Assembly (NCBI GenBank): GCA_010909165.1 | Contig: MU008163.1 | Location: forward strand, 2,046,001 to 2,110,000 | DNA from: Anthoceros angustus | Taxonomy: Eukaryota; Plantae; Anthocerotophyta | Length of the DNA: 64,000 bases | Direction: 5' to 3' | Shown here: piece by piece, positions 1 through 64,000 of the stretch | How the letters are laid out: each line of letters opens with the position of its first letter | Position numbering within the stretch: the stretch's first letter is position 1 | The notes under the pieces: model-generated | Database searches by the model: none | What the model was told of the DNA's origin: nothing | What the model saw: only the letters and a program-made list of their open reading frames with translations | Translations under genes and position numbers: made by a program

Positions 1-1
1 C

Positions 2-388
2 GGCAGGTTCCATCTGGACAACGCCGAGCTGTGGACGGTGGACGTGAAGGACAGTAGGTCGCCTTACAATATCGACCTGCAGTCGGTGGCGTTGCACGAG
101 ATCGGGCATCTCTTAGGGTTGGGCCATTCTGGGGACCCGGACGCGATCATGTACCCTAGCATCAGCCCGCAGAAATCCAAGCAGGTCCTCATGGCTGACG
201 ACATTGCCGGTGCGCAGTCTCTGTACGGGGCGAATCCCAACTACGACCCGAATGCGCCACTGCCCACCTTCGACCCCAATAATCAGGCAGTTGGGAACAA
301 CGGTGCGCATACCGTGCTTTCTCAGTGTACTCTAGTCTCCACCTCGCTGGCCACGTTGCTTGCGACGCTTACTCTTGTGTGGAGATGA
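2..388 (+). CDS. Matrix metalloproteinase (matrixin, peptidase M10A), 3' part; gene starts upstream of window
   Basis: Zinc-binding HEIGHLLGLGHS (HExxHxxGxxH), Met-turn AIMYP, preceding DIDLQSVAL-like segment typical of plant MMPs, hydrophobic C-terminus resembling a GPI signal. Frame is open from position 2. Confidence 0.93.
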   Translation, partial: GRFHLDNAELWTVDVKDSRSPYNIDLQSVALHEIGHLLGLGHSGDPDAIMYPSISPQKSKQVLMADDIAGAQSLYGANPNYDPNAPLPTFDPNNQAVGNNGAHTVLSQCTLVSTSLATLLATLTLVWR

Positions 389-841
389 GCCCATGGCAAG
401 CCAGTCCAATCAAAGCAAGAGCATGTCGTTTCCTCGAGAAAAAATCATGATAGTTTTAAGTACGTATGTACCTACCTTCGGATCGTTGGCTTCACAAGGT
501 CCTCACCCAATTCGTCACTGTTGAGTAGGTAGAGATTTATTACACGCTGCTTGTCCAACTTGTACCTACCACATACTGAATTTCCTAGACGGTACAAAAC
601 TTGTTGAAGATAGACTTCAATATGCTACACACGCACACCAGACTAGCTGTAACGCGTAGTTAAGAGCGTGAACGACGAACAGTGCCCAGAATGTCATACG
701 ATGGTACACCGGCAGCCGTTTCTGGAACCACATTGCAATCGAATGGAAGGGCTTGATTAGTGGCAGGCTCCAACCCGTGGACTGCCAACAGTTCGAAGAA
801 CAATCAAAGCCAAGTATTAGCGCGAAAGAGAACAGTCTGAC

Positions 842-2960
842 CTACTTCAGCTGAAGTTGTCTCGCATGGGGCCTCAGAATTTTGAGACGAAACTCCGCCT
901 GGGCTTGCCAGTAGGATAAAGTTGGTGGGGGTACGCCTTCATACTCAATCACTGCAGCACAGATCCAACTGTCGTCAGGATGGAATAGCCAACCCACAAG
1001 TCATAGGAGGTGGAGAGGAGCTGATGCCTTACTGAAGCTGGCGGAAATGGTTCCCCAGAGCGCGGCCGTGAGAAGGTTTCTTGTTTTCCACCACCCAACC
1101 AGGAATCCTCCACAGAAGCAGTTGCCGCATCCAGTGGGATCCACTACACCTCTCACGTCAGCTCCGATGTCATAAATCTGACCCTGGCTGCCTTCCGATT
1201 GTGCATCGACATTCTCTGTGTCAGATGGCAATCTCTTGGCATTGAACCTCTTGGATGAGAATCTGTTCGATCCCCGATCAAAGGTCGTGTGGAACGCAGG
1301 AACTTCCCAAGTCTCCCCAGTGTCTGACCTATCACACCAGAACAACCAACAAGCCGGTTGTTGCTGAGGCTATCCTGTTTCAAGCATTCTGTGGTTACTT
1401 CTCCAAGAAGTATCAAGGTGATTTGAAGTAGTTCACCTGTGAACAATGCATCCCAAGTGGCCACGTCTCAATGAGACCACCTGCTAGCAAAGGAACAGCG
1501 GAACTTTTGGATCAATACATGGATGTCTTGCCAGTTCATACGATTCATGTCTCTACCCGATTTCCCAGAGCACTCACCTCAGCACCCAATTCGACAAGGC
1601 GTCCAATGATCTCGAGAGGCGATCCTGGTCCCACTAGTGAAATGGCTTCTTTTTCGTTCGGAGAAAATATATTGGCTGCAGAAACAAGAGCCCTGCAAAT
1701 CCGCATGTCCGTGCCAGTACTAATAAACACACGTCCCTGTTCTAAAATGTCTCCATCGACAGAAAGCAGCTCAAGATACTCACATCAGTTCAGTCCGAGT
1801 AACAATGTCTTCAGCATGAGTGTACGTCTCAACGCTCACTACATCAGCACCTGTGCGACGAAGACTCCTGATAAAGTCCACATCACGTCCACTGGGGTGC
1901 ACTCCTGCATGGTAAACCTTCGCTTTCCTGTATGCAAGCAAGTACTTGTTAGTCCCACTTCCTAAGAGCCGACCAACAGTCACAAACAACAGAGAGAGGT
2001 GCCAACCAAAAGCAAGCTTCTGACTGACCATCATGTCCAGCTCTGCACGTAAATAGAAGAGTTTACAAACCTAACTGATATTCAAACGGAAGAAGAGTCA
2101 TAGCTGGCCGAAGCATACCCCATACCTCGGGTCCCACAGCCACTCGCCATACCTGGGCAAGGAAGACAGAAAAAGTTCATGGAAGGGAAGAGCAGATGAA
2201 GCACCTGCTGATGCACTTAGCGAAAACAATACCTGAGACCTCCGGCCGTCCGTCTCTAAAATCTGGCACACAGCAGTACATGGTATCATAAGAGACATAA
2301 CAGAAAGGAATAACCGCCCCACAAAAACGGAAAGGAATCTATGGACTCAAGAATAGTACAACACTATGAGATGCAGGATGCATATCCGCAGGAAAGCCAC
2401 TGGATGCAACCTGCATCCCCCACTGGATGATTGAGCTGATCGCTAAAACTGACACCATGACCAGACGCTACGAGCTGCCTAGCTAACCTGCCAAGCCCTC
2501 AGAGTCGAATACGGCCAGACAATGAGCCCGGAGACGTCTATTTCCATATCTTGAAGCCATTCTTTGCACGAGGCCGGCAGGTCTCGTCCGACACCAGCAG
2601 CTAAGCCCACACTGCAGAGACACAGATCAAACTCAGTGCGCCAAATTCAGCTTCCCTCAATTACCAGCAGAGAGCACCGAATGCAACAATCGAAATGCCG
2701 CTTTCCAGCAGAACTGGATGAGCTAACCGAAGGCCTCACCTCTCGTCACTTTTGCTCCAAAGCTTGACACCGAAGGCGGTCTGAGGACCTGCACACACAC
2801 AGACCTTGAGCTGTACGAAGACGCACAAAACACAGCATCGAAATTCGCACAATTGGAGAACTGATGAGGTCAGACCTCCTCCCCCGATGCAGCCCAGGGT
2901 GGAGTGGCCATCGGGGTAGATGATGTCGTCCACGATCACTGTGAACGTCACAACATCCAT
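842..2960 (-). CDS. PfkB/ribokinase-family carbohydrate kinase, multi-exon
   Basis: Exon pieces MDVVTFTVIVDDIIYPDG...GGGG / PQTAFGVKLW / NEKEAISLVG / VVDPTGCGNCFCGGFLVG (PfkB C-terminal signature DxxGxGD/N). Last exon ends ...HARQLQLK* at 842. Exon boundaries only partly resolved. Confidence 0.85.
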
Positions 2961-3651
2961 CTCCACTGTGCCGACGTCTGAAAGCGCCTCAGGAACGTCT
3001 CTTCATCTTACAAAGCCGGCTCAGCTCCGGCGCTGGACATTCTGCCGCCTCCCGCATTCATTTTGCACGGACTCCACGCCGCCTCACACCGACTCCGTGT
3101 TGCCTGCGGCCGGCTGGACAAATCTTTGCTGGAGGCGTCGTAACATTGTTAGAAAGGCAAGAATCAGCCACGAAACTTCGTTGCACGCATCTGCGGTCTT
3201 CTCAAAGCAGTGAAACAGGACGCCCCAGCACGGCGCAGTTGAAGAACGCCGTTTGAATAGAAAGGCGTTAAGCGCACCCTATCCGGTACGCGGTTCCTCC
3301 TCCAGGTTGGACACGGTCAGAAACGCGGTTAGAAGGGGGGGGAAAGGGGGGGCGCCAAGTGCAGGGCCCCTTGTCGCGGTTGTATGTATGTATGTACTGT
3401 GGAGTCAGTACATTGCACGAGGGCCACAGTTGTGCGAAGGTTGCGGCTGCGGCGTCCGTTACCCCTGCAGATGCTTGTGGAGGAAGACATCGCCGGAAAG
3501 CTCCAGATTTGCTGCGGAAAGATTGCATATGAATGTGTGAAAAATTGCGGAGCGGTGGTATTCAAGCCGCTGAGGAGGACTCCTGGTTGAGGTGGAGGAA
3601 TGAGGAATTGGTCCACAATAGAGAGCTCGGAAGGCCGGTTCTTGTGATGAA

Positions 3652-5452
3652 ATGAAGCCGGCTGCAGCCGCGGCAATAGCGCAGTCCTGTGCAGGTTCTC
3701 TTCCGGTCTCATTTGGAGCCGGAGCTCAGGTGTGCTCTCTGCCGGCTGTAAAAGCAGCATTTTATCCATGGAACAGGGTCACTGGTCTGTGCCTGCGAGT
3801 TCCTGTTGCTTCTCGGTTCAGAAAGCGGGAGTCTTTCACCAGGTATGGCAGTTCTTGCTTTCTAATGCGTTGGCAGCATTTGATCGGATCTGAGTCCAAT
3901 CTGTGGTGATCAGGTTCTGCTTTGACTCCGATGGCTCTCGATCAGAGGAGAGAGCCGATGCTGTGGAGGCTGAACGTCCGCCAGAGCAGCGGGCCGAATC
4001 GTTTAGAACGAGCAAAGAGGAGCTTAGGACGTCGCTGGTCGCATTGACTGAGGTTCTGGCCTCGCTTTCGACGGCAGTAGCTCAGATTCAAGCCACTGTG
4101 GAGCACCTTAGCAAGGTGATTGAGAGCGCGGATGGTTTTGACTCACCGGTGGTGACCAAGGCAAAAGAAAGGCACAGTAGTCCTTCCAGGCCGGAGGTGT
4201 CCGTGAATGGAGCACCGGTGCTTGATCTGGATCCCACGGCTTCGGAACCGTGGGATGTTGCGGAGATTGGAGGCGGAATACCGGGGACGATAGGAGGAGC
4301 GGCAGAGCCTGACGACAGCGTGCCGGCATACCTTGTAGAGCAGAATGCTCGTGCACATAAACTGGCTTACCGGCTGCAAAGGGCGTTTGTCCAAGCTCGG
4401 ATTGAAGGCCTTGGTAAACCCTTTCAGGTTCTCCCGTCAGAGCCTCGTTTTGCTGCCGTTTTTCGCGACAGACGCAGTGTTGCTTGGTTTGAAACTGGAA
4501 ACTGGGGAGCCGAGGTGAACTGTCCTGACACGGACTTCTGGCATTCAGTTGGCAGTGGAGGACTTCGTGACTACCTGCATGGAAGCACATGCAGCAGGCC
4601 TGGGACTGAACGAACTCCAGCTACAGGTTATTCTGGCAGAGGGAGCTTTAACTGGAGCATTTTCAGTGAAGTCACAGCTTTTCTCTAAAGATCCACTTCT
4701 GGACGAGGTATGCCTGAATTTTGTCTTTACCTTTACATACAGAGGAAGTCTCACATCGACATGTCAGAAACGAAATGGCCGTGTGCTCGTTTGCAGGAAA
4801 GGAGGGTTCGCTCCTCTTGGGTCAGGCTCGTATACGCAACTCTTGCTGAAGTAATGTCGCCAACACACCCTCGCCATTTTGAGTCTGATGAATGCGACTT
4901 TCAGGAAGTGGTCAGATGCTGTGTTAACTCAATGAACGCGTCCTGAAGTGTGCTTCTTCAGGTATCTGACCTGCAAAAGGGCGGCTCCGCAGAAAGGCCA
5001 CCTGGAGAGGACGGGCAGGGCAGGGAAAGTGATCCAAGTGATGTCTTCGTAAAGCAGGTACTTTTGATTCAAAACCAACGAACTGGCAGGAGTTCATGCT
5101 CGTCCAGTACATCATGCTCGTCTAGTACGGGCTGCTAAAAGTCGTTGTGAACTTGGTGTGATCAGGCAGTGAAGATGGCCCTTGAGGATGGCTACGACCT
5201 CGAACGCATAAAGTTGGAACAGGTGTGATTGGTTCTTTAGCAACTGATCAACTCCTCCAGCTTCAAACTCTTCTGCACATGCTTCCGGTGCCTTCCCTGA
5301 TCATTTGTGATATGTCATTCGCAGAGTTTCTCAGACGCTCCGGATATCTCCAAGTCGATAAAAATGATGAGACAGAGCCAATACTTGGTCGTCCTAACGA
5401 TGGAGAAGGCCCTTGGGCCAAGAAAGCAGAGCGGGTAATCAATCAAATTTAA
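3652..5452 (+). CDS. Multi-exon protein of unknown function with a transit-peptide-like N-terminus
   Basis: ATG 3652 (MKPAAAAAIAQS..., Ala/Ser/Arg-rich), GT donor ~3843 and AG acceptor ~3914, long exon with coiled-coil-like segment (EELRTSLVALTEVLASL), further short exon-like blocks ending AERVINQI* at 5452. No family recognised. Confidence 0.55.
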
Positions 5453-5601
5453 CCTGAAGCGAGCCCAACAAGAGTTAAGATCAGAACTTGATTGCCCTTT
5501 ATTAGAAGGGATACAACCCAAAACATGCATGCACCCCCTCCAAAAATGGGTGCAAGAAAGTAATTTCCGCCTAGAGTCTTTACAGGTGCAACGCGTGGCA
5601 C

Positions 5602-8186
5602 CTAGTCAGCCGATTTCATAGTGGCATCCATATCCTTATCTCCCACAACATCAGTGGAATTTAAACGAGGACTCACTTGAGGACTTTGCACAGTTTTCTC
5701 CACATTTTCGAACTTGGAGGTGGCCCACGGGGCAGTGCCCACAGTCGGGCTCCTGACTCTTTCTACCGTAAGAAGGGCAACGCCATCCCGAGCATCATAC
5801 CAGTCATGCCCACATTTCAGACACTCAAACTGATAACGGTCTCCTTTCCCTACTTGAAAGAAGTCCTTCACCCCAACATCCCGCTCATGACAAAACTTGC
5901 AAGTTAAGTCCGTCATTTGCATGGCCTTGGGCTGAACCGGCTCTTTGGAAGAGGTCTGCTCGGCGGATGTTAAGCCCTCCTTGAGCTCGCCGGGAGACAT
6001 GTTCAGCACCGTCGTGGAATCCAGCTCCTTGAGCAGCAGCCTGCGTGCAAGTCTGGTACAGTTTCTCAAATTGAAATCCAGACTCCTCATCTTCAAGTTA
6101 TACTTGTGCACATCAAACCCCAGAGCATCAAACACGCAGTTCTCCAGTGCCGACACCGCTTCCACAGCCGTGGCTGGCCAGGACAGATCCCCTCCCTGCT
6201 TCTCAGCCCCGTTGGCCGTTCTCCCACCTGTTGAATCCCCCCCTGCACTTCCCGAGACCGTGGCATCGGTCCCTCCCTGCTTTCCCCCATGGCCCCCATC
6301 CACAGCACCAGCAGCAGCATCCTGCATCCTCACATCCGGCTGCTCCTCTCCCGCCTCCTTCGACACCTCACTCTCCTTCTCCTTCCCCTTCTCTTCTGCC
6401 ACATCCCCGTTACCCTTCTCCCCAACAGCATCCAAGGGGCCTGCACCACCCCGATCCTCACCCTTGCCTTCGCCCTCAAGCCGTGCACTGGCAGCAAGCT
6501 CTCCCTTCTCCTCCCCCTTACCAGCACCTTCACCATCTTCCACCTTCTCCGCCTCACAAACATACTTCACGCCATGCAAAACCTTCTCCAACCACCTGGT
6601 CCTCCCCACGTTCAACTGCACCTTGCCGTACTTCTCCAAAATCCCGTACGCTTCACTCTGCTGCGGCGTCCTAGGCGTGTCCCTGGAACCCTCCTTCCCG
6701 CCATCTTCCAGTCTCACCTTGCCCGTCCTCTCCCCACTCCCATGATACTCCTGCTGCCGCTCCCCTCTCCCCGCATGCGACTGCTCCAGCTGCCTATCCA
6801 CCCTCAACGACGTCAAATTCCTCCGTTTCTTCGCCTTCAGAGCAGGATCCTCCTTCACCTGCTCCCCGCTAACCTCCGCCTTCACAACCTCATTCGGCAG
6901 ATCCCCCAGCGTCTTCCTGGTATTCTCCATCAGGGCCTCGATCTCCTTCTGCTTCGAATCCTCATAATCTTTATCATTCAGCTTCCACAACCGCTTCTCC
7001 GCCGCATCATACACTCTCCGCACAATATGCCCGGGATGCTTCGACTGCTCCGGCAACTGCTTCCCGGGAGGAATAAAATGCACCACGCACTTATGCATAA
7101 CCGACTCCGCCGGCACATCATCCCGATGGAAGCTGTAGAAAAGCTCCCGCGCATCCACCGACGAGTGGTACCCGCCCACCGCCTTCTCCGCCTCCTCCGG
7201 GCGGTAAAACCACTGGCCACCGACCGTGAGCGAGCCATCCACACTCTGCTTGATCTCCTTGATCATGGCCACATACGGCTTCTGCGTCTTGCTCTCGGGA
7301 GTGACCAGCACCGTGTCCTCCAGCTGGTACTGCGCCATCTTCCGCCTCGAAGGCCCTGTAATGCTTCACCAAGCTCCTTCCCCGCCATCTTCCAGTCTCA
7401 CCTTGCCCGTCCTCTCCCACTCCCATGATACTCCTGCTGCTCCTCTCCCCGCATGCGACTGCTCCAGCTGCCTATCCACCCTCAACGACGTCAAATTCCT
7501 CCGTTTCTTCGCCTTCAGAGCAGGATCCTCCTTCACCTGCTCCCCGCCAACCTCCGCCTTCACAACCTCATTCGGCAGATCCCCAGCGTCTTCCTGGTAT
7601 TCTCCATCAGGGCCTCGATCTCCTTCTGCTTCGAATCCTCATAATCTTTATCATTCAGCTTCCACAACCGCTTCTCCGCCGCATCATACACTCTCCGCAC
7701 AATATGCCCGGGATGCTTCGACTGCTCCGGCAACTGCTTCCCGGGAGGAATAAAATGCACCACGCACTTATGCATAACCGACTCCGCCGGCACATCATCC
7801 CGATGGAAGCTGTAGAAAAGCTCCCGCGCATCCACCGACGAGTGGTACCCGCCCACCGCCTTCTCCGCCTCCTCCGGGCGGTAAAACCACTGGCCACCGA
7901 CCGTGAGCGAGCCATCCACACTCTGCTTGATCTCCTTGATCATGGCCACATACGGCTTCTGCGTCTTGCTCTCGGGAGTGACCAGCACCGTGTCCTCCAG
8001 CTGGTACTCCGCGCCATCTTCCGCCTCGAAGGCCCTGTAATGCTTCACCAAGCTCCTTCCCCGCCCCGACTTCTTGATCACCGGGCCCACCGGCTTGGCC
8101 TCGCCTCCTTCCTCCTCGTCAGAATTCTGGTCATCATCATCCCTCTCCGCATCCAACCCCGACGTGCTCAGCTTCCGCTTCCCCAT
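5602..8186 (-). CDS. AIPP3: BAH + TFIIS-central-like + C-terminal Zn-ribbon protein (AIPP3/BDT1-like), interrupted by a ~680 bp internal tandem duplication
   Basis: BAH domain (YQLEDTVLVTPE...GQWFYRPEEA...RELFYSFHRDDVPAESVMHKCVVHF), TFIIS_M-like segment (KYNLKMRSLDFNLRN), Zn ribbon CKFC...CLKCGHDW. Joining 8186-7981 to 7303-5602 gives a single intronless 1908-nt frame (635 aa). Confidence 0.8.
6691..8066. repeat. Tandem duplication, unit ~680 bp, inside the BAH gene
   Basis: 6691-7374 is repeated at 7375-8066. The junction lies in shared CTCCTTCCC(C)GCC microhomology; copies differ by small indels. Confidence 0.95.
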
Positions 8187-9017
8187 CGCGCGTGCTTGTG
8201 TGCTCGTTGCTCCTCCCGATCGGGCCCGTGTGCTTGCTGCTGTCGATCGAGCCGGATTGCTTACTCCTCCGGACCGAGCCGGTGTGTTTGCTAATCTCGA
8301 TGGAGCCTTCGCGGCATAGTAGGGCTTTGGTGGCCTCAAGCCAAGGCGCATGCCGGCTCCCCTTTCCTGTCGTCCGTCATCGGGAATCACCGAATTCGGC
8401 CACGACGTCGACATTGACACGCAGTTCACCTTTAAATTTTTCCGCAAACGGCTGAAATTGTGGAAATTCGAGAATAAACGCCGTTCCAGAGAAATCACAA
8501 ATTCTCACTACACCTATCACAGGACAACATTCCTTCACTAAGGACTAGAGCATGGCACTAACCAGAACCCAAATCAACATAAGCTCTCTTCACAGCAATA
8601 TAGAGTAAACAGCCTCATCATTTTCTAGAAGTCACTCTAAGCATAGTGCTATGTTCCAATCCTTTATACTCTTGAAGTGCTATGTTCCAATCCTTCATAC
8701 TCTTGAAGTCGTACCTTATTAGTCATAGCCATGGAGAGTATTAGGCTTCATTCCTTCATACCCTAGAAGTCCCGGCAATGCAGAATATTATGTTCCATTT
8801 CTTTAGAACATGACAACCATAAAAACGGAAGGCGAAGAAAAGTTGTATAGATGATAACAATGAACAAAGCAAGAGGCAAAAAACAACTAGATCGATGATC
8901 TACTATCCCCAGACGTCTCCAACATACCTTCGAAATAGTAAAACTATGAAAAAGGCGGCCAAAAAGAGTTAGGTAAACAATGTCACCAGCATAAGTTCTG
9001 CAATCGTACAGGCCACG

Positions 9018-9215
9018 AGTGGAAGGTGGCCAAGAGGTGGAAGGCGGCCAAGGCCAAGAGGTGGAAGGCGGCCAAGGCCAAGAGGTGGAAGGCGGCCAAG
9101 GCCAAGAGGTGGAAGGCGGCCAAGGCCAAGAGGTGGAAGGCGGCCAAGGCCAAGAGGTGCAAGGCGACCAAGGCAAAGAAGACGGCCAAGGCAAAGAAGG
9201 CGGCCAAGGCATAGA
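9018..9215 (+). repeat. 24-bp tandem array (GGTGGAAGGCGGCCAAGGCCAAGA), ~6 copies plus degenerate tail
   Basis: Directly visible. Reads KRWKAAKA or EGGQGQEV in two + frames. Confidence 0.95.
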
Positions 9216-10036
9216 AGGCGGCCAAGAAGGATTGGTAGATGGTCTCAATGAGCAGAAGTTATGCCCTTTTATAGCGAGGAGTGGTCGGAAATGTCGATAA
9301 CAGTGAAGCAATCTCGAGGGATGATTGAATATTGCTCGATATTTCTAGATCGTACATAGGCAATTTATGATTAAATGAATAGACGAATAACATTACTCAT
9401 AATATTTCATTCCATCATATTGTCCTTTAACTTGTTTTGGTGTGTCTTGTGGGCCGAGGATACTCCAAATATAAGCAATAATTGAACTTCGTAGTTACAG
9501 CCCCAATGAATGGATCGCCCCAATGAATGGATCACTACTGCGATGAGGGTCTTACTTATTATGAAATGGCTGCCCCACTCGAGATCAAGATCGTGAGATT
9601 TTTGTTCATCGCCAAATAGTCACTTCGTCAACAAGAGGCAGGGCCTTTGCAAAGTGCATTGGATACTTTTTGAATGTCTTTGGAACCCCCTATGTCTCTC
9701 CTACATGTGTCCCTCCCATTTGTCTTTGTGATTGGTGATTCTGGTCTTGAATTTTCATGATCCGGTGCGCACGGTTTGTCTTGTGGCCCCCCTTTTCCCT
9801 ACGGATGATTGGTGATTGGTGATATACTCCTTCAAGCTTGCCGCCTTTGCCCTTCGAGCTGGCTGCTGTAGCCTTTCAAGCTACCTAATGTATGATATCA
9901 AGTTGCTCTACCTAATGTATGATATCAAGTTGCTCTGAAGATATCTTGGTTGAGTGCTCAGGAGAATTCACAATACTCTTCGCCTACTCCCGCATCAAGA
10001 ACCCATATATGTTGATTGATTACTCATGTTACGACC

Positions 10037-10800
10037 GGCGGCGATGTGGTAAACCCGCCCTGAGCTGATGGTGTATGTGGTGTATGTCATCCCTCTCGGC
10101 CGCTATGCAACTCCCTTGCTTATCTCTCTGTGTGAAGGTTTTCTCTCTCTATGTTGGAAGGTTTTGCAGTCAATATGTTGAAGTATATTGCCATGCTTAG
10201 GGTCTCTTATTGTAGCCAACTTGCATGCATTATTTTTGAACATTGGTTTTAACTAAGTGCGCACCAGTTGAGCTGACAAAGGTCTTCCATCTTGATTGTT
10301 GGCTCTTCTCGCCATGTTATTGAGGCCGTCATCGCTCTTGTTGGCCATACTGGCTATGCTATTCAGCTATGTACAACCTGCGGCGACGTAGTAAACCCGC
10401 CCTAAGCTGATGGTGTCCATGGTGTATGTGGTGTATGTCATCCCTCTCGCTATGCAACTCCCTTGCTTATCTCTCTGTGTGAAGGTTTTCTCTCTATGTT
10501 GGAAGGTTTTGATCAATATGTTGAAGTATATTGCCATGCTTAGGGTCTCTTATTGTAGCCAACTTGCATGCATTATTTTTGAACATTGGTTTTAACTAAG
10601 TGCGCATCAGCTTGAGCGACAAAGGTCTTCCATCTTGATTGTTGGCTCTTCGCCATGTTATTGAGGTCATTATCGCTCTTGTTGGCCATACCGGCTATGC
10701 TATTCACTATGTACAACCATGACGTAGTAAACCCGCCCTAAGCTGATGGTGTCCATGGTGTATGTCATCCCTCTCGGCCGCTACGCAGCTCCCTTACTTA
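10037..10800. repeat. ~340-bp tandem repeat, two full units and one partial unit
   Basis: GTAAACCCGCCC recurs at ~10049, ~10391 and ~10727 with near-identical downstream sequence. Confidence 0.9.
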
Positions 10801-11019
10801 TCTTCATGTTTGAAGACTATTATCAACTAGTGTGGAAAAACACTTCACATGAGAATTCGGCATAGCATATCACTATTAAATATTGTGCAAACTCTCTTTA
10901 CATGAGAATTTGGCACAACACTTCCATTATTCTCATCTCGTATAGAAGATTTCTCACTTGAGAATAACGCTCAGCAGATTATTATTCACTCATCAATTAT
11001 GTTATTGTTATCTACTCAT

Positions 11020-12545
11020 ACTTGGCTGAGGAGGTTTATGGAGTCGTGCTGGAGCGGTGTTCAGGGAGTGGTGTTCTCAAGGGTTTTGGAGCGGTGAGCG
11101 GTGTTCTCAAGGGCCTTCTATACATGGTCTTTTCCAGGGTCTTCTCCAGGTCTTTTTACAGGGCTCCCCAATATGATGCGGGCCACCCAATCTACGCCTA
11201 TCAAGGACACCCCCTGCCCAGTCTGCTCTCAGCTTTGCTCTGGGGTCAAGGGGGTGAAATGTCACATTGGGCACAAGCACAAGGATTTCGACAAGACTAC
11301 TTGGGAGGTACAAGTACGGCTTGCTTCTTCTTCCGGCTCACCCAATCCCTCTTCCGGCAGCCTCCTTTGGGCCGCCGCCAGAGTCTTGGGAGTGGCTTCG
11401 GAGGCAGTCCAACCACCTGCTGGCGTTGTTTCACACTCGTTTCCCGAGCCCCCATCTTTTTCGGCGGCTCCCGAGGCGTCTTCACGATGATGTTCGCCTT
11501 GCGTATCGCCTTACATTGGATCGCCTTGCGTATCGCCTTACATTGGATCGCCTTGTGTATCGCCTTACATTGGATCGCCTTGCGTACCGCCTTCCATTAG
11601 ATCACCTTGCGCAGGACCCTGTGGATGATGAGGCTTGGACTCTTTTTCTTTTCCTTCCTAGGTGGTGTCTTCGGCGCTCTAAGGGCGGTTCTTCGGGCCA
11701 TAGGGAGGTGGCTTCCCGCCTCCGCCGCTTTCGGGTGGGGGATTGGGAGGCTCTACAAGAGGAGTATCTTTTGGCGGCAAGATCTAGGTTGGGGTCGGCC
11801 AAGGTCGACCAGGTTTGTTCGGACCCTGGTAAGGCGCGTCTCCGAAGGTGTCATATGTTGGGTCGGAATGGTGAGTACGCGCGGGCCGCTAGGGTTCTCC
11901 GCCCGGAGCCGATGGCGCCGGTTTCTGAGGACACCATCGCCACGCTCCGTGCCCTTCATCCGGCCCCTAGTGACAGCATTCCACAGGATACCTTCGACTT
12001 CGTGCCCGAGGAGCTTTTTTGTCTAGACAGGGCGGTCTTTGGTGCCCTCCATCGCCTCGACTCTCCTCGGGTGGTCCGCTGTGATGCTTTATGACCACCT
12101 TCGAGATTATTTCTCCCAAGAGGATCCATCTAGTGGTTTTTTCAGAGCTTTTCATTCTGGCGGCTGCTGTGGCCAGAGGCGAGGTCCCTCGCAGGATCTC
12201 CCAGGTCTTGGGGGCTTGCAGGTTACTAGCTTTGGAGAAACCTACGTCGGGTACGCCTATTGCTGTCGGAGAGGTGTTCCTGCGCCTCATCAGCCGCAGC
12301 ATTGCGATTCAACTTCGGGAGCACTTCCGAAGCACCTTTGCCTCCACCAATTTGGGATTGCCACTCCAGGGGGTTGTGAGTCTGCGGCCTTTGGTATCAG
12401 ACGGTCCTCGAGTCTCACCCACATTGAGTTGCTCTACAAGTAGATGTCGAGAATGCTTTCAACACTGTGTCTAGGGCTGTCATTTCCTTGGAACTCAAGG
12501 ACGCAAATGGGCCTCATTCCATTTGTTCGCTCCTTCTACCGTTGC
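11020..12545 (+). mobile_element. Degenerate, 3'-truncated CRE/NeSL-like (RLE-class) non-LTR retrotransposon
   Basis: N-terminal C2H2 finger CPVCSQLCSGVKGVKCHIGHKH; pre-RT segment WTLFLFLPRWCL...GEYARAARVL...LRALHP; RT motifs LLALEKP..PIAVGEVFLRL, HQFGIATPGGCES, VDVENAFNTVSR, LIPFVRSFY across frameshifts. Confidence 0.85.
11496..11600 (+). repeat. 27-bp tandem repeat x~4 (RLAYRLTLD in the retroelement frame)
   Basis: CGCCTTGCGTATCGCCTTACATTGGAT units are directly visible. Confidence 0.9.
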
Positions 12546-12559
12546 TTTCCTTTCAACGC

Positions 12560-13750
12560 GGAGCCAAACGATGGCCAAGACACGGACCCATGTGCACAAG
12601 CCACAGCCGGGCAAACACACCGAGAACTGCAACGCTACCCTGCATTTGCCTCCATAGAAGCCCGATGATGGCTGCCGTTAGCATTCTTGGAGTCTCGTTG
12701 CTCAGACACAAGTTTAGCCAAACTCTGGGACTTCAGAACCGTATGCTTGCTTCGCCCTCCTGGGCGAATTAAGCTGTTCTCAAACTCATGGATGCCCATC
12801 AGAAACTGGTCAAGGGAGTGATCGGTGTAGCACACCACCATAATTGGTCCACGGACATCCTCCTGATGGAGACTGCTTCCCGACTGGGCCATGGCATAGC
12901 TGGCGCTGGCGAGACCAATCCTCTGCTTCTTCAGATCTCTACCAGAATCCTGACGAGTAGCAACCCCACAAAAGTCTTAGATTCCTGACCCAGGAGGGCC
13001 TTGTATGATGGCTAGCTCCTTCGTGAGGCCGTGCTTGAGAGCCTTTCTCTGGCTGTAATCTAGAGCACAGACCTTCCACTCAGGCCAGGTTGATAGTATG
13101 TCGAAGGAATCTCTTCCAACTTCTGCCATCAACTCAGGGAAGGTCGATGCAAAACTGAACTCTCCGCTCTCAGGCCTACTTGCCACATAGCTTGGTGGCC
13201 CTACCTTGGGCTCCAAATCGATGAAGTGCTTGGTGAAAACTAGCTGCCTGCACATCTCCTCTCGTTGCAAGCTTTTGAGAACATGTGCGTATGCTTCAAA
13301 ATAGGCAGACGTTGACTCCACCATGACAAAATGTTGGCCTGGTTCAAACCAATGGCAGAAAGATGATTCGCTCCTTGCCGAGTCTTCCAGTGATGTTGGT
13401 AGCGTTGGCATAGTGTCCTTGAAGAGGCGGAGTGTCGCAAATTCGTCGTCAAAGAAACAGAGTAGGGGAGCCAAACATCAACCGTTTGGCTCTGTCCCAC
13501 CTAATCTCTCTCCGATTAGGAACCTTGAAGTGGACCCGAAGAGAATCAAGACGAAAGTGGAAACGTTGCAGTGTGTGTTCACTCTTGAACGCGACAAGAA
13601 CGATCTCAGCATCAATATCCTACCTCATACTGTATGCCTTCTCGACCGAATCGGACGCCAGGCCGAAAGCGAGCATCCACGTAAATGCTCAACTTCTGTG
13701 AGAACTCTTGTCAGCTCTCTGGCCTGCGTGGAGCCATGAGACAAACTCAA
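12560..13750 (-). pseudogene. ZNFX1 (NFX1-type zinc finger-containing protein 1)-like SF1 helicase fragment, disrupted
   Basis: IYVDARF...GIQYEVGY; IRWDRAKRLMFGS...DDEFATL; MVESTSAYFEAYAHVLKSLQ; LDYSQRKALKHGLTKELAIIQGPPG(SG)-KTFVG (Walker A, frameshifted); PIMVVCYTDHSLDQFLMGI...IRPGGRSK. This motif order matches ZNFX1/Hrr1 helicases. Stops and frameshifts present. Confidence 0.8.
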
Positions 13751-14041
13751 CACTTGTCAATACAGCCCCAAAGGCACGGCATGGATGCATCCACTCCCCG
13801 TCCAGTATACCATGTTGTGACAATGTCGGCAATCTGTGAGTTCATCATGACAACAGGTAGATGTTTCATGTCCGAGTTTTGGAAAATCGCTGAAGCCGTT
13901 CATCCCATCCTAGAGGTTAAGCACGAAATCGCAAATCTGTCAAAGTTTCTGCTGTCCGCGTTGTCTGGTTTCACAATTGAGAACATATTTTCTCTTTGGG
14001 TACAGTGAAATGTTACAACCTGAGCTAGCTACTTTAAAATT

Positions 14042-15264
14042 TCATTGTTCCACGGTTTGCACCCTAGGATGTCGTCTCTCAATTGTTGATAAGGTTGTCT
14101 GAGAGTCACTTGTGACAGCTGATGCGCCGGAATCTTGTTGAACTTCTTCCTCCTGTCCTTCTCTGCTGTCTACTTGAACATAATCCTCATGTTCGACTTC
14201 TGCTGGAGATCGGACTGTATTACTGACTCTCGATGCATTCGCTTGGGCTTGCCTGGAGACAGAGATTGACCACTAACTGAGATCAGCAAACCACGGAAGG
14301 AGGCAACCTAGCAGAGATTCAAATACCCGTCTCTCCGTCAGTGCAAAAAACAGCGCTAACTTACTGAGGGAAGGGTGACTTGTCTGGAAACGGTCTCTTC
14401 AGCTTTACGTCATCGTCAGCATTCTTGTGCAAGACGTAGATCGAAAACAAAGGATGCTCAAAAACACTCATGGGCTGCATCACTGCGACAAAAAATCCAA
14501 GGTTGAGGTTTGATCCTCACTCTGCAGGTAGCAAAAGTCTCAACCGCCACTTTGCCAAAGCCATCATTGCTGCTCTCATATCACAAGCAAACAGCAATAG
14601 CAATGGCAATGGCAAGCATAGCAAAAGACAAAACCGGTCACCAACTGAAAGCTGCCTACCAGCTTGAAAAAGAAGCGGAGGCACCACCCCCATGTAGACA
14701 TGTATGAACGTGGTGATCCCTGCTCCCTGCACGTTCACAAAATTCAGACTCTTAAACCCTGATCAGCTGAAAGAAAGCACAAACAGCATCAAACACTGGA
14801 TCGGGAATCGCCCACCATCAGAAGCTTAGACAACAACGTCCGCAACTCCGAAAAATCGTACTGCTGATAAGACACAGTCTCCCCCTCCCTGCAAAACACA
14901 AGTCCTCTACACTTCAGGCCGTCAATCCAAACAAAACCTACGCAGCTGGCAGCCATCACAAAACCCACAAATCTTTTCAGATCCGCTTCCCTTCCCTACA
15001 CAACAATCAATCCACCAGGACAGACAGGAAGCCTTACTCTCCGGAAGTTGCAGCTTTGCTGAGCTGAACAGTCTTGGTGGAATCGCCTCCCCTCTTAATC
15101 TCGTACGCGATGTAGCCGCAGCACAAGAGTATCGCAATCTGGGACAGGCCGTACACGACCCGCAGGAGCAGGCGGTTGGCAGGGTCGTCGTATTGGAATT
15201 TGAATACCTTGAGCACCAGGATCAGCAAGGGACATATCATCATCTTCCAACTCAATGCCGCCAT
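14042..15264 (-). CDS. Pho88/SND3-family membrane protein, multi-exon
   Basis: Exons MAALSWKMMICPLLILV...LLLRVVYGLSQ; YQQYDFSELRTLLSKLLM; TFIHVYMGVVPPLLFQA; PMSVFEHPLFSIYVLHKNADDDVKLKRPF (family-like LKRPF), then an acidic tail ending ...VQTVEQ* at 14042. Confidence 0.75.
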
Positions 15265-16734
15265 GCTGATCTCTCAACCTCAGTCGGAATGCGCGCCGCT
15301 GATGCCTTCCGCTTCTGCAGCCCCGCACCGCGGTGTGAAATTATTTCCAGACCTAATCCCGAAGCTGCAAGAATTGTGCACCCCTCTGGCGTGTTGCTTC
15401 CACCCGACTCTCCAAACAAAAGCACGCGGCAACAAGACCAACGCGTGCTGCAAATGTTATAAAGGTAACCCAAAGCAACCCAGACAGTGTCCAGAAAATA
15501 GAAACATAATAAAAATTTGGAATGTCAGATTGAGTTTTTAGGCTGGTTTCGAGTGACCGGCCGGGCTTGGCTATACGATAGATCGGGGAGCCCAGTTACA
15601 GGCCACATCCCGAATTGGCACTACCTATCTGGGAGTGGCTCGCTCTAGACTCTAGAACCCATTTAGGACGGTGTCTCAATGGGAATTTTTAATTTTTTTG
15701 AAAATAATTTTAATCTATGTTTCTCAATGTAAAATTGAGAAACATAAAAATTTAGATTCTATCAACAAGTTTTGTAGAGAGCAAAGACCAGTTTCACAAA
15801 TTCCAAGCCGTTTGCTTAGAAGATAATCTTCATGTATGCGTGTGTGGGCGATAAGCCTAGAAGCTGAATCACTAATCGGGATGGGTGTGTGTGGTTAAGG
15901 AGTGTCAAAGGCTCAGCCTGAGAATGGCTGGTAACCAGTCTTCGTATAAAACGAAAGCCTCATGCTTCCCTTATAAGACATACCCACGTTCTAACTTCAT
16001 TCCTGAGACCTTGCCAAGTTGCCAAGCTAGTTGCCTACAGCTATTCCTTGAACGCTTGTTTGCAAATCCAACTTTTTGTTTTCTATCGGTATCGCTAGTA
16101 GCCCTGCTCCTACACGAGGGTGTGCATTCCCAAGTACCAATTGTGGGCCAACATCCTTACCATCATCATAAAGGAGAGTACGGCGGCGCCGCAAGGTTGC
16201 ATCATTTGGCACTCGGCTCGTCGAACTGACCCAACGACCAGATCGCTCGCGGACGTCAATTTATACTGGTGTTTAGAGTCGTAACATCGTGAAGAAGCCC
16301 GAGCCAGCCCTCTCATCAGGAAGGGCCTGTTCGTATCATTGTCCAAAGTTTCATACATCTATGTGATAAATCTACAGAGTGTGATGTTCGATGTTCTACG
16401 AGTTTGCATTTACAAGTGATAGCACATCCATGTGTGATTAGAGACAATACAAAGAGTGTACCTCGTTGAATATCTGTTTTTGCAACAGCCACGTATCAGC
16501 TTGGGCCCTTGAGGGAAAACGACATTTCACACCTTGGTACCCCCGGCAGGTCCACACATCTTTGTGGCTTGAGCCTGGTCCATAGCTCATCTGCAAGGCC
16601 ACCTCAGCTCTCAGATGTGACATCCTTGCATCATCTGTGTTGTATGAGTTTGAGATATGGTTTGGAGGATTGAAAACTTTGTGCTTCTCAGCATGTGTTG
16701 AAGCTCAAAACTTTGTTGCCTAGACACCTTTAGC

Positions 16735-17190
16735 TTGCATATATATTACAGGACTCCTCATGACAATCCAGATGAGCACGTCACATGCTTAGAGAGTGTA
16801 TTACGATCCTATAGCATGGGAACGGAGAGAAAATACCTAAAATATTTCCCTATCTCGTTGTGGGAAAGTGCGAGATCAATCTGGTTTGAAAGACTTGACG
16901 AGGATATTGATCAGTTGGACTGCCCTAGCTTGTGTGTTGCATGTCTTGCCAAGTTCAGAAGTCCTTAATCTCAAAGTGACTGCCATTAGCAGTTGCTCAA
17001 CCTATGCCAGGACAACCACGAAAGCATTGCAGTTTACGGAGAAAGCACAAAGATCCTAACTAAGACGTTGAGCTACACAGGAGATGAGCTTATGAATGTG
17101 AAGGAGTGTTTTTTGAGAGGCTTTAATACCTTGGACAAAGCACTGAGTCGTTGTACCACCAGCAAGCACAGGCATGTAGCTAGGCCATAG
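16735..17190 (+). mobile_element. Highly decayed retrotransposon gag-like remnant within a TE-rich, AT-rich intergenic tract (~15.7-20.3 kb)
   Basis: KYFPISLWESARSIWFERL resembles the retrotransposon gag LFPFSLxGxAxxWF motif. No intact ORF. Confidence 0.35.
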
Positions 17191-20100
17191 CGTGAAGAAT
17201 ACTGGTACGTTCAAGGTTTTCTTAAATCCAGCTCTTGCAGCAACTTCTTAGCATCTTTGTCGCCACCGCCTAGACATTAAAGTGGGCGAGTGGCTCTTAA
17301 GCCTGTAAAGACAGCGGGAAGTGAAAACCTTAATTATGAAGACATGATGTGGAAGATTGTTCGTTAGGGGAAGTCATTTCTATGCTCCCCTGCCAAGCTT
17401 AGCCATCTGAGCATGCATGATAAAGAAGTGTTTCAGTCAAAGCAGACCTTGTGTTCAACAATGTGTTTTTACTGAGGTGTGAAAGCTGGTTTGTGGTAAG
17501 TTCGTTTCAAGTATCTATGTCAATTGTACATGAGTGTATTCTCTAAGGGCGAAATCAGGGTTGCTACAACTAAAGCAAGATTTTAGTAGGACAACGCCAT
17601 AAAGTGGTGAGCCTTATGTGTGGTAGTCTAAGTGGAGCGCTGTGTTACAACTTTGAGGACAAGTGATCATAATCAAGGGATAGGCGGACCAGGTCGCTCG
17701 TGAGTGTACCAGTTGTGAGAGGGCAGCTAAGAATTTATATCATGATGCTCGTGCTTACGTACGTTACAGCCAGATGGTCAGAATTGCTTGTGTCCGAGAT
17801 TTTTGTGATAACCTTAGTAATATGAGATAATGAGTGATGGAGCTGCGTATTCTCGCTTACCCCCAAGATCAGAATAGCTAATAGCAAGAATGTATATAAG
17901 TGCGATGACATTTAAGCCATCACCACGTTGAAGGGCATTTTTGTGTGTCATATCCACGGTACTTGTATTCTACACCTTTCTTTTTGAACCTACACATCGG
18001 TTGACTCTGGATCATTATTTTCTAAACGACCGGCCCTTCTGGGCACTTTCTAAATAAAAATAACGAGAAATTAATTATTGTCTTTCCTTAGAAAATTATC
18101 CAATTTTAAATTCAAAAAAATATGTCCCACAACCTTGCAAAGAAGTGCTTTCTAATGCGATATGCTTTGACCCATTCTATACAATTGCTTGAAAGTGAAG
18201 AACGGCTATGATGATTCTCGGAAGGGCACTTTTCTCTATGGTTTGCACAATTAAATTGTATAGCCAAATAAGCTGCATAGCCAAATAGGCTGCATGCGAG
18301 ATCACTGGCAAGGTGGCATGAATAGAAGTGTTCCATACAAAAATCACACAGAGCAAAGCTGAAAGCAGTGGATTTCCAGGTGTTTTGAACATAGAAGTCC
18401 TTCACAAACTGAATGAAACTTCAAAACGTTCTATTGGGCGACAAAACAAAACGCGTCCAAGCATGCCCCCGAACATGAGCAGTACCCGCTTGTCGTGGTC
18501 GAAGTCCACTGCCACATGCTCTTGCCCAATTGGATGGCTTGCTTGACACTTGTACCTTCATGGGAACTAGAGCGTTTGACGCAGCGTCGCTAGCAGCGCA
18601 CAGTGCGGTTGGGAGTTATCGTGGTCCGTGGAGAGGCTTAGACAAAACGCATGAAAACCAAAGACGAGAAACAAATATGGCGATTTTTATCCAATCTCTC
18701 ATTGATGCTTTGGGTGAATCCTGATCCATTTTTTGTGTTTCTTAGCAAAGAAAGATAGTGCTTTCAGCGGCGAAAACACCCATGATTTTTCCCAAAAATT
18801 GTAATATCACAATTGCATGCAATCGCCTGCAGAATATGCAAAAAGGTTCAATTCGGAACTTTTGGTTGTTTAGGGGTTAAAAATACCCCAATCCAATGAT
18901 TGAGAACTAGGTTTGAACCATGGTTTAGTTCAGCACATTGAGGCTCAAGTCTCGACTCGGAAAAATGTTATAAAGAGAAGTTGTAACTCTTTAATAATAA
19001 CACACGTTGTCACCCTTTTCATGGGTGTTGAACCACATCCTTGCGTAAAGTGTGACAAACTATCCAAGATTATGATAAAAAGAATTTAAAACTGTAGTAA
19101 AATGTATGATAATACCACCCTTATTGTAATAGTGGTAGGAGATCTTTGCAAACTTTCCTACCTGCATTCTCTAAGTTTTGCATCCCGCAGTGCTGAAGTC
19201 TCCGTGACCATCCTGGTTGAAGATTGCTTGTAATCAAAAAGTTTAGACTTAGGGTCTATTTAGACCCACCTAGTAAGAGCATTGTAGACCCCTACAATCG
19301 TCCACCAGCACACACATTTCATGTGCTGGTAAAGGTTTCAAATTTGCAACTACAAGTAGTCTTAAGAAACTTGGGTTACAATCATTAATTGAATGATTGA
19401 GGTCATCGAATCAAGATGCCCATATATTCCTATGGAATAATTTGCTTCAAATCATTGTTAATATCCAGTGCAAGCTACCCTCTAAAAATGACCAGACTCC
19501 ATTCAAGTACTTTAAAAACAATCCCCAATTAAACATGTTTAGTAGTATAAACAAAACTACCTAATTCAATTATATTGAACTCGAACTTCAAAAGATCATA
19601 CTTTCAATATTGTTGAGCAAGGAAATATACTCTTTGCTAAAGATCAAAAGTCTTCACACAAATCAATGATTTTCATCATGGCTAGCCTACTTTTATACTG
19701 TTAAGCATCCTTGACTTAGTTGTTTCCAAATTTTAGCCCATAATTCTGAAACATATATGCTAAATCTTATCTTGGTACAATCCAACAAGTCCGGTCTTAC
19801 TTTTTTGAGCTCGGTTAGTTTTGTGGACCATTTAGGATATATTTTTTTGGGATATTACTTGAACAACGAAATTATATTCGTTCTCTTTTTTGCTTAGTGA
19901 ACTTCATCGTGGATAGAATTAAGAGTAGCGCTTTCGTAACGAACATACCTACAAGGCTTTTTTACAATAGGGGATGGGTAGCACCCCATCGTAAGCTACT
20001 CAAGGGTGCTTGACCGTGAAGTTCCAACATACCCACATCTAGGTGTCATGGAGGACACTCGTTCTCTTTTAGATATATTATGTGATAGCTTGTATATTGA

Positions 20101-20736
20101 ACATTATATTTTTAGTTTTTCTATCATATTTTTATTATTTCATTCATTCCTGTTGATTATATATTTAGCCATATACCCAAATTCACTGTAATAGCTACTA
20201 TAGAAGCGTTGGTGAAACTCGATGACGGTACTAGTAGCATTTATTAATTTATATTGGTAATAAAAGATCGATTAATCTAAAGTTGTTGACTTGGTAACAG
20301 GATGAACCGATATTGAAGGAAAATACCGGTCACCGATGTCCAAATTGCCGAGAATTACGGGTCTCAAAAAGACACGGAGGGGATATTTTCAAAGTGACCC
20401 TAAATCGGCGTTCCCGATTTGCAACCAAACGGTGCACACGAAACGCGTCCCGTCTGGAATTTCGTAGTTAGATATGAAAAGGCCTAACCATGATGTAATG
20501 GTACGGGACTGCATTTCCGTAATGGGACCTGCTACCTAGTGGAATTCTGCTCCTCCATCGTCGAATAGCAGCGTCGTGAAAAACAAACGTTGGCGTTGCG
20601 GAAAGGCGGGTGGAATAGCAACGTCGTGAAAAATAAACGTTGGTTGACCAGTAGGGTTTGCGGAAAGGCGGGAAAGAGCAGCAGGTGCGATGGCGGTGGG
20701 GGCGACGGAGCTGTAGAGATACCTGGAAGGCCCCCG

Positions 20737-21996
20737 ATGGCGAGGGAGACGTACGAGACGCTGCAGGGTGCGAACAAGAGGCTGGCGGATCATGTTGCGC
20801 AGGTGAGCGACGCATTGAGCGCGCAGGATGGAGGAGCGTTGGCGTCTCTCCTGGCGGTGTCGTCCCCGTCGGGAGCGCAGGCAGGCTACCGGGAGGCTGC
20901 GGCGCTGGTGTACGACTCGGCCAAGGATCTGAGCCGGTTTGTGAAGCTGCTGGACAAGCAGCACGCGGCGCTGGGGGACATGCTGGTGCAGCACTTGCGG
21001 TGCGCGCAGCTGTACAAGCAGGGGAGGTTCGTGGAAGCTTACCTGTGCCTGGAGAGGTGCGCCAATTCCTTCTTGCAGGAGTTTCGGAACTGGGAGTCCG
21101 GGTGGGCCATGGAGGCCTTGCATAAGATAGTGTACGAGCTGCGGAGGCTGGCGGGGATGGCAGACCGGGAGATGGCGGCGCAGGGCAAGGTTCCTGATAA
21201 GCTCAATGGAGCTGGCTCCTTTCTGATGAAGGTGTTCGGGGCGCTGGCGGGGAAGGGGCCTAAGAGGGTGGGAGCATTGTATGTCACCTGCCAGCTGTTC
21301 AAGGTGTACTTCAAGCTGGGGACTGTGAATCTGTGCAGGAGTGTGATTCGGAGCATCGAGACCGCCAGGGTGTTTGAATTTGAGGAGTTTCCTGCAAGGG
21401 ATCGGGTTACGTACATGTATTACACAGGAAGGTTGGAGGTGTTCAATGACAACTTTGTGGTGGCAGACCAGAAGCTCATGTACGCTCTGACGCACTGCAA
21501 GCGGATGGACAAGAAGAACATGAGGTTGATATTGAAGTACCTTGTGCCGGTGAAGTTGTCTCTGGGATTGCTTCCCAAGAAGCAATTGTTGCCCAAGTAC
21601 CAGCTGTCGGAGTACACTGACGTGGTGCGTGCTTGCAAGTACGGGGACATCCGGCTGCTTCGCCATGCGCTGCAGGCTCATGAGGATCAGTTCTTGAGGT
21701 CGGGTGTTTACCTGGTTCTGGAGAAGTTGGAGCTTCAGGTGTACCAGAGGCTGATGAAGAAGATTTACATTCTTCAGAAGCAGAAGGAGCCTAACAAGGC
21801 ACACCAAGTGAAAATGGACACCATTGTTAGGGCTCTGAGATGGCGGGACGTGGATATGGATATAGAGGAGGTTGAGTGTATTATGGCTATACTCATCCAC
21901 AGGAACTACATGAAGGGTTACTTCTCCCACAAGAGCAAGGTGGTGGTGTTGAGCAAGGTGGATCCTTTCCCGAATATGAACTCCAGACATGAGTGA
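20737..21996 (+). CDS. EER5: PCI-domain TREX-2 subunit EER5/THP1/PCID2, single exon
   Basis: Continuous ORF with FLQEFRNWESGWAMEAL, KRVGALYVTCQLFKVYFKLGTVNLCRSVIRSIE, VTYMYYTGRLEVFN, YLVPVKLSLG, GYFSHKSKVVVLSKVDPFP. Start placed at ATG 20737 (ORF track starts at an upstream TTG). Confidence 0.93.
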   Translation: MARETYETLQGANKRLADHVAQVSDALSAQDGGALASLLAVSSPSGAQAGYREAAALVYDSAKDLSRFVKLLDKQHAALGDMLVQHLRCAQLYKQGRFVEAYLCLERCANSFLQEFRNWESGWAMEALHKIVYELRRLAGMADREMAAQGKVPDKLNGAGSFLMKVFGALAGKGPKRVGALYVTCQLFKVYFKLGTVNLCRSVIRSIETARVFEFEEFPARDRVTYMYYTGRLEVFNDNFVVADQKLMYALTHCKRMDKKNMRLILKYLVPVKLSLGLLPKKQLLPKYQLSEYTDVVRACKYGDIRLLRHALQAHEDQFLRSGVYLVLEKLELQVYQRLMKKIYILQKQKEPNKAHQVKMDTIVRALRWRDVDMDIEEVECIMAILIHRNYMKGYFSHKSKVVVLSKVDPFPNMNSRHE

Positions 21997-22369
21997 TGGT
22001 CACATGCCTCAACGCTGCGTGTCTCAAGTTTGGAGGACCGGATCTTCCCAATACCTTGCATCTAAGAATGGTCCACTGCTGCTCCACCAAGTGACGTGGT
22101 GGTATCTCAAGTCCACCACAGTCTGGAGATGGACAACCTTCTCTCCGCAGCTCGCACCCCAGTTTGCCCTGTGAGGCATGGACTCCGGAGGTGTCTCATA
22201 AATAACAGCCGGCGATATTTAGGCAATGATGGGCAGTATCGTGAGGAGTCAACGCACTTCCATTTGTCAACGGGAGAAGGCGATTTCATCAACTGAGGGA
22301 TGGAAGACGAATCGAGAGAAGATGAACATCAACCCACACCCAAGCCTTTGGTTCGAAACTCTGTATGTA

Positions 22370-24131
22370 TTAAGGCTTCCCGAAGAATGATAGCAAGCTT
22401 TTCTGCCTCCCGTCTTTGACAGGCAACTTCGGTTTTTTCGAGCTTGGGGACTCTGCTTCCGTTATCCTCTTTTTGCCTGTTGAATGCGTCTTGCTATCAG
22501 CTACGGCAGAGGCTTGAGCGGGCCTCACAACAGATTCTGGCTTTGAAGGAGTCAATGGGGTAGAATCCTTCTCTTCTAAATTCATTTGTGCCTTACTAGG
22601 CCCGCGTTGGACAGCCTCAGTAACGTCCTGATCAGGTTCTTTTGCTGCAAGTATGGCCTTCTCCTCTTCAGCTCCTTCGGAATCGCTAGGGACAGGCTCC
22701 AGGCCTTCAGCTGCAGATTTCCCCTGGTGTGGAGGGGACTCCTCCTCGAGAGCTTTGATAGCCTTCTTTGTACCGAACATTTGAGCAATATCGCGGTTGG
22801 TTCTGGCCTTGGATTTGACCTACAGGCCGAGCCCTGTGAGAAAGCTGCAGAACTGCGACAAAATTGCCCTCTACATCTTGAGTACCCACCTCCTCGACGC
22901 ATTCAGGACCATTGAATGATGGCTTCCCCATCTCAGGTGTAACTGGAATCCAGACCTGCACAACGAGAACCAAACGTCAAACAGAACTCGTCGCTAATGA
23001 CAAAGCCTATGGGACAGAATGTGAGTGGAGGGGCAGACCAAATCCAAGCCTTCATACGGCTGTGTCAGCCTTTTGAGATCACCTTCTGAAAGCTCTACTT
23101 GAAGCCAAGATTTCACGGCATCCTGGTCCCCAAGCATCACTGGCATCCTGTCTAAACAACCAATGTCAGAGCCACCCCCAAAAACTCTGTTTCTATCTAC
23201 CCCAAGCAATCCTGCACTTGTACCTACCATGGAGCCACTCTAAGGCCTTGGAGCAGCGAGTAGTCAGAATTGTAAACGTGTGCATAACATTTCCTGCAGC
23301 GAAGCAGGAGACACTTGAGAAAGTACAAGCCACCAAAAAATCATTCGTCGCCCTCTGGAACAAACCTTCAGCATCAGTCCAGCTGTCGTAAAGTGCTGCA
23401 AAGACGAGAGGCCTGCCGTCCTGCAAGTGCACATAATAAGGCTGCTTTTTAGCTCCATCTTTCTTCCACTCATAGAACCTGCTTCCCATGTACATCACAC
23501 CAACTGTCAGCAAAACAACACAGCGCAGCAAGGCAAGCAACCCACCAACGGCCCCCGCTCTGTCACATACCCCTCCACCGCAACCACACACCTCCTCCGC
23601 GGCAAGAGACGTCGAAAGGAAGCCTTCTGGTTCACCGACTCGGATCGAGCATTAAACTGCAAGCAACGATCAGACGTTTCAGCCCACAACACCAAACCGT
23701 CACCACAACCGAAATTGAACTGAAAGAAGTCAAGATGAGCAAGCGAAGCATGCGAGTTCTGGAACTCTTTCACAAAACCTACCATCCGGAAAAAATCCGG
23801 CTTCTCGCTCTTCTTCGTGAAGCTTGGAACCAGCCCCCATCTCATGGCTTGCACAACCGGCTCTGCAGCCCCCTCGGTGCTCTCGTACCGCAGCACCGGC
23901 ATGTAGGCTCCCGGGCAAACATTGTAGGACTGCCGGCATCTGAGACAGTAATGATCTCACCGTCAACAGCCATTCCCGTCCAAGCAACATCCTTCGTCCC
24001 AGTTGTTCTGAAATTGTGGAAAGCGCAGGAACTGCATACCGGTCTGCATCCACAGTTCGAGCTGGAGCTGTGATCCCGCAAGCTGCCGGCACTGCATCCG
24101 GCCTTAGAGTGCACCGTGCTCTGCCGCACAT
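22370..24131 (-). CDS. HMCES: SRAP-domain abasic-site processing protein (HMCES), multi-exon
   Basis: N-terminal MCGR (catalytic Cys2), MRWGLVPSF, FNARSE, RRCVVAVEG-FYEWKK, FTILTT, H-DRMPV; C-terminal PIP-like QKSLLSFF. Confidence 0.95.
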
Positions 24132-24304
24132 CTTGCACTTCGGAGCTGCATCAAAATTTCATCCTTTTCGGCAGGATTCCGGGCAAACCCTTGCTTGTTC
24201 CGAGTACAACACTCGAGAGCGTTTTGAAAAGCCTCTCGCCATGTTCGGCTCGGTCGTGAAGCTCGCTCCCTGGTGATCCATGGCCGACCGTGGACGCGAG
24301 CAGG

Positions 24305-26124
24305 ATGAGCGCTGCGGATACGGGCGGAATGGAGACGCGACAGCGATGGAATCAGCGGGGTCTTGTGCGGCCGCCTCCTGTTTACTTTACTCCGGCTCGG
24401 AGGCAGCGGCGCCGGGCTGTGCTTGTCCATCCTGCAGGATCAGGAAGGGGATCCAGAGTGGATCTGGACCGTGTTGAAGTTGTTGATTTGGAGGAAGGGA
24501 ATGCGGCATTGGCTCCGGGCGCCGGTGAGCGGGAGGCTGGTTTTGGAGCGGCCACGGAGATGGAGGCACGGAGGGACAGTGCAGGGACGGCTGCGGCGCC
24601 GTGTCTGGCCGGCTCATGCGAGGAATTCTCAGCTGGAAATTTGAGGAGGCGAGCAACGGTCGAGGAGGACGCGTGGCTGGAAGCTCTGGACCGGGAGTCT
24701 CAGGAGCAGGACGAAGCGCTTGCACAGCAGGAGCCTCAAGTTCCCGGTGTTGATGCAGGTCCTGCAATCGATATAGATGGCCTTACCTTGCAGCAGGAAG
24801 CTGAGGTATCTCTGCTTTGCAGCGGCTACAGGAGCTACGGTTCAAAAATTTTGATTTGCCGTGCTGCATCTGTCTGTACATCCGCCACTGGCAATCTGCG
24901 GATTTGTAGGCCTTGTCAGTTCTGAAAACAGAGATTATCTGAGGTTTTGCATGCAATCAATGATTTCCAGTTTCCGTTACAACCAGGAATTTAACGGACA
25001 AGAGGCCTTGGAGCAGTGGACACTCGCTCAGCTCCAGGCAATGGATGTGGCCGAAGCTGAAAGTTACGGTGCCTTCGAAGAGCAGCAGGAAGAGGAGCTA
25101 ATGGACCTGGCAACTGCTGAAAATGCTGAACGGCATTGCATGATGAGAGTTCTCCAGACAGGGTGATTGAAAACCTTATGATGTCAGGTTCCATCAAACT
25201 GTGCCGTTCTGATAGGTTTATGATCCAATTCGGTTGGTATGTGCAGTGCCAAGTACCTGCTGCAGGATGAGGTCGACGAAAGTGCTTCCTATGAGGAGCT
25301 CTTGTCAATCCATAACTGTACATATCGCCTGAAGGAGATGGTGGAGCGTGGTATGAACATGCTTCGTGAAAGAGAACGGTACGTTGTCTACGTTACAGAT
25401 GCATTTGCAGCTCTTCCCTTAGCCCCATCTCCTGTAATAGGGACTAACTAAGAATGTCAAATTGAGGGCCACAGCCAGAACATGTTACGGGAGAAGGCAG
25501 AAGCTTTGCGTGTCCAAAATGACTGTAGAGTAGCTGTAGCTGCAGAGCTTCGTGAGATGACTCGTCTTCGGCAGGAGAAGCATCAATTGCGTGAGCAACT
25601 TGTATGTCCATAACTAGACACCCGTAACAATTGCGTGAGCAATCTGCTTCACCAGATTAGGTGTAGACCGACATCTCAAAAGTGGAACTCACCCTCCCTT
25701 GTTTCTGTTGACAGGAACAAGCGCGAGAGAGGATTGTGTGCAGAATTTGCTTTGAAAGAGTAATACTTGATTGCATGTTTGTATTGTTTCATGCAATGTT
25801 TCCTAATACTGGCTTTTCTTGTTCTGAGTCTCTGACAACGTGCACTTGTGTCTGAAAGCCAAGGGATGCGATATCCTTACCTTGCAGTAAGTCGAGACAT
25901 CCCACTCGAATGTGTAACCTTTTAGAAATCTGTCATTTTTCCTTGTACAGTAGTGTCATAAGGTTCGGCGAGGGCATTGACAGCAAGTGCTCGTCGTCTC
26001 TTGAACAGTGCACCTGGACTACTGCAACCTGTGTTTACAGAAACACCAACAGTGGAGAAACACTTGTCCCACCTGTAGGGGCGTTATCAGCGGAGTTCTT
26101 AGGTATAGCCTCTCGCTGGACTAA
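24305..26124 (+). CDS. RING-HC (C3HC4) E3 ligase with acidic/coiled-coil N-terminus, multi-exon
   Basis: Splicing three small exons gives CRICFER-PRDAISLPC-MHLDYCNLCLQKHQQWRNTCPTCRGVISGVLRYSLSLD* (stop 26122-26124). Upstream exons are acidic and coiled-coil-like. The RING is invisible in the ORF track because it is split by introns. Confidence 0.8.
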
Positions 26125-26908
26125 TGAAACAGGTCCGCCGGCCCCCCTCCATCAGCGCAAATGAGCTGACAGGTTTCCCTCGGGGCTCGGACCCGGGGAT
26201 CATTGTGAACGGCGTGGATAGCAGGTCACATATATGGACTGTACGTTTGCCGTGAGTGACATCCGAATCTCGTTTGGCACATGCGAGGCCTGACATTGTA
26301 GGAAGGGATCTTCGCCTTCCAGCCCAATGGAGCCAGAAACAGGTCGCCAACGCTCAACGGACTCCCGATGCGTGGAGCACGCCGTGGCGTTTAAGCCCTC
26401 GTGCAAACAATACAACAGGCACGAGACCCCTGTCAGGTTCCATTAAAATATGACCCGTTCCTGGCGCAAGGGATGAATGTGGGGCGCTCGCGTGTGTGAA
26501 CAGGGCTTATTCTAACCTACCAACCACGACTTGTGCGCCCGAGTTGAAGACTACTTTCCTTTCGACATCACTTGGTCGTCATCGAGCTGCGTCCGCGCTC
26601 GCCACCTTCTTCCGCGCAGTTCCTGGTGCGCCGGAAGCTTGCGCACGCAAGTGAGTCTCTCCCCCAATTGCGCTCTTCCTTCCTTCACGCCTTCTCGATT
26701 TGCTTGTGTTGCCCTGTCTTCCTACCCGGCGCATTTCGAGGCCTGCTTGCCCCCTGTTTGATTGCTGGAGGAAACCTAGGCTGCTGCTGCACTGACGTTT
26801 GTGTTTCCTTGAGCCTGGACCGGCGGCTCACACCCAGTGCTTGTTGGGCACCCAGTTTCTTGGAAACCGTACTGGGCTAAGTGAGCCCGGTTGCATACCA
26901 CTTGTGAA

Positions 26909-28317
26909 ATGGGAGCCGCGAATGCTATACCATTGCTCCTGCTGCTGGCGTGCGCATTATGGGTTCCTGGAAGCAAGGCCAATCTTGAAGGTATCCCCTC
27001 GCCTCTCCTTCGTCAAGACTTTGGCTTTATAGCTCATGGCAGCCCAGCTGGGCCTGGACAAGACTGGAATTGAGCTCGTGCAGTATGTCCCACTTGCCGC
27101 ACAATTCTTAGTGACATTGGAGCTTGGAAAGTCGATCGTCCCGTTGAGCTGTTCTAGGATGACTCATGTGCACTCATGGATCACTCGCTTGTTCTTCAGG
27201 GGACGCACTCCATGCTTTGAGACGGAGTCTCGTGGACCCAGGGAATGTGCTCCAGAGCTGGGATCCCACGTTGGTGGATCCTTGCACTTGGTTCCACGTC
27301 ACTTGTGACAGACATAACCATGTGACTCGAGTGTAAGTGTTCGGACAAATTGTGGTGCTGAAAAATGTATTCCCGTGGAGCTTACTCGTCACACGTGTTT
27401 CTGCAGGGATTTAGGTAATGCAAAGCTTTCTGGCTCCCTTGTTCCGGACCTCAAGCACCTTCAGTATCTCCAGTATCTGTAAGTTGGCAACCTGCGCCCT
27501 TTACCCTTATCGTCATTTTTCCAGCATCTTGGCATGGCATGAGTTAGTAGCTGTCTTGTAGAGTGACGAAGTATGGCCATGGTACAGGGAGCTGTACAAG
27601 AACAACATTGGTGGACAGATCCCGAAGGAGCTTGGCGAGTGCAAGAATCTCGTGAGCCTCGATTTGTACATGAACAACTTCACCGGTCCAATCCCCAAGT
27701 CCCTCGCCAACCTTCAGTCTCTGGCATTCGTGTGAGTCCCCGAACTTCGTTGCTTACTGTAGTATGGAATGCTTTCCACGGGAAAAACTGCCTGAAGACT
27801 TCAAGGGGATGGGGAGGGGCGGGGCGGCGGGAGGAGAAGAAGCTAACCTGTGGCTTTAGTTGTCCCCCTGGAGAAGGCCTGGCCGCCTTCTGATTTTCTG
27901 CGTGCTCAAACAGGCGACTGAACGACAACCAGCTCAACGGACCCATTCCCAGGGAACTGGCTTCCATTAAGAGTCTCAAATTCGTGTAAGTATATCGCTT
28001 CTCTCTGGCGAGGGTCTCTACCATGTTCAGGTCCCGTTGCCAGGCGCTTAACATATCACACGTTAATTCCAGGAACCTGGCCAACAATGACTTTTGCGGA
28101 TATATCCCCTCGACCGGCTCATTCGAAAGACTGTCTCTCAAGGGGTAAGAAAGCTCTGTCCCGGGTGTGCATGACTTGCAGTGCAGTTCAATCCTAAGGC
28201 CAACCCTAAATGAGCCGTCGTTTCTTTCTATATCACAGCTTCGAGAATAACCCCAGGCTCAAGGGACCGGAGCTGCTCGGATTCGACTTGCCAGCCTCCA
28301 ACGATGGCTGCAACTGA
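26909..28317 (+). CDS. Secreted LRR protein (SERK-ectodomain-like, LRR1/LRP type), no TM or kinase
   Basis: Signal peptide [28 protein letters not shown]; LRRNT cap [24 protein letters not shown]; LRR exons [47 protein letters not shown]; ends [14 protein letters not shown]...GCN*. Confidence 0.92.
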
Positions 28318-28941
28318 AGACCTCTCAGAACTAGTGTCTTCTAGGTTTGCCTGCAAGTGCAAGGAAGGCACCATAGCCATCTCGCAAATACACCTCACAA
28401 TTCTTTGTGAAGTTTTCCTTCACTGCACATCGATAACACAGCTACACAACTCTCCAGCAGCTTCGCGCTGGGTTACGTGGAACTTACTGAGTCCGGTTCG
28501 GACCCCTTTCGTGCTCCAAAAATTCACAACTGTGTTGAAATCTTACGGGAGCAGATTTGTGAGAGACACGTTCATAAAACAATAAAACGCTACCGACAAC
28601 GAGGCAACCAGGAAGGCCAACGAGTACACGCGGGGACAGCAAAACCGGCCACGCGACCGGCAGAGCGGCCACGTCGGCACTCGCGGTCACTACTTGGACG
28701 CGGAGAAACATGTGGAACCCGATCAGATTGCCTGACAGAAATCGGACTCCTCAAGCAATCCGCGCTCACATCTACAGAGTTCAGGGCCATCCTCACCGAA
28801 TTCTCGTCTGCAGAGTGCCATCGCGTCTGCAGACCAGGTCGATTGCTGCATTGTGTGATTACGACCGCAAATACAAGAGGAGTAGATACATACTGAGTGC
28901 GCACATTCGGACGATCGGGAGCGTGGTCGCAGCAAGCAAAG

Positions 28942-29226
28942 ATGAAGGGAGGAGGTTCAGGCCCGGGCGTAGGGTTCCAGGAGCAGCAGGCAGTAGGCGG
29001 GCAGCCGGTTGTTGGCCAGAAAGGGGATTACGGTGCCCCGCCGCAGTACCACCCGGGGCCCTACGTGCAGCCACCCGATCCTAATCAGAGGGGCTCAACC
29101 TGCCAATGTGGTCATGCTAACTGCCCTGCCGGCCGAAGGAAGGACAGATCTACCTGTATTGCGTTTCTCATTTCTTGCCTGGCTTGCTGCTACTGCTGCC
29201 ACGCCCTATGCTGCTGCGGCCTATGA
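28942..29226 (+). CDS. CYSTM (cysteine-rich transmembrane module) small protein
   Basis: Pro/Gln/Tyr-rich N-terminus (YGAPPQYHPGPYVQPP) and C-terminal CIAFLISCLACCYCCHALCCCGL. Confidence 0.8.
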   Translation: MKGGGSGPGVGFQEQQAVGGQPVVGQKGDYGAPPQYHPGPYVQPPDPNQRGSTCQCGHANCPAGRRKDRSTCIAFLISCLACCYCCHALCCCGL

Positions 29227-30657
29227 GTCTGACGAACTTTGAACGAATTCCATCTACCTAGTACACTCACTGATAGCCATGTACTACCTACATCTGTCTG
29301 TGGTAGGTAGCCATTTACATATTTGGCGTTAGGTATTCTTCTGGGATATACATAGGTGTGTCACACAAGGTAGTCTGCGATGGATACTGTACAACGCTCT
29401 TGCAGGCGAATTGTCCTTCTTATCCTGATTTTTGAAATGTAAAACAGCGAATTGTATGACCGCTTGCAGTACTACCGTGACGCGGGCCAAGGTGTATGCG
29501 TCGTTGGCGTGATCCCCACGCTAGCACTCTCGCAGTCGCAGAGAGATCAAAGGTCACCGGATGACGTTCACGCTGTACAAACCGCTCTGTTGCTTTTGGA
29601 TTATGAAGCATTTTCGTTGTATTGGAAAGAATGGGAAAGCAGAACGTCAAAGGCAGGGAGATGCGGGAATAGGTTTCGGAAAATGTGGAAACATTTCGTG
29701 CTGATGTTGTGAATTTATGGTCTGTGAGGGCCGCAGTAACCAGCTGTGGCTAATGTGAGTGGAGAGGGTCGCTTCCAGATTTCAACTGAACAGCCGGTTT
29801 TGGCTATGCGCACTCTTATGCAAATTATCTGCAACATCCTTTGTCATACAGATTAGCCAGAATCTCGAAGTGGAATTTGCGAGAAGATGCTCGTCTTTGG
29901 TGCAGTACTTAGTTGTTAGGTTGCTGTTGTCGGATGCTGGTAGGACTCTGATCTAATACATACATATGCACGGCAGGGAGACCGTCGTCAAAGACCTCTT
30001 TCCTCCAAACTTTTGGATGTGGAGATTGCAGTCTTCCGTATTCCATGATTTTAACACCGTGCCTCCACTTGAGTACTGGAAAGGATTGACAAAGGGTGGT
30101 TTTCAGCGCAAGTCTAGGATGTCGGAAAACACAGGATACAGGGCGAATCATGTAGGGCGGTAGGATATGTACGTGGCAGATGTAAAGGCCAGCGAACATG
30201 AGCTGTAGGATTTGCACATGGGAGATACAGTGCGGATAACATGAGCTATAGGATTTGCACATGAGAGATATTGTGCGGCGATCATAAGCTCTGCAGGCGG
30301 CTGTTTTCGGATCAGAAACGACGCTTTTTGGATTAAAAAGGTTAGGCTAACCATTTGAACACTCCACAAAGGTCTATCAACATGGAAAGGATTACGGAAG
30401 CTATGAGGTTGGCCGTAGCAGGAGGCAACTAGTAAATGGATCTCCTTCGGCCTAACTTGTGGAGTGCTGGAGCTCACACCTTCCGTCTTCCACTTAAGAA
30501 ATACAATATATAAATGTAGTGCCTGACTTTGCACGAAGAGTATGGACAGACGCTGACTTTGGTTTCGGTTTCATGTGTAACAATCCAAGTCGGGAATCAC
30601 ATCTTGACCCGGGGGCATTCTTCATATTTCAAAGATAAATATCCCTGTGGTTAATGA

Positions 30658-31956
30658 CTAGGTGTCCCAGATCAGAACAACTGCGATAAGAGCACAACCA
30701 AGAGTTACTGCAAGGAATTTGCAAAAGGGTGTATCGAAGGCCAGCTTTTGTCGGGGGATGTAACCCTTTGCAAGCAGGTGGTTGATGGCGACATAAATAA
30801 AGACACCGCAAGCCAATCCCATGGAGATAGCGTATATCCAGTCCGCCGTATGTCCCTGGGTGGTGGAATCGATGATGATTCCGATTGCCACTCCAGCTGG
30901 CGTGGAGATAGCAAATGCGAAGGAGTAGAGGGCACAAGAGAGCAGAGGGCGGTTTGGCAACATCTGGAGGAGCGCAATGCCCATGGCAATTGCGGCAAAT
31001 ATTTTGTGAAGGCTGACTGTCCACAGCGCCTTCCAAGCATCTGCCTGGGTTCCTGCAGGATAAACAGCATGTCAGCACCTCAGCGTTGCTATTCTGAAAC
31101 TTTCATACATAACCGCTCGCAAAATGTGCCTCGATCTCACCTGCAACGCCGATGGCGATGCCCTCAAAGACCGAATGAAAGCAGAGAGCCAGAATCAAGA
31201 GCAAAGTATCTCCAAACGTTGTTTTCTTCACAAGTATGAGAGGAACAACGTGTCCGTCTTCATCAGTACCTGCAAAACACCATCCTTCACTTTCCGACAC
31301 GCTGGGTGGTTGAAACACGTTCTGACACGCTGGGTGGTTGAAACACTGTCTGACACGCTGGGTAGTTGAAACCATTCAGACCACACAAATTTTGCAGTAG
31401 CAACCAGTCAACAGGGAACGCGGGTAGCAACCAGTCAAGAGGAAACGAGGTTGAAATCGGTCCCACCTTGTTTGCTGCCAATCTCCGGATCAGGCCGACC
31501 TGTCTTCTGCTCTGTGTTAGCCGATCTGCCATACACTCCCTGAATCACCACGTCTCCCAACATCGTGAGGAGATACCCGGCAATGGACAACATGAACGCG
31601 AAAGGGTACTGTTTCGTGGTCCGCTCCTCGAAGGTGGCATTGGCATCTCCCAGGAAATGAATCAACGCAGTAGCAAGAAACACACCCCCCGCAAACTGCG
31701 TTCCCAAGAGCAGGAAAGTCTCGTCCCACCGCAGGTAGTACGGTGAAACTCCTCCAATAAAGGTGGCAAAGAACACGATAATGAGGCAATACACTTTAAC
31801 CAGAATCAGGCTCTTCGCCCTCAGATCTGGCGCAGGTTCACCGTCCGCCGCACTGTCCTCTCCTCCACCATGCGCCCTCACGGCAGCAGGCGCAAAAACT
31901 TGAATCAAGAGCGCCACCGCCAGAATCAGCAGCAAATACGCCCTCGCCTTCCTCAT
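30658..31956 (-). CDS. ZIP zinc/iron transporter (ZIP2/ZIP11-like), multi-exon
   Basis: [31 protein letters not shown] signature [37 protein letters not shown]-terminal VVLIWDT*. Confidence 0.95.
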
Positions 31957-34900
31957 CTCCCCGAATTTAAATCCGCTCTCCAACCTCCAAAAAATCCTCT
32001 CCAAGCTCAACAACACTCTGCCGCAAGCCGCGACCAAGCCATCCTGCCCGCAGATCCGCCACACCACAATTCTCCTCTGCAAACGCCGCCACACACTCTA
32101 AGCACAAGAGATTCCACCACATTCCATCTCAGCGAGGAAAATCCAGTGAAGATAGACCCTTCCACTTCATGTAAAACTGCACACTCCGGCAGTTCTCCAG
32201 GAAGGAATCGTCCAAAGCTGCCGGCTTCGTGTTCGTCTCCCTCACCTCTGATGAGCCGGCAGTAGGTACGGGTGTCGAGCCTGCCAGCCGCCAGCCTGCA
32301 GCTGCCGATCTGTGGAGAACCAGGCTGCAAGAATGCCGCGCTCCTCGTGGTTAAATCGTTAGCCCGGCATAGCAGACTGAATTGTGGCACTACACATATA
32401 TATCCTGCCGCGGCGGGCACGGCCCATCTCGGTCTCGGTCTCGTCGCGCTGCTTTGCCGGCTTCGAGACAGGTCAAGGGCCGCCCATACCCGTTTCAACT
32501 TGTACTGAAATTTTACTTTTCCCGGCACTAGTGAAAGGGCCGCCCATACCAGCTCTCCAACTTGTACTGAAATTTTACTTTTCCCGTGCCTGTACTACCC
32601 GCTCGCAACATGCGGGGGGCTCGCTCCAGACCGACTCGGCCTGCCGGAGTGTAGTACACCTTGTAGTACGAGGTCGGCTTCCCGGCTGGTCCACACGTTC
32701 GTACGCGCAATGCCACCATCTCCTGGTGAGATAGGCTTCAGGACGGAACCCTGCCGGATGATGGATGCTCGGACAGTTTCATTGCTCCACTGTTTCTTCT
32801 TCTTCTCAAGCCGCCGATGTTTGGGCCGTGAGGCGCATGGAATTCGGTGCTCGTCGTTGCCAGCTTTCCAACTGCGGTGAAGATCCTGGTTTCAAGCAGT
32901 CTTGACGATCCATGGATCCGATTGTATCGTTGTTGTCTGACAGCTTCATCTTCACACGCATGCACCTCGGGCTCCTTCTGCAGTCTGAGATCCGACACTG
33001 TGTTGTCACGCATTCACAGGCTTCCGAGTTTCAAGGTCCTCATACTCTGATCATCGCAGCGAGATTCTTCCTTGCTTACCTTAGGTGTTGAAGCTGGCCT
33101 TGAGGTTCGGTCGGCAGAGAGTGCGCACCGTGTTGTTACACTGCAGACTCCACCGATCCGCAGCAGAATGAGGCGGTTGAAACTTGATACATCGCCGTGC
33201 CGCGTAGCTGCCAGTGGCCACCACTTGCAAGGCTGAGCGTGGGAATTAGGAATCGATCCAGAGTCTGGACATAGAAGGTGTGATCATCGTGAAATTGATT
33301 GCGGGTAAGCTTTCCGGATTGTCGATTGTTGTGTGTGTTCTCTCGCGTGTCTGTATCGAGATCACGGCGCCACGGGCTGCTACAACTTCACGACGAGGGA
33401 AGATCGCGATATGGCAACACTGATGTCACGTTACCTCTCGCCGTCCTCAACCACAAACAGGCGCGTTCCTGGAGCCCGTGGCATTGCAAGCTTGAGAAAT
33501 GAAAGAACTCCGGCTTGGGGAGGTTGAAAACGTGAGAAAACCTGCAACGATAAGCAGCAAAGAAGAGCACGGGGTGTGTGGTGACTCGGGAATTCGGGGG
33601 ACCACTCCCTGTGCTCTTCTTTGATGGTTATCCTTGATCGGTTGTCTTTGTACTGCAGCCTGTCTCGCCCCGACACAGGTAGATACCTGATTGCTTGAAA
33701 TATAAGAGGATACTTCAATCATTATGAAATTCTACTATAGAAAGTAATTCAGGTTGCGTCTCGCATTCCATTGAAGATATATGCTGGAATCACAAGGCGA
33801 AGATGCCTAGAAGTTTCCAATTTGTAAACTTAAGCTATGCAAGTCTAGGTATGAGACAGCCCATTCGAGAGATTTGAGAACCTAGATGGCAAGAACGCAA
33901 TGCACTATAATAATTTGCAATATGATAACTAAAATTTAATTTTATAACTTTTAATAATCTTCGACTTCACATTCCCTGAACTAGGGATTAGATGTCTTTT
34001 CCAAATGGCCTACATGTCTATCTTTTCTCAAGACCCCAAAAGAAGATAATTGTCCTTATTTTATATATGTATAGTACTACGAGTGTTTTGACCCTTATTT
34101 GAGGAACTTAGCTATCAAGATCATGACATTGATCACTACCACTAATCAAAAGCAAGCACTAGCAGAATTTGAATTTTCTACAACATGGCCTGCGTGAAAA
34201 ATTTGTTGCTTACGTTTTCCTAAAACATGCTTACGTTTTCCTAAAACAAATCAAGGGGAACCTTAATAGTGATTCATTCTTGAGGGTTGCATGAAGTACA
34301 ATTGTTGTAGTGTAGCAAAGACACCTGAGTTGTGCGTGACTAATTAGTAGCTAAGACTAGGAAAAACAAATGATAAAAATATGAGAAGCAATCTCAAATA
34401 CCACGTTTGCTAGCTTACTTGATCCAACTAGTATAGCCATGATGATGTAAATAGTTTTTTTATGTTTGAACTCCTTCCACCAAGAAGCCCCAGGAATATG
34501 CTTACTCCATTTATGTAGCGAAGGGATATACAACGGTTTCCTATATAGGACATTCCGTGATTTACAATCTGCTGCTTGTAAAAAACGCTTTGATTTTGTC
34601 TGTAGTAAACATGATATCAAAAATTAGTGAATAGCTCTTTTAAGTGCTCATGCACCTCGATGGTTTAGAAAAAAACTATAATATTACCACATAGAGTTTT
34701 TTATTTATCTTTTTAATAAAGTTACCACATGCAAGACGAGATAAATATGAAATTGAAGTAAAGAACAAGCATGAATAAGCATAATGGACCACTAACCATT
34801 TTCAAGTTTGGAAGACAATTTACAAAACAACTCTTATTTCCGCAAACCAACCCTCTATTGTTGGCTTATCGAGGGATAACAAAAGTGCATTAAAGACTGC

Positions 34901-35169
34901 AGATTATCTCTATACACAATTCTCTCTTTTGTCAAAGTTTTCTCACACAAAACTCTTTTTAACCTCCCTGTCCAACCCAGCCTCTAGGTTTTCACAGTCC
35001 TTAAAAGTTTTTATAGGTGTCCCAAAGTTTTGGAAAACCTAACCCTATTTGTATTCTACGAGCTCTCGTTTTGATAAGATCAAATGCCCAAAAATTTTGA
35101 AGAACGTAAGCCTCTTTATATTCTATGAGTTTTCTCAAAATGAGAAACTTCCAACCCAATAACCTCTCA

Positions 35170-35460
35170 AGACTTTTCACATGGACCTCTCAAAACTTTC
35201 CATATAGATCTTTCAAGCCGATTCTAGCGCACTTTCATATTGACCTCTCAAAACTTACTATATTGAACTTCCAAGCCGAGTCTAGCGCACTTCCATATTG
35301 GCCTCTCAAAACTTTCTATATTGAACTTCCAAAAGCCGAGTCTAGTGTACTTCCATATTGACCTCTCAAAACTTTCCATGTTGAATTTCGTCTAGTGCAC
35401 TTCCATATAGACCTCTCAAAACTTTTCATATTGAACTTCCAAGCCGAGTCTAGTGCACCA
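35170..35460 (+). repeat. ~58-bp diverged tandem array, ~5 units
   Basis: Recurrent GACCTCTCAAAACTT..ATATTGAACTTCCAAGCCGAGTCTAG..CACTTCCATAT. Confidence 0.85.
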
Positions 35461-35949
35461 CCGCTTCCAAAGGCTCGGATTGGAGCTTGCACATGATAGT
35501 GGACATGACAAAGATCCTAAACTACATTCTAGGCTTGATTGAAGCCGTCAATCTCTTTGTTGTGGATGGTAATAGGCCTCCCAATTCTCTGGTTTCTACT
35601 CAAACCCTGTTTGTTGTGGATGGTAATAGGCCTCCCAATTCTCTGGTTTCTACTCAAACCCTGCCTAACGTGTCACAACATGAATGTTGTTTGTCACCAC
35701 TTCCTCTAGACTCGGCTTGCATTCAAGAAAGTTGGAAATAAGGCAGACCACGTGATTTTGTGTCACGTTGGTTAGTCTAACTAGACCTAGTTATAAATAG
35801 TAGTTAGTTAACTAACAGGCTAGTTGAAAGGACATACCCCTTCGTAAAACCGCTATAAAAGGCCTACCTATGGACCTTTAAATATAACTCTTAATATAGT
35901 TGCTAGAAAGCATGTTCTAGGCAATCGCTTCCGCATGGGATCTCTAACT

Positions 35950-35961
35950 TGGTATCAGAGC
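35950..35961 (+). other. Primer-binding site complementary to the tRNA-iMet 3' end
   Basis: TGGTATCAGAGC immediately after the 5' LTR. Confidence 0.92.
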
Positions 35962-37470
35962 AATGATCCTCCATGGACTTGCTAGCTATTTCTTCCTTGT
36001 TTGTGATAGTAGAGAGGAAAGGAAATAGCATATTAAATTAGATTTGTGCTTTTGTGAGAGTATGAGGGACTCCAATGGTCCCAAATATACGTTTCACAAA
36101 GAAAAAAAAGATAAGAAAATTCACTTCAAAAGATCATTGAGGATTTCTATAATCCAAGATGTGAGTCTTAAGTGTTTGTGATCATTTTCTATACAAAGAA
36201 GCAGGTTCTCGAGAACATGATGGGCTGCAAGGGCTCTAGATTTATGTCTCGTCAATCTAAGTGTTCTTTATTAGAAGCAAATAGTTTAGAATTTGCATAA
36301 GTTAAAAGCAAACAAATCTAGATCGAAAGGTTTGCATTGTTAAAATAGTCTTTTAGGGAGTCTGAAATGCTCGCCTAATCTAGAGTTTTTAACTAGAAAA
36401 TAGAATTTCTAAAAGGAAAAAAAATCTATCTCGGTACTGATCCGTGTATAGAGCGCTTAACTATGAAGTTCTGATGGTATAATATCTACGAGCGACAGTT
36501 CTTCCCTTGCTTATTACCGAAGGTGGACCTACATACCATAAACAGTGTTCAAGTCGCTATCATCTTCGCGCACACAGATCAGAGGCGCCGCTCTCCCGTT
36601 CTCAAAACTTCATGGCCAGGGATGAGCGCTCAGTCGAGGCATTCTCTTCTGATTAGTCTCAGGTCTGTCTGATTCGGGGCTGGGAGGCCCGGATAGAAGA
36701 GTGCAAAATTTTCTGGCTTAAGAACGTGCTAGCCGACAATTTGTGGCTGAATTCACTCCGGGAGGAAAGGCTACTAGGGCGCCCAAGGATGGTGGTGAGA
36801 CTCCTCTATCATAGCGACGAATCGGTCTGGCAATTTCCTACGGCCCCTCGCCCACCGAGGTCTGCACACATGAGGCACGGCGCGCCTGGGCCGAAACGTT
36901 GCCCCCTTGTCGAAACGACAACTTAAGTTGTCGTTTCACCAAGAGGAGGGGAATGGGACGCCCGTTCGTTGGAACGGCATACCCCTCTTTAATTATATTG
37001 CACCCCGTTCTCCTGAATTATTTTTAATTATATTTTTGATCATCTTTATTGTGCATAAAATTATCTTCTGGTGTTTTTATATATGAGGAAAATTTTCAAT
37101 TACTTTTGTGATGTCAAATCATATCAGCCAAGATGATATTTCTTCTTGGATAAATTCTTCCGGTTGACCAAGTATAATTTAGAAGAATTGTGCGCGCTAA
37201 AGGCTGAAACTTTGGGCAACAAAAAAAATATGCAAAACGTCCGTTTGGTTTGTGACAACGCCGTTTCTAGTGAGTAGGTCCAAGTCTACAAGACTAAGAT
37301 TGGGTTGAGGAGCAGCACCAATTTTGCGAGCAGGTCCAAGCCTGCAAGATCAAAGTCATGGTACTTGCAAATTGTTTTTGCTACCCTTTATAAGCGCATT
37401 TTTCTCTAAGTGATCTAGTCGAAGTATCGTAATATTTCGACTGCTCGCTCTTACGTGAAAGCTCTTAAGG

Positions 37471-38415
37471 ATGGATGCTCAACCACCACCAACACCAACA
37501 ATCTTCAACATGATGAACGTCAGCACTAACTTCAAGGAGAAGGATCGCTTCGACGGAACAAAATTCGAAGTATGGTCTCGTCGAATGAAGACTGCTTTGA
37601 ATACTCGGGATCTGCTCCCGATTGTCAAAGGTACCTTCCCCAAGCCGTCCGGTCCCCAGTCCACTGTCGACACCTGGGTACAGCAGGACAGACAGGCTAT
37701 GCATATGCTAATCTCCGGATTAGACAAGGTTACCTTACACCATACTGATGATGCCATAACCTCTGCTGAAGGTTGGAAGCAACTCATAGATATCTATCAA
37801 TCTACTCATATGATGACTCTTGTTACGGTATGATTGGAGTCTTACTCATTACGGATGCAACCTAACGACAATGTTGCGTAGCACATAAGCAAGTTTAAGT
37901 ATCTACGCGCTCAGCTTGCAGCACTTGGAACGGTAATCTCCGAATTTGATGCTACGGTCCAACTCTTAGCTAGCCTCCCGGCTAGTTATCAAACCTTTGT
38001 CTCGTCCCAGAATCAGACGGTGAGAAATGGTTACCAAGCTGTTAGGTCGGGCCAGGTCCCGAATATTACTGTGTCAGATATTGCTGGAGCTCTCCTGCAA
38101 GAGGAATCTGCCAGGTTCAATGCTGGCACATCTCAACACGGGGGAGAAAGGATTATGTTCGTGACTAAGGGAAGGTCACATCAGAATAAGAACAAGAGTT
38201 TTCTAGGATCTCGAAAGCCTAACTCTTTGCCATCATCTTCTTCCAAGACCCCTAAGCATGAGGGGAACTGTAATTGGTGCCAGATACTAGGCCACTGGGA
38301 GAGAGAGTGCCGGAAGAAATTGGCTGGTGAGGCGCGTCAGGAGCCAAGGACGGGGAATATGTTCGTCGTTTCCAGGCCCAAGACTCGACAAGATCAGCTT
38401 GACCTCTTGCTCTAA
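37471..38415 (+). pseudogene. Copia-type gag, interrupted by in-frame stops
   Basis: RFDGTKFEVWSRRMKTAL, W..QDRQAMHMLISGL, AVQLLASLPASYQTFV-like segment, CX2CX4HX4C knuckle CNWCQILGHWEREC; in-frame TGA and TAG inside. Confidence 0.88.
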
Positions 38416-39699
38416 TTGTGTGTTTGGTGGATTATGCATACAGGACTTTGTGGCTGATCGCCCTTGTGGCCTTAGCGCATACCTATATCCACAAATACAT
38501 GTTAACAATTCAGCGAAAGATATCATCATCGTCGCAACATCTTCAAAGGATGGCCCAATCTGAGGCAGACCGTAGCATGGCAATGCTCTACTCACCCTTC
38601 TTTGTTTCCAGATGCTAGTTGCACTGCTTCTGCCTTGGCTTCTTCACCTCAAGCGGTTCCTATACTCACTGTTCGTGCTTGAGAGGGGGAAGATGAATAA
38701 GCGATGATGAGGCATGCCAATGAACTTGTCATTGGGATCATAATGTTTTGGACGTTGGTGCAGTACTCGGCGTACCTAAAGTACCTTCTGGACAAAGTTC
38801 TGAACTTGGAGTTTAACGTACAAGTCGTCTTCACTACCTCTAACTCAATGCAGATTATCTCTTTCGCTCAAAGTATTGCTGCTGTAGAGGGAGTTGCGTG
38901 AATGCTACCTTTAAGAGGCAAGCTCTATGCCTGAAGCAGCTTAGTGCAGTTGTCAACAATTGATGAAGAATATGGTTACTTAGCCTTCACAAGGAAGTGA
39001 CCAGAGACTGTAGTAGCTATGTGGTGCTATGCAGCTTGCTCATTTGGTAGGACCTTCACGAAGTTTGTTCCATCACTCGAGATGCAAGACTGCTGCCGAA
39101 GGTTTGATTCTTTTCGAAGTCACAACCGGTGTACTTCTCCTTGAGTTCCTGTGTGGCATCACAGACTCAATGCGCAGAGTACGACTGGGAGCTGAGACGA
39201 CCGAATTGAATATGCCTAAAGCAAAGCCCCTTGTGATAGTGGTGATCTCTTTTTGTTATATGGAGCTTTCAAGACACAGCAATCCGCACGTGTCTGAGAG
39301 GGAGAGTTGGAAATAAGGCAGACCACGTGATTCTGTGTCACGTTGGTTAGTCTAACTAGACCTAGTTATAAATAGTAGTTAGTTAACTAAGAGGCTAGTT
39401 GAAAGGACACACCCCTTTGTAAAACCGCTATAAAAGGCCTACCTATGAACCCTTAAATATAACTCTTAATATAGTTGCTAGAAAGCATGTTCTAGGCAAT
39501 CGCTTCTGCATGGCATCTCTAACTAAGAACGTCGGAATAGGACATGTTAAGAGTTTGTTCGGACACAAAATCCATCTCAAGGCATGCGGCATGGAACTTA
39601 GCAGTGGAGGTGCAGACATTGAGGAGATTCAGGCACAAGCAAAGGCCGAAGCACAGGCGCAAGCAAGAGAGGAACTAGCAACTGCTTGGCAAGGGCTTG

Positions 39700-39806
39700 T
39701 TCATTATCGTTGAATGGCAACGGGCCTATTCATTATCGTTGGATGGCAACGGGCCTATTCATTATCGTTGGATGGCAACGGGTCTATTCATTATCGTTGG
39801 ATGGCA
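39700..39806 (+). repeat. 29-bp tandem repeat x~3.5
   Basis: TTCATTATCGTTGGATGGCAACGGGCCTA units. Confidence 0.9.
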
Positions 39807-42800
39807 ATATGCTCGTTTTCACTGGACAAGAGCGCATTTAAAAACGAAAATTTGAAAATTTGAGTTGATAAGAATAGCAAAGTAACAATATAGAAAAAAT
39901 TAAATATGCCATAATATCATCTCCTTTTCCACTTTAACAGCTAGTGAACACCTGATTCATCATGTAGCAGAATTCTTTTTTTGCTTGCATTAGCCTAAAA
40001 ATAGACGAAAGAGAGGCAATTTGCAGCTCATTCCATAAGTTATATGATGTTCAAGTGATGTAGTGTTCCAAAGAAACCTGGATTAAAAGGGATTTAGTTG
40101 ATTAAATATTAAAAAATAAAAAGATAAAAATTATGAGCCATCTCAAATACAATACTTACTTGCTCCAAGTAGCACAACCATGACAATGTAGATAGCTCTT
40201 TTGTGTTTGAGTTTCTCCCTCCAAGAAATCTTAGAATTCTTAATGCGTTCCTTAATGCGTTCCTTCGGAACACAGAATGCTTTCCTAAAAGGCTGCTTCC
40301 GTAATTTACCATCCGCTGCTTGCGTAAAACGCTTTGATGTCGTCTACAGTGAAATACCATAAAAAGTTTAGTGAATAAAATTATCAAGTGCATAGAAACT
40401 ATGTTCATGGTACATGATGCCCTTCATTCAAAAGCTATGACAAAACCACATGGAGTATGAGATAAGTACAAAAGCCAAGTGAGAACCAAGCATCAATACT
40501 CTAAATGAAACACTTAACCATTTTTTGAGCTCGGAAGATAGTATGCAGCACAATTGTCAAAAACTGACTTGAGTATTACATCTCCTTAGAGAAGTCCAGA
40601 ATAAGTGAATAAACAGTATCAGGTTCCCTTCATATATAGGCTGCTCATCTTAATCTTTCTCGCTCATTGTTTAATTTTTTACAAAATAAAATTATTATTA
40701 TTAATAATTTAAAATAACTTATAACAAAACGTCATAAGAACGGTAAGTTGCTTGAGGGTAGACAATGGAGGTCTAGTCCCGTTCGGCCTGGGCCCTCCAC
40801 AGAGGCTTGCTCCCTATTCACCCTGTGGAGATGGACTTCCCACCTCTTGAAAGAAGAAGAAGAATTTTATAAAGTCTCCACGTTCTCGCTTAACAAAAAA
40901 CAATATCTGTATGTAATAAATAAAGTGACATCTACGTACATATATGAAATGAAGACATGACATCCCGGCCGGCCGGCCGTCGTGGCCGGTGGAAAAAAGC
41001 TCCCGGATTGGAGCGGGCGCATCTTGCACGGTGCAGCGGGCGGGCGATTGTAACACACTGCCTACCCTGGAAAGGGATGCTGAAGGGGTAGCAGCCCTAG
41101 CCTTGAGGGGCTCAGAGCTAGACAGGGCAGCAGAGGCGAGCATGGCGCTGCCGGGTGATCTGGCCGGCACTGTGTCGATCTCGCTAACCTATCTGGGCGT
41201 CGCCATGTGCGGCAGCTGCTTCAGTATGCGAGAACGCGGTGGCGAGCATCAAGCTGATGGAATCATTCTGGATCAGCGTGGAAGGGGAGGAGCGCGTGTT
41301 GGTTCTGTTGCGGGGCCTGGCCTCGGGATCATCTCGCCTGCATGTGGACGCGTGTGAGGGGTTTTGAGACGCAGGGGCTTGATGTACTCTTTATCAGTCT
41401 CGGAATAGGGCACAGCATGGGAGCTGGAAGGCAGGGATGTGTTTCTTGAGAGAAGACGATAGGTTAAACGCTTCGCTTTGTGAGAGAGCGGGTAGTAGGC
41501 GGTGGCATCAATGAGAACTGTTTGTGTGAGAACTGAAGGTAGTGGAAGGGATCATCGGGACCGAGGACTGGAAAAGCTCCCCTTGTGTGGGGAGACACAT
41601 GCAGGTTTTCTCATCTGCAAAAAGGACACCTCATCAAGATTTGATGAGGTCTTCATGAGGCGTCTCTTTGCAAATGAGAAAAGCTAGACAGGCAGATTTG
41701 ATCTCTGACTACCAACTCGCTTTACGATGCTAGTGTCTGAATCCAATGGCCCTCGGCCTCCTCCTGGTGAAGTTTTAGATTTTTGTGGTAAGTTTTGGTT
41801 TTTCTGTAGAAGGGAGGGACAAGTTTGCCGGAGACCATGTGCAATGTAGATGCATCAAGACATCATGCATGTAATCAACCGCACAGGAAGATACCCTGAC
41901 CTGTCTGCGCTCTAACATGGATGCGATTATGGATCATTGCAGGGGTGGGAGAGCAAAGGAATGCGGCCCCTAGCCCTGTGAGAAGCTTGGATGGAGCGGT
42001 TCAGTTGGCTAGTAACCCGGCCCCGAAAGCGTGCAAATCTGGATTTCACAGGACCATCCGCGGATAGGAGCACCCCTGTTGCATGATTCATCCATGTGTT
42101 CCAAAATTTTGTTGCTGAAAGATCAAATGGACAAACGATTCAACTTTACAAGGTGCAATACCAAAGAGGATCTCAAGGAGGACGAGGAGCAGCGTGGGTT
42201 CGGCAAGAGTGCACCCAGGCTCAGTGGCCAGCTCCATATCCAGCTTGCAATGAGAAAGCAAAACCATCGTCGAAACCACTGGAGCCCGTGTCTGTCGTGA
42301 TTAGCCAGGCAGGCTTGAGGAACGTGAGCCGCATTCCAAGGTTAAGCCTTCTGGTGTTCTTTGCACAGCAGGTCGGGGCAGGGTTTCAGGAGTTCGATCT
42401 TGCGACGTCTGGTTCGTTGTGACCAAGCGGAAACAATTGATCAAATATCGAACCACCCGCAATGGCAGGCCAGGGTAGATCTTCATTGGCCTCTCGAGAA
42501 TGAGGTGTTGCAGGTTGCTTGCTTCAGGGAAGAGCCGTTTCACACGGTGACCTCTGCAGCCTCTCCAAGAGGCATAGCATGAAGCAGGTGGGTCGAAACA
42601 GAGAGGAGAGCAAGTTGCAGCTTACCGGCCCTAAGATCTGCCAGACAACCGCCGCCCAAAGGATTCATGGACGACCCAATGACGGAATTGACCTCCAGGC
42701 ATCTCCTCCAGTGAGATCTGCAGCAGCAGCCATGTTAGCAAGTTAGCCACAGGGCATGGTATCCCAAGCCCAAGGAGATGCTGGAGCTTCGACTTGCTCC

Positions 42801-43464
42801 TAAACATGGCACACTGTAATGTATCACTTCGTTTCAAAGCGGATATATTTAGCAATCGGCAAGGCTGCAGGTTTAGTCTACATGGATGGAAATCGGACAA
42901 TCCGCAAAGTGTTTGCGAAAAGTTTCCTGGGCGGCGAAACGCGTTTAGCCGGGGCGAAATGTACTCTCGTCTGTTCTTCTCGCGTTCTGCCACTCGCCGG
43001 GCTGTGCTCTGCTGTGCCGTGCTGTGGGCGCTGCTCTGCTGTGCTGCCTCTGTCTGCGTGCCGCGCCCGCGCATCTTTTGCCCTCAGCTGCCGCCGCAGC
43101 CTGGCAGCTCCCTCGACCTACCTCCCCGCCTGTTTCGTGACTGTACTGCTGCTGCATTTTTTTCCTGCCGGATTGGCCTATGCGCCTTCCTGAAACGGCA
43201 GGCAACGGGTCTTGTCAGATTTGGAGCACTTGAACCACGCCTCTGCAGTTGCATCTTGCATCTTGAGGTGAACAGTGCAGGCAGGGCTTGCGGGCCAATT
43301 GATCTGTTTGGGAACGCTCTGAGAGGCGCGGTTGATGGGAAGCTCGTCGGATTCAGATGAGGGAGCAGCAGATGATGGCCTGGGAGGTGAAGCTAGATAG
43401 TAATCAGTTGTGGACCGGACGTGGCAGGAAAGCCTGACCGGCTGGCTGGTGTCGGAGCCTCAAA

Positions 43465-46400
43465 ATGATTGAGCAGCTTGTGAACTTCGTAATTCGGCCT
43501 CCGAGGTTTGTTTCTGCTGCTCGAAGCTCTGGTTGTGCTTTATGGATGTGCAACGGCTTCTTCTCTTAGCCCCTTACCGGATTGCTCACAAGGCTGGGAC
43601 GCAGCGCTTTGAGCAGCCGTTGCTCCCTGCTGCCCGATTTCCGCTTAGGGTACTATTTACTGCCTATTGGACTGCTCGAGAGCAGTAGTGTTAAGTGAGC
43701 AATTTGCATCTACCACTAGATGGTACAGTAACATTTGTGGTCCCCAACGGGTTGTGAGGTGATGAATTCCTAGATCCTGTCTGTGCCTACTCTGTCCACT
43801 GACCTGGCCGTTGCAATTCTTGTGTTTTGTAACGTGCAGGGCTGACTACAGCGTTCATCGGGACCTTTTGGAGTCTGAGTTTGTGCTCAAGGGTCGAAGG
43901 TATCAGCGCAGAGATCTTGAGGCAAGTCTGTTACACGTCATGCTGTACTCCCTCCCCCCCTGTTTCTCTCCTGTTTCTTCTGCGAACTGTTCTCTTAGAT
44001 CGACTTCCTTGACTCTTGGATTCGTTCAGTTTTGACGTTTGCCCGTGTGCATGCAATGTCCGCCACCAGGTCACAAACAGCAGGGGACATGTCTTGCAAT
44101 GCAGCCACTATTTACCTCACCAGATGTTGGACGATGCGTCTCTTCCTTGTGTGATATACTGCCATGGGAACAGGTGATGAGGTGTGATTTTGTGTGGTCC
44201 CGGTGGTGGTAGTGAATATGTGGACTGATGTCAACACTACATGTTCTGTTTGTGCAGTGGCTGTCGTGCTGATGCAAATGAAGCAGCCATCATCCTTCTG
44301 CCTTCCAACATAACTGTGTTCACGCTGGATTTCTCAGGGTCTGGTCATTCAGATGGGGAATATGTCAGTCTGGGGTGCAATGAGGTATGACTTGCCGGCT
44401 GTGTTTGGTCTGGTAGCTCGCCTCAATTGTGTTGCATCCTGTATTATTGTGGGGTTTCAAAGTTCGTGGACCCTTGAGACTGTTGAACCGTGGTCTATGC
44501 CTCAGTGTTTCACTGACGATTCTTGGTGCATGTGCAGATGGACGATCTGAAAGCGGTTGTGGGGTATCTACGTGCTGATAGGCAAGTTTCTCGAATTGGC
44601 CTGTGGGGTCGGTCAATGGGCGCAGTTACCAGGTTTGTTGTGCACCTTATGGTTTCATTCGTTTTCTAGAGTTATGGGCATTGGTTTATTTTTGACGAGT
44701 GTTTCCATATTTGGTGCCAGTTGTTCGTTTTTGCTTCTGCATAGGGGTTCATTTGTTTCCTCTGGATGCAGTCTTATGTATGGAGCGCAGGATCCATCTA
44801 TTGCTGGCATGGTCTTGGACAGCCCTTTCTCAAACCTTCCAGATCTTATGTTGGAGCTTGTGGATGTTTACAAAATCCGTCTTCCGAAGTTCACGGTACA
44901 GTTTTGTCTTATTTGATCCTCCCAGTTGTAACTATTTCTGTTTTCTGGTGGACAAGTTTGTCATTGGGAGTCATCATATTGCAGGTTAAAATGGCTGTGC
45001 AATACATGCGCCGCGAGATTCGCAAGAAAGCACAGTTTGACATTATGGATCTAGACACTGTGAAGGTGCATAAGTTTTCAGCTCTGTGATGGGAACTCGG
45101 TACTTGTAAATATACAAGCCGATTTAAGCTGTCTTTCCGATGTTGTTTCTGCAGGTGGCTGCGAACTCCTTCATTCCAGCTCTGTTCGGTCATGCCACAG
45201 ATGATTTATTTATTCAGCCACATCACTCTGATGACATATTTAAGGCATATGCTGTAGGTCCCCATTTCAGTGAAAGGAAGTGACTTTGTGGTTTGTGGGA
45301 TTTCCCTTCCATGCCTAAACAGGTTGTGTTCTCTTTCACATGACAGGGTGACAAGAACATTATCAAGTTTGAAGGTGACCACAATTCCCCCAGGCCACCG
45401 TTTTATTACGACTCAATCACAATCTTCTTCTACAATGTTCTACTTCCTCCGGACAATCCTGTTGCTGAAAGTGCACATGATGATCTCTATTATGAAATGG
45501 AAAATCTGGACATCAATGGGGAGATTGACGCGGTTTAGTCTTGGCTCCTATCTGAATAATGTCTTGCCATTACGTTGTCTAAAGTGGCTGGGAGTATACC
45601 TGACATTGCCTATGTGCCCAAAATCAGGAAGTTCTCCTGGAGATCATGAATGCAGTGCGCCCAGGGTCTTCGCCACCAACCCCAGCAGTGCAAAACTCTC
45701 CAGGTATTATTTGAAGATGTCGTATGCTTTCTGGGGTTTTTGCCTGATGCATTGATCACCAGGATTAGGACTGCGCCCCACAATAATGTGGAGGGCATCT
45801 GTTCTGTTCTGTTAGGTACGGAGTCCACAGAAGAAGCTCTCTCTCAGACACGATCCAGGTGGCAAATGAGCAGGACTGAGGTAAATTGCTGCCCCACTTG
45901 AGTGATAGATATTTGACTGAACATAATGCATAGAGTATGTCTAGCGTTTACAAGGGCACTGCATAGGGGGCTTTTGGGTGTGAGGATCCTTTTTCAAATT
46001 GAGATATGGTCAGTTCCACTTTCCTATCCAGGTAAGGTCAAGCTGAATTTTTTCCACTGTCAAAGTGCAGGGGCTTGTCGCGGTAACCATCTGAGTACCT
46101 TATATGTGCCTCTGCAGGTGCCTGCCGACCTCTCCGACCAACCTGATGATCTGTCAGACCTCCTAAAGAAAGGAGGGTTCGAAAGGGAGACTTCCGAAGG
46201 CTCGTCATCTACTTCCTACCTTGATGTGAGCTACATTCCACCACATGGATTTCTAGTTTGGCTGATTGGTGTTGGTTGGTAACAAGAGTCCATGGTATTG
46301 TGGAACAGAATGGGGGGAACAGATATCAATCTCTGTCTCAGGAAGAAGACAACAAAGATCCTCAAGGACCATTGCTTGCAGAAAATGAAGCTCGGCAGCC

Positions 46401-46930
46401 ACAGGTTTATCGTTTATATCCACCAGTAAATGGGTTCCATGAGCCTTGGGCCCTGTACTCGAGTGGAACATCTGAGAGCCCCGAAGAAGAAGATCGATTT
46501 GCACATTTCCCCTCTAATGCAGATGATGAGGAAAGGGTATGTGGGTGTATGCCTGTGCCTGTCTGACGAGCTGAGGGTTTGCTCTTGCTTTTATTGCGAG
46601 GATTAACGGGCCTATTTGTGATGGATTGTGTAGATGATCATGGAAGCAATTGCAGCATCTCTTCATGAAGCTGAAACTCAGAATACGGGTAGTGATGGTG
46701 GTTCAGACTCTGCTTCTACAGCTGCCCAAATAGATGCTCAAGTGAACACAAGTTCACACCTTCCAATGATTTTTGCCGATGCAAAGGTCGATCAAGAAAA
46801 ACTGGTGGCTGAGCCTAGTGGGAGCTCCAGCGGGAGTACGCCAACCAACCAACCTGATTCAAATGTAAGTCAACGCTGGAGAAGCCTATTTGGGGCGTTA
46901 GGTAAAACCAGACGTAGTAACAGTAGATAA
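43465..46930 (+). CDS. Alpha/beta hydrolase (MIEQLVNFVIRPPR type), multi-exon
   Basis: MIEQLVNFVIRPPR / ADYSVHRDLLESEFVLKGRRYQRRDLE / FTLDFSGSG / nucleophile elbow GLWGRSMGAVT / DSPFSNL / FEGDHNSPRP. One apparent GC donor (GAG|GCAAGT at 43922). The 3' exon structure is approximate. Confidence 0.9.
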
Positions 46931-47519
46931 TACCTAAGCTGTTTGATTCTCTGAATTTCTAACTGGAGGATTCACACCCCTGTACAATGTGGTAGGGTAT
47001 TAGTTCAGCATACAGATGCGATATGTGATCTAGGGGAACATTCTTTGATTATTGTTACAGTACGATGTTCTTTGTTGCCTGCAGTGATTTCAAGACAAAG
47101 ACTCTGATATCACCAAGGCCTTGTAAACGAATATATGTATCATTATTTCACTCCTTTTAGACCAGTTTTAGACTTTAAAATGTTTGATGCCAGGGAATGG
47201 GATGCTGCAAGGCCTAGTCTTCAAAGGTTTACAAAATCAGTGTTGCCTGTGATGACAGCAAGTGGCTGGATTCTACAGTTGATGACATATCAAGATTTCC
47301 ATGGGAAACAAACAAGCCTTGACATGTAAGGATGCCGTGGGAAACATTTTAGCGAAACAAGCCTGGAATTAGTTGACTGGAAGGTTTGACCTGGAATTAG
47401 TTTACGGAAGGTTTGAGAGAAGAGTTGTGTATAGCGTGTATATTGGAACAACAAAGGAAAGAGGGTTGATATTGGAACAACAAAGGAAAGAGGGTTGTCT
47501 TGTGACCCTTATGTTTTCA

Positions 47520-47780
47520 ACCTTCGCCCATAATAAGGCGTGGGGTTCACAGCCCATAATAAGAAGTGGGGTAAGTGGGGTTGGCAGCCCAATAAGAAGT
47601 GGGGTGGGGTTCACTGCCCATAATAAGAAGTGGGGTAAGTGGGGTTGGCGGCCCAATAAGAAGTGGGGTGGGGTTCACAGCCCAATAAGAAGTGGGGTGG
47701 GGTTCACAGCCCAATAAGAAGTGGGGTTCACAGACCGTATTATGAGCTCACAGCCCTAATAAGAAGTGGGGTATGTGAAC
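47520..47780. repeat. ~30-bp minisatellite (CACAGCCCAATAAGAAGTGGGGTGGGGTT-like), ~7 variable units
   Basis: Directly visible. Confidence 0.9.
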
Positions 47781-48649
47781 CCCATAATCAACCCACTTTT
47801 GACCTATGTTCTTTTACATTGTGCACAATTTTGTATGACACTACTTCATGCTAAGTTGGCTTTATGTGGAGGATTATGCCTTTACATTGGAAAAATAATA
47901 ATTGGAAAAATAATAATTGGAAAAATAATAATTGCAAACTTTTGACCAATATATCTAGTGAAAACGTGAAAGAACATTTAAAAAACTCACAAACCTTGTA
48001 GAAGCCATTACCATCTCGGTACTCTAGGTTTTTAATATGTCGGAAAGGCCTTTCCTTGAACTATGTCAGAAAAAAAATATATTTTTTGAGGAAAAATATC
48101 CTCAAATATTTGATTTATTTCATAAGAAACATAGCACACATTAAAAACCCACACCATCCAACGAGTACCCAGATACTAATGGCTACCCTTTTCTGAAAGG
48201 GTTAAAAGATCCCTACTAATGGCTACCCTTTTCTGAAAGGGTTAAAAGATCCCTCGCGTTTGAACCTAATATATTGGTAAGAAGTTTTCAATTATTTTTT
48301 CCAGTGGCAGAATTCCCCACAAAAAACTAACTCAACGTGGACTAGTTTCATACAAAAATTGTGTACAATGTTAAAGAACTTGCTTCCAAAGACTCAATTT
48401 GAGTGGGTCAATCATTCTGGGAATACGTCTGCTTATGACTAATGGGTGATACACATACTCTCACACACTCATTCATACGAGGCCAGTATGCACATACAAG
48501 CTCATAAATATGCCAAACAAATATTTGTTTAGTTTAGGCGAAAGTGCTATGCCTATTATGGAACCATTTTCTGTTGAGGAATAGATGAACCACACACAAC
48601 GAAACTTGCATATGCTAACATGGACATGTGGTAGATGTACTTGATTAAT

Positions 48650-48900
48650 CTAGGCAAATGGACATGTGCATACAGTTGGGTTGGTATGCTTAAATGGAAA
48701 TGCAGCAGATGTACTTCATAGATCCAGGCTGATAGACATGTGCAAACAATCAGGCTGATATGCTAAGATGCACATGCAGCAGATGTACTTCAGAGATCCA
48801 GGCAGATAGACATGTGCATACAGCCAAGCTAGTATGCTAAGATGGACATGCAGCAAATGTTCTTCAGTGATCCAAGTAGATAGACATGTGCATACACATT
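48650..48900. repeat. Diverged ~70-bp tandem repeat
   Basis: Recurrent ATGCAGCAGATGTACTTCA.AGATCCAGGC.GATAGACATGTGCA. Confidence 0.7.
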
Positions 48901-49636
48901 CAAGGATCAGCTTATGGTCAGTACAACAAGCAAGGAGGACAATCGAAGCTTGTTGAACAAAGTTTGCCCGGTGAAAAGCAAAATGGATAGTTAGGTGTTC
49001 CTATGCTTGGGCCTTCTGCACATGAACACACATATGGACTGTTGGCTGCATTGCCAAGATAATAGCCTGACTGAAACAGTGGGCTAGGAAGGCAGGCTCT
49101 TGGCGTGCTCTGTAGAGATTGCTTCATAGTTCTGAGCTAGGAAGGCAGGCTCTTGGCGTGCTCTGTAGAGATTGCTTCATAGTTCTGATAAGAGATAGGA
49201 GAACGTGCTCTAGAGTTTTGATTATAATACTATTTTGTAGTATGCCCGAGCCATCTTCTCGAACACCTAAATCAAATTTCAATGCCTCACTATTGCTGAA
49301 AGCACACAACTCGCTACACACAGCCTTCACTACCTGGGTACCCAACTTTTGCTGAAAGCACACAAATCGCTTTACACAGCCTTCACTACCACGGTTCCAG
49401 CCCTATGTGAGAAACGCTGCAAGAAGCGTAAAGAATCCCTGACCTTGCAGGCCTAATTGTTAGATATTGTTGCACTTTCCGTTCTCGCTTTCCCAATCCG
49501 TGGCACAATCTATTTGATAGGCGTCATTCTCTCTCACCGTTGGAAAGCACGAGAGGGAAAAAGTGTCCAACACCACATAGAACCCGGGAAGCCGGCGGCT
49601 TGGCCACGAAATAATGTCATATATATATCGAAGTAA

Positions 49637-52812
<3,176 letters not shown>

Positions 52813-53037
52813 TTTCGGACCCAGAAGTTGGATTATGGTGAGAGCATATTGCAGGGAGGGCAGAAAATTTTGCCAGGTGTCCAGCGACCCAAAGATAAGA
52901 TGAGGGTGAGAGTGTATCTTAGGGAGAGGCAGAAAATTTGCCATGTCTCCAGTGAGTTAATTCCATATTGACGGGGGTTTACCTGGCATTTTTGGCCTAT
53001 TTTTGTTTTAATAATATTTGAATACGGGAAAATTGGA

Positions 53038-55340
53038 ACATGGAGACTTAATGATATATGCGGAGATGCGAAGTGCGATTGGGAACAACCCTGAAGCTAT
53101 CTACCGCCCGCCCTAGATGCCCTAAGAATACGGAAGGGTTTACTTACCACTGAAGCTGAAGATGCTACAGTCTCCCACATTCAAAAAAACCCCAAGAACA
53201 AAGAAGGGCTTACTTACCATTGAAGCTGAAATGCTAAGTCTCCCACAATCAAAATAATCTTGAAGGGCCTACCACCCCCTAGATGCCCCAAGAATCGGAA
53301 AGGGCCTACTTCCCACCAAAGTTGAAGTTGCTTGTATTCAAAGTCTGTCCTCAAAATAACATTTGCCAACGCTATGTGCCGAGCGATGGAAACAATCGCC
53401 AAAAGAAAGGGACCACGCAAGATAGGGGATACCAACCCCAATTCTTACGGAAAAATATGTTGAGGGCGAGCTCAAAGCTGAAGTTGCTTGTGTCTCTTGC
53501 CAACGCACTCCGCGGAGCGATGGAAACAGGTTGCCGAAAGAAAGGGACCACACAAGATAGGGGGAGACCAACCCCATTCTTACGGATAAATATGGTGAAG
53601 AGCACATCCTCAACATATTTATCCGTCCTGAGCAAGTGTATGTGATATTGCTAATCTGGCTCAAGCACAAGGAGCCCCTCCGTCTGGACCCGTAGTGGAT
53701 TAGAGTGTACAGTGTTGCGGTGAAGAACTTTGACAGTGTGGCGTGCCAACCAGAGCAAAAAAGGCAGGAACTTTTGGAGGCACTACGACATAGTGATAGG
53801 CATAGTGTCTTCCATAAGGCTTTGCACCAGCAATGTTTTAGAAGGTGTACGCAACTCCTATTGCATGTAATGTTGGCAACTCCAGCTTGCCAGCGACATA
53901 TTTCAGCAAAAGCGCAACCAAAGTGCGGCACAAAACATAATTGCGAGGCATGATTACTGCGTGTACATTCACCACCGTGATGCGGGAAGAGTATGATTAC
54001 CCGTGACGTCCGGTGCTTTGAGTCCAAGAAACAGGTGACTCCGAGGCGCGCTTTTTTCCTAAACCATGGCGTGGAGATGATGTGACCCTAACCTCTCTAG
54101 CCAACAAAGACGAAGATGAGGATGCGGTTGGAGACCAGGACAACGAGGGGTTTGGCGATGGCCATGAGGACGGGGAACATATCTAGGCCCCGATGATGAA
54201 GACATGGAGACTTAATGATATATGCGGAGATGCGAAGTGCGATTGGGAACAACCCTGAAGCTATCTACCGCCCGCCCTAGATGCCCTAAGAATACGGAAG
54301 GGTTTACTTACCACTGAAGCTGAAGATGCTACAGTCTCCCACATTCAAAAACCCCAAGAACAAAGAAGGGCTTACTTACCATTGAAGCTGAAATGCTAAG
54401 TCTCCCACAATCAAAATAATCTTGAAGGGCCTACCACCCCTAGATGCCCCAAGAATCGGAAAGGGCCTACTTCCCACCAAAGTTGAAGTTGCTTGTATTT
54501 GTCATCCTCAAAATAACATTTGCCAACGCTATGTGCGAGCGATGGAAACAATCGCCAAAAGAAAGGGACCACGCAAGATAGGGATACCAACCCCAATTCT
54601 TACGGAAAAATATGTTGAGGGCGAGCTCAAAGCTGAAGTTGCTTGTGTCTCTTGCGCTCCCAGGCGATGGAAACAAAGTTGCGAAAGAAAGGGACCACAC
54701 AAGATAGGGGAGACCAACCCCATTCTTACGGATAAATATGGTGAAGAGCACATCCTCAACATATTTATCCGTCTGGCAAGTGTATGTGATATTGCTAACT
54801 GCTCAAGCACAAGGAGCCTCCTAAATGCGGACCCGTAGTGGATTAGAGTGTCGGTGTTGCGGTGAAGAACTTTGATGTGGCGTGCCAGCAGAGCAAAAAA
54901 GGCAGGAACTTTTGGAGGCACTACGACATAGTGATAGGCATAGTGTCTTCCATAAGGCTTTGCACCAGCAATGTTTTAGAAGGTGTCATAACTCCTATTG
55001 CATGTAATGTTGGCAACTCCAGCTTGCGACAGCTACTATCGAAGCAAAAGCGCAACCAAGTGCGGCACAAAACATAATTCTGCGAGGCATGATTCTGCGT
55101 GTACATTCTGAGCCCGGCTGGAAGTAGTTAGGACACGGGCGTCCGGTGCTTTGAGTCCAAGAAACAGGTGACTCCGAGGCGCGCTTTTTTCCTAAACCAT
55201 GGCGTGGAGATGATGTGACCCTAACCTCTCTAGCCAACAAAGACGAAGATGAGGATGCGGTTGGAGACCAGGACAACGAGGGGTTTGGCGATGGCCATGA
55301 GGACGGGGGAACATATCTAGGCCCCGATGATGAAGACATG
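53038..55340. repeat. Tandem duplication, unit ~1.17 kb
   Basis: ACATGGAGACTTAATGATATATGCGG starts at ~53038 and again at ~54203; junction microhomology ACATGGA; copies differ by many indels. Confidence 0.93.
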
Positions 55341-58300
55341 GAAGAGGACAATGGGGCAGAGGAGGATGCAATAGAGCGGGGATTCGGGTATGTCCATGGC
55401 ACTCGCAAGGTTGAAGCCATCTCGCCAGTTGCAGATAGGGCCTCGAGGAATAAGAGGAAAAGGATTGAGAGTGCTCTCCATCCGGCGTGGAGATGGCCTT
55501 GTGGGAAGGGTAGCAAGTTTGCACGAAGCATCCGATGGATGATGACAGGCTGGCGATGACCAAAGCTGAGGTTGGGCGAGATGTTGCGAGGGAAGCAATT
55601 GCAGCAAAGAGTGGGAGTCCACGTTAAAGGCATCCATCGGTTGTAGACCACCGGAAGAACTTTGTCGATTCGGCAAGGTCCGGAAGCTAGACCTGGCTTG
55701 GGTGGAGGCTTTGATGCAAAAGATGAAGCATTCCACATGGGTGGCTGGTGTGCTGCCAATGATTGTCATCGTGGACCCGGCCCAGTGCCCCAACAAGAAC
55801 TCCTTTGACATGGATAGGGTGGATCATGGGGTCTACAAATTTTATATGTTGGGAGGGAATCATTCCTTCCAGGCCAGATCTAGATTGTTGGACTTGTATC
55901 CATTGGTTCAAGAGCACAGATGGATGGATGCATATGTTCTTGCTGGCCTCACACATGAGAAGATGAGGTTAGTTGCCACTGATCACAACACCATTGCGGA
56001 TGCTAGGAAGACTTTTACTTTCATCGACCGTGTGAGGTACATCAGAACCGAGATGAAGGCCAGGCTAGCGGATGGGCTGAAGTGTGACTTAGACTGGAAG
56101 TTGGAGATATATTCCCCGTTGGGCAGGGTACCTAAGTGGGATGCGGTTGGAGACCGGACAACGAGGGGTTTGGCGATGGCCATGAGGACGGGGGAACATA
56201 TCTAGGCCCCGATGATGAAGACATGGAAGAGGACAATGGGGCAGAGGAGGATGCAATAGAGCGGGGATTCGGGTATGTCCATGGCACTCGCAAGGTTGAA
56301 GCCATCTCGCCAGTTGCAGATAGGGCCTCGAGGAATAAGAGGAAAAGGATTGAGAGTGCTCTCCATCCGCGTGGGAGATGGCCTTGTGGGAAGGGTAGCA
56401 AGTTTGCACGAAGCATCCGATGGATGATGACAGGCTGGCGATGACCAAAGCTGAGGTTGGGCGAGATGTTGCGAGGGAAGCAATTGCAGCAAAGAGAGTC
56501 TGGGAGTCCACGTTAAAGCTGTCCATCAGCAGTTGTAGACCACCGGAAGAACTTTGTCAGTTCGGCAAGGTCCGGAAGCTAGACCTGGCTTGGGTGGAGG
56601 CTTTGATGCAAAAGATGAAGCATTCCACATGGGTGGCTGGTGTGCTGCCAATGATTGTCATCGTGGACCCGGCCCAGTGCCCCAACAAGAACTCCTTTGA
56701 CATGGATAGGGTGGATCATGGGGTCTACAAATTTTATATGTTGGGAGGGAATCATTCCTTCCAGGCCAGATCTAGATTGTTGGACTTGTATCCATTGGTT
56801 CAAGAGCACAGATGGATGGATGCATATGTTCTTGCTGGCCTCACACATGAGAAGATGAGGTTAGTTGCCACTGATCACAACACCATTGCGGATGCTAGGA
56901 AGACTTTTACTTTCATCGACCGTGAGGTACATCGAACGAGATGAAGGCCAAAGGATGGGTCAAGTGTGACTTAGACTGGAAGTTGGAGATATATTCCCCG
57001 TTGGGCAGGGTACCTAAGTGGGATGCAGCCAAGCATGGACCTAAGCTCAGTTATCACCGCCTCGTGGACAATAGGACTCTAGATTATTCTGTTGCTAAGG
57101 TGGATGATGGGGTGTGGAAGTACGTGGATGAAATCTTTGAGAAGTGGGAGACGAAACAATTGCCTAAACAGGTGGAAGCAGCTCGAGCTCTCACAGCCAA
57201 ACAGTTGAAGTCCCGCAGGAATTCAAGGAAGACAGCAGCAGCCGTTAGAGCAAACTTGGTCATTGACACAAAGGAGCTTAGTATAACGGTGAGAGTATGG
57301 AAGTATTACCAGGGCATCGAATAGTCTGCAGCAAGGAAACAACAACTTGAAGACAACATGCATGAAAGTCATGGCTGGAGAATTGACATTGAAACAAATG
57401 TTCGTCTGGGTGGACAAGGCCAAAAAACTCAACCTCATCCATGTTACACTAGCCAAGCATTTGCACTGTGAGATATTTAAAGAGGTTCAGGAACGATATC
57501 TAGATTATTGCATAGTGAATCAGATTAGTAACTTCCAGCCTGCTTTCAAAAAATCTGGTCAGTGGTCGACGAACACATAGCTATTCCCAAATCAGAGTTG
57601 ATGTCTTGTGGTGCTTCTTGTTCTTTCCTCATGCACAATGGATGCCTTAACACCGGACATTCTAACAGTAGAACGTCCGGTAGTACTTGACTAGTGTGTG
57701 GTGCCTTCCATGTCTGCAGCGTGCTAACACTTGCCTTGAATGGGGTGCCCTACCTGAGGCCTTCAAGGAGCACATATTCAAGGCCAGGGGTTGGAAGCAA
57801 ATGGAGGAGTCGCAACGTGCCTTGATGTCAACCACATTTGAGGCTAAGCTGACGACCATCATGAACGACTCCAAGCCTGACAAATCCAGCAACTGGGATA
57901 TTGTGTGGCAACATATTGAACATGGCCGGGTTTGTGGAGCCTCGACCGTATGCTCTGCTCTTGTTGGACCTCCCTAGAGGCTTGGATCTAGATCCCCAAT
58001 CAAGTGAATATGACACAAGATTTACCAAGCCAGAGTTTGAAGGGGTCATCATGCAGTTCAAAGGCATCACCACATCCTAGATATTTCGTATAGTGATATT
58101 TCATTCTCCGGATGACACCTTAATGAGAGAAGTATTAATGGAGGCATGCAGGGGTGCTGTGACGACATGTTACTGGCATAAAACCAATGTCATGGCATTT
58201 TTAGAAGACAAGTTGTATGATGTAGGTGACTTTTTCACTTGTGCCGCTAGCAGCTTGGATAAGGACTGTGTGCCTCAGCCATTTGTACTGAGAGAAACCA

Positions 58301-58571
58301 CGCAACTTGGCTGTGGAGTGACAACTTTGTTTGCTGACCGAGCAATCGAACTAAAATTATGTTACAACACAACAGATGATCGAGTTGTTTGCCCTTATTA
58401 GAAGCCCCTAAGACTCTGGAAGAGTGAGATTGGGTGTTAGACGGGTGTGTTGGGTTGGGATCTGGTAAGATAGTAGTTGTGCAGTTATCCCATAATGTCA
58501 TCTCTGTTGATGTGGATCCCAGGTGCGCTCAATTCATGGATCATTCATTCATCTTTGAAACAATTCCATAG
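55215..58571 (+). pseudogene. Decayed gene: acidic region + ParB/Srx-like domain + helical region + beta-class N4/N6 DNA amino-methyltransferase (N6_N4_Mtase-like)
   Basis: ParB-like VRKLDLAWVEALMQKM...LPMIVIVD...FYMLGGNHSFQAR. MTase motifs in beta order: WDIV(C)GNILNM; YALLLLDLPRG (motif IV position, DLPR at 57967-57978); CYWHKTN; CPY*KPL (HPTQKP-like); DWVLDGCVGLGSG...NVISVDVD (motif I, 58428-58517). Several frameshifts and TAG stops. Confidence 0.8.
55253..57025. repeat. Tandem duplication, unit ~885 bp, covering the ParB-like domain
   Basis: GGATGCGGTTGGAGACC at ~55253 and ~56140; junction microhomology GGATGC; indel-rich differences. Confidence 0.93.
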
Positions 58572-59129
58572 ACAACTGGCTGATGGAAAAGGAGGAGGTA
58601 GGCGAGGAGCCAGGCTATGCAGGCAGTCTGACCTTTCATAAGGAGCCCATGGTGAACAACATGGCTAGTGGCCGGGGTTCCTATGTGTCTTTGAAGTAGA
58701 GATCGACGAGGAAGTCTGAGACCAAAGGTCATATGGCATGTGGTAAAGTGGCTCCAGTCGAGAACCCAATGGTCACCGAGGATGCGGAGCAACAGGTGAG
58801 AGAAGCATAGGAGCCTCCTTCTGCGGCTTGGGTTGACAGATCTGGATGTAGGTTTGGAGAACGCTGCTCCAAAGAACGAGCTGTGACTAGTAGACAGTGG
58901 ATAGGCTGCGTTTTTGTTTAGGGGAATCTGGTAGGAGGATACGGTGTAGGTCTTAAGCACCGGACAGCTGGTGGTAGGTGGTAGATCGTTCAGCCCAACA
59001 TGCCATGACATGCCATCGTACACAGTATTCGCTTTTATAGGCTGCATACAGGCGTTCACAATCATCGCCTGTTTTCACAGATGGTTCGCAGTTTAAAACA
59101 CGTTTAAAACACCCTCACACACTGCTTGA

Positions 59130-59620
59130 TGGGTGTGATCAGACAGATGTAGTAGTGATCTGAATGCTGTAAGCCTTGCGTGTTTACAAATCCTGGTGGC
59201 ACACTGCCTGCTGGTGTTCCCCACCCCGTGACATTGGTCTCCCTCTTGCAAGCACGGGGAAGCGTGGGAAGCCTGGCTATAAAGAGGGGAAGGATGTTCA
59301 CGCGCAAATTAAAGGAGGTCAGCAGGACGAGTTGTATGGGCAGATGAGAGAAAGTCGGGTGTTGAAGCGGATAGACATGTTAGCGGGGCAGTTCTCAAAG
59401 CGTGTACCAGTGCAGCAGGTCCGGTATCAGGCAAACAGGGCCATCGTGTATGTTGGGACTTGGTAGACATACATGCAAAATGTAGCAGCTTAGAGAAAGC
59501 TCGTAAAGTTCTTAACAGCTTGCCCACAAAAGATGTGGTGTCGAGGACTGCTATGATTGCCGGAAATGTTGAACAAGGGCTCGGGACTGTATGCGGGCTC
59601 GCACTTTCAAAAGAGCCAGA
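59130..59620 (+). pseudogene. PLS-class PPR fragment, decayed
   Basis: VTLVSLLQA, EGKDVHAQI, and LVDIHAKCSSLEKARKVLNSLPTKDVVSRTAMIAGNVEQG matching the S/P-motif consensus LVDMYAKCGSLEKA.EVF..LP..DVVSWTAMIAGY; frameshifted. Confidence 0.8.
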
Positions 59621-59636
59621 TAAACGTTCAGGCTCG

Positions 59637-62600
59637 TTAAAATGGGGACTGACACAACGGGCAAGTTGACTTGTGTGAAGTGTCGAACCACTTGTATAGG
59701 CATGCAGAATGGAATTTGTGCTTGCAGGTTTTGCAAGCAAGCCTTGGAAGGGTGTGATTCGAAGTGTGAATGATGCTGTAGCAGATAGGGCATTCTTCCA
59801 CACCCTCAAATTCTCGATCGACGTTGCGTTTCCAGATCTGGACAGCTTCTGAGACAGCACCATTCTGCAGATGCACGAGACAGTTAGGTGAAATTTGGTT
59901 CCTCCAAGCACCAGGCATGACACGGCAAGTGAGGAAGCAAACCTGATTTCTCAAAAATGTTGCTATCGAAAGAAGCCATTTTCGTGATCTGGTTTCACTG
60001 ATCCCCATTCTCCGAGTCCACTCAACCTCAGGTGCTCGCAGAGGATACGAGGCTGGGAGGCGAATCAGTATGTCCATGCCTGCCTCCTCCTTCTTGTAGA
60101 ATGCAGTGACTTCTCGTGTGGTGCGGTTTGCTTTGATCGATAAGGTTTCTTCTGCAACCGCTGAAGCTTGCACCTGAAGCAACAGAAGGGTGAGCACTTC
60201 CGTACTCAATGAGATTATATTAGCTGCTTAGCAGTCGAAAGGTGGATGCAAACTCAGATAAACCTGGGAAAACTCCTCAGCTAGAAGCTCCGGACTGCAG
60301 TGAGTTGTGGTGAAGACTTCAATCGCTGTAGCAAGTCCCCGATTGTGTATACCCGTAAACCAAATCCGAACGCAGGCTGGCAGCACCCGCAGTAGTAATC
60401 CATAGATTGCACCTGCCAGTGATGCCATTTCCTCCTTCCCGACTGGCCACAAGCCTTCCACAGCAAATGCGACGGACCCAGTATTTGTTGCTCGTCTTGC
60501 AGCAGTGGCAGGACCACTCAACTTGGCTCCAGCTGAAGAAATTTTCCTTGACCCAGACGAGGTACGCTCCAAGGGGATATGCTGGAATAGGCAATCAAGA
60601 AGCCTGCTAGGGATGTCCAAATCCTGAGCATACTGCACCAATCTCTCCCTTGCTCGAGACATGGGTGGGAGATTTTGTAGTCGCGTCAAAAAGAGAGACC
60701 AACTCAGGAAGTAACGAACCTGCCTCAAAGACGGGAAAGTCAGACCTCGATACCAGATCCTGCAAACACAGTCTTCAAAGATGACAATGCAGAGACACAA
60801 TTGCTTGCAAGGACTTACCCGCAATGATGACGTGAGTGGAGAGCTCTGAATTACAGCCGAAGGAGCCTCCAACTGGGACGAGAGCTCTTGCCGAATCTGC
60901 GCAAGTGCTTGAGGAGGAGAACCATCATCTCCACTCCCAGCACCACCCTCTTCCCCCTCATCCGTTTGCCCTCCATGATCTGCACTGACCACTCCTTTGG
61001 TTACAGCCAACTGCTCCAGTGGTTCCGAGGATAGGAACTGATATGCAGTCCATTGCAAGGAGTCAATTGGCTCAGGGCAGAACAGCAGTGCGTACAGAGC
61101 ACTGATGGAAGTGACCCCAATCCCCCACAGATCAGCAGCACGAACTGCTGCCTCCCTTGTTCTGCCTGACGTGCTGACAGCAACATCAGAAATGCTGTCC
61201 CACAGCCTTGTATCCACTTTCCGCCCTGATGCAACAACCGATCTAACTCGATCTCCATCATATGAGGCAGCTGCTGCTGCCTCAGCCATGCCTGTTGCAA
61301 GAAGAAGTCGTAATATATCTGCCATCGCCCTGATGTCTGCCATTTCCCAACTAGCTTGCTTCAGCTGCTCCCAAGAGTCTGTTCCAATGGCACTCTCAAA
61401 GTCGGTAAGCGCCTTCACTAGAGAAACAACTGAAATAGCAATGGTAAAGAGTTTGCTAGCACTATTCCCCTCAACTGCATGGGGAAGAACCATCCCAAGG
61501 GCATCTTTGCTTTCTGGGATTGCCTCGACTACTGACTCTGTAAATTCCTCAAACATCAGAACTGCAGCCTCAAGCCACTTGCGCACTCGACTCAGGACAA
61601 ACTCCCAGTCATCTTTACTGAAACTTTTCCAGCAATAGGCAACTGTGACCGCAACTAGCTTGGCTAGACTCAGCTCCACATCCTGCTCCCACAAAGGGTC
61701 TAGCTTCAAATCCTCCTGAATTGGTATAGTGCGGAGTATTGCAGCTTGGGCAGCAACTGCTGCCCTAGCTTCTCGAGAGAACTGCTTCCGTAACAGAGCC
61801 AGAAGGAGCTCCCTCTCCTGTGCACTAATTACCGCAGTTGAAGCAGCCACCATGGTTGCCACTCCCCCAGATGGATTCAGTGGAAAGCATGACACTACCA
61901 GGCGAATCCAGAACAATGCATCTGATGCAAAACATACATTGCATGTCAATTTACAAAGCTCAACAAACAAATCAGCTACTAAGCCAAAAAACTGTCAACC
62001 AAGAGAAGGACCTCACCAGCACCTTGCACTCCCCTTTCAGAGGCAACCAGAGGGGGCCACCTTAATGCAGTGGTCAGCCATTCAGAAACTGATAACTCCA
62101 CATCTCTCGAGCAGCTTTCATCAGATTCCAAAATATTTTCCTTCAAGCTGGGTTCCTCAGAAATTCGCTTCCGTAAGACTGGCATCAAAACGGAAAGCAC
62201 TAGTGGTAAGACCTTCAAATTTTCTTGCACAGACAGATTGCCTGGGCGATCTTGGAGAACATGCTCAGAGAATATCGCATATGCATCAACCTTAGCATCA
62301 TGGCCTCCCCTTTCCAGCAAGGATCTTAAGAGGAGCAACAGTGCACGCAAAGGTGCACAACCAAAGTTATGGAGTTCATCTTCTCCGGTATCCCAGAGCA
62401 TCCCAAAAGACTCGCTGCTTTCAGTCTTTGCAATTGCTGAAACGCCTTGAAATAGTGAGCAAACTGTCATATCACAGAGCTCTCGCTCCGGCGTTCCTAC
62501 AGCAGCTTGCCCACACTCTTTCAAGAATGGTACTATGGACTGCATAGCCCCACCATTTGGCCACTGCCAGGTGCATAAAAGCTCTAACGCAAGCCACACT

Positions 62601-64000
62601 CTGCAAGGTTTCTTCACCAAGTAGACTTGCTTGCCCAAAGTAATCTCTTGACCTGAGCAAGCCACATTCTCAGGCCTGGCTGCTTGTTGGAGCTTGGCAG
62701 ACTGCACAGAATGGCTGAATAATACCAGGGCAGAAGGCAAAGAATCCACAAATGATGCGAACTGTCTGTGTGCGTCTTCCTGCAGAGGAGGCTCAGACAG
62801 ATTAGTAGGCATCCTGGAATTGCGACTTTATCATGCTCACTGGACAACACGTGAAAGGCCAACATATTCAGCGACACAATTTTTTCAAGTGACAAAAGAA
62901 AATGTTAAAAGAGACCACTATTGGTAATCATGAGAGAATGTAAGGAAAGAGTGTCAGACTACCTGATCCACGTCCTGTTTTCCTGGAGACCGTAACACTG
63001 ACATGCTCCCCGGTTTCTGGGAGCTACCATCTGTCCACCGAGGCCAGGAATCATTGGAAGCCAAAAGTAGCTCCATAGTTTCATCAAGGTCTTCCGCATC
63101 CTGACAGAAATTTTCACTCAGCTCCAAAGCCCAGCTTGCAGACCTGCGAATCAGTTGATGGCCTTCTTCATCGTCTTTTTCAAAGATTGCAAATCTTATG
63201 CACCTAGTCAAAATCCACCTTAGATGACTTTTACTGAAAGCACTTAGTTTCTCGTAGAAGGGTTGTGAAACTTTGTCAGTAATCACCTTCAGGGACTCCA
63301 AGAAGCCATTTCTGGCGTCCATCCCGACTTTAGACACAGGATCAGCAGCCTCACTGGCTGAGGCAATCTTAACACTGCTGCGTTCAGAACTATCTATGAA
63401 ATTGTCCTCGTCTGCTGCATCCACGTCACTTTCATACTCTTCAGACTCAATTCCTGCATTGTGCACGTGACTTGCATGTGCCCATTTGAGACAGTAGATT
63501 GTAGCAACAATGTTGGCAGAGATTTTGATATCGAAGTCTGTTGTTGAGAGAACACCAATACACTCTCCAATAACGTCCAGTGCGCACTTTGCCAGCACCC
63601 ACATATCATCTCCTGTGCAGGTTTCGTCCATCTCGTCATGTTGAAAACTTTCTACTAGAGTGGACGAGATAAGGGCTGATGCTTGTATCGCCCATTCGTA
63701 GTTTGTGTGTCTAAGTACGGCAAGCAGTCTGTCGAGGAGTCTGGTCAAAATTGATGTAGCTGCAGGGGTAGACACCATGAGGGTAGGGGTCTCTTTGCTT
63801 TCCAGTGCATGCCTGCAAAAGAACAAGCGACATATTTGTCATGGAGAGTAACTTTCCCCCAAATTGATGTATGTCAACTTCAGCTGACTGCAAATACACA
63901 TGACCCCCGAGTAATACTAAACTTTGCAGTCCTGACCTTAGAAGCTGGAGGCAAGACGGGTTCACTATGTCAGCACTCCTGGCAACAGAAACAATTGCTT
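59637..64000 (-). CDS. LTN1: E3 ubiquitin ligase listerin (LTN1), 3' portion; gene continues beyond window
   Basis: C-terminal RWD-like segment (ILIRLPASYPLR), EGVEECPICYSIIH...CKTCKHKFHSACLYKWFDTSHKSTCPLCQSPF*, preceded by long HEAT-like exons. Confidence 0.96.

Follow-up and report, generated by a model that had tools for sequence, protein, structure and literature searches.

A gag-only Copia LTR retrotransposon with AG..CT termini in the genome of the hornwort Anthoceros angustus

General features of the locus

The window analysed here, a stretch of 64,000 nucleotides of the Anthoceros angustus genome (GenBank assembly GCA_010909165.1, contig MU008163.1, positions 2,046,001 to 2,110,000 of the forward strand, numbered from its first letter), contains an LTR retrotransposon that displays two direct LTRs, a primer binding site (PBS) and a polypurine tract (PPT), as well as a target site duplication (TSD) (Table 1). 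Its interior of 3,355 bp is comprised of a 1.5-kb leader, a gag region, and a further 0.9 kb having no match in Pfam. The gag is of the Ty1/Copia type, with Retrotran_gag_2 scoring 100 bits against a cut-off of 27 when the stops are read as X, and its top relatives bear Copia pol domains. No Pfam family was found in the six frames of the 3' interior, and six gag or gag-pol relatives compared with the whole window matched it only over 37510-38445. The intact gag-pol of an autonomous element is consequently lacking, as gag carries two stops and no pol was detected, and the gag-pol of Gypsy type that characterizes errantiviruses such as Zam is likewise absent, the gag being Copia-type. In relatives of the gag, P0137 for example, rve precedes RVT_2, whereas in the element itself no pol was detected. 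The element is a dead, non-autonomous, gag-only Copia LTR retrotransposon, similar to the gag-only non-autonomous LTR elements that were named TR-GAG (PMC13570524), in which gag is kept and pol is absent.

Table 1. Features of the retrotransposon and its target site, in window coordinates
Feature	Position	Strand	Basis
Left TSD, AAGAA	35725..35729	.	Boundary comparison
5' LTR, 220 bp, AGTT...AACT, with two TATA-like words (35792, 35854)	35730..35949	+	
PBS TGGTATCAGAGC, without spacer	35950..35961	+	
Long non-coding leader with GC-rich island	35962..37470	+	No Pfam family above cut-off (six frames), no Rfam match here
Copia-type gag pseudogene (DUF4219, Retrotran_gag_2, CCHC knuckle), in-frame stops at 37831 and 37879	37471..38415	+	Retrotran_gag_2 E 1.1e-28
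3' interior without detectable protease, integrase, RT or RNase H	38416..39295	+	0 Pfam families in six frames
PPT GAGAGGGAG, adjoining the 3' LTR	39296..39304	+	
3' LTR, 220 bp, AGTT...AACT	39305..39524	+	
Right TSD, AAGAA	39525..39529	.	Boundary comparison

Several repeats surround the insertion. An old direct repeat of about 600 bp (34228-34830 and 39982-40553), whose core is 68% identical, flanks the element and may be a decayed duplication or a host element. Short tandem arrays with units of about 58, 54 and 29 bp are located at 35165-35458, 35553-35660 and 39693-39807, respectively. Part of the 58-bp unit, 14 bp long, is found again in inverted orientation at 35706-35719, immediately to the left of the TSD. 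Elsewhere in the window, head-to-tail duplications of 0.7-1.2 kb with 94-98% identity (6691-8065, 53038-55342 and 55253-57026), some of them running through coding sequence, are either recent tandem duplications or assembly artefacts. The window also encodes, on the forward strand at 20740-21990, a single-exon PCI-domain gene (PCID2/THP1, EER5 relatives). Its identity to homologues from mosses, liverworts, lycophytes, ferns and gymnosperms is similar throughout, at 64-71%, and served to assign the host to the land plants.

Boundaries and termini

The two LTRs align without gaps over their full length and differ at eight positions (96.4% identity), none of which lies at a terminus. Both copies start with AGTTGGAAAT and end with CTCTAACT, and the homology between them breaks immediately outside these limits (...CAAGAA versus ...GGGAG on the left, TGGT... 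versus AAGAA... on the right), exactly as claimed in a preliminary description of this DNA, which had the LTRs begin at AGTTGG and end at CTAACT. Both LTRs therefore display the terminal dinucleotides AG..CT, and not the TG..CA of a canonical element; the terminal inverted repeat matches at four of four positions and extends to eight of ten.

The 5-bp TSD is perfect and falls within the 4-6 bp range of LTR elements. When 81 boundary pairs within ±4 bases were each tried for duplications of 4, 5 and 6 bp, three were positive. One is the 5-bp AAGAA found where the homology stops; the other two are 4-bp sub-registers, each of which requires a base at which the two LTRs differ. A chance 5-bp match at limits fixed beforehand has a probability of 0.13-0.18%. 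The PBS, which we take to be of the initiator tRNA-Met type, follows the 5' LTR with zero spacer, and the purine run of the PPT adjoins the 3' LTR. Because the first two LTR bases, AG, are also purines and extend this run, the PPT by itself leaves the 5' limit unset, and this limit is set by homology and TSD. The earlier statement that PBS, PPT and TSD independently fix the boundaries thus needs a caveat as to the PPT, which alone is insufficient at the 5' end; PBS and TSD agree with the homology limits.

An artefact, in the form of mis-set boundaries, assembly error, or post-insertion mutation or gene conversion of a TG..CA element, could be argued for from the A-rich composition of the TSD and from the fact that the terminal bases are known from assembled contigs and not from individual reads. 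Against this, homology limits, PBS and TSD are concordant, other registers break the LTR homology, and an assembly error is unlikely to have occurred in matching form at each of the four termini. The eight internal differences that the LTRs retain indicate that they were not homogenised, and the substitution estimates given in the next section weigh in the same direction. We consider an artefactual origin of the AG..CT ends very improbable.

Age of the insertion and origin of its ends

The divergence between the LTRs (K2P 0.0375) corresponds very roughly to an insertion age of 1.4-7.5 million years, depending on the rate, for which values between 2.5e-9 and 1.3e-8 were assumed, not measured. 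Four matched transversions after insertion would have a probability of about 1e-9 to 1e-11, and the two 5' substitutions alone one of 4e-5 to 5e-6. Four matched changes, at about 1e-9 or less, are implausible, and the cDNA was therefore likely joined through CT-3' at both ends, in agreement with the earlier proposal that the insertion took place with CT-3' on both strands.

During reverse transcription of LTR elements, the 3' LTR of the parent provides the first base of both LTRs, and its 5' LTR provides their last base. Since these copying rules place a change in both LTRs, each end change need have arisen only once. The general consensus of LTR ends is TGTTRNR...YNYAACA, and those of Ty1 read TGTTGGAATA (PMC3601003). 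Apart from the outermost base, the ends of the hornwort element match this consensus and resemble those of Ty1; as they fit once the outermost base is swapped back, they are probably derived from a canonical end.

Other copies of the family

The search of sequencing runs listed no RNA run with matching words. One DNA run (X1), available as contigs only and matching at 0.22 of the words, allowed 45 contigs to be placed; a second run (X2) yielded none. The LTRs have a summed depth several times higher than the interior, and the contigs are not identical to each other. Both features suggest a multi-copy family, without translating into a copy number. The contigs are divergent over both LTR and interior, and among those listed none spans the element and none shows the 5' end of another copy. 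A diverged LTR gives rise to a loose end at 35766, its 30 letters stopping short of the LTR terminus. The left flank of the insertion is also covered in X1, and the right flank has no cover; among the rows listed there was no joint.

At the PBS side, one contig (depth 9.55) has other letters than the window at positions 35937 and 35939. It seems to extend as far as 35957, where the depths 14.9 and 9.55 together match the 24.4 recorded, and no difference is listed for it at 35948-35949. It lends indirect backing to the CT at the PBS side, and may represent an allele of the same insertion.

The leader contains a GC-rich island (36461-36990) with 53% GC, compared to 34-36% on either side, and a 22-bp hairpin at 36903-36946, and has no match in Pfam or Rfam. 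The single match returned by Rfam, at chance level (E 0.51), falls outside the leader. One X1 contig is identical to the island over 36692-36846, while most other contigs of the interior differ from the window. An organellar origin was considered, and the depth of the island in X1 is similar to that of the rest of the interior. The island is possibly a captured fragment.

CT-ended loci in metagenomes

Metagenomes were scanned for the CTAACT|PBS junction, which returned 50 loci in 17 rough groups. None of them matches the hornwort element at the DNA level, and they are therefore analogues, not family members. The 5' end cannot be fixed for most of these loci. Two distinct insertions show both LTRs, one with TG..CT (L011, L036) and one with TA..CT ends (L013, L021, L038; read by eye), the latter accompanied by a TGCAA duplication. 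In another group (L016), homology begins at TGTTGG in all four comparisons that aligned. A CT at the PBS side is thus common, and usually paired with a 5' T. One group (L003) was considered as a case of an AG start and not counted: the break lies at an AG 1164 bp upstream in one alignment but at 942 bp in another member, and a second LTR could not be detected. In viral contigs, the PBS-junction and LTR-start patterns gave 0 matches each; in prokaryote genomes, the LTR-start pattern gave 0 matches and the PBS junction three among bacterial ORFs, which look like chance.

One unrelated CT-ended family differs in the base that precedes GTTG at the 5' LTR start, which is T at L001 and A at L005, L006, L012 and L015, and single T/A switches can therefore occur. 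This observation bears on a further explanation, namely that the 5' A of the hornwort element is a one-off, brought about by a single T-to-A change in one parent of a TG..CT family and copied to this insertion only, or, as a variant, by loss of the T together with a shifted RNase H cut that left a purine of the PPT at the end. A single change in the parent's 3' LTR would put A in both LTRs, and the PPT does run directly into AG. However, neither the 3' LTR nor a TSD is in view at the four A-bearing loci, where the A may be a later mutation, and the first T, described as invariable in angiosperm surveys (10.1101/137141, PMC9804982), implies that one-off successes must be rare there. The mechanism also overlaps that of the explanation we prefer (see below), the sole difference being the extent to which the A has spread; as an account of its own we regard the one-off origin as improbable.

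Relatives of gag and the integrase loop

A full HMMER search with gag gave 150 hits, among them long relatives that had been missed by word-index searches; in viral contigs, no gag match was confirmed. Among 20 proteins that were looked up, the best-ranked named relative was from the hornwort Nothoceros, and the zinc-knuckle motif of gag is common to six proteins, that of Nothoceros included. Taken with the PCI-domain gene, this relative makes a hornwort host likely on sequence grounds. In a FastTree phylogeny of 109 sequences, comprised of the query and the 108 of the 150 hits that cover the region, gag falls in a clade of seven with a local support of 0.996.

One member of this clade, P0126, is the one with an integrase domain in hand; it is a fragment, about 32% identical over gag. 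In this nearest integrase-bearing gag relative, the integrase loop and helix (residues 529-552) depart strongly from the usual Copia pattern: the catalytic helix reads SSSMNGVAEIRHQM, whereas a pattern search of the 150 hits found the usual T/S-P-x-Q-N-G-x-x-E-R-x-N/M-R in 10 of 12 catalytic helices. The matching loop of foamy-virus integrase touches the DNA end (PMC6784120, PMC3395085): residues Pro214-Gly218 are stacked against the terminal adenine of the viral DNA (PMC6784120).

These observations can be read as traces of a lineage-wide switch, in which a hornwort Copia lineage, autonomous members included, carries AG..CT throughout the family and its integrase co-evolved, with an end-binding loop rebuilt as in P0126, to prefer a terminal T. 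The perfect symmetry of the ends, the placement of gag and P0126 in one clade, and the contact of the corresponding foamy-virus loop with the terminal adenine all fit such a scenario. Yet P0126, whose link to AG..CT ends would be conjectural, is one fragment with about 32% identity over gag. The integrase of Ty1, a TG..CA enzyme, is likewise without the proline in question, and the P0126 loop is absent from the decayed integrases that follow CT|PBS junctions in four groups of metagenome loci. In addition, elements with different ends, TG..CA included, share clades in lotus (PMC9804982). On balance, a lineage-wide switch seems rather unlikely.

The decayed integrases do share with P0126 a histidine located three residues after the catalytic glutamate, which is a normal feature of the Ale lineage. 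As a mark of altered end specificity the P0126 loop was rejected, being absent from integrases behind CT|PBS junctions and, as to its missing proline, shared by Ty1; it may be taken as a lead, not as evidence of altered specificity. The preliminary description had called for an integrase with altered end specificity; this goes beyond the evidence, as no partner was identified and the odd loop of the nearest relative is non-diagnostic.

A proposed origin of the AG..CT insertion

The explanation that we favour, and hold to be fairly probable, is that the gag-only Copia element descends from a parent that likely had both end changes already, and was inserted in trans by a Copia integrase tolerating CT-3'. 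The evidence on both termini comes from one full copy. Under this proposal, ancestral TGTTGG...CTAACA ends would have become AGTTGG...CTAACT by two successive changes, with TG..CT, a common state, as the probable intermediate; this order is suggested by the abundance of TG..CT, and the second step would have restored the perfect 4-bp inverted repeat. Since the PBS follows the LTR without a spacer, the cDNA probably had blunt ends like that of Ty1. Its joining would have taken place through the terminal T of each strand, at a target cut with a 5-bp stagger, the integrase presumably being supplied by a Copia partner that tolerates CT-3'.

In Ty1, it is blunt cDNA that is joined, with a stagger of 5 bp, and specificity is relaxed in vitro; in vivo in yeast, a CA to AC change abolished integrase-type insertion of Ty1, so that the terminal dinucleotide matters (PMC2939329). 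Tolerance of CT can therefore not be assumed for every Copia integrase. A CT-tolerant integrase is sufficient to account for the observed ends. Of the autonomous partner implied in the preliminary description, what is retained is the likely supply of integrase in trans; an altered specificity is unneeded.

Elements of this kind would be dropped or mis-trimmed by programs that accept only TG..CA, or the seven T-first motifs of LTR_retriever, so that counts of Copia elements in seed-free plants may be too low. With its clean AG..CT insertion, this land plant provides a counter-example to an invariable first T, which suggests that CT-3' at both ends is usable by integrases. If AG..CT proved to be family-wide and tied to a changed integrase loop, the family would offer a natural pair for testing the conservation of CA ends; if the lineage-wide switch were true, land plants would provide a further instance of a change that errantiviruses of insects underwent independently. 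The weight of the finding is limited by its resting on one dead copy, and by the occurrence of AG..CT-type ends in other groups of elements.

Comparison with known non-canonical LTR ends

LTR_retriever described seven non-canonical motifs in 42 of 50 plant genomes, with the first T called invariable (10.1101/137141), and in lotus eight Copia motifs plus TAGA, all of them T-first, were reported, TG..CT being the most abundant non-canonical Copia end with 6,203 copies (PMC9804982). The hornwort element resembles these angiosperm non-TGCA Copia elements by its Copia affiliation, its short LTRs (220 bp, compared to means of 272-316 bp), the CT-3' at the PBS side and the 5-bp TSD (10.1101/137141, PMC9804982). 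Unlike them, it starts with A, and its ends form again a perfect inverted repeat, whereas the angiosperm motifs given in these sources are T-first.

A 5' A is known from Copia/Ale and TRIM families with AA..CA ends in pear and relatives. These Rosaceae families share with the hornwort element short LTRs (201-266 bp) and, for some members, a non-autonomous nature; they keep however the CA at the right end, are non-palindromic and have 6-bp TSDs (PMC5659011). In diatoms, TG/CA is missing in three of 26 families of the CoDi Copia elements, which are similar to the hornwort element in being Copia with, for some, no TG/CA, and different in being autonomous (PMC2806351). The TR-GAG elements have LTRs, PBS, PPT and gag without pol, as found here (PMC13570524), while the hornwort gag is broken by two stops.

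In the literature searched, which included few subscription papers, no report of AG..CT in plant Copia was found. The preliminary description considered AG..CT unusual, a view that is in line with the T-first motifs of the plant surveys and has to be tempered by the common CT-3', by the 5' A in pear and by the AGT..ACT ends of errantiviruses. In plant Copia, AG..CT is an uncommon but modest variant. A parallel in the ends themselves is offered by Drosophila errantiviruses, which have AGT..ACT/ATT ends, and of which the Zam clade (AGTTA...TAAYT) displays the same swap of the outermost base pair (PMC5408687, PMC3601003). These elements belong to the Gypsy superfamily and reside in insects; because the hornwort element has a Copia gag, the likeness is convergent.

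Follow-up and report, generated by a model that had tools for sequence, protein, structure and literature searches.

How a ParB-like domain and a bacterial-type DNA methyltransferase (MTase) come to share one gene in a land-plant chromosome is the question raised by a 64-kb stretch of the Anthoceros angustus genome, referred to here as the window. The locus holds a broken copy, with an intron, of a plant gene that is present in multiple copies and encodes a predicted ParB-like domain together with a predicted bacterial-type DNA methyltransferase. An initial annotation of the same DNA had described the gene as phage-type; it is instead a member of an old family of eukaryotic genes that carry an intron and encode a long helical insert.

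Every peptide quoted in that annotation was located where it had been placed, and the proposed frame break in a TG run near 57905 is straddled by SNWDIV and CGNILNM, while a GT-AG intron had been overlooked (Table 1). As assembled, the intron is out of phase by one base. It falls at the point of divergence between two relatives, P0003 and P0066; the exon downstream of it aligns with the continuation of P0066, which we infer to be the spliced form. A basic patch in the N-terminal segment represents a possible nuclear localisation signal. As had been suggested, the copy has decayed: its reading frame is broken several times and interrupted by three TAG stops, and a short stretch ahead of motif I is deleted. 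In the helical region, a TAG lies at 57322 and the frame is broken near 57333; the catalytic half of the MTase, in which DLPRG occupies 57967-57981, contains TAG stops at 58078 and 58399, the latter within PY-stop-KP. The SAM-binding half is joined out of frame after the deletion, with about 8-9 residues missing between KP and motif I compared with relatives; the motif I peptide DWVLDGCVGLGSG is found at 58428-58466, followed by VISVD. All in-frame stops (3/3) are TAG, the change from YQKP to Y-stop-KP is consistent with CAG to TAG decay, and four host coding regions have observed/expected CWG ratios of 1.39-1.88, against 1.07 for this gene. Judged by its sequence, this gene copy is dead, unable to make the protein or be active.

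The 885-bp duplication noted earlier is present, as is a second tandem duplication further upstream. Both are probably long-read assembly errors because substitutions are few compared with gap events. Differences in the 885-bp repeat are clustered at the copy ends, with an identical core of 361 nt. For the upstream duplication, a single contig of DNA run X1, with a depth like that of the flanks (11.3), spans 52500-53500 and differs by 11 gaps and 0 substitutions.

Table 1. Features of the ParB-methyltransferase locus (window coordinates).
Feature	Position	Strand	Remarks
Three degenerate direct repeats, ~56 nt, spacing 70 and 96	53111..53332		Upstream of gene
45-bp palindrome, 20-nt arms (90% complementary), 5-nt loop	53582..53626		Half-site at 53447
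Tandem duplication (probable assembly error)	53038-54208 // 54202-55342		19 substitutions vs 37 gap events
Acidic low-complexity N-terminal segment	55155..55556	+	Basic RNKRKR patch; relatives' N-termini also acidic/basic
Tandem duplication, 885-bp repeat (probable assembly error)	55253-56144 // 56139-57026		4 substitutions vs 14 gap events
Predicted ParB/Srx-like domain, copy 1	55612..56145	+	RKLD...LPMIVIVD...GGNH; box II GGNHS
Predicted ParB/Srx-like domain, copy 2	56474..56923	+	Relatives' profile i-E 3e-49
Family-specific helical region	56971..57557	+	52-54% identity to relatives P0066/P0003
GT-AG intron, 162 nt	57558..57719	+	G/GTCAGT ... TGCAG/
Linker exon (LPEAFKEHIFKAR...WDIV)	57720..57900	+	Aligns with P0066 285-297
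Predicted beta-class amino-MTase, catalytic half	57895..58425	+	DLPR 57967-57978, YWHK; P0027 1.2e-14; i-E 4.7e-14
Predicted beta-class amino-MTase, SAM-binding half	58428..58571	+	DGCVGLGSG, VISVD; 44% identity to P0027 721-754

The gene interval lies between the converging 3' ends of the host genes for alanyl-tRNA synthetase (AlaRS) and LTN1 and measures about 4.3 kb once the duplications are collapsed. On the AlaRS side, X1 contigs at flank depth extend as far as 53500, and on the LTN1 side they begin at 58638; within the gene, two short X1 contigs (depth 6-8) align with 0-1 substitutions. Summed X1 depth, which does not equate to copy number, is 97-135 inside the gene vs 11-12 in the flanks. 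Altogether, 155 X1 contigs were aligned on 52500-60500, a count that includes PPR-like matches near 59.5 kb; 125/155 are less than 95% alike, and 5-7 different contigs overlap 56995-57012. The contig counts and depth of this one DNA run, available as contigs only, bear out that the gene is multi-copy in its host. The presumed-RNA run X2 has no cover over 53835-58373, which says nothing about expression. Among 21 further ORFs scanned, of which six lie within or next to the interval, no transposase was found, and a copia gag 15 kb upstream is the sole mobile-element domain. No convincing terminal inverted repeat (TIR) or target-site duplication (TSD) was detected at the locus, nor an element combining these with a transposase. 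One 13-bp near-match (53559/59246) was rejected as a terminal repeat, having no TSD and being at chance level (1/5 shuffles gave as many).

Family membership was assessed with a profile built solely from relatives, the window sequence being left out. This profile maps collinearly onto the window, matching the ParB copies (i-E 1e-52 and 3e-49), the helical part (7e-9 and 3e-11), the MTase from motif IV to X (5e-14) and motif I (0.003); neither the reversed window nor the rest of the 64 kb gave a domain match. The profile and structural matches on which the ParB and MTase assignments had been staked were found through relatives. The ParB-like piece yielded 65 relatives. Word-seeded protein searches with this piece had returned 0 relatives among 244 and 26 candidates, which we attribute to insensitivity because phmmer subsequently recovered relatives of 52-58% identity. 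The Pfam check was split: none of 10 window gene pieces matches anything relevant, and 5/39 scanned relatives pass PF01555 (N6_N4_Mtase), the best realigning to window 57925-58532. Searching PHROGs and PDB sequences with pieces of the window produced no significant match (best phrog_18293, a methyltransferase, E 0.3, motif I piece), and family profiles had no relevant match among PDB sequences; 5/15 relatives match phage DNA-methyltransferase PHROGs.

Named relatives come from Chara, Riccia (liverwort), Adiantum (fern), Mytilus (mussel) and Owenia (annelid), and gene models are partial for most database members. In the tree, the members from Chara, from Riccia and from Adiantum each group in supported clades of their own, the pattern that lineage-specific expansions would produce. 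No brown-algal names occur among the relatives whose names were seen. Phage records align to the MTase part alone (23-29% identity among the best 25 of 301), and 0/301 cover 80% of the query. Scans of viral contigs (0/5 and 0/86 stretches) and metagenome contigs (0/167 and 0/100) confirmed no relatives.

The ParB/Srx fold is predicted via the model of a relative. Residues 100-240 of this model align with PadC (Z 9.6, rmsd 3.1, 99 aligned), and its ParB part with KorB (Z 8.8), SerK (Z 8.1) and Srx (Z 7.6); matches to viral ParB/Spo0J structures range from E 7e-5 to 4e-4. The window ParB piece predicted alone gives no confident fold (pLDDT 34.7). Its Atlas language-model features are 0.97 eukaryotic cluster, 0.95 DUF3723 and 0.93 ParB_N 35%. 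The earlier equation of GGNH with an IxDGxHR motif does not hold in full, the motif not being intact and Ser occupying the position of the GxxR arginine. This box II arginine, required for NTP binding in ParB (PMC12704722), is present in 0/69 regex matches among 75 proteins, a few of which may lie at sites outside ParB.

The MTase half shows beta order in the window, motif IV preceding motif I. The modelled relative (789 aa) matches CcrM (Z 21.3, rmsd 3.8, 222 aligned; Foldseek E 5e-12), M.BceJIV (Z 21.0), M.PvuII (Z 19.1) and rotifer N4CMT (Z 18.0). The claim that ParB/Srx and beta-class amino-MTase folds are combined in one gene is thus supported by the relatives' Pfam matches, Foldseek and the CcrM and PadC alignments. 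Motif IV is unusual: 18 matches in relatives comprise DFPY (7), DLPY (1), DAPY (2), DFPC (7) and DALY (1), and canonical DPPY, SPPY or NPPY is found in 0/18. D-x-P-Y occurs in ten of them, from Chara, Adiantum and metagenome members. The equally non-canonical DLPR of the window has Arg instead of the stacking aromatic, where 7/18 relatives have Cys. It is not simple recent decay because AGA and a Tyr codon disagree at 3/3 positions, and this sub-lineage may never have been catalytic. Motif I is not intact in the window (DGCVGLGSG vs the family's DGCSGSGTG, D-G/A-C/F-S-G-S-G-T-G), and both P-Y-Q-K-P and the SAM-binding motif are well conserved among relatives. Since the first Pro of motif IV supplies a main-chain carbonyl (PMC10406627), D-x-P-Y would retain the atoms needed for catalysis. 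An Asp at the first position leans toward N6-methyladenine (6mA) by a published rule (PMC8885841), making 6mA the more likely putative product over N4-methylcytosine (4mC) for this non-canonical motif.

Upstream of the gene, direct repeats and a palindrome were identified. A fourth AAG[CT]TGAA core of the direct repeats lies at 53475. The palindrome is more stable than expected (z -6.6; 0/200 shuffles as stable), and its core occurs solely at 53582-53626 and in the duplicated copy at 54602-54772. We infer that it is a candidate binding site of the ParB-like protein; the candidates consist of the single palindrome and its half-site, with no long array.

The locus is likely the relic of a DNA-transposon accessory gene whose product would bind and methylate the element's own DNA, multi-copy in the host and broken here. 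The gene would have been carried by a DNA transposon as accessory cargo. An intact protein would bind the element's own DNA via its ParB-like and helical parts, with the palindrome as a candidate site, bringing the methyltransferase domain to the element to mark or shield its DNA, more likely with 6mA than 4mC given the first-position Asp. Counted against this reading are the missing transposase, TIRs and TSD, the presence of one palindrome only, the absent GxxR arginine and the 8/18 motif IV matches that are not D-x-P-Y. A more far-reaching proposal, which we regard as rather doubtful, is that streptophytes from Chara to liverworts and ferns harbor ancient, lineage-expanded mobile elements encoding a site-directed 6mA/4mC writer, a private mark apart from host 5mC silencing. 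Here, a ParB-fold protein minus the NTP-switch arginine would read the element's palindrome and mark DNA via its D-x-P-Y site.

The most serious competitor, though with a somewhat less than even chance, keeps the same transposon family and makes the MTase domain a pseudo-enzyme, the protein then likely being a DNA-binding or anti-silencing accessory factor. Lack of DPPY, SPPY and NPPY, Cys or (in this copy) Arg in place of the stacking aromatic, loss of the box II arginine and the inactive Dam-like MTase domains known in DIRS1 retrotransposons (PMC4738411) all fit this reading; however, 10/18 relatives retain D-x-P-Y, the SAM-binding motif and P-Y-Q-K-P are well conserved, and DFPC could reflect decay or one subfamily. 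That the gene was carried by a large DNA virus, since endogenised, or by a virus-like element, in place of a cut-and-paste transposon, is quite unlikely. Beta-MTases of Megaviridae and Pandoravirus, as well as phage ParB-MTase fusions, do rank among the top viral structural matches, and ParB plus N6_N4_Mtase fusions are enriched in phages (PMC12704722), but these fold matches are generic (11-25% identity), the scanned viral contigs held no relative, no viral hallmark domain was found among the scanned window ORFs, and the short interval sits between host genes and contains a spliceosomal intron.

A decayed paralogue of a domesticated host 4mC/6mA writer, like Marchantia DN4MT1 or rotifer N4CMT, would share the beta fold with N4CMT, and P0003 and P0066 differ as unspliced and spliced forms would, suggesting transcription somewhere. 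We nevertheless consider this origin very unlikely: DN4MT1 has TSPPY without extra domains and N4CMT has SPPY and a chromodomain, the host carries many divergent copies, and most database members are partial. Bacterial contamination is ruled out because of the GT-AG intron and the flanking plant contigs running into both interval ends, and the gene's place in the plant genome is supported. The wider explanation by bacterial or phage contamination through misassembly, or by chance motifs, gains from an error-prone assembly in this region and from no contig among those listed bridging the entire stretch, yet is extremely improbable given eukaryotic nearest relatives, the X1 contigs that enter from either flank or match within the gene, and the lowest profile E-values.

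Brown, red and green algae have been noted to carry ParB-methyltransferases on transposons, which may represent a new accessory-protein class. The pairing is already published for algal transposons, and the plant gene is an added member. In the literature searched, there was no description of the family in land plants or Chara, an earlier mention of streptophyte members being possible; no paper with the DLPY motif; and no activity test of transposon-borne ParB-methyltransferases. The family matters more than the dead copy: the same architecture is now seen in this plant as well as in Chara, a fern and a liverwort, its ParB end largely invisible to Pfam. Two oddities are defined, D-x-P-Y/C replacing DPPY and GxHS replacing GxxR, and the palindrome provides a candidate site. 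Activity of intact members would give plants an element-encoded source of 6mA/4mC unrelated to Marchantia DN4MT1.

ParB-N plus N6_N4_Mtase fusions of phages and prophages, such as gene 0016 of Streptococcus phage Javan93 (418 aa; PMC12704722), share domain order and beta motif order with the plant family, and the MTase parts align (profile i-E 3e-9). The ParB part of Javan93 0016 is not matched by the family profile (i-E 0.93), and the phage protein has GGHQR and DPPY where the plant family has GGNHS and D-F/L/A-P-Y/C and adds a ~300-residue helical insert, acidic tails and an intron. CcrM, M.BceJIV, M.PvuII and N4CMT have fold and motif order in common with the modelled relative at 14-22% identity, whereas the family lacks canonical DPPY/SPPY. 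Marchantia DN4MT1 is alike in fold and motif order by its published description; by such descriptions DN4MT1 and N4CMT have no ParB-like domain, and the (T)SPPY motif and intact host gene that characterize them are not found here. By language-model features, the nearest named clusters are those of fungal DUF3723 (PF12520) proteins, for the ParB piece (0.95) and for P0066 (0.91, with recognition below threshold); this is a lead only, PF12520 having no match in 39 relatives. DUF3723 proteins are Starship cargo.

In Bostrychia Plavaka elements (bioRxiv 10.1101/2025.02.11.637652), the ParB-like PAG3 lies beside inverted-repeat arrays and PF01555 is found in PAG2, which resembles the plant locus in a ParB-like domain missed by Pfam, adjoining inverted repeats and a PF01555 methylase on the element. 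PAG3 combines ParB with a 2OG oxygenase and PAG2 a methylase with SET, in separate genes, in contrast to the one gene here, and a tandem array contrasts with our single palindrome. Sola1-1_Ec32 from Ectocarpus, a brown alga (PMC12477816), is a 21.5-kb element with a transposase, 282-bp TIRs and a 4-bp TSD, unlike anything found at this plant locus. Its 1104-aa accessory protein joins a ParB-like domain to an N4C/N6A MTase, both encoded by a single repeat-borne gene of a eukaryote, as in this plant; it is comparable in size to the modelled relative (789 aa) and is proposed by its authors to bind and modify the element's own DNA (PMC12477816).

A ParB-like domain and a beta-class amino-methyltransferase (MTase) are joined in a single gene on the + strand at ~55155-58571, as the initial annotation had proposed, and all peptides quoted there are present in the window. 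Pfam analysis of 10 pieces of the window gene yielded nothing relevant. Using the ParB-like piece alone as a HMMER query, 65 proteins with E-values up to 0.001 were identified. These relatives were recovered via their ParB part only, yet several extend into a C-terminal region matching the MTase part of the window gene, and 5 of 39 relatives scanned passed the Pfam N6_N4_Mtase cut-off. A family profile built from 30 relatives, with the window sequence excluded, was collinear across the window gene and returned no domain matches on the reversed window and no second copy within the 64 kb. The continuation of relatives into the MTase and the collinear profile, without a reversed-window match, indicate a genuine fusion, as opposed to an artefact of joining frames.

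Structure prediction for the window ParB piece by itself was uninformative. The relative P0027 was modelled with a 30-row alignment (mean pLDDT 69). Residues 534-772 resemble beta-class MTases (CcrM, Z 21.3; M.BceJIV, 21.0; M.PvuII, 19.1; rotifer N4CMT, 18.0) while residues 100-240 resemble the ParB/Srx fold (PadC, Z 9.6; KorB, 8.8; SerK, 8.1; sulfiredoxin, 7.6). The ParB Z scores are moderate, with six ParB/Srx-family entries next in rank under beta and MT-A70 methyltransferases. Foldseek agrees with both assignments, and Atlas neighbours of the window ParB piece are unnamed eukaryotic clusters (0.97), DUF3723 (0.95) and ParB_N (0.93).

Coordinates of features in the window
Feature	Position	Strand	Remark
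Alanyl-tRNA synthetase gene	ends 52812	+	points into the interval
LTN1 ubiquitin ligase gene	ends near 59640	-	points into the interval
GT-AG intron	57558-57719	+	at divergence point of relatives P0003 and P0066
Tandem duplication	53038-54208 // 54202-55342		19 substitutions / 37 gap events
Tandem duplication	55253-56144 // 56139-57026		4 substitutions / 14 gap events
Third tandem duplication	6691-7386 // 7374-8065		1 substitution / 6 gap events
C-terminal match of relative P0027	57925-58532		E 1.2e-14
C-terminal match of relative P0022	57925-58532		E 4e-9
C-terminal match of relative P0023	57925-58532		E 5e-6

Chara braunii supplies many of the named family members; the others belong to Adiantum nelumboides, Riccia sorocarpa, Mytilus californianus and Owenia fusiformis. 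In a tree of the 56 of 75 proteins with enough ParB coverage, deep branches are unresolved; Chara, Riccia and Adiantum members each form a separate supported clade, and the window gene clusters (98/87 support) with its nearest relatives, three unnamed Logan proteins of 52-58% identity. The animal proteins P0038 (Mytilus) and P0053 (Owenia), gene models lacking the MTase, contain only the ParB and helical parts and have long branches and unsure placement. One Chara gene model (P0002, CBR_g41648) holds two ParB-MTase units in tandem, which suggests neighbouring copies merged by annotation. Phage records match the MTase part only: none of 301 covers 80% of the query, and the 25 listed show 23-29% identity to the query MTase part.

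Motif IV, DLPR in the window copy, was found in relatives as DFPY (7), DLPY (1), DAPY (2), DFPC (7) and DALY (1) among 18 matches; 6 of 7 phage proteins checked carry DPPY or SPPY. According to PMC10406627, catalysis by N4CMT and CcrM uses the side chain of the first residue, the main-chain carbonyl of the first proline and the tyrosine ring; by analogy, D-x-P-Y members could thus be catalytically competent. DFPC and DLPR lack the tyrosine ring. As the window arginine codon differs from a tyrosine codon at all three positions, DLPR is unlikely to stem from one recent point change. ParB box II reads G-x-H-S/T/C/G/K, with arginine in 0 of 69 motif matches. Loss of this arginine abolishes NTP binding in the ParB-fold proteins tested (PMC12704722), so a canonical CTP clamp is unlikely in the ParB-like part.

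The window copy is dead, in line with the decay initially described. It contains three in-frame TAG stops (57322, 58078 and 58399), frame breaks near 56420, 57333, 57905 and 58425, and a deletion of ~8-9 residues ahead of motif I relative to the family. Sequencing error may account for some of the one- or two-base frame breaks; the stops and the deletion are more probably genuine. At the GT-AG intron, P0003 and P0066 differ as unspliced and spliced forms would. The tandem duplications are probably long-read assembly errors, because their differences are dominated by gaps, in contrast to a dispersed repeat pair (35727/39302) with 9 substitutions and no gap events, and because a short-read contig at flank depth differs from window 52500-53500 by 0 substitutions and 11 gaps. 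The third duplication, probably the same type of error, sits in a gene that reads as BAH-domain-like.

Contamination, that is bacterial DNA misjoined to the plant contig, was weighed against true residence in the plant genome. None of the listed contigs spans the whole stretch. In the host DNA run (X1; 18% of sampled words), near-identical contigs of depth 11-12 cover the gene's flanks, and many short divergent contigs cover the gene interval with a summed depth of up to 135, 5-7 different contigs overlapping at 56995-57012. The family is multi-copy in the host, the depth figures giving no copy number. This multi-copy cover, the intron and the eukaryotic relatives argue against contamination and place the gene in the plant genome.

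The interval lies between the alanyl-tRNA synthetase and LTN1 genes, which point toward each other, in a compact plant genome segment with short introns, GC of ~48% and PPR-like repeats, features that would suit a non-seed plant with a small genome. A contig of the second run (X2) skips two LTN1 introns on the - strand (59864-59943 and 60171-60262, ends CT..AC), suggesting that X2 is RNA. Dozens of divergent contigs from both runs match a short stretch at 59490-59590, in or beside the LTN1 3' region, which we take to be PPR-like from its motif shape; Pfam gave no match for it. Elsewhere in the window, short tandem repeats (units of 29, 64, 74 and 53 bp) cluster at 47362-49188 upstream of alanyl-tRNA synthetase. 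A 223-bp direct repeat pair (35727-39524; 96% alike, gap-free) flanks a copia-type gag ORF (37882-38415), probably marking a 3.8-kb LTR retrotransposon remnant, and ORF 11258-12094, for which Pfam gave no match, looks like the N-terminal part of a polyprotein from a non-LTR retroelement.

The region upstream of the gene carries direct repeats, degenerate in sequence, and a 45-bp palindrome plus one additional half-site; high-depth X1 cover starts at about this region. A transposase domain was detected in none of 21 further ORFs scanned, and the search for terminal repeats and target-site duplications at the locus gave nothing beyond chance level. With an interval of ~4.3 kb once duplications are collapsed, the locus would thus be a truncated or non-autonomous element remnant. 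We consider a transposon-accessory origin of the intact gene fairly probable; given that origin, catalysis and a pseudo-enzyme role would be roughly evenly matched. We hypothesize that the intact protein would bind its own element's DNA as an accessory factor, with the palindrome as candidate binding site, and that its MTase domain may mark or shield this putatively mobile DNA through predicted methylation of a presumed target base.

The relic is a real feature and, judged from its sequence, appears to be a further member of an already known kind with predicted activity. A Bostrychia preprint (bioRxiv 10.1101/2025.02.11.637652) describes the ParB-like PAG3 beside inverted-repeat arrays and PAG2 as PF01555; other ParB-linked eukaryotic MTases, few of them in land plants, are described in PMC4738411. 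No description of streptophyte members was found in the openly readable papers and supplements searched. The family would gain importance if intact plant members are indeed element-specific 6mA/4mC writers. Marchantia DN4MT1 (preprint) and rotifer N4CMT (PMC8885841) carry a (T)SPPY motif and differ in architecture from the window family. By description, the window gene may be likened to algal transposon accessory proteins in mode of action.
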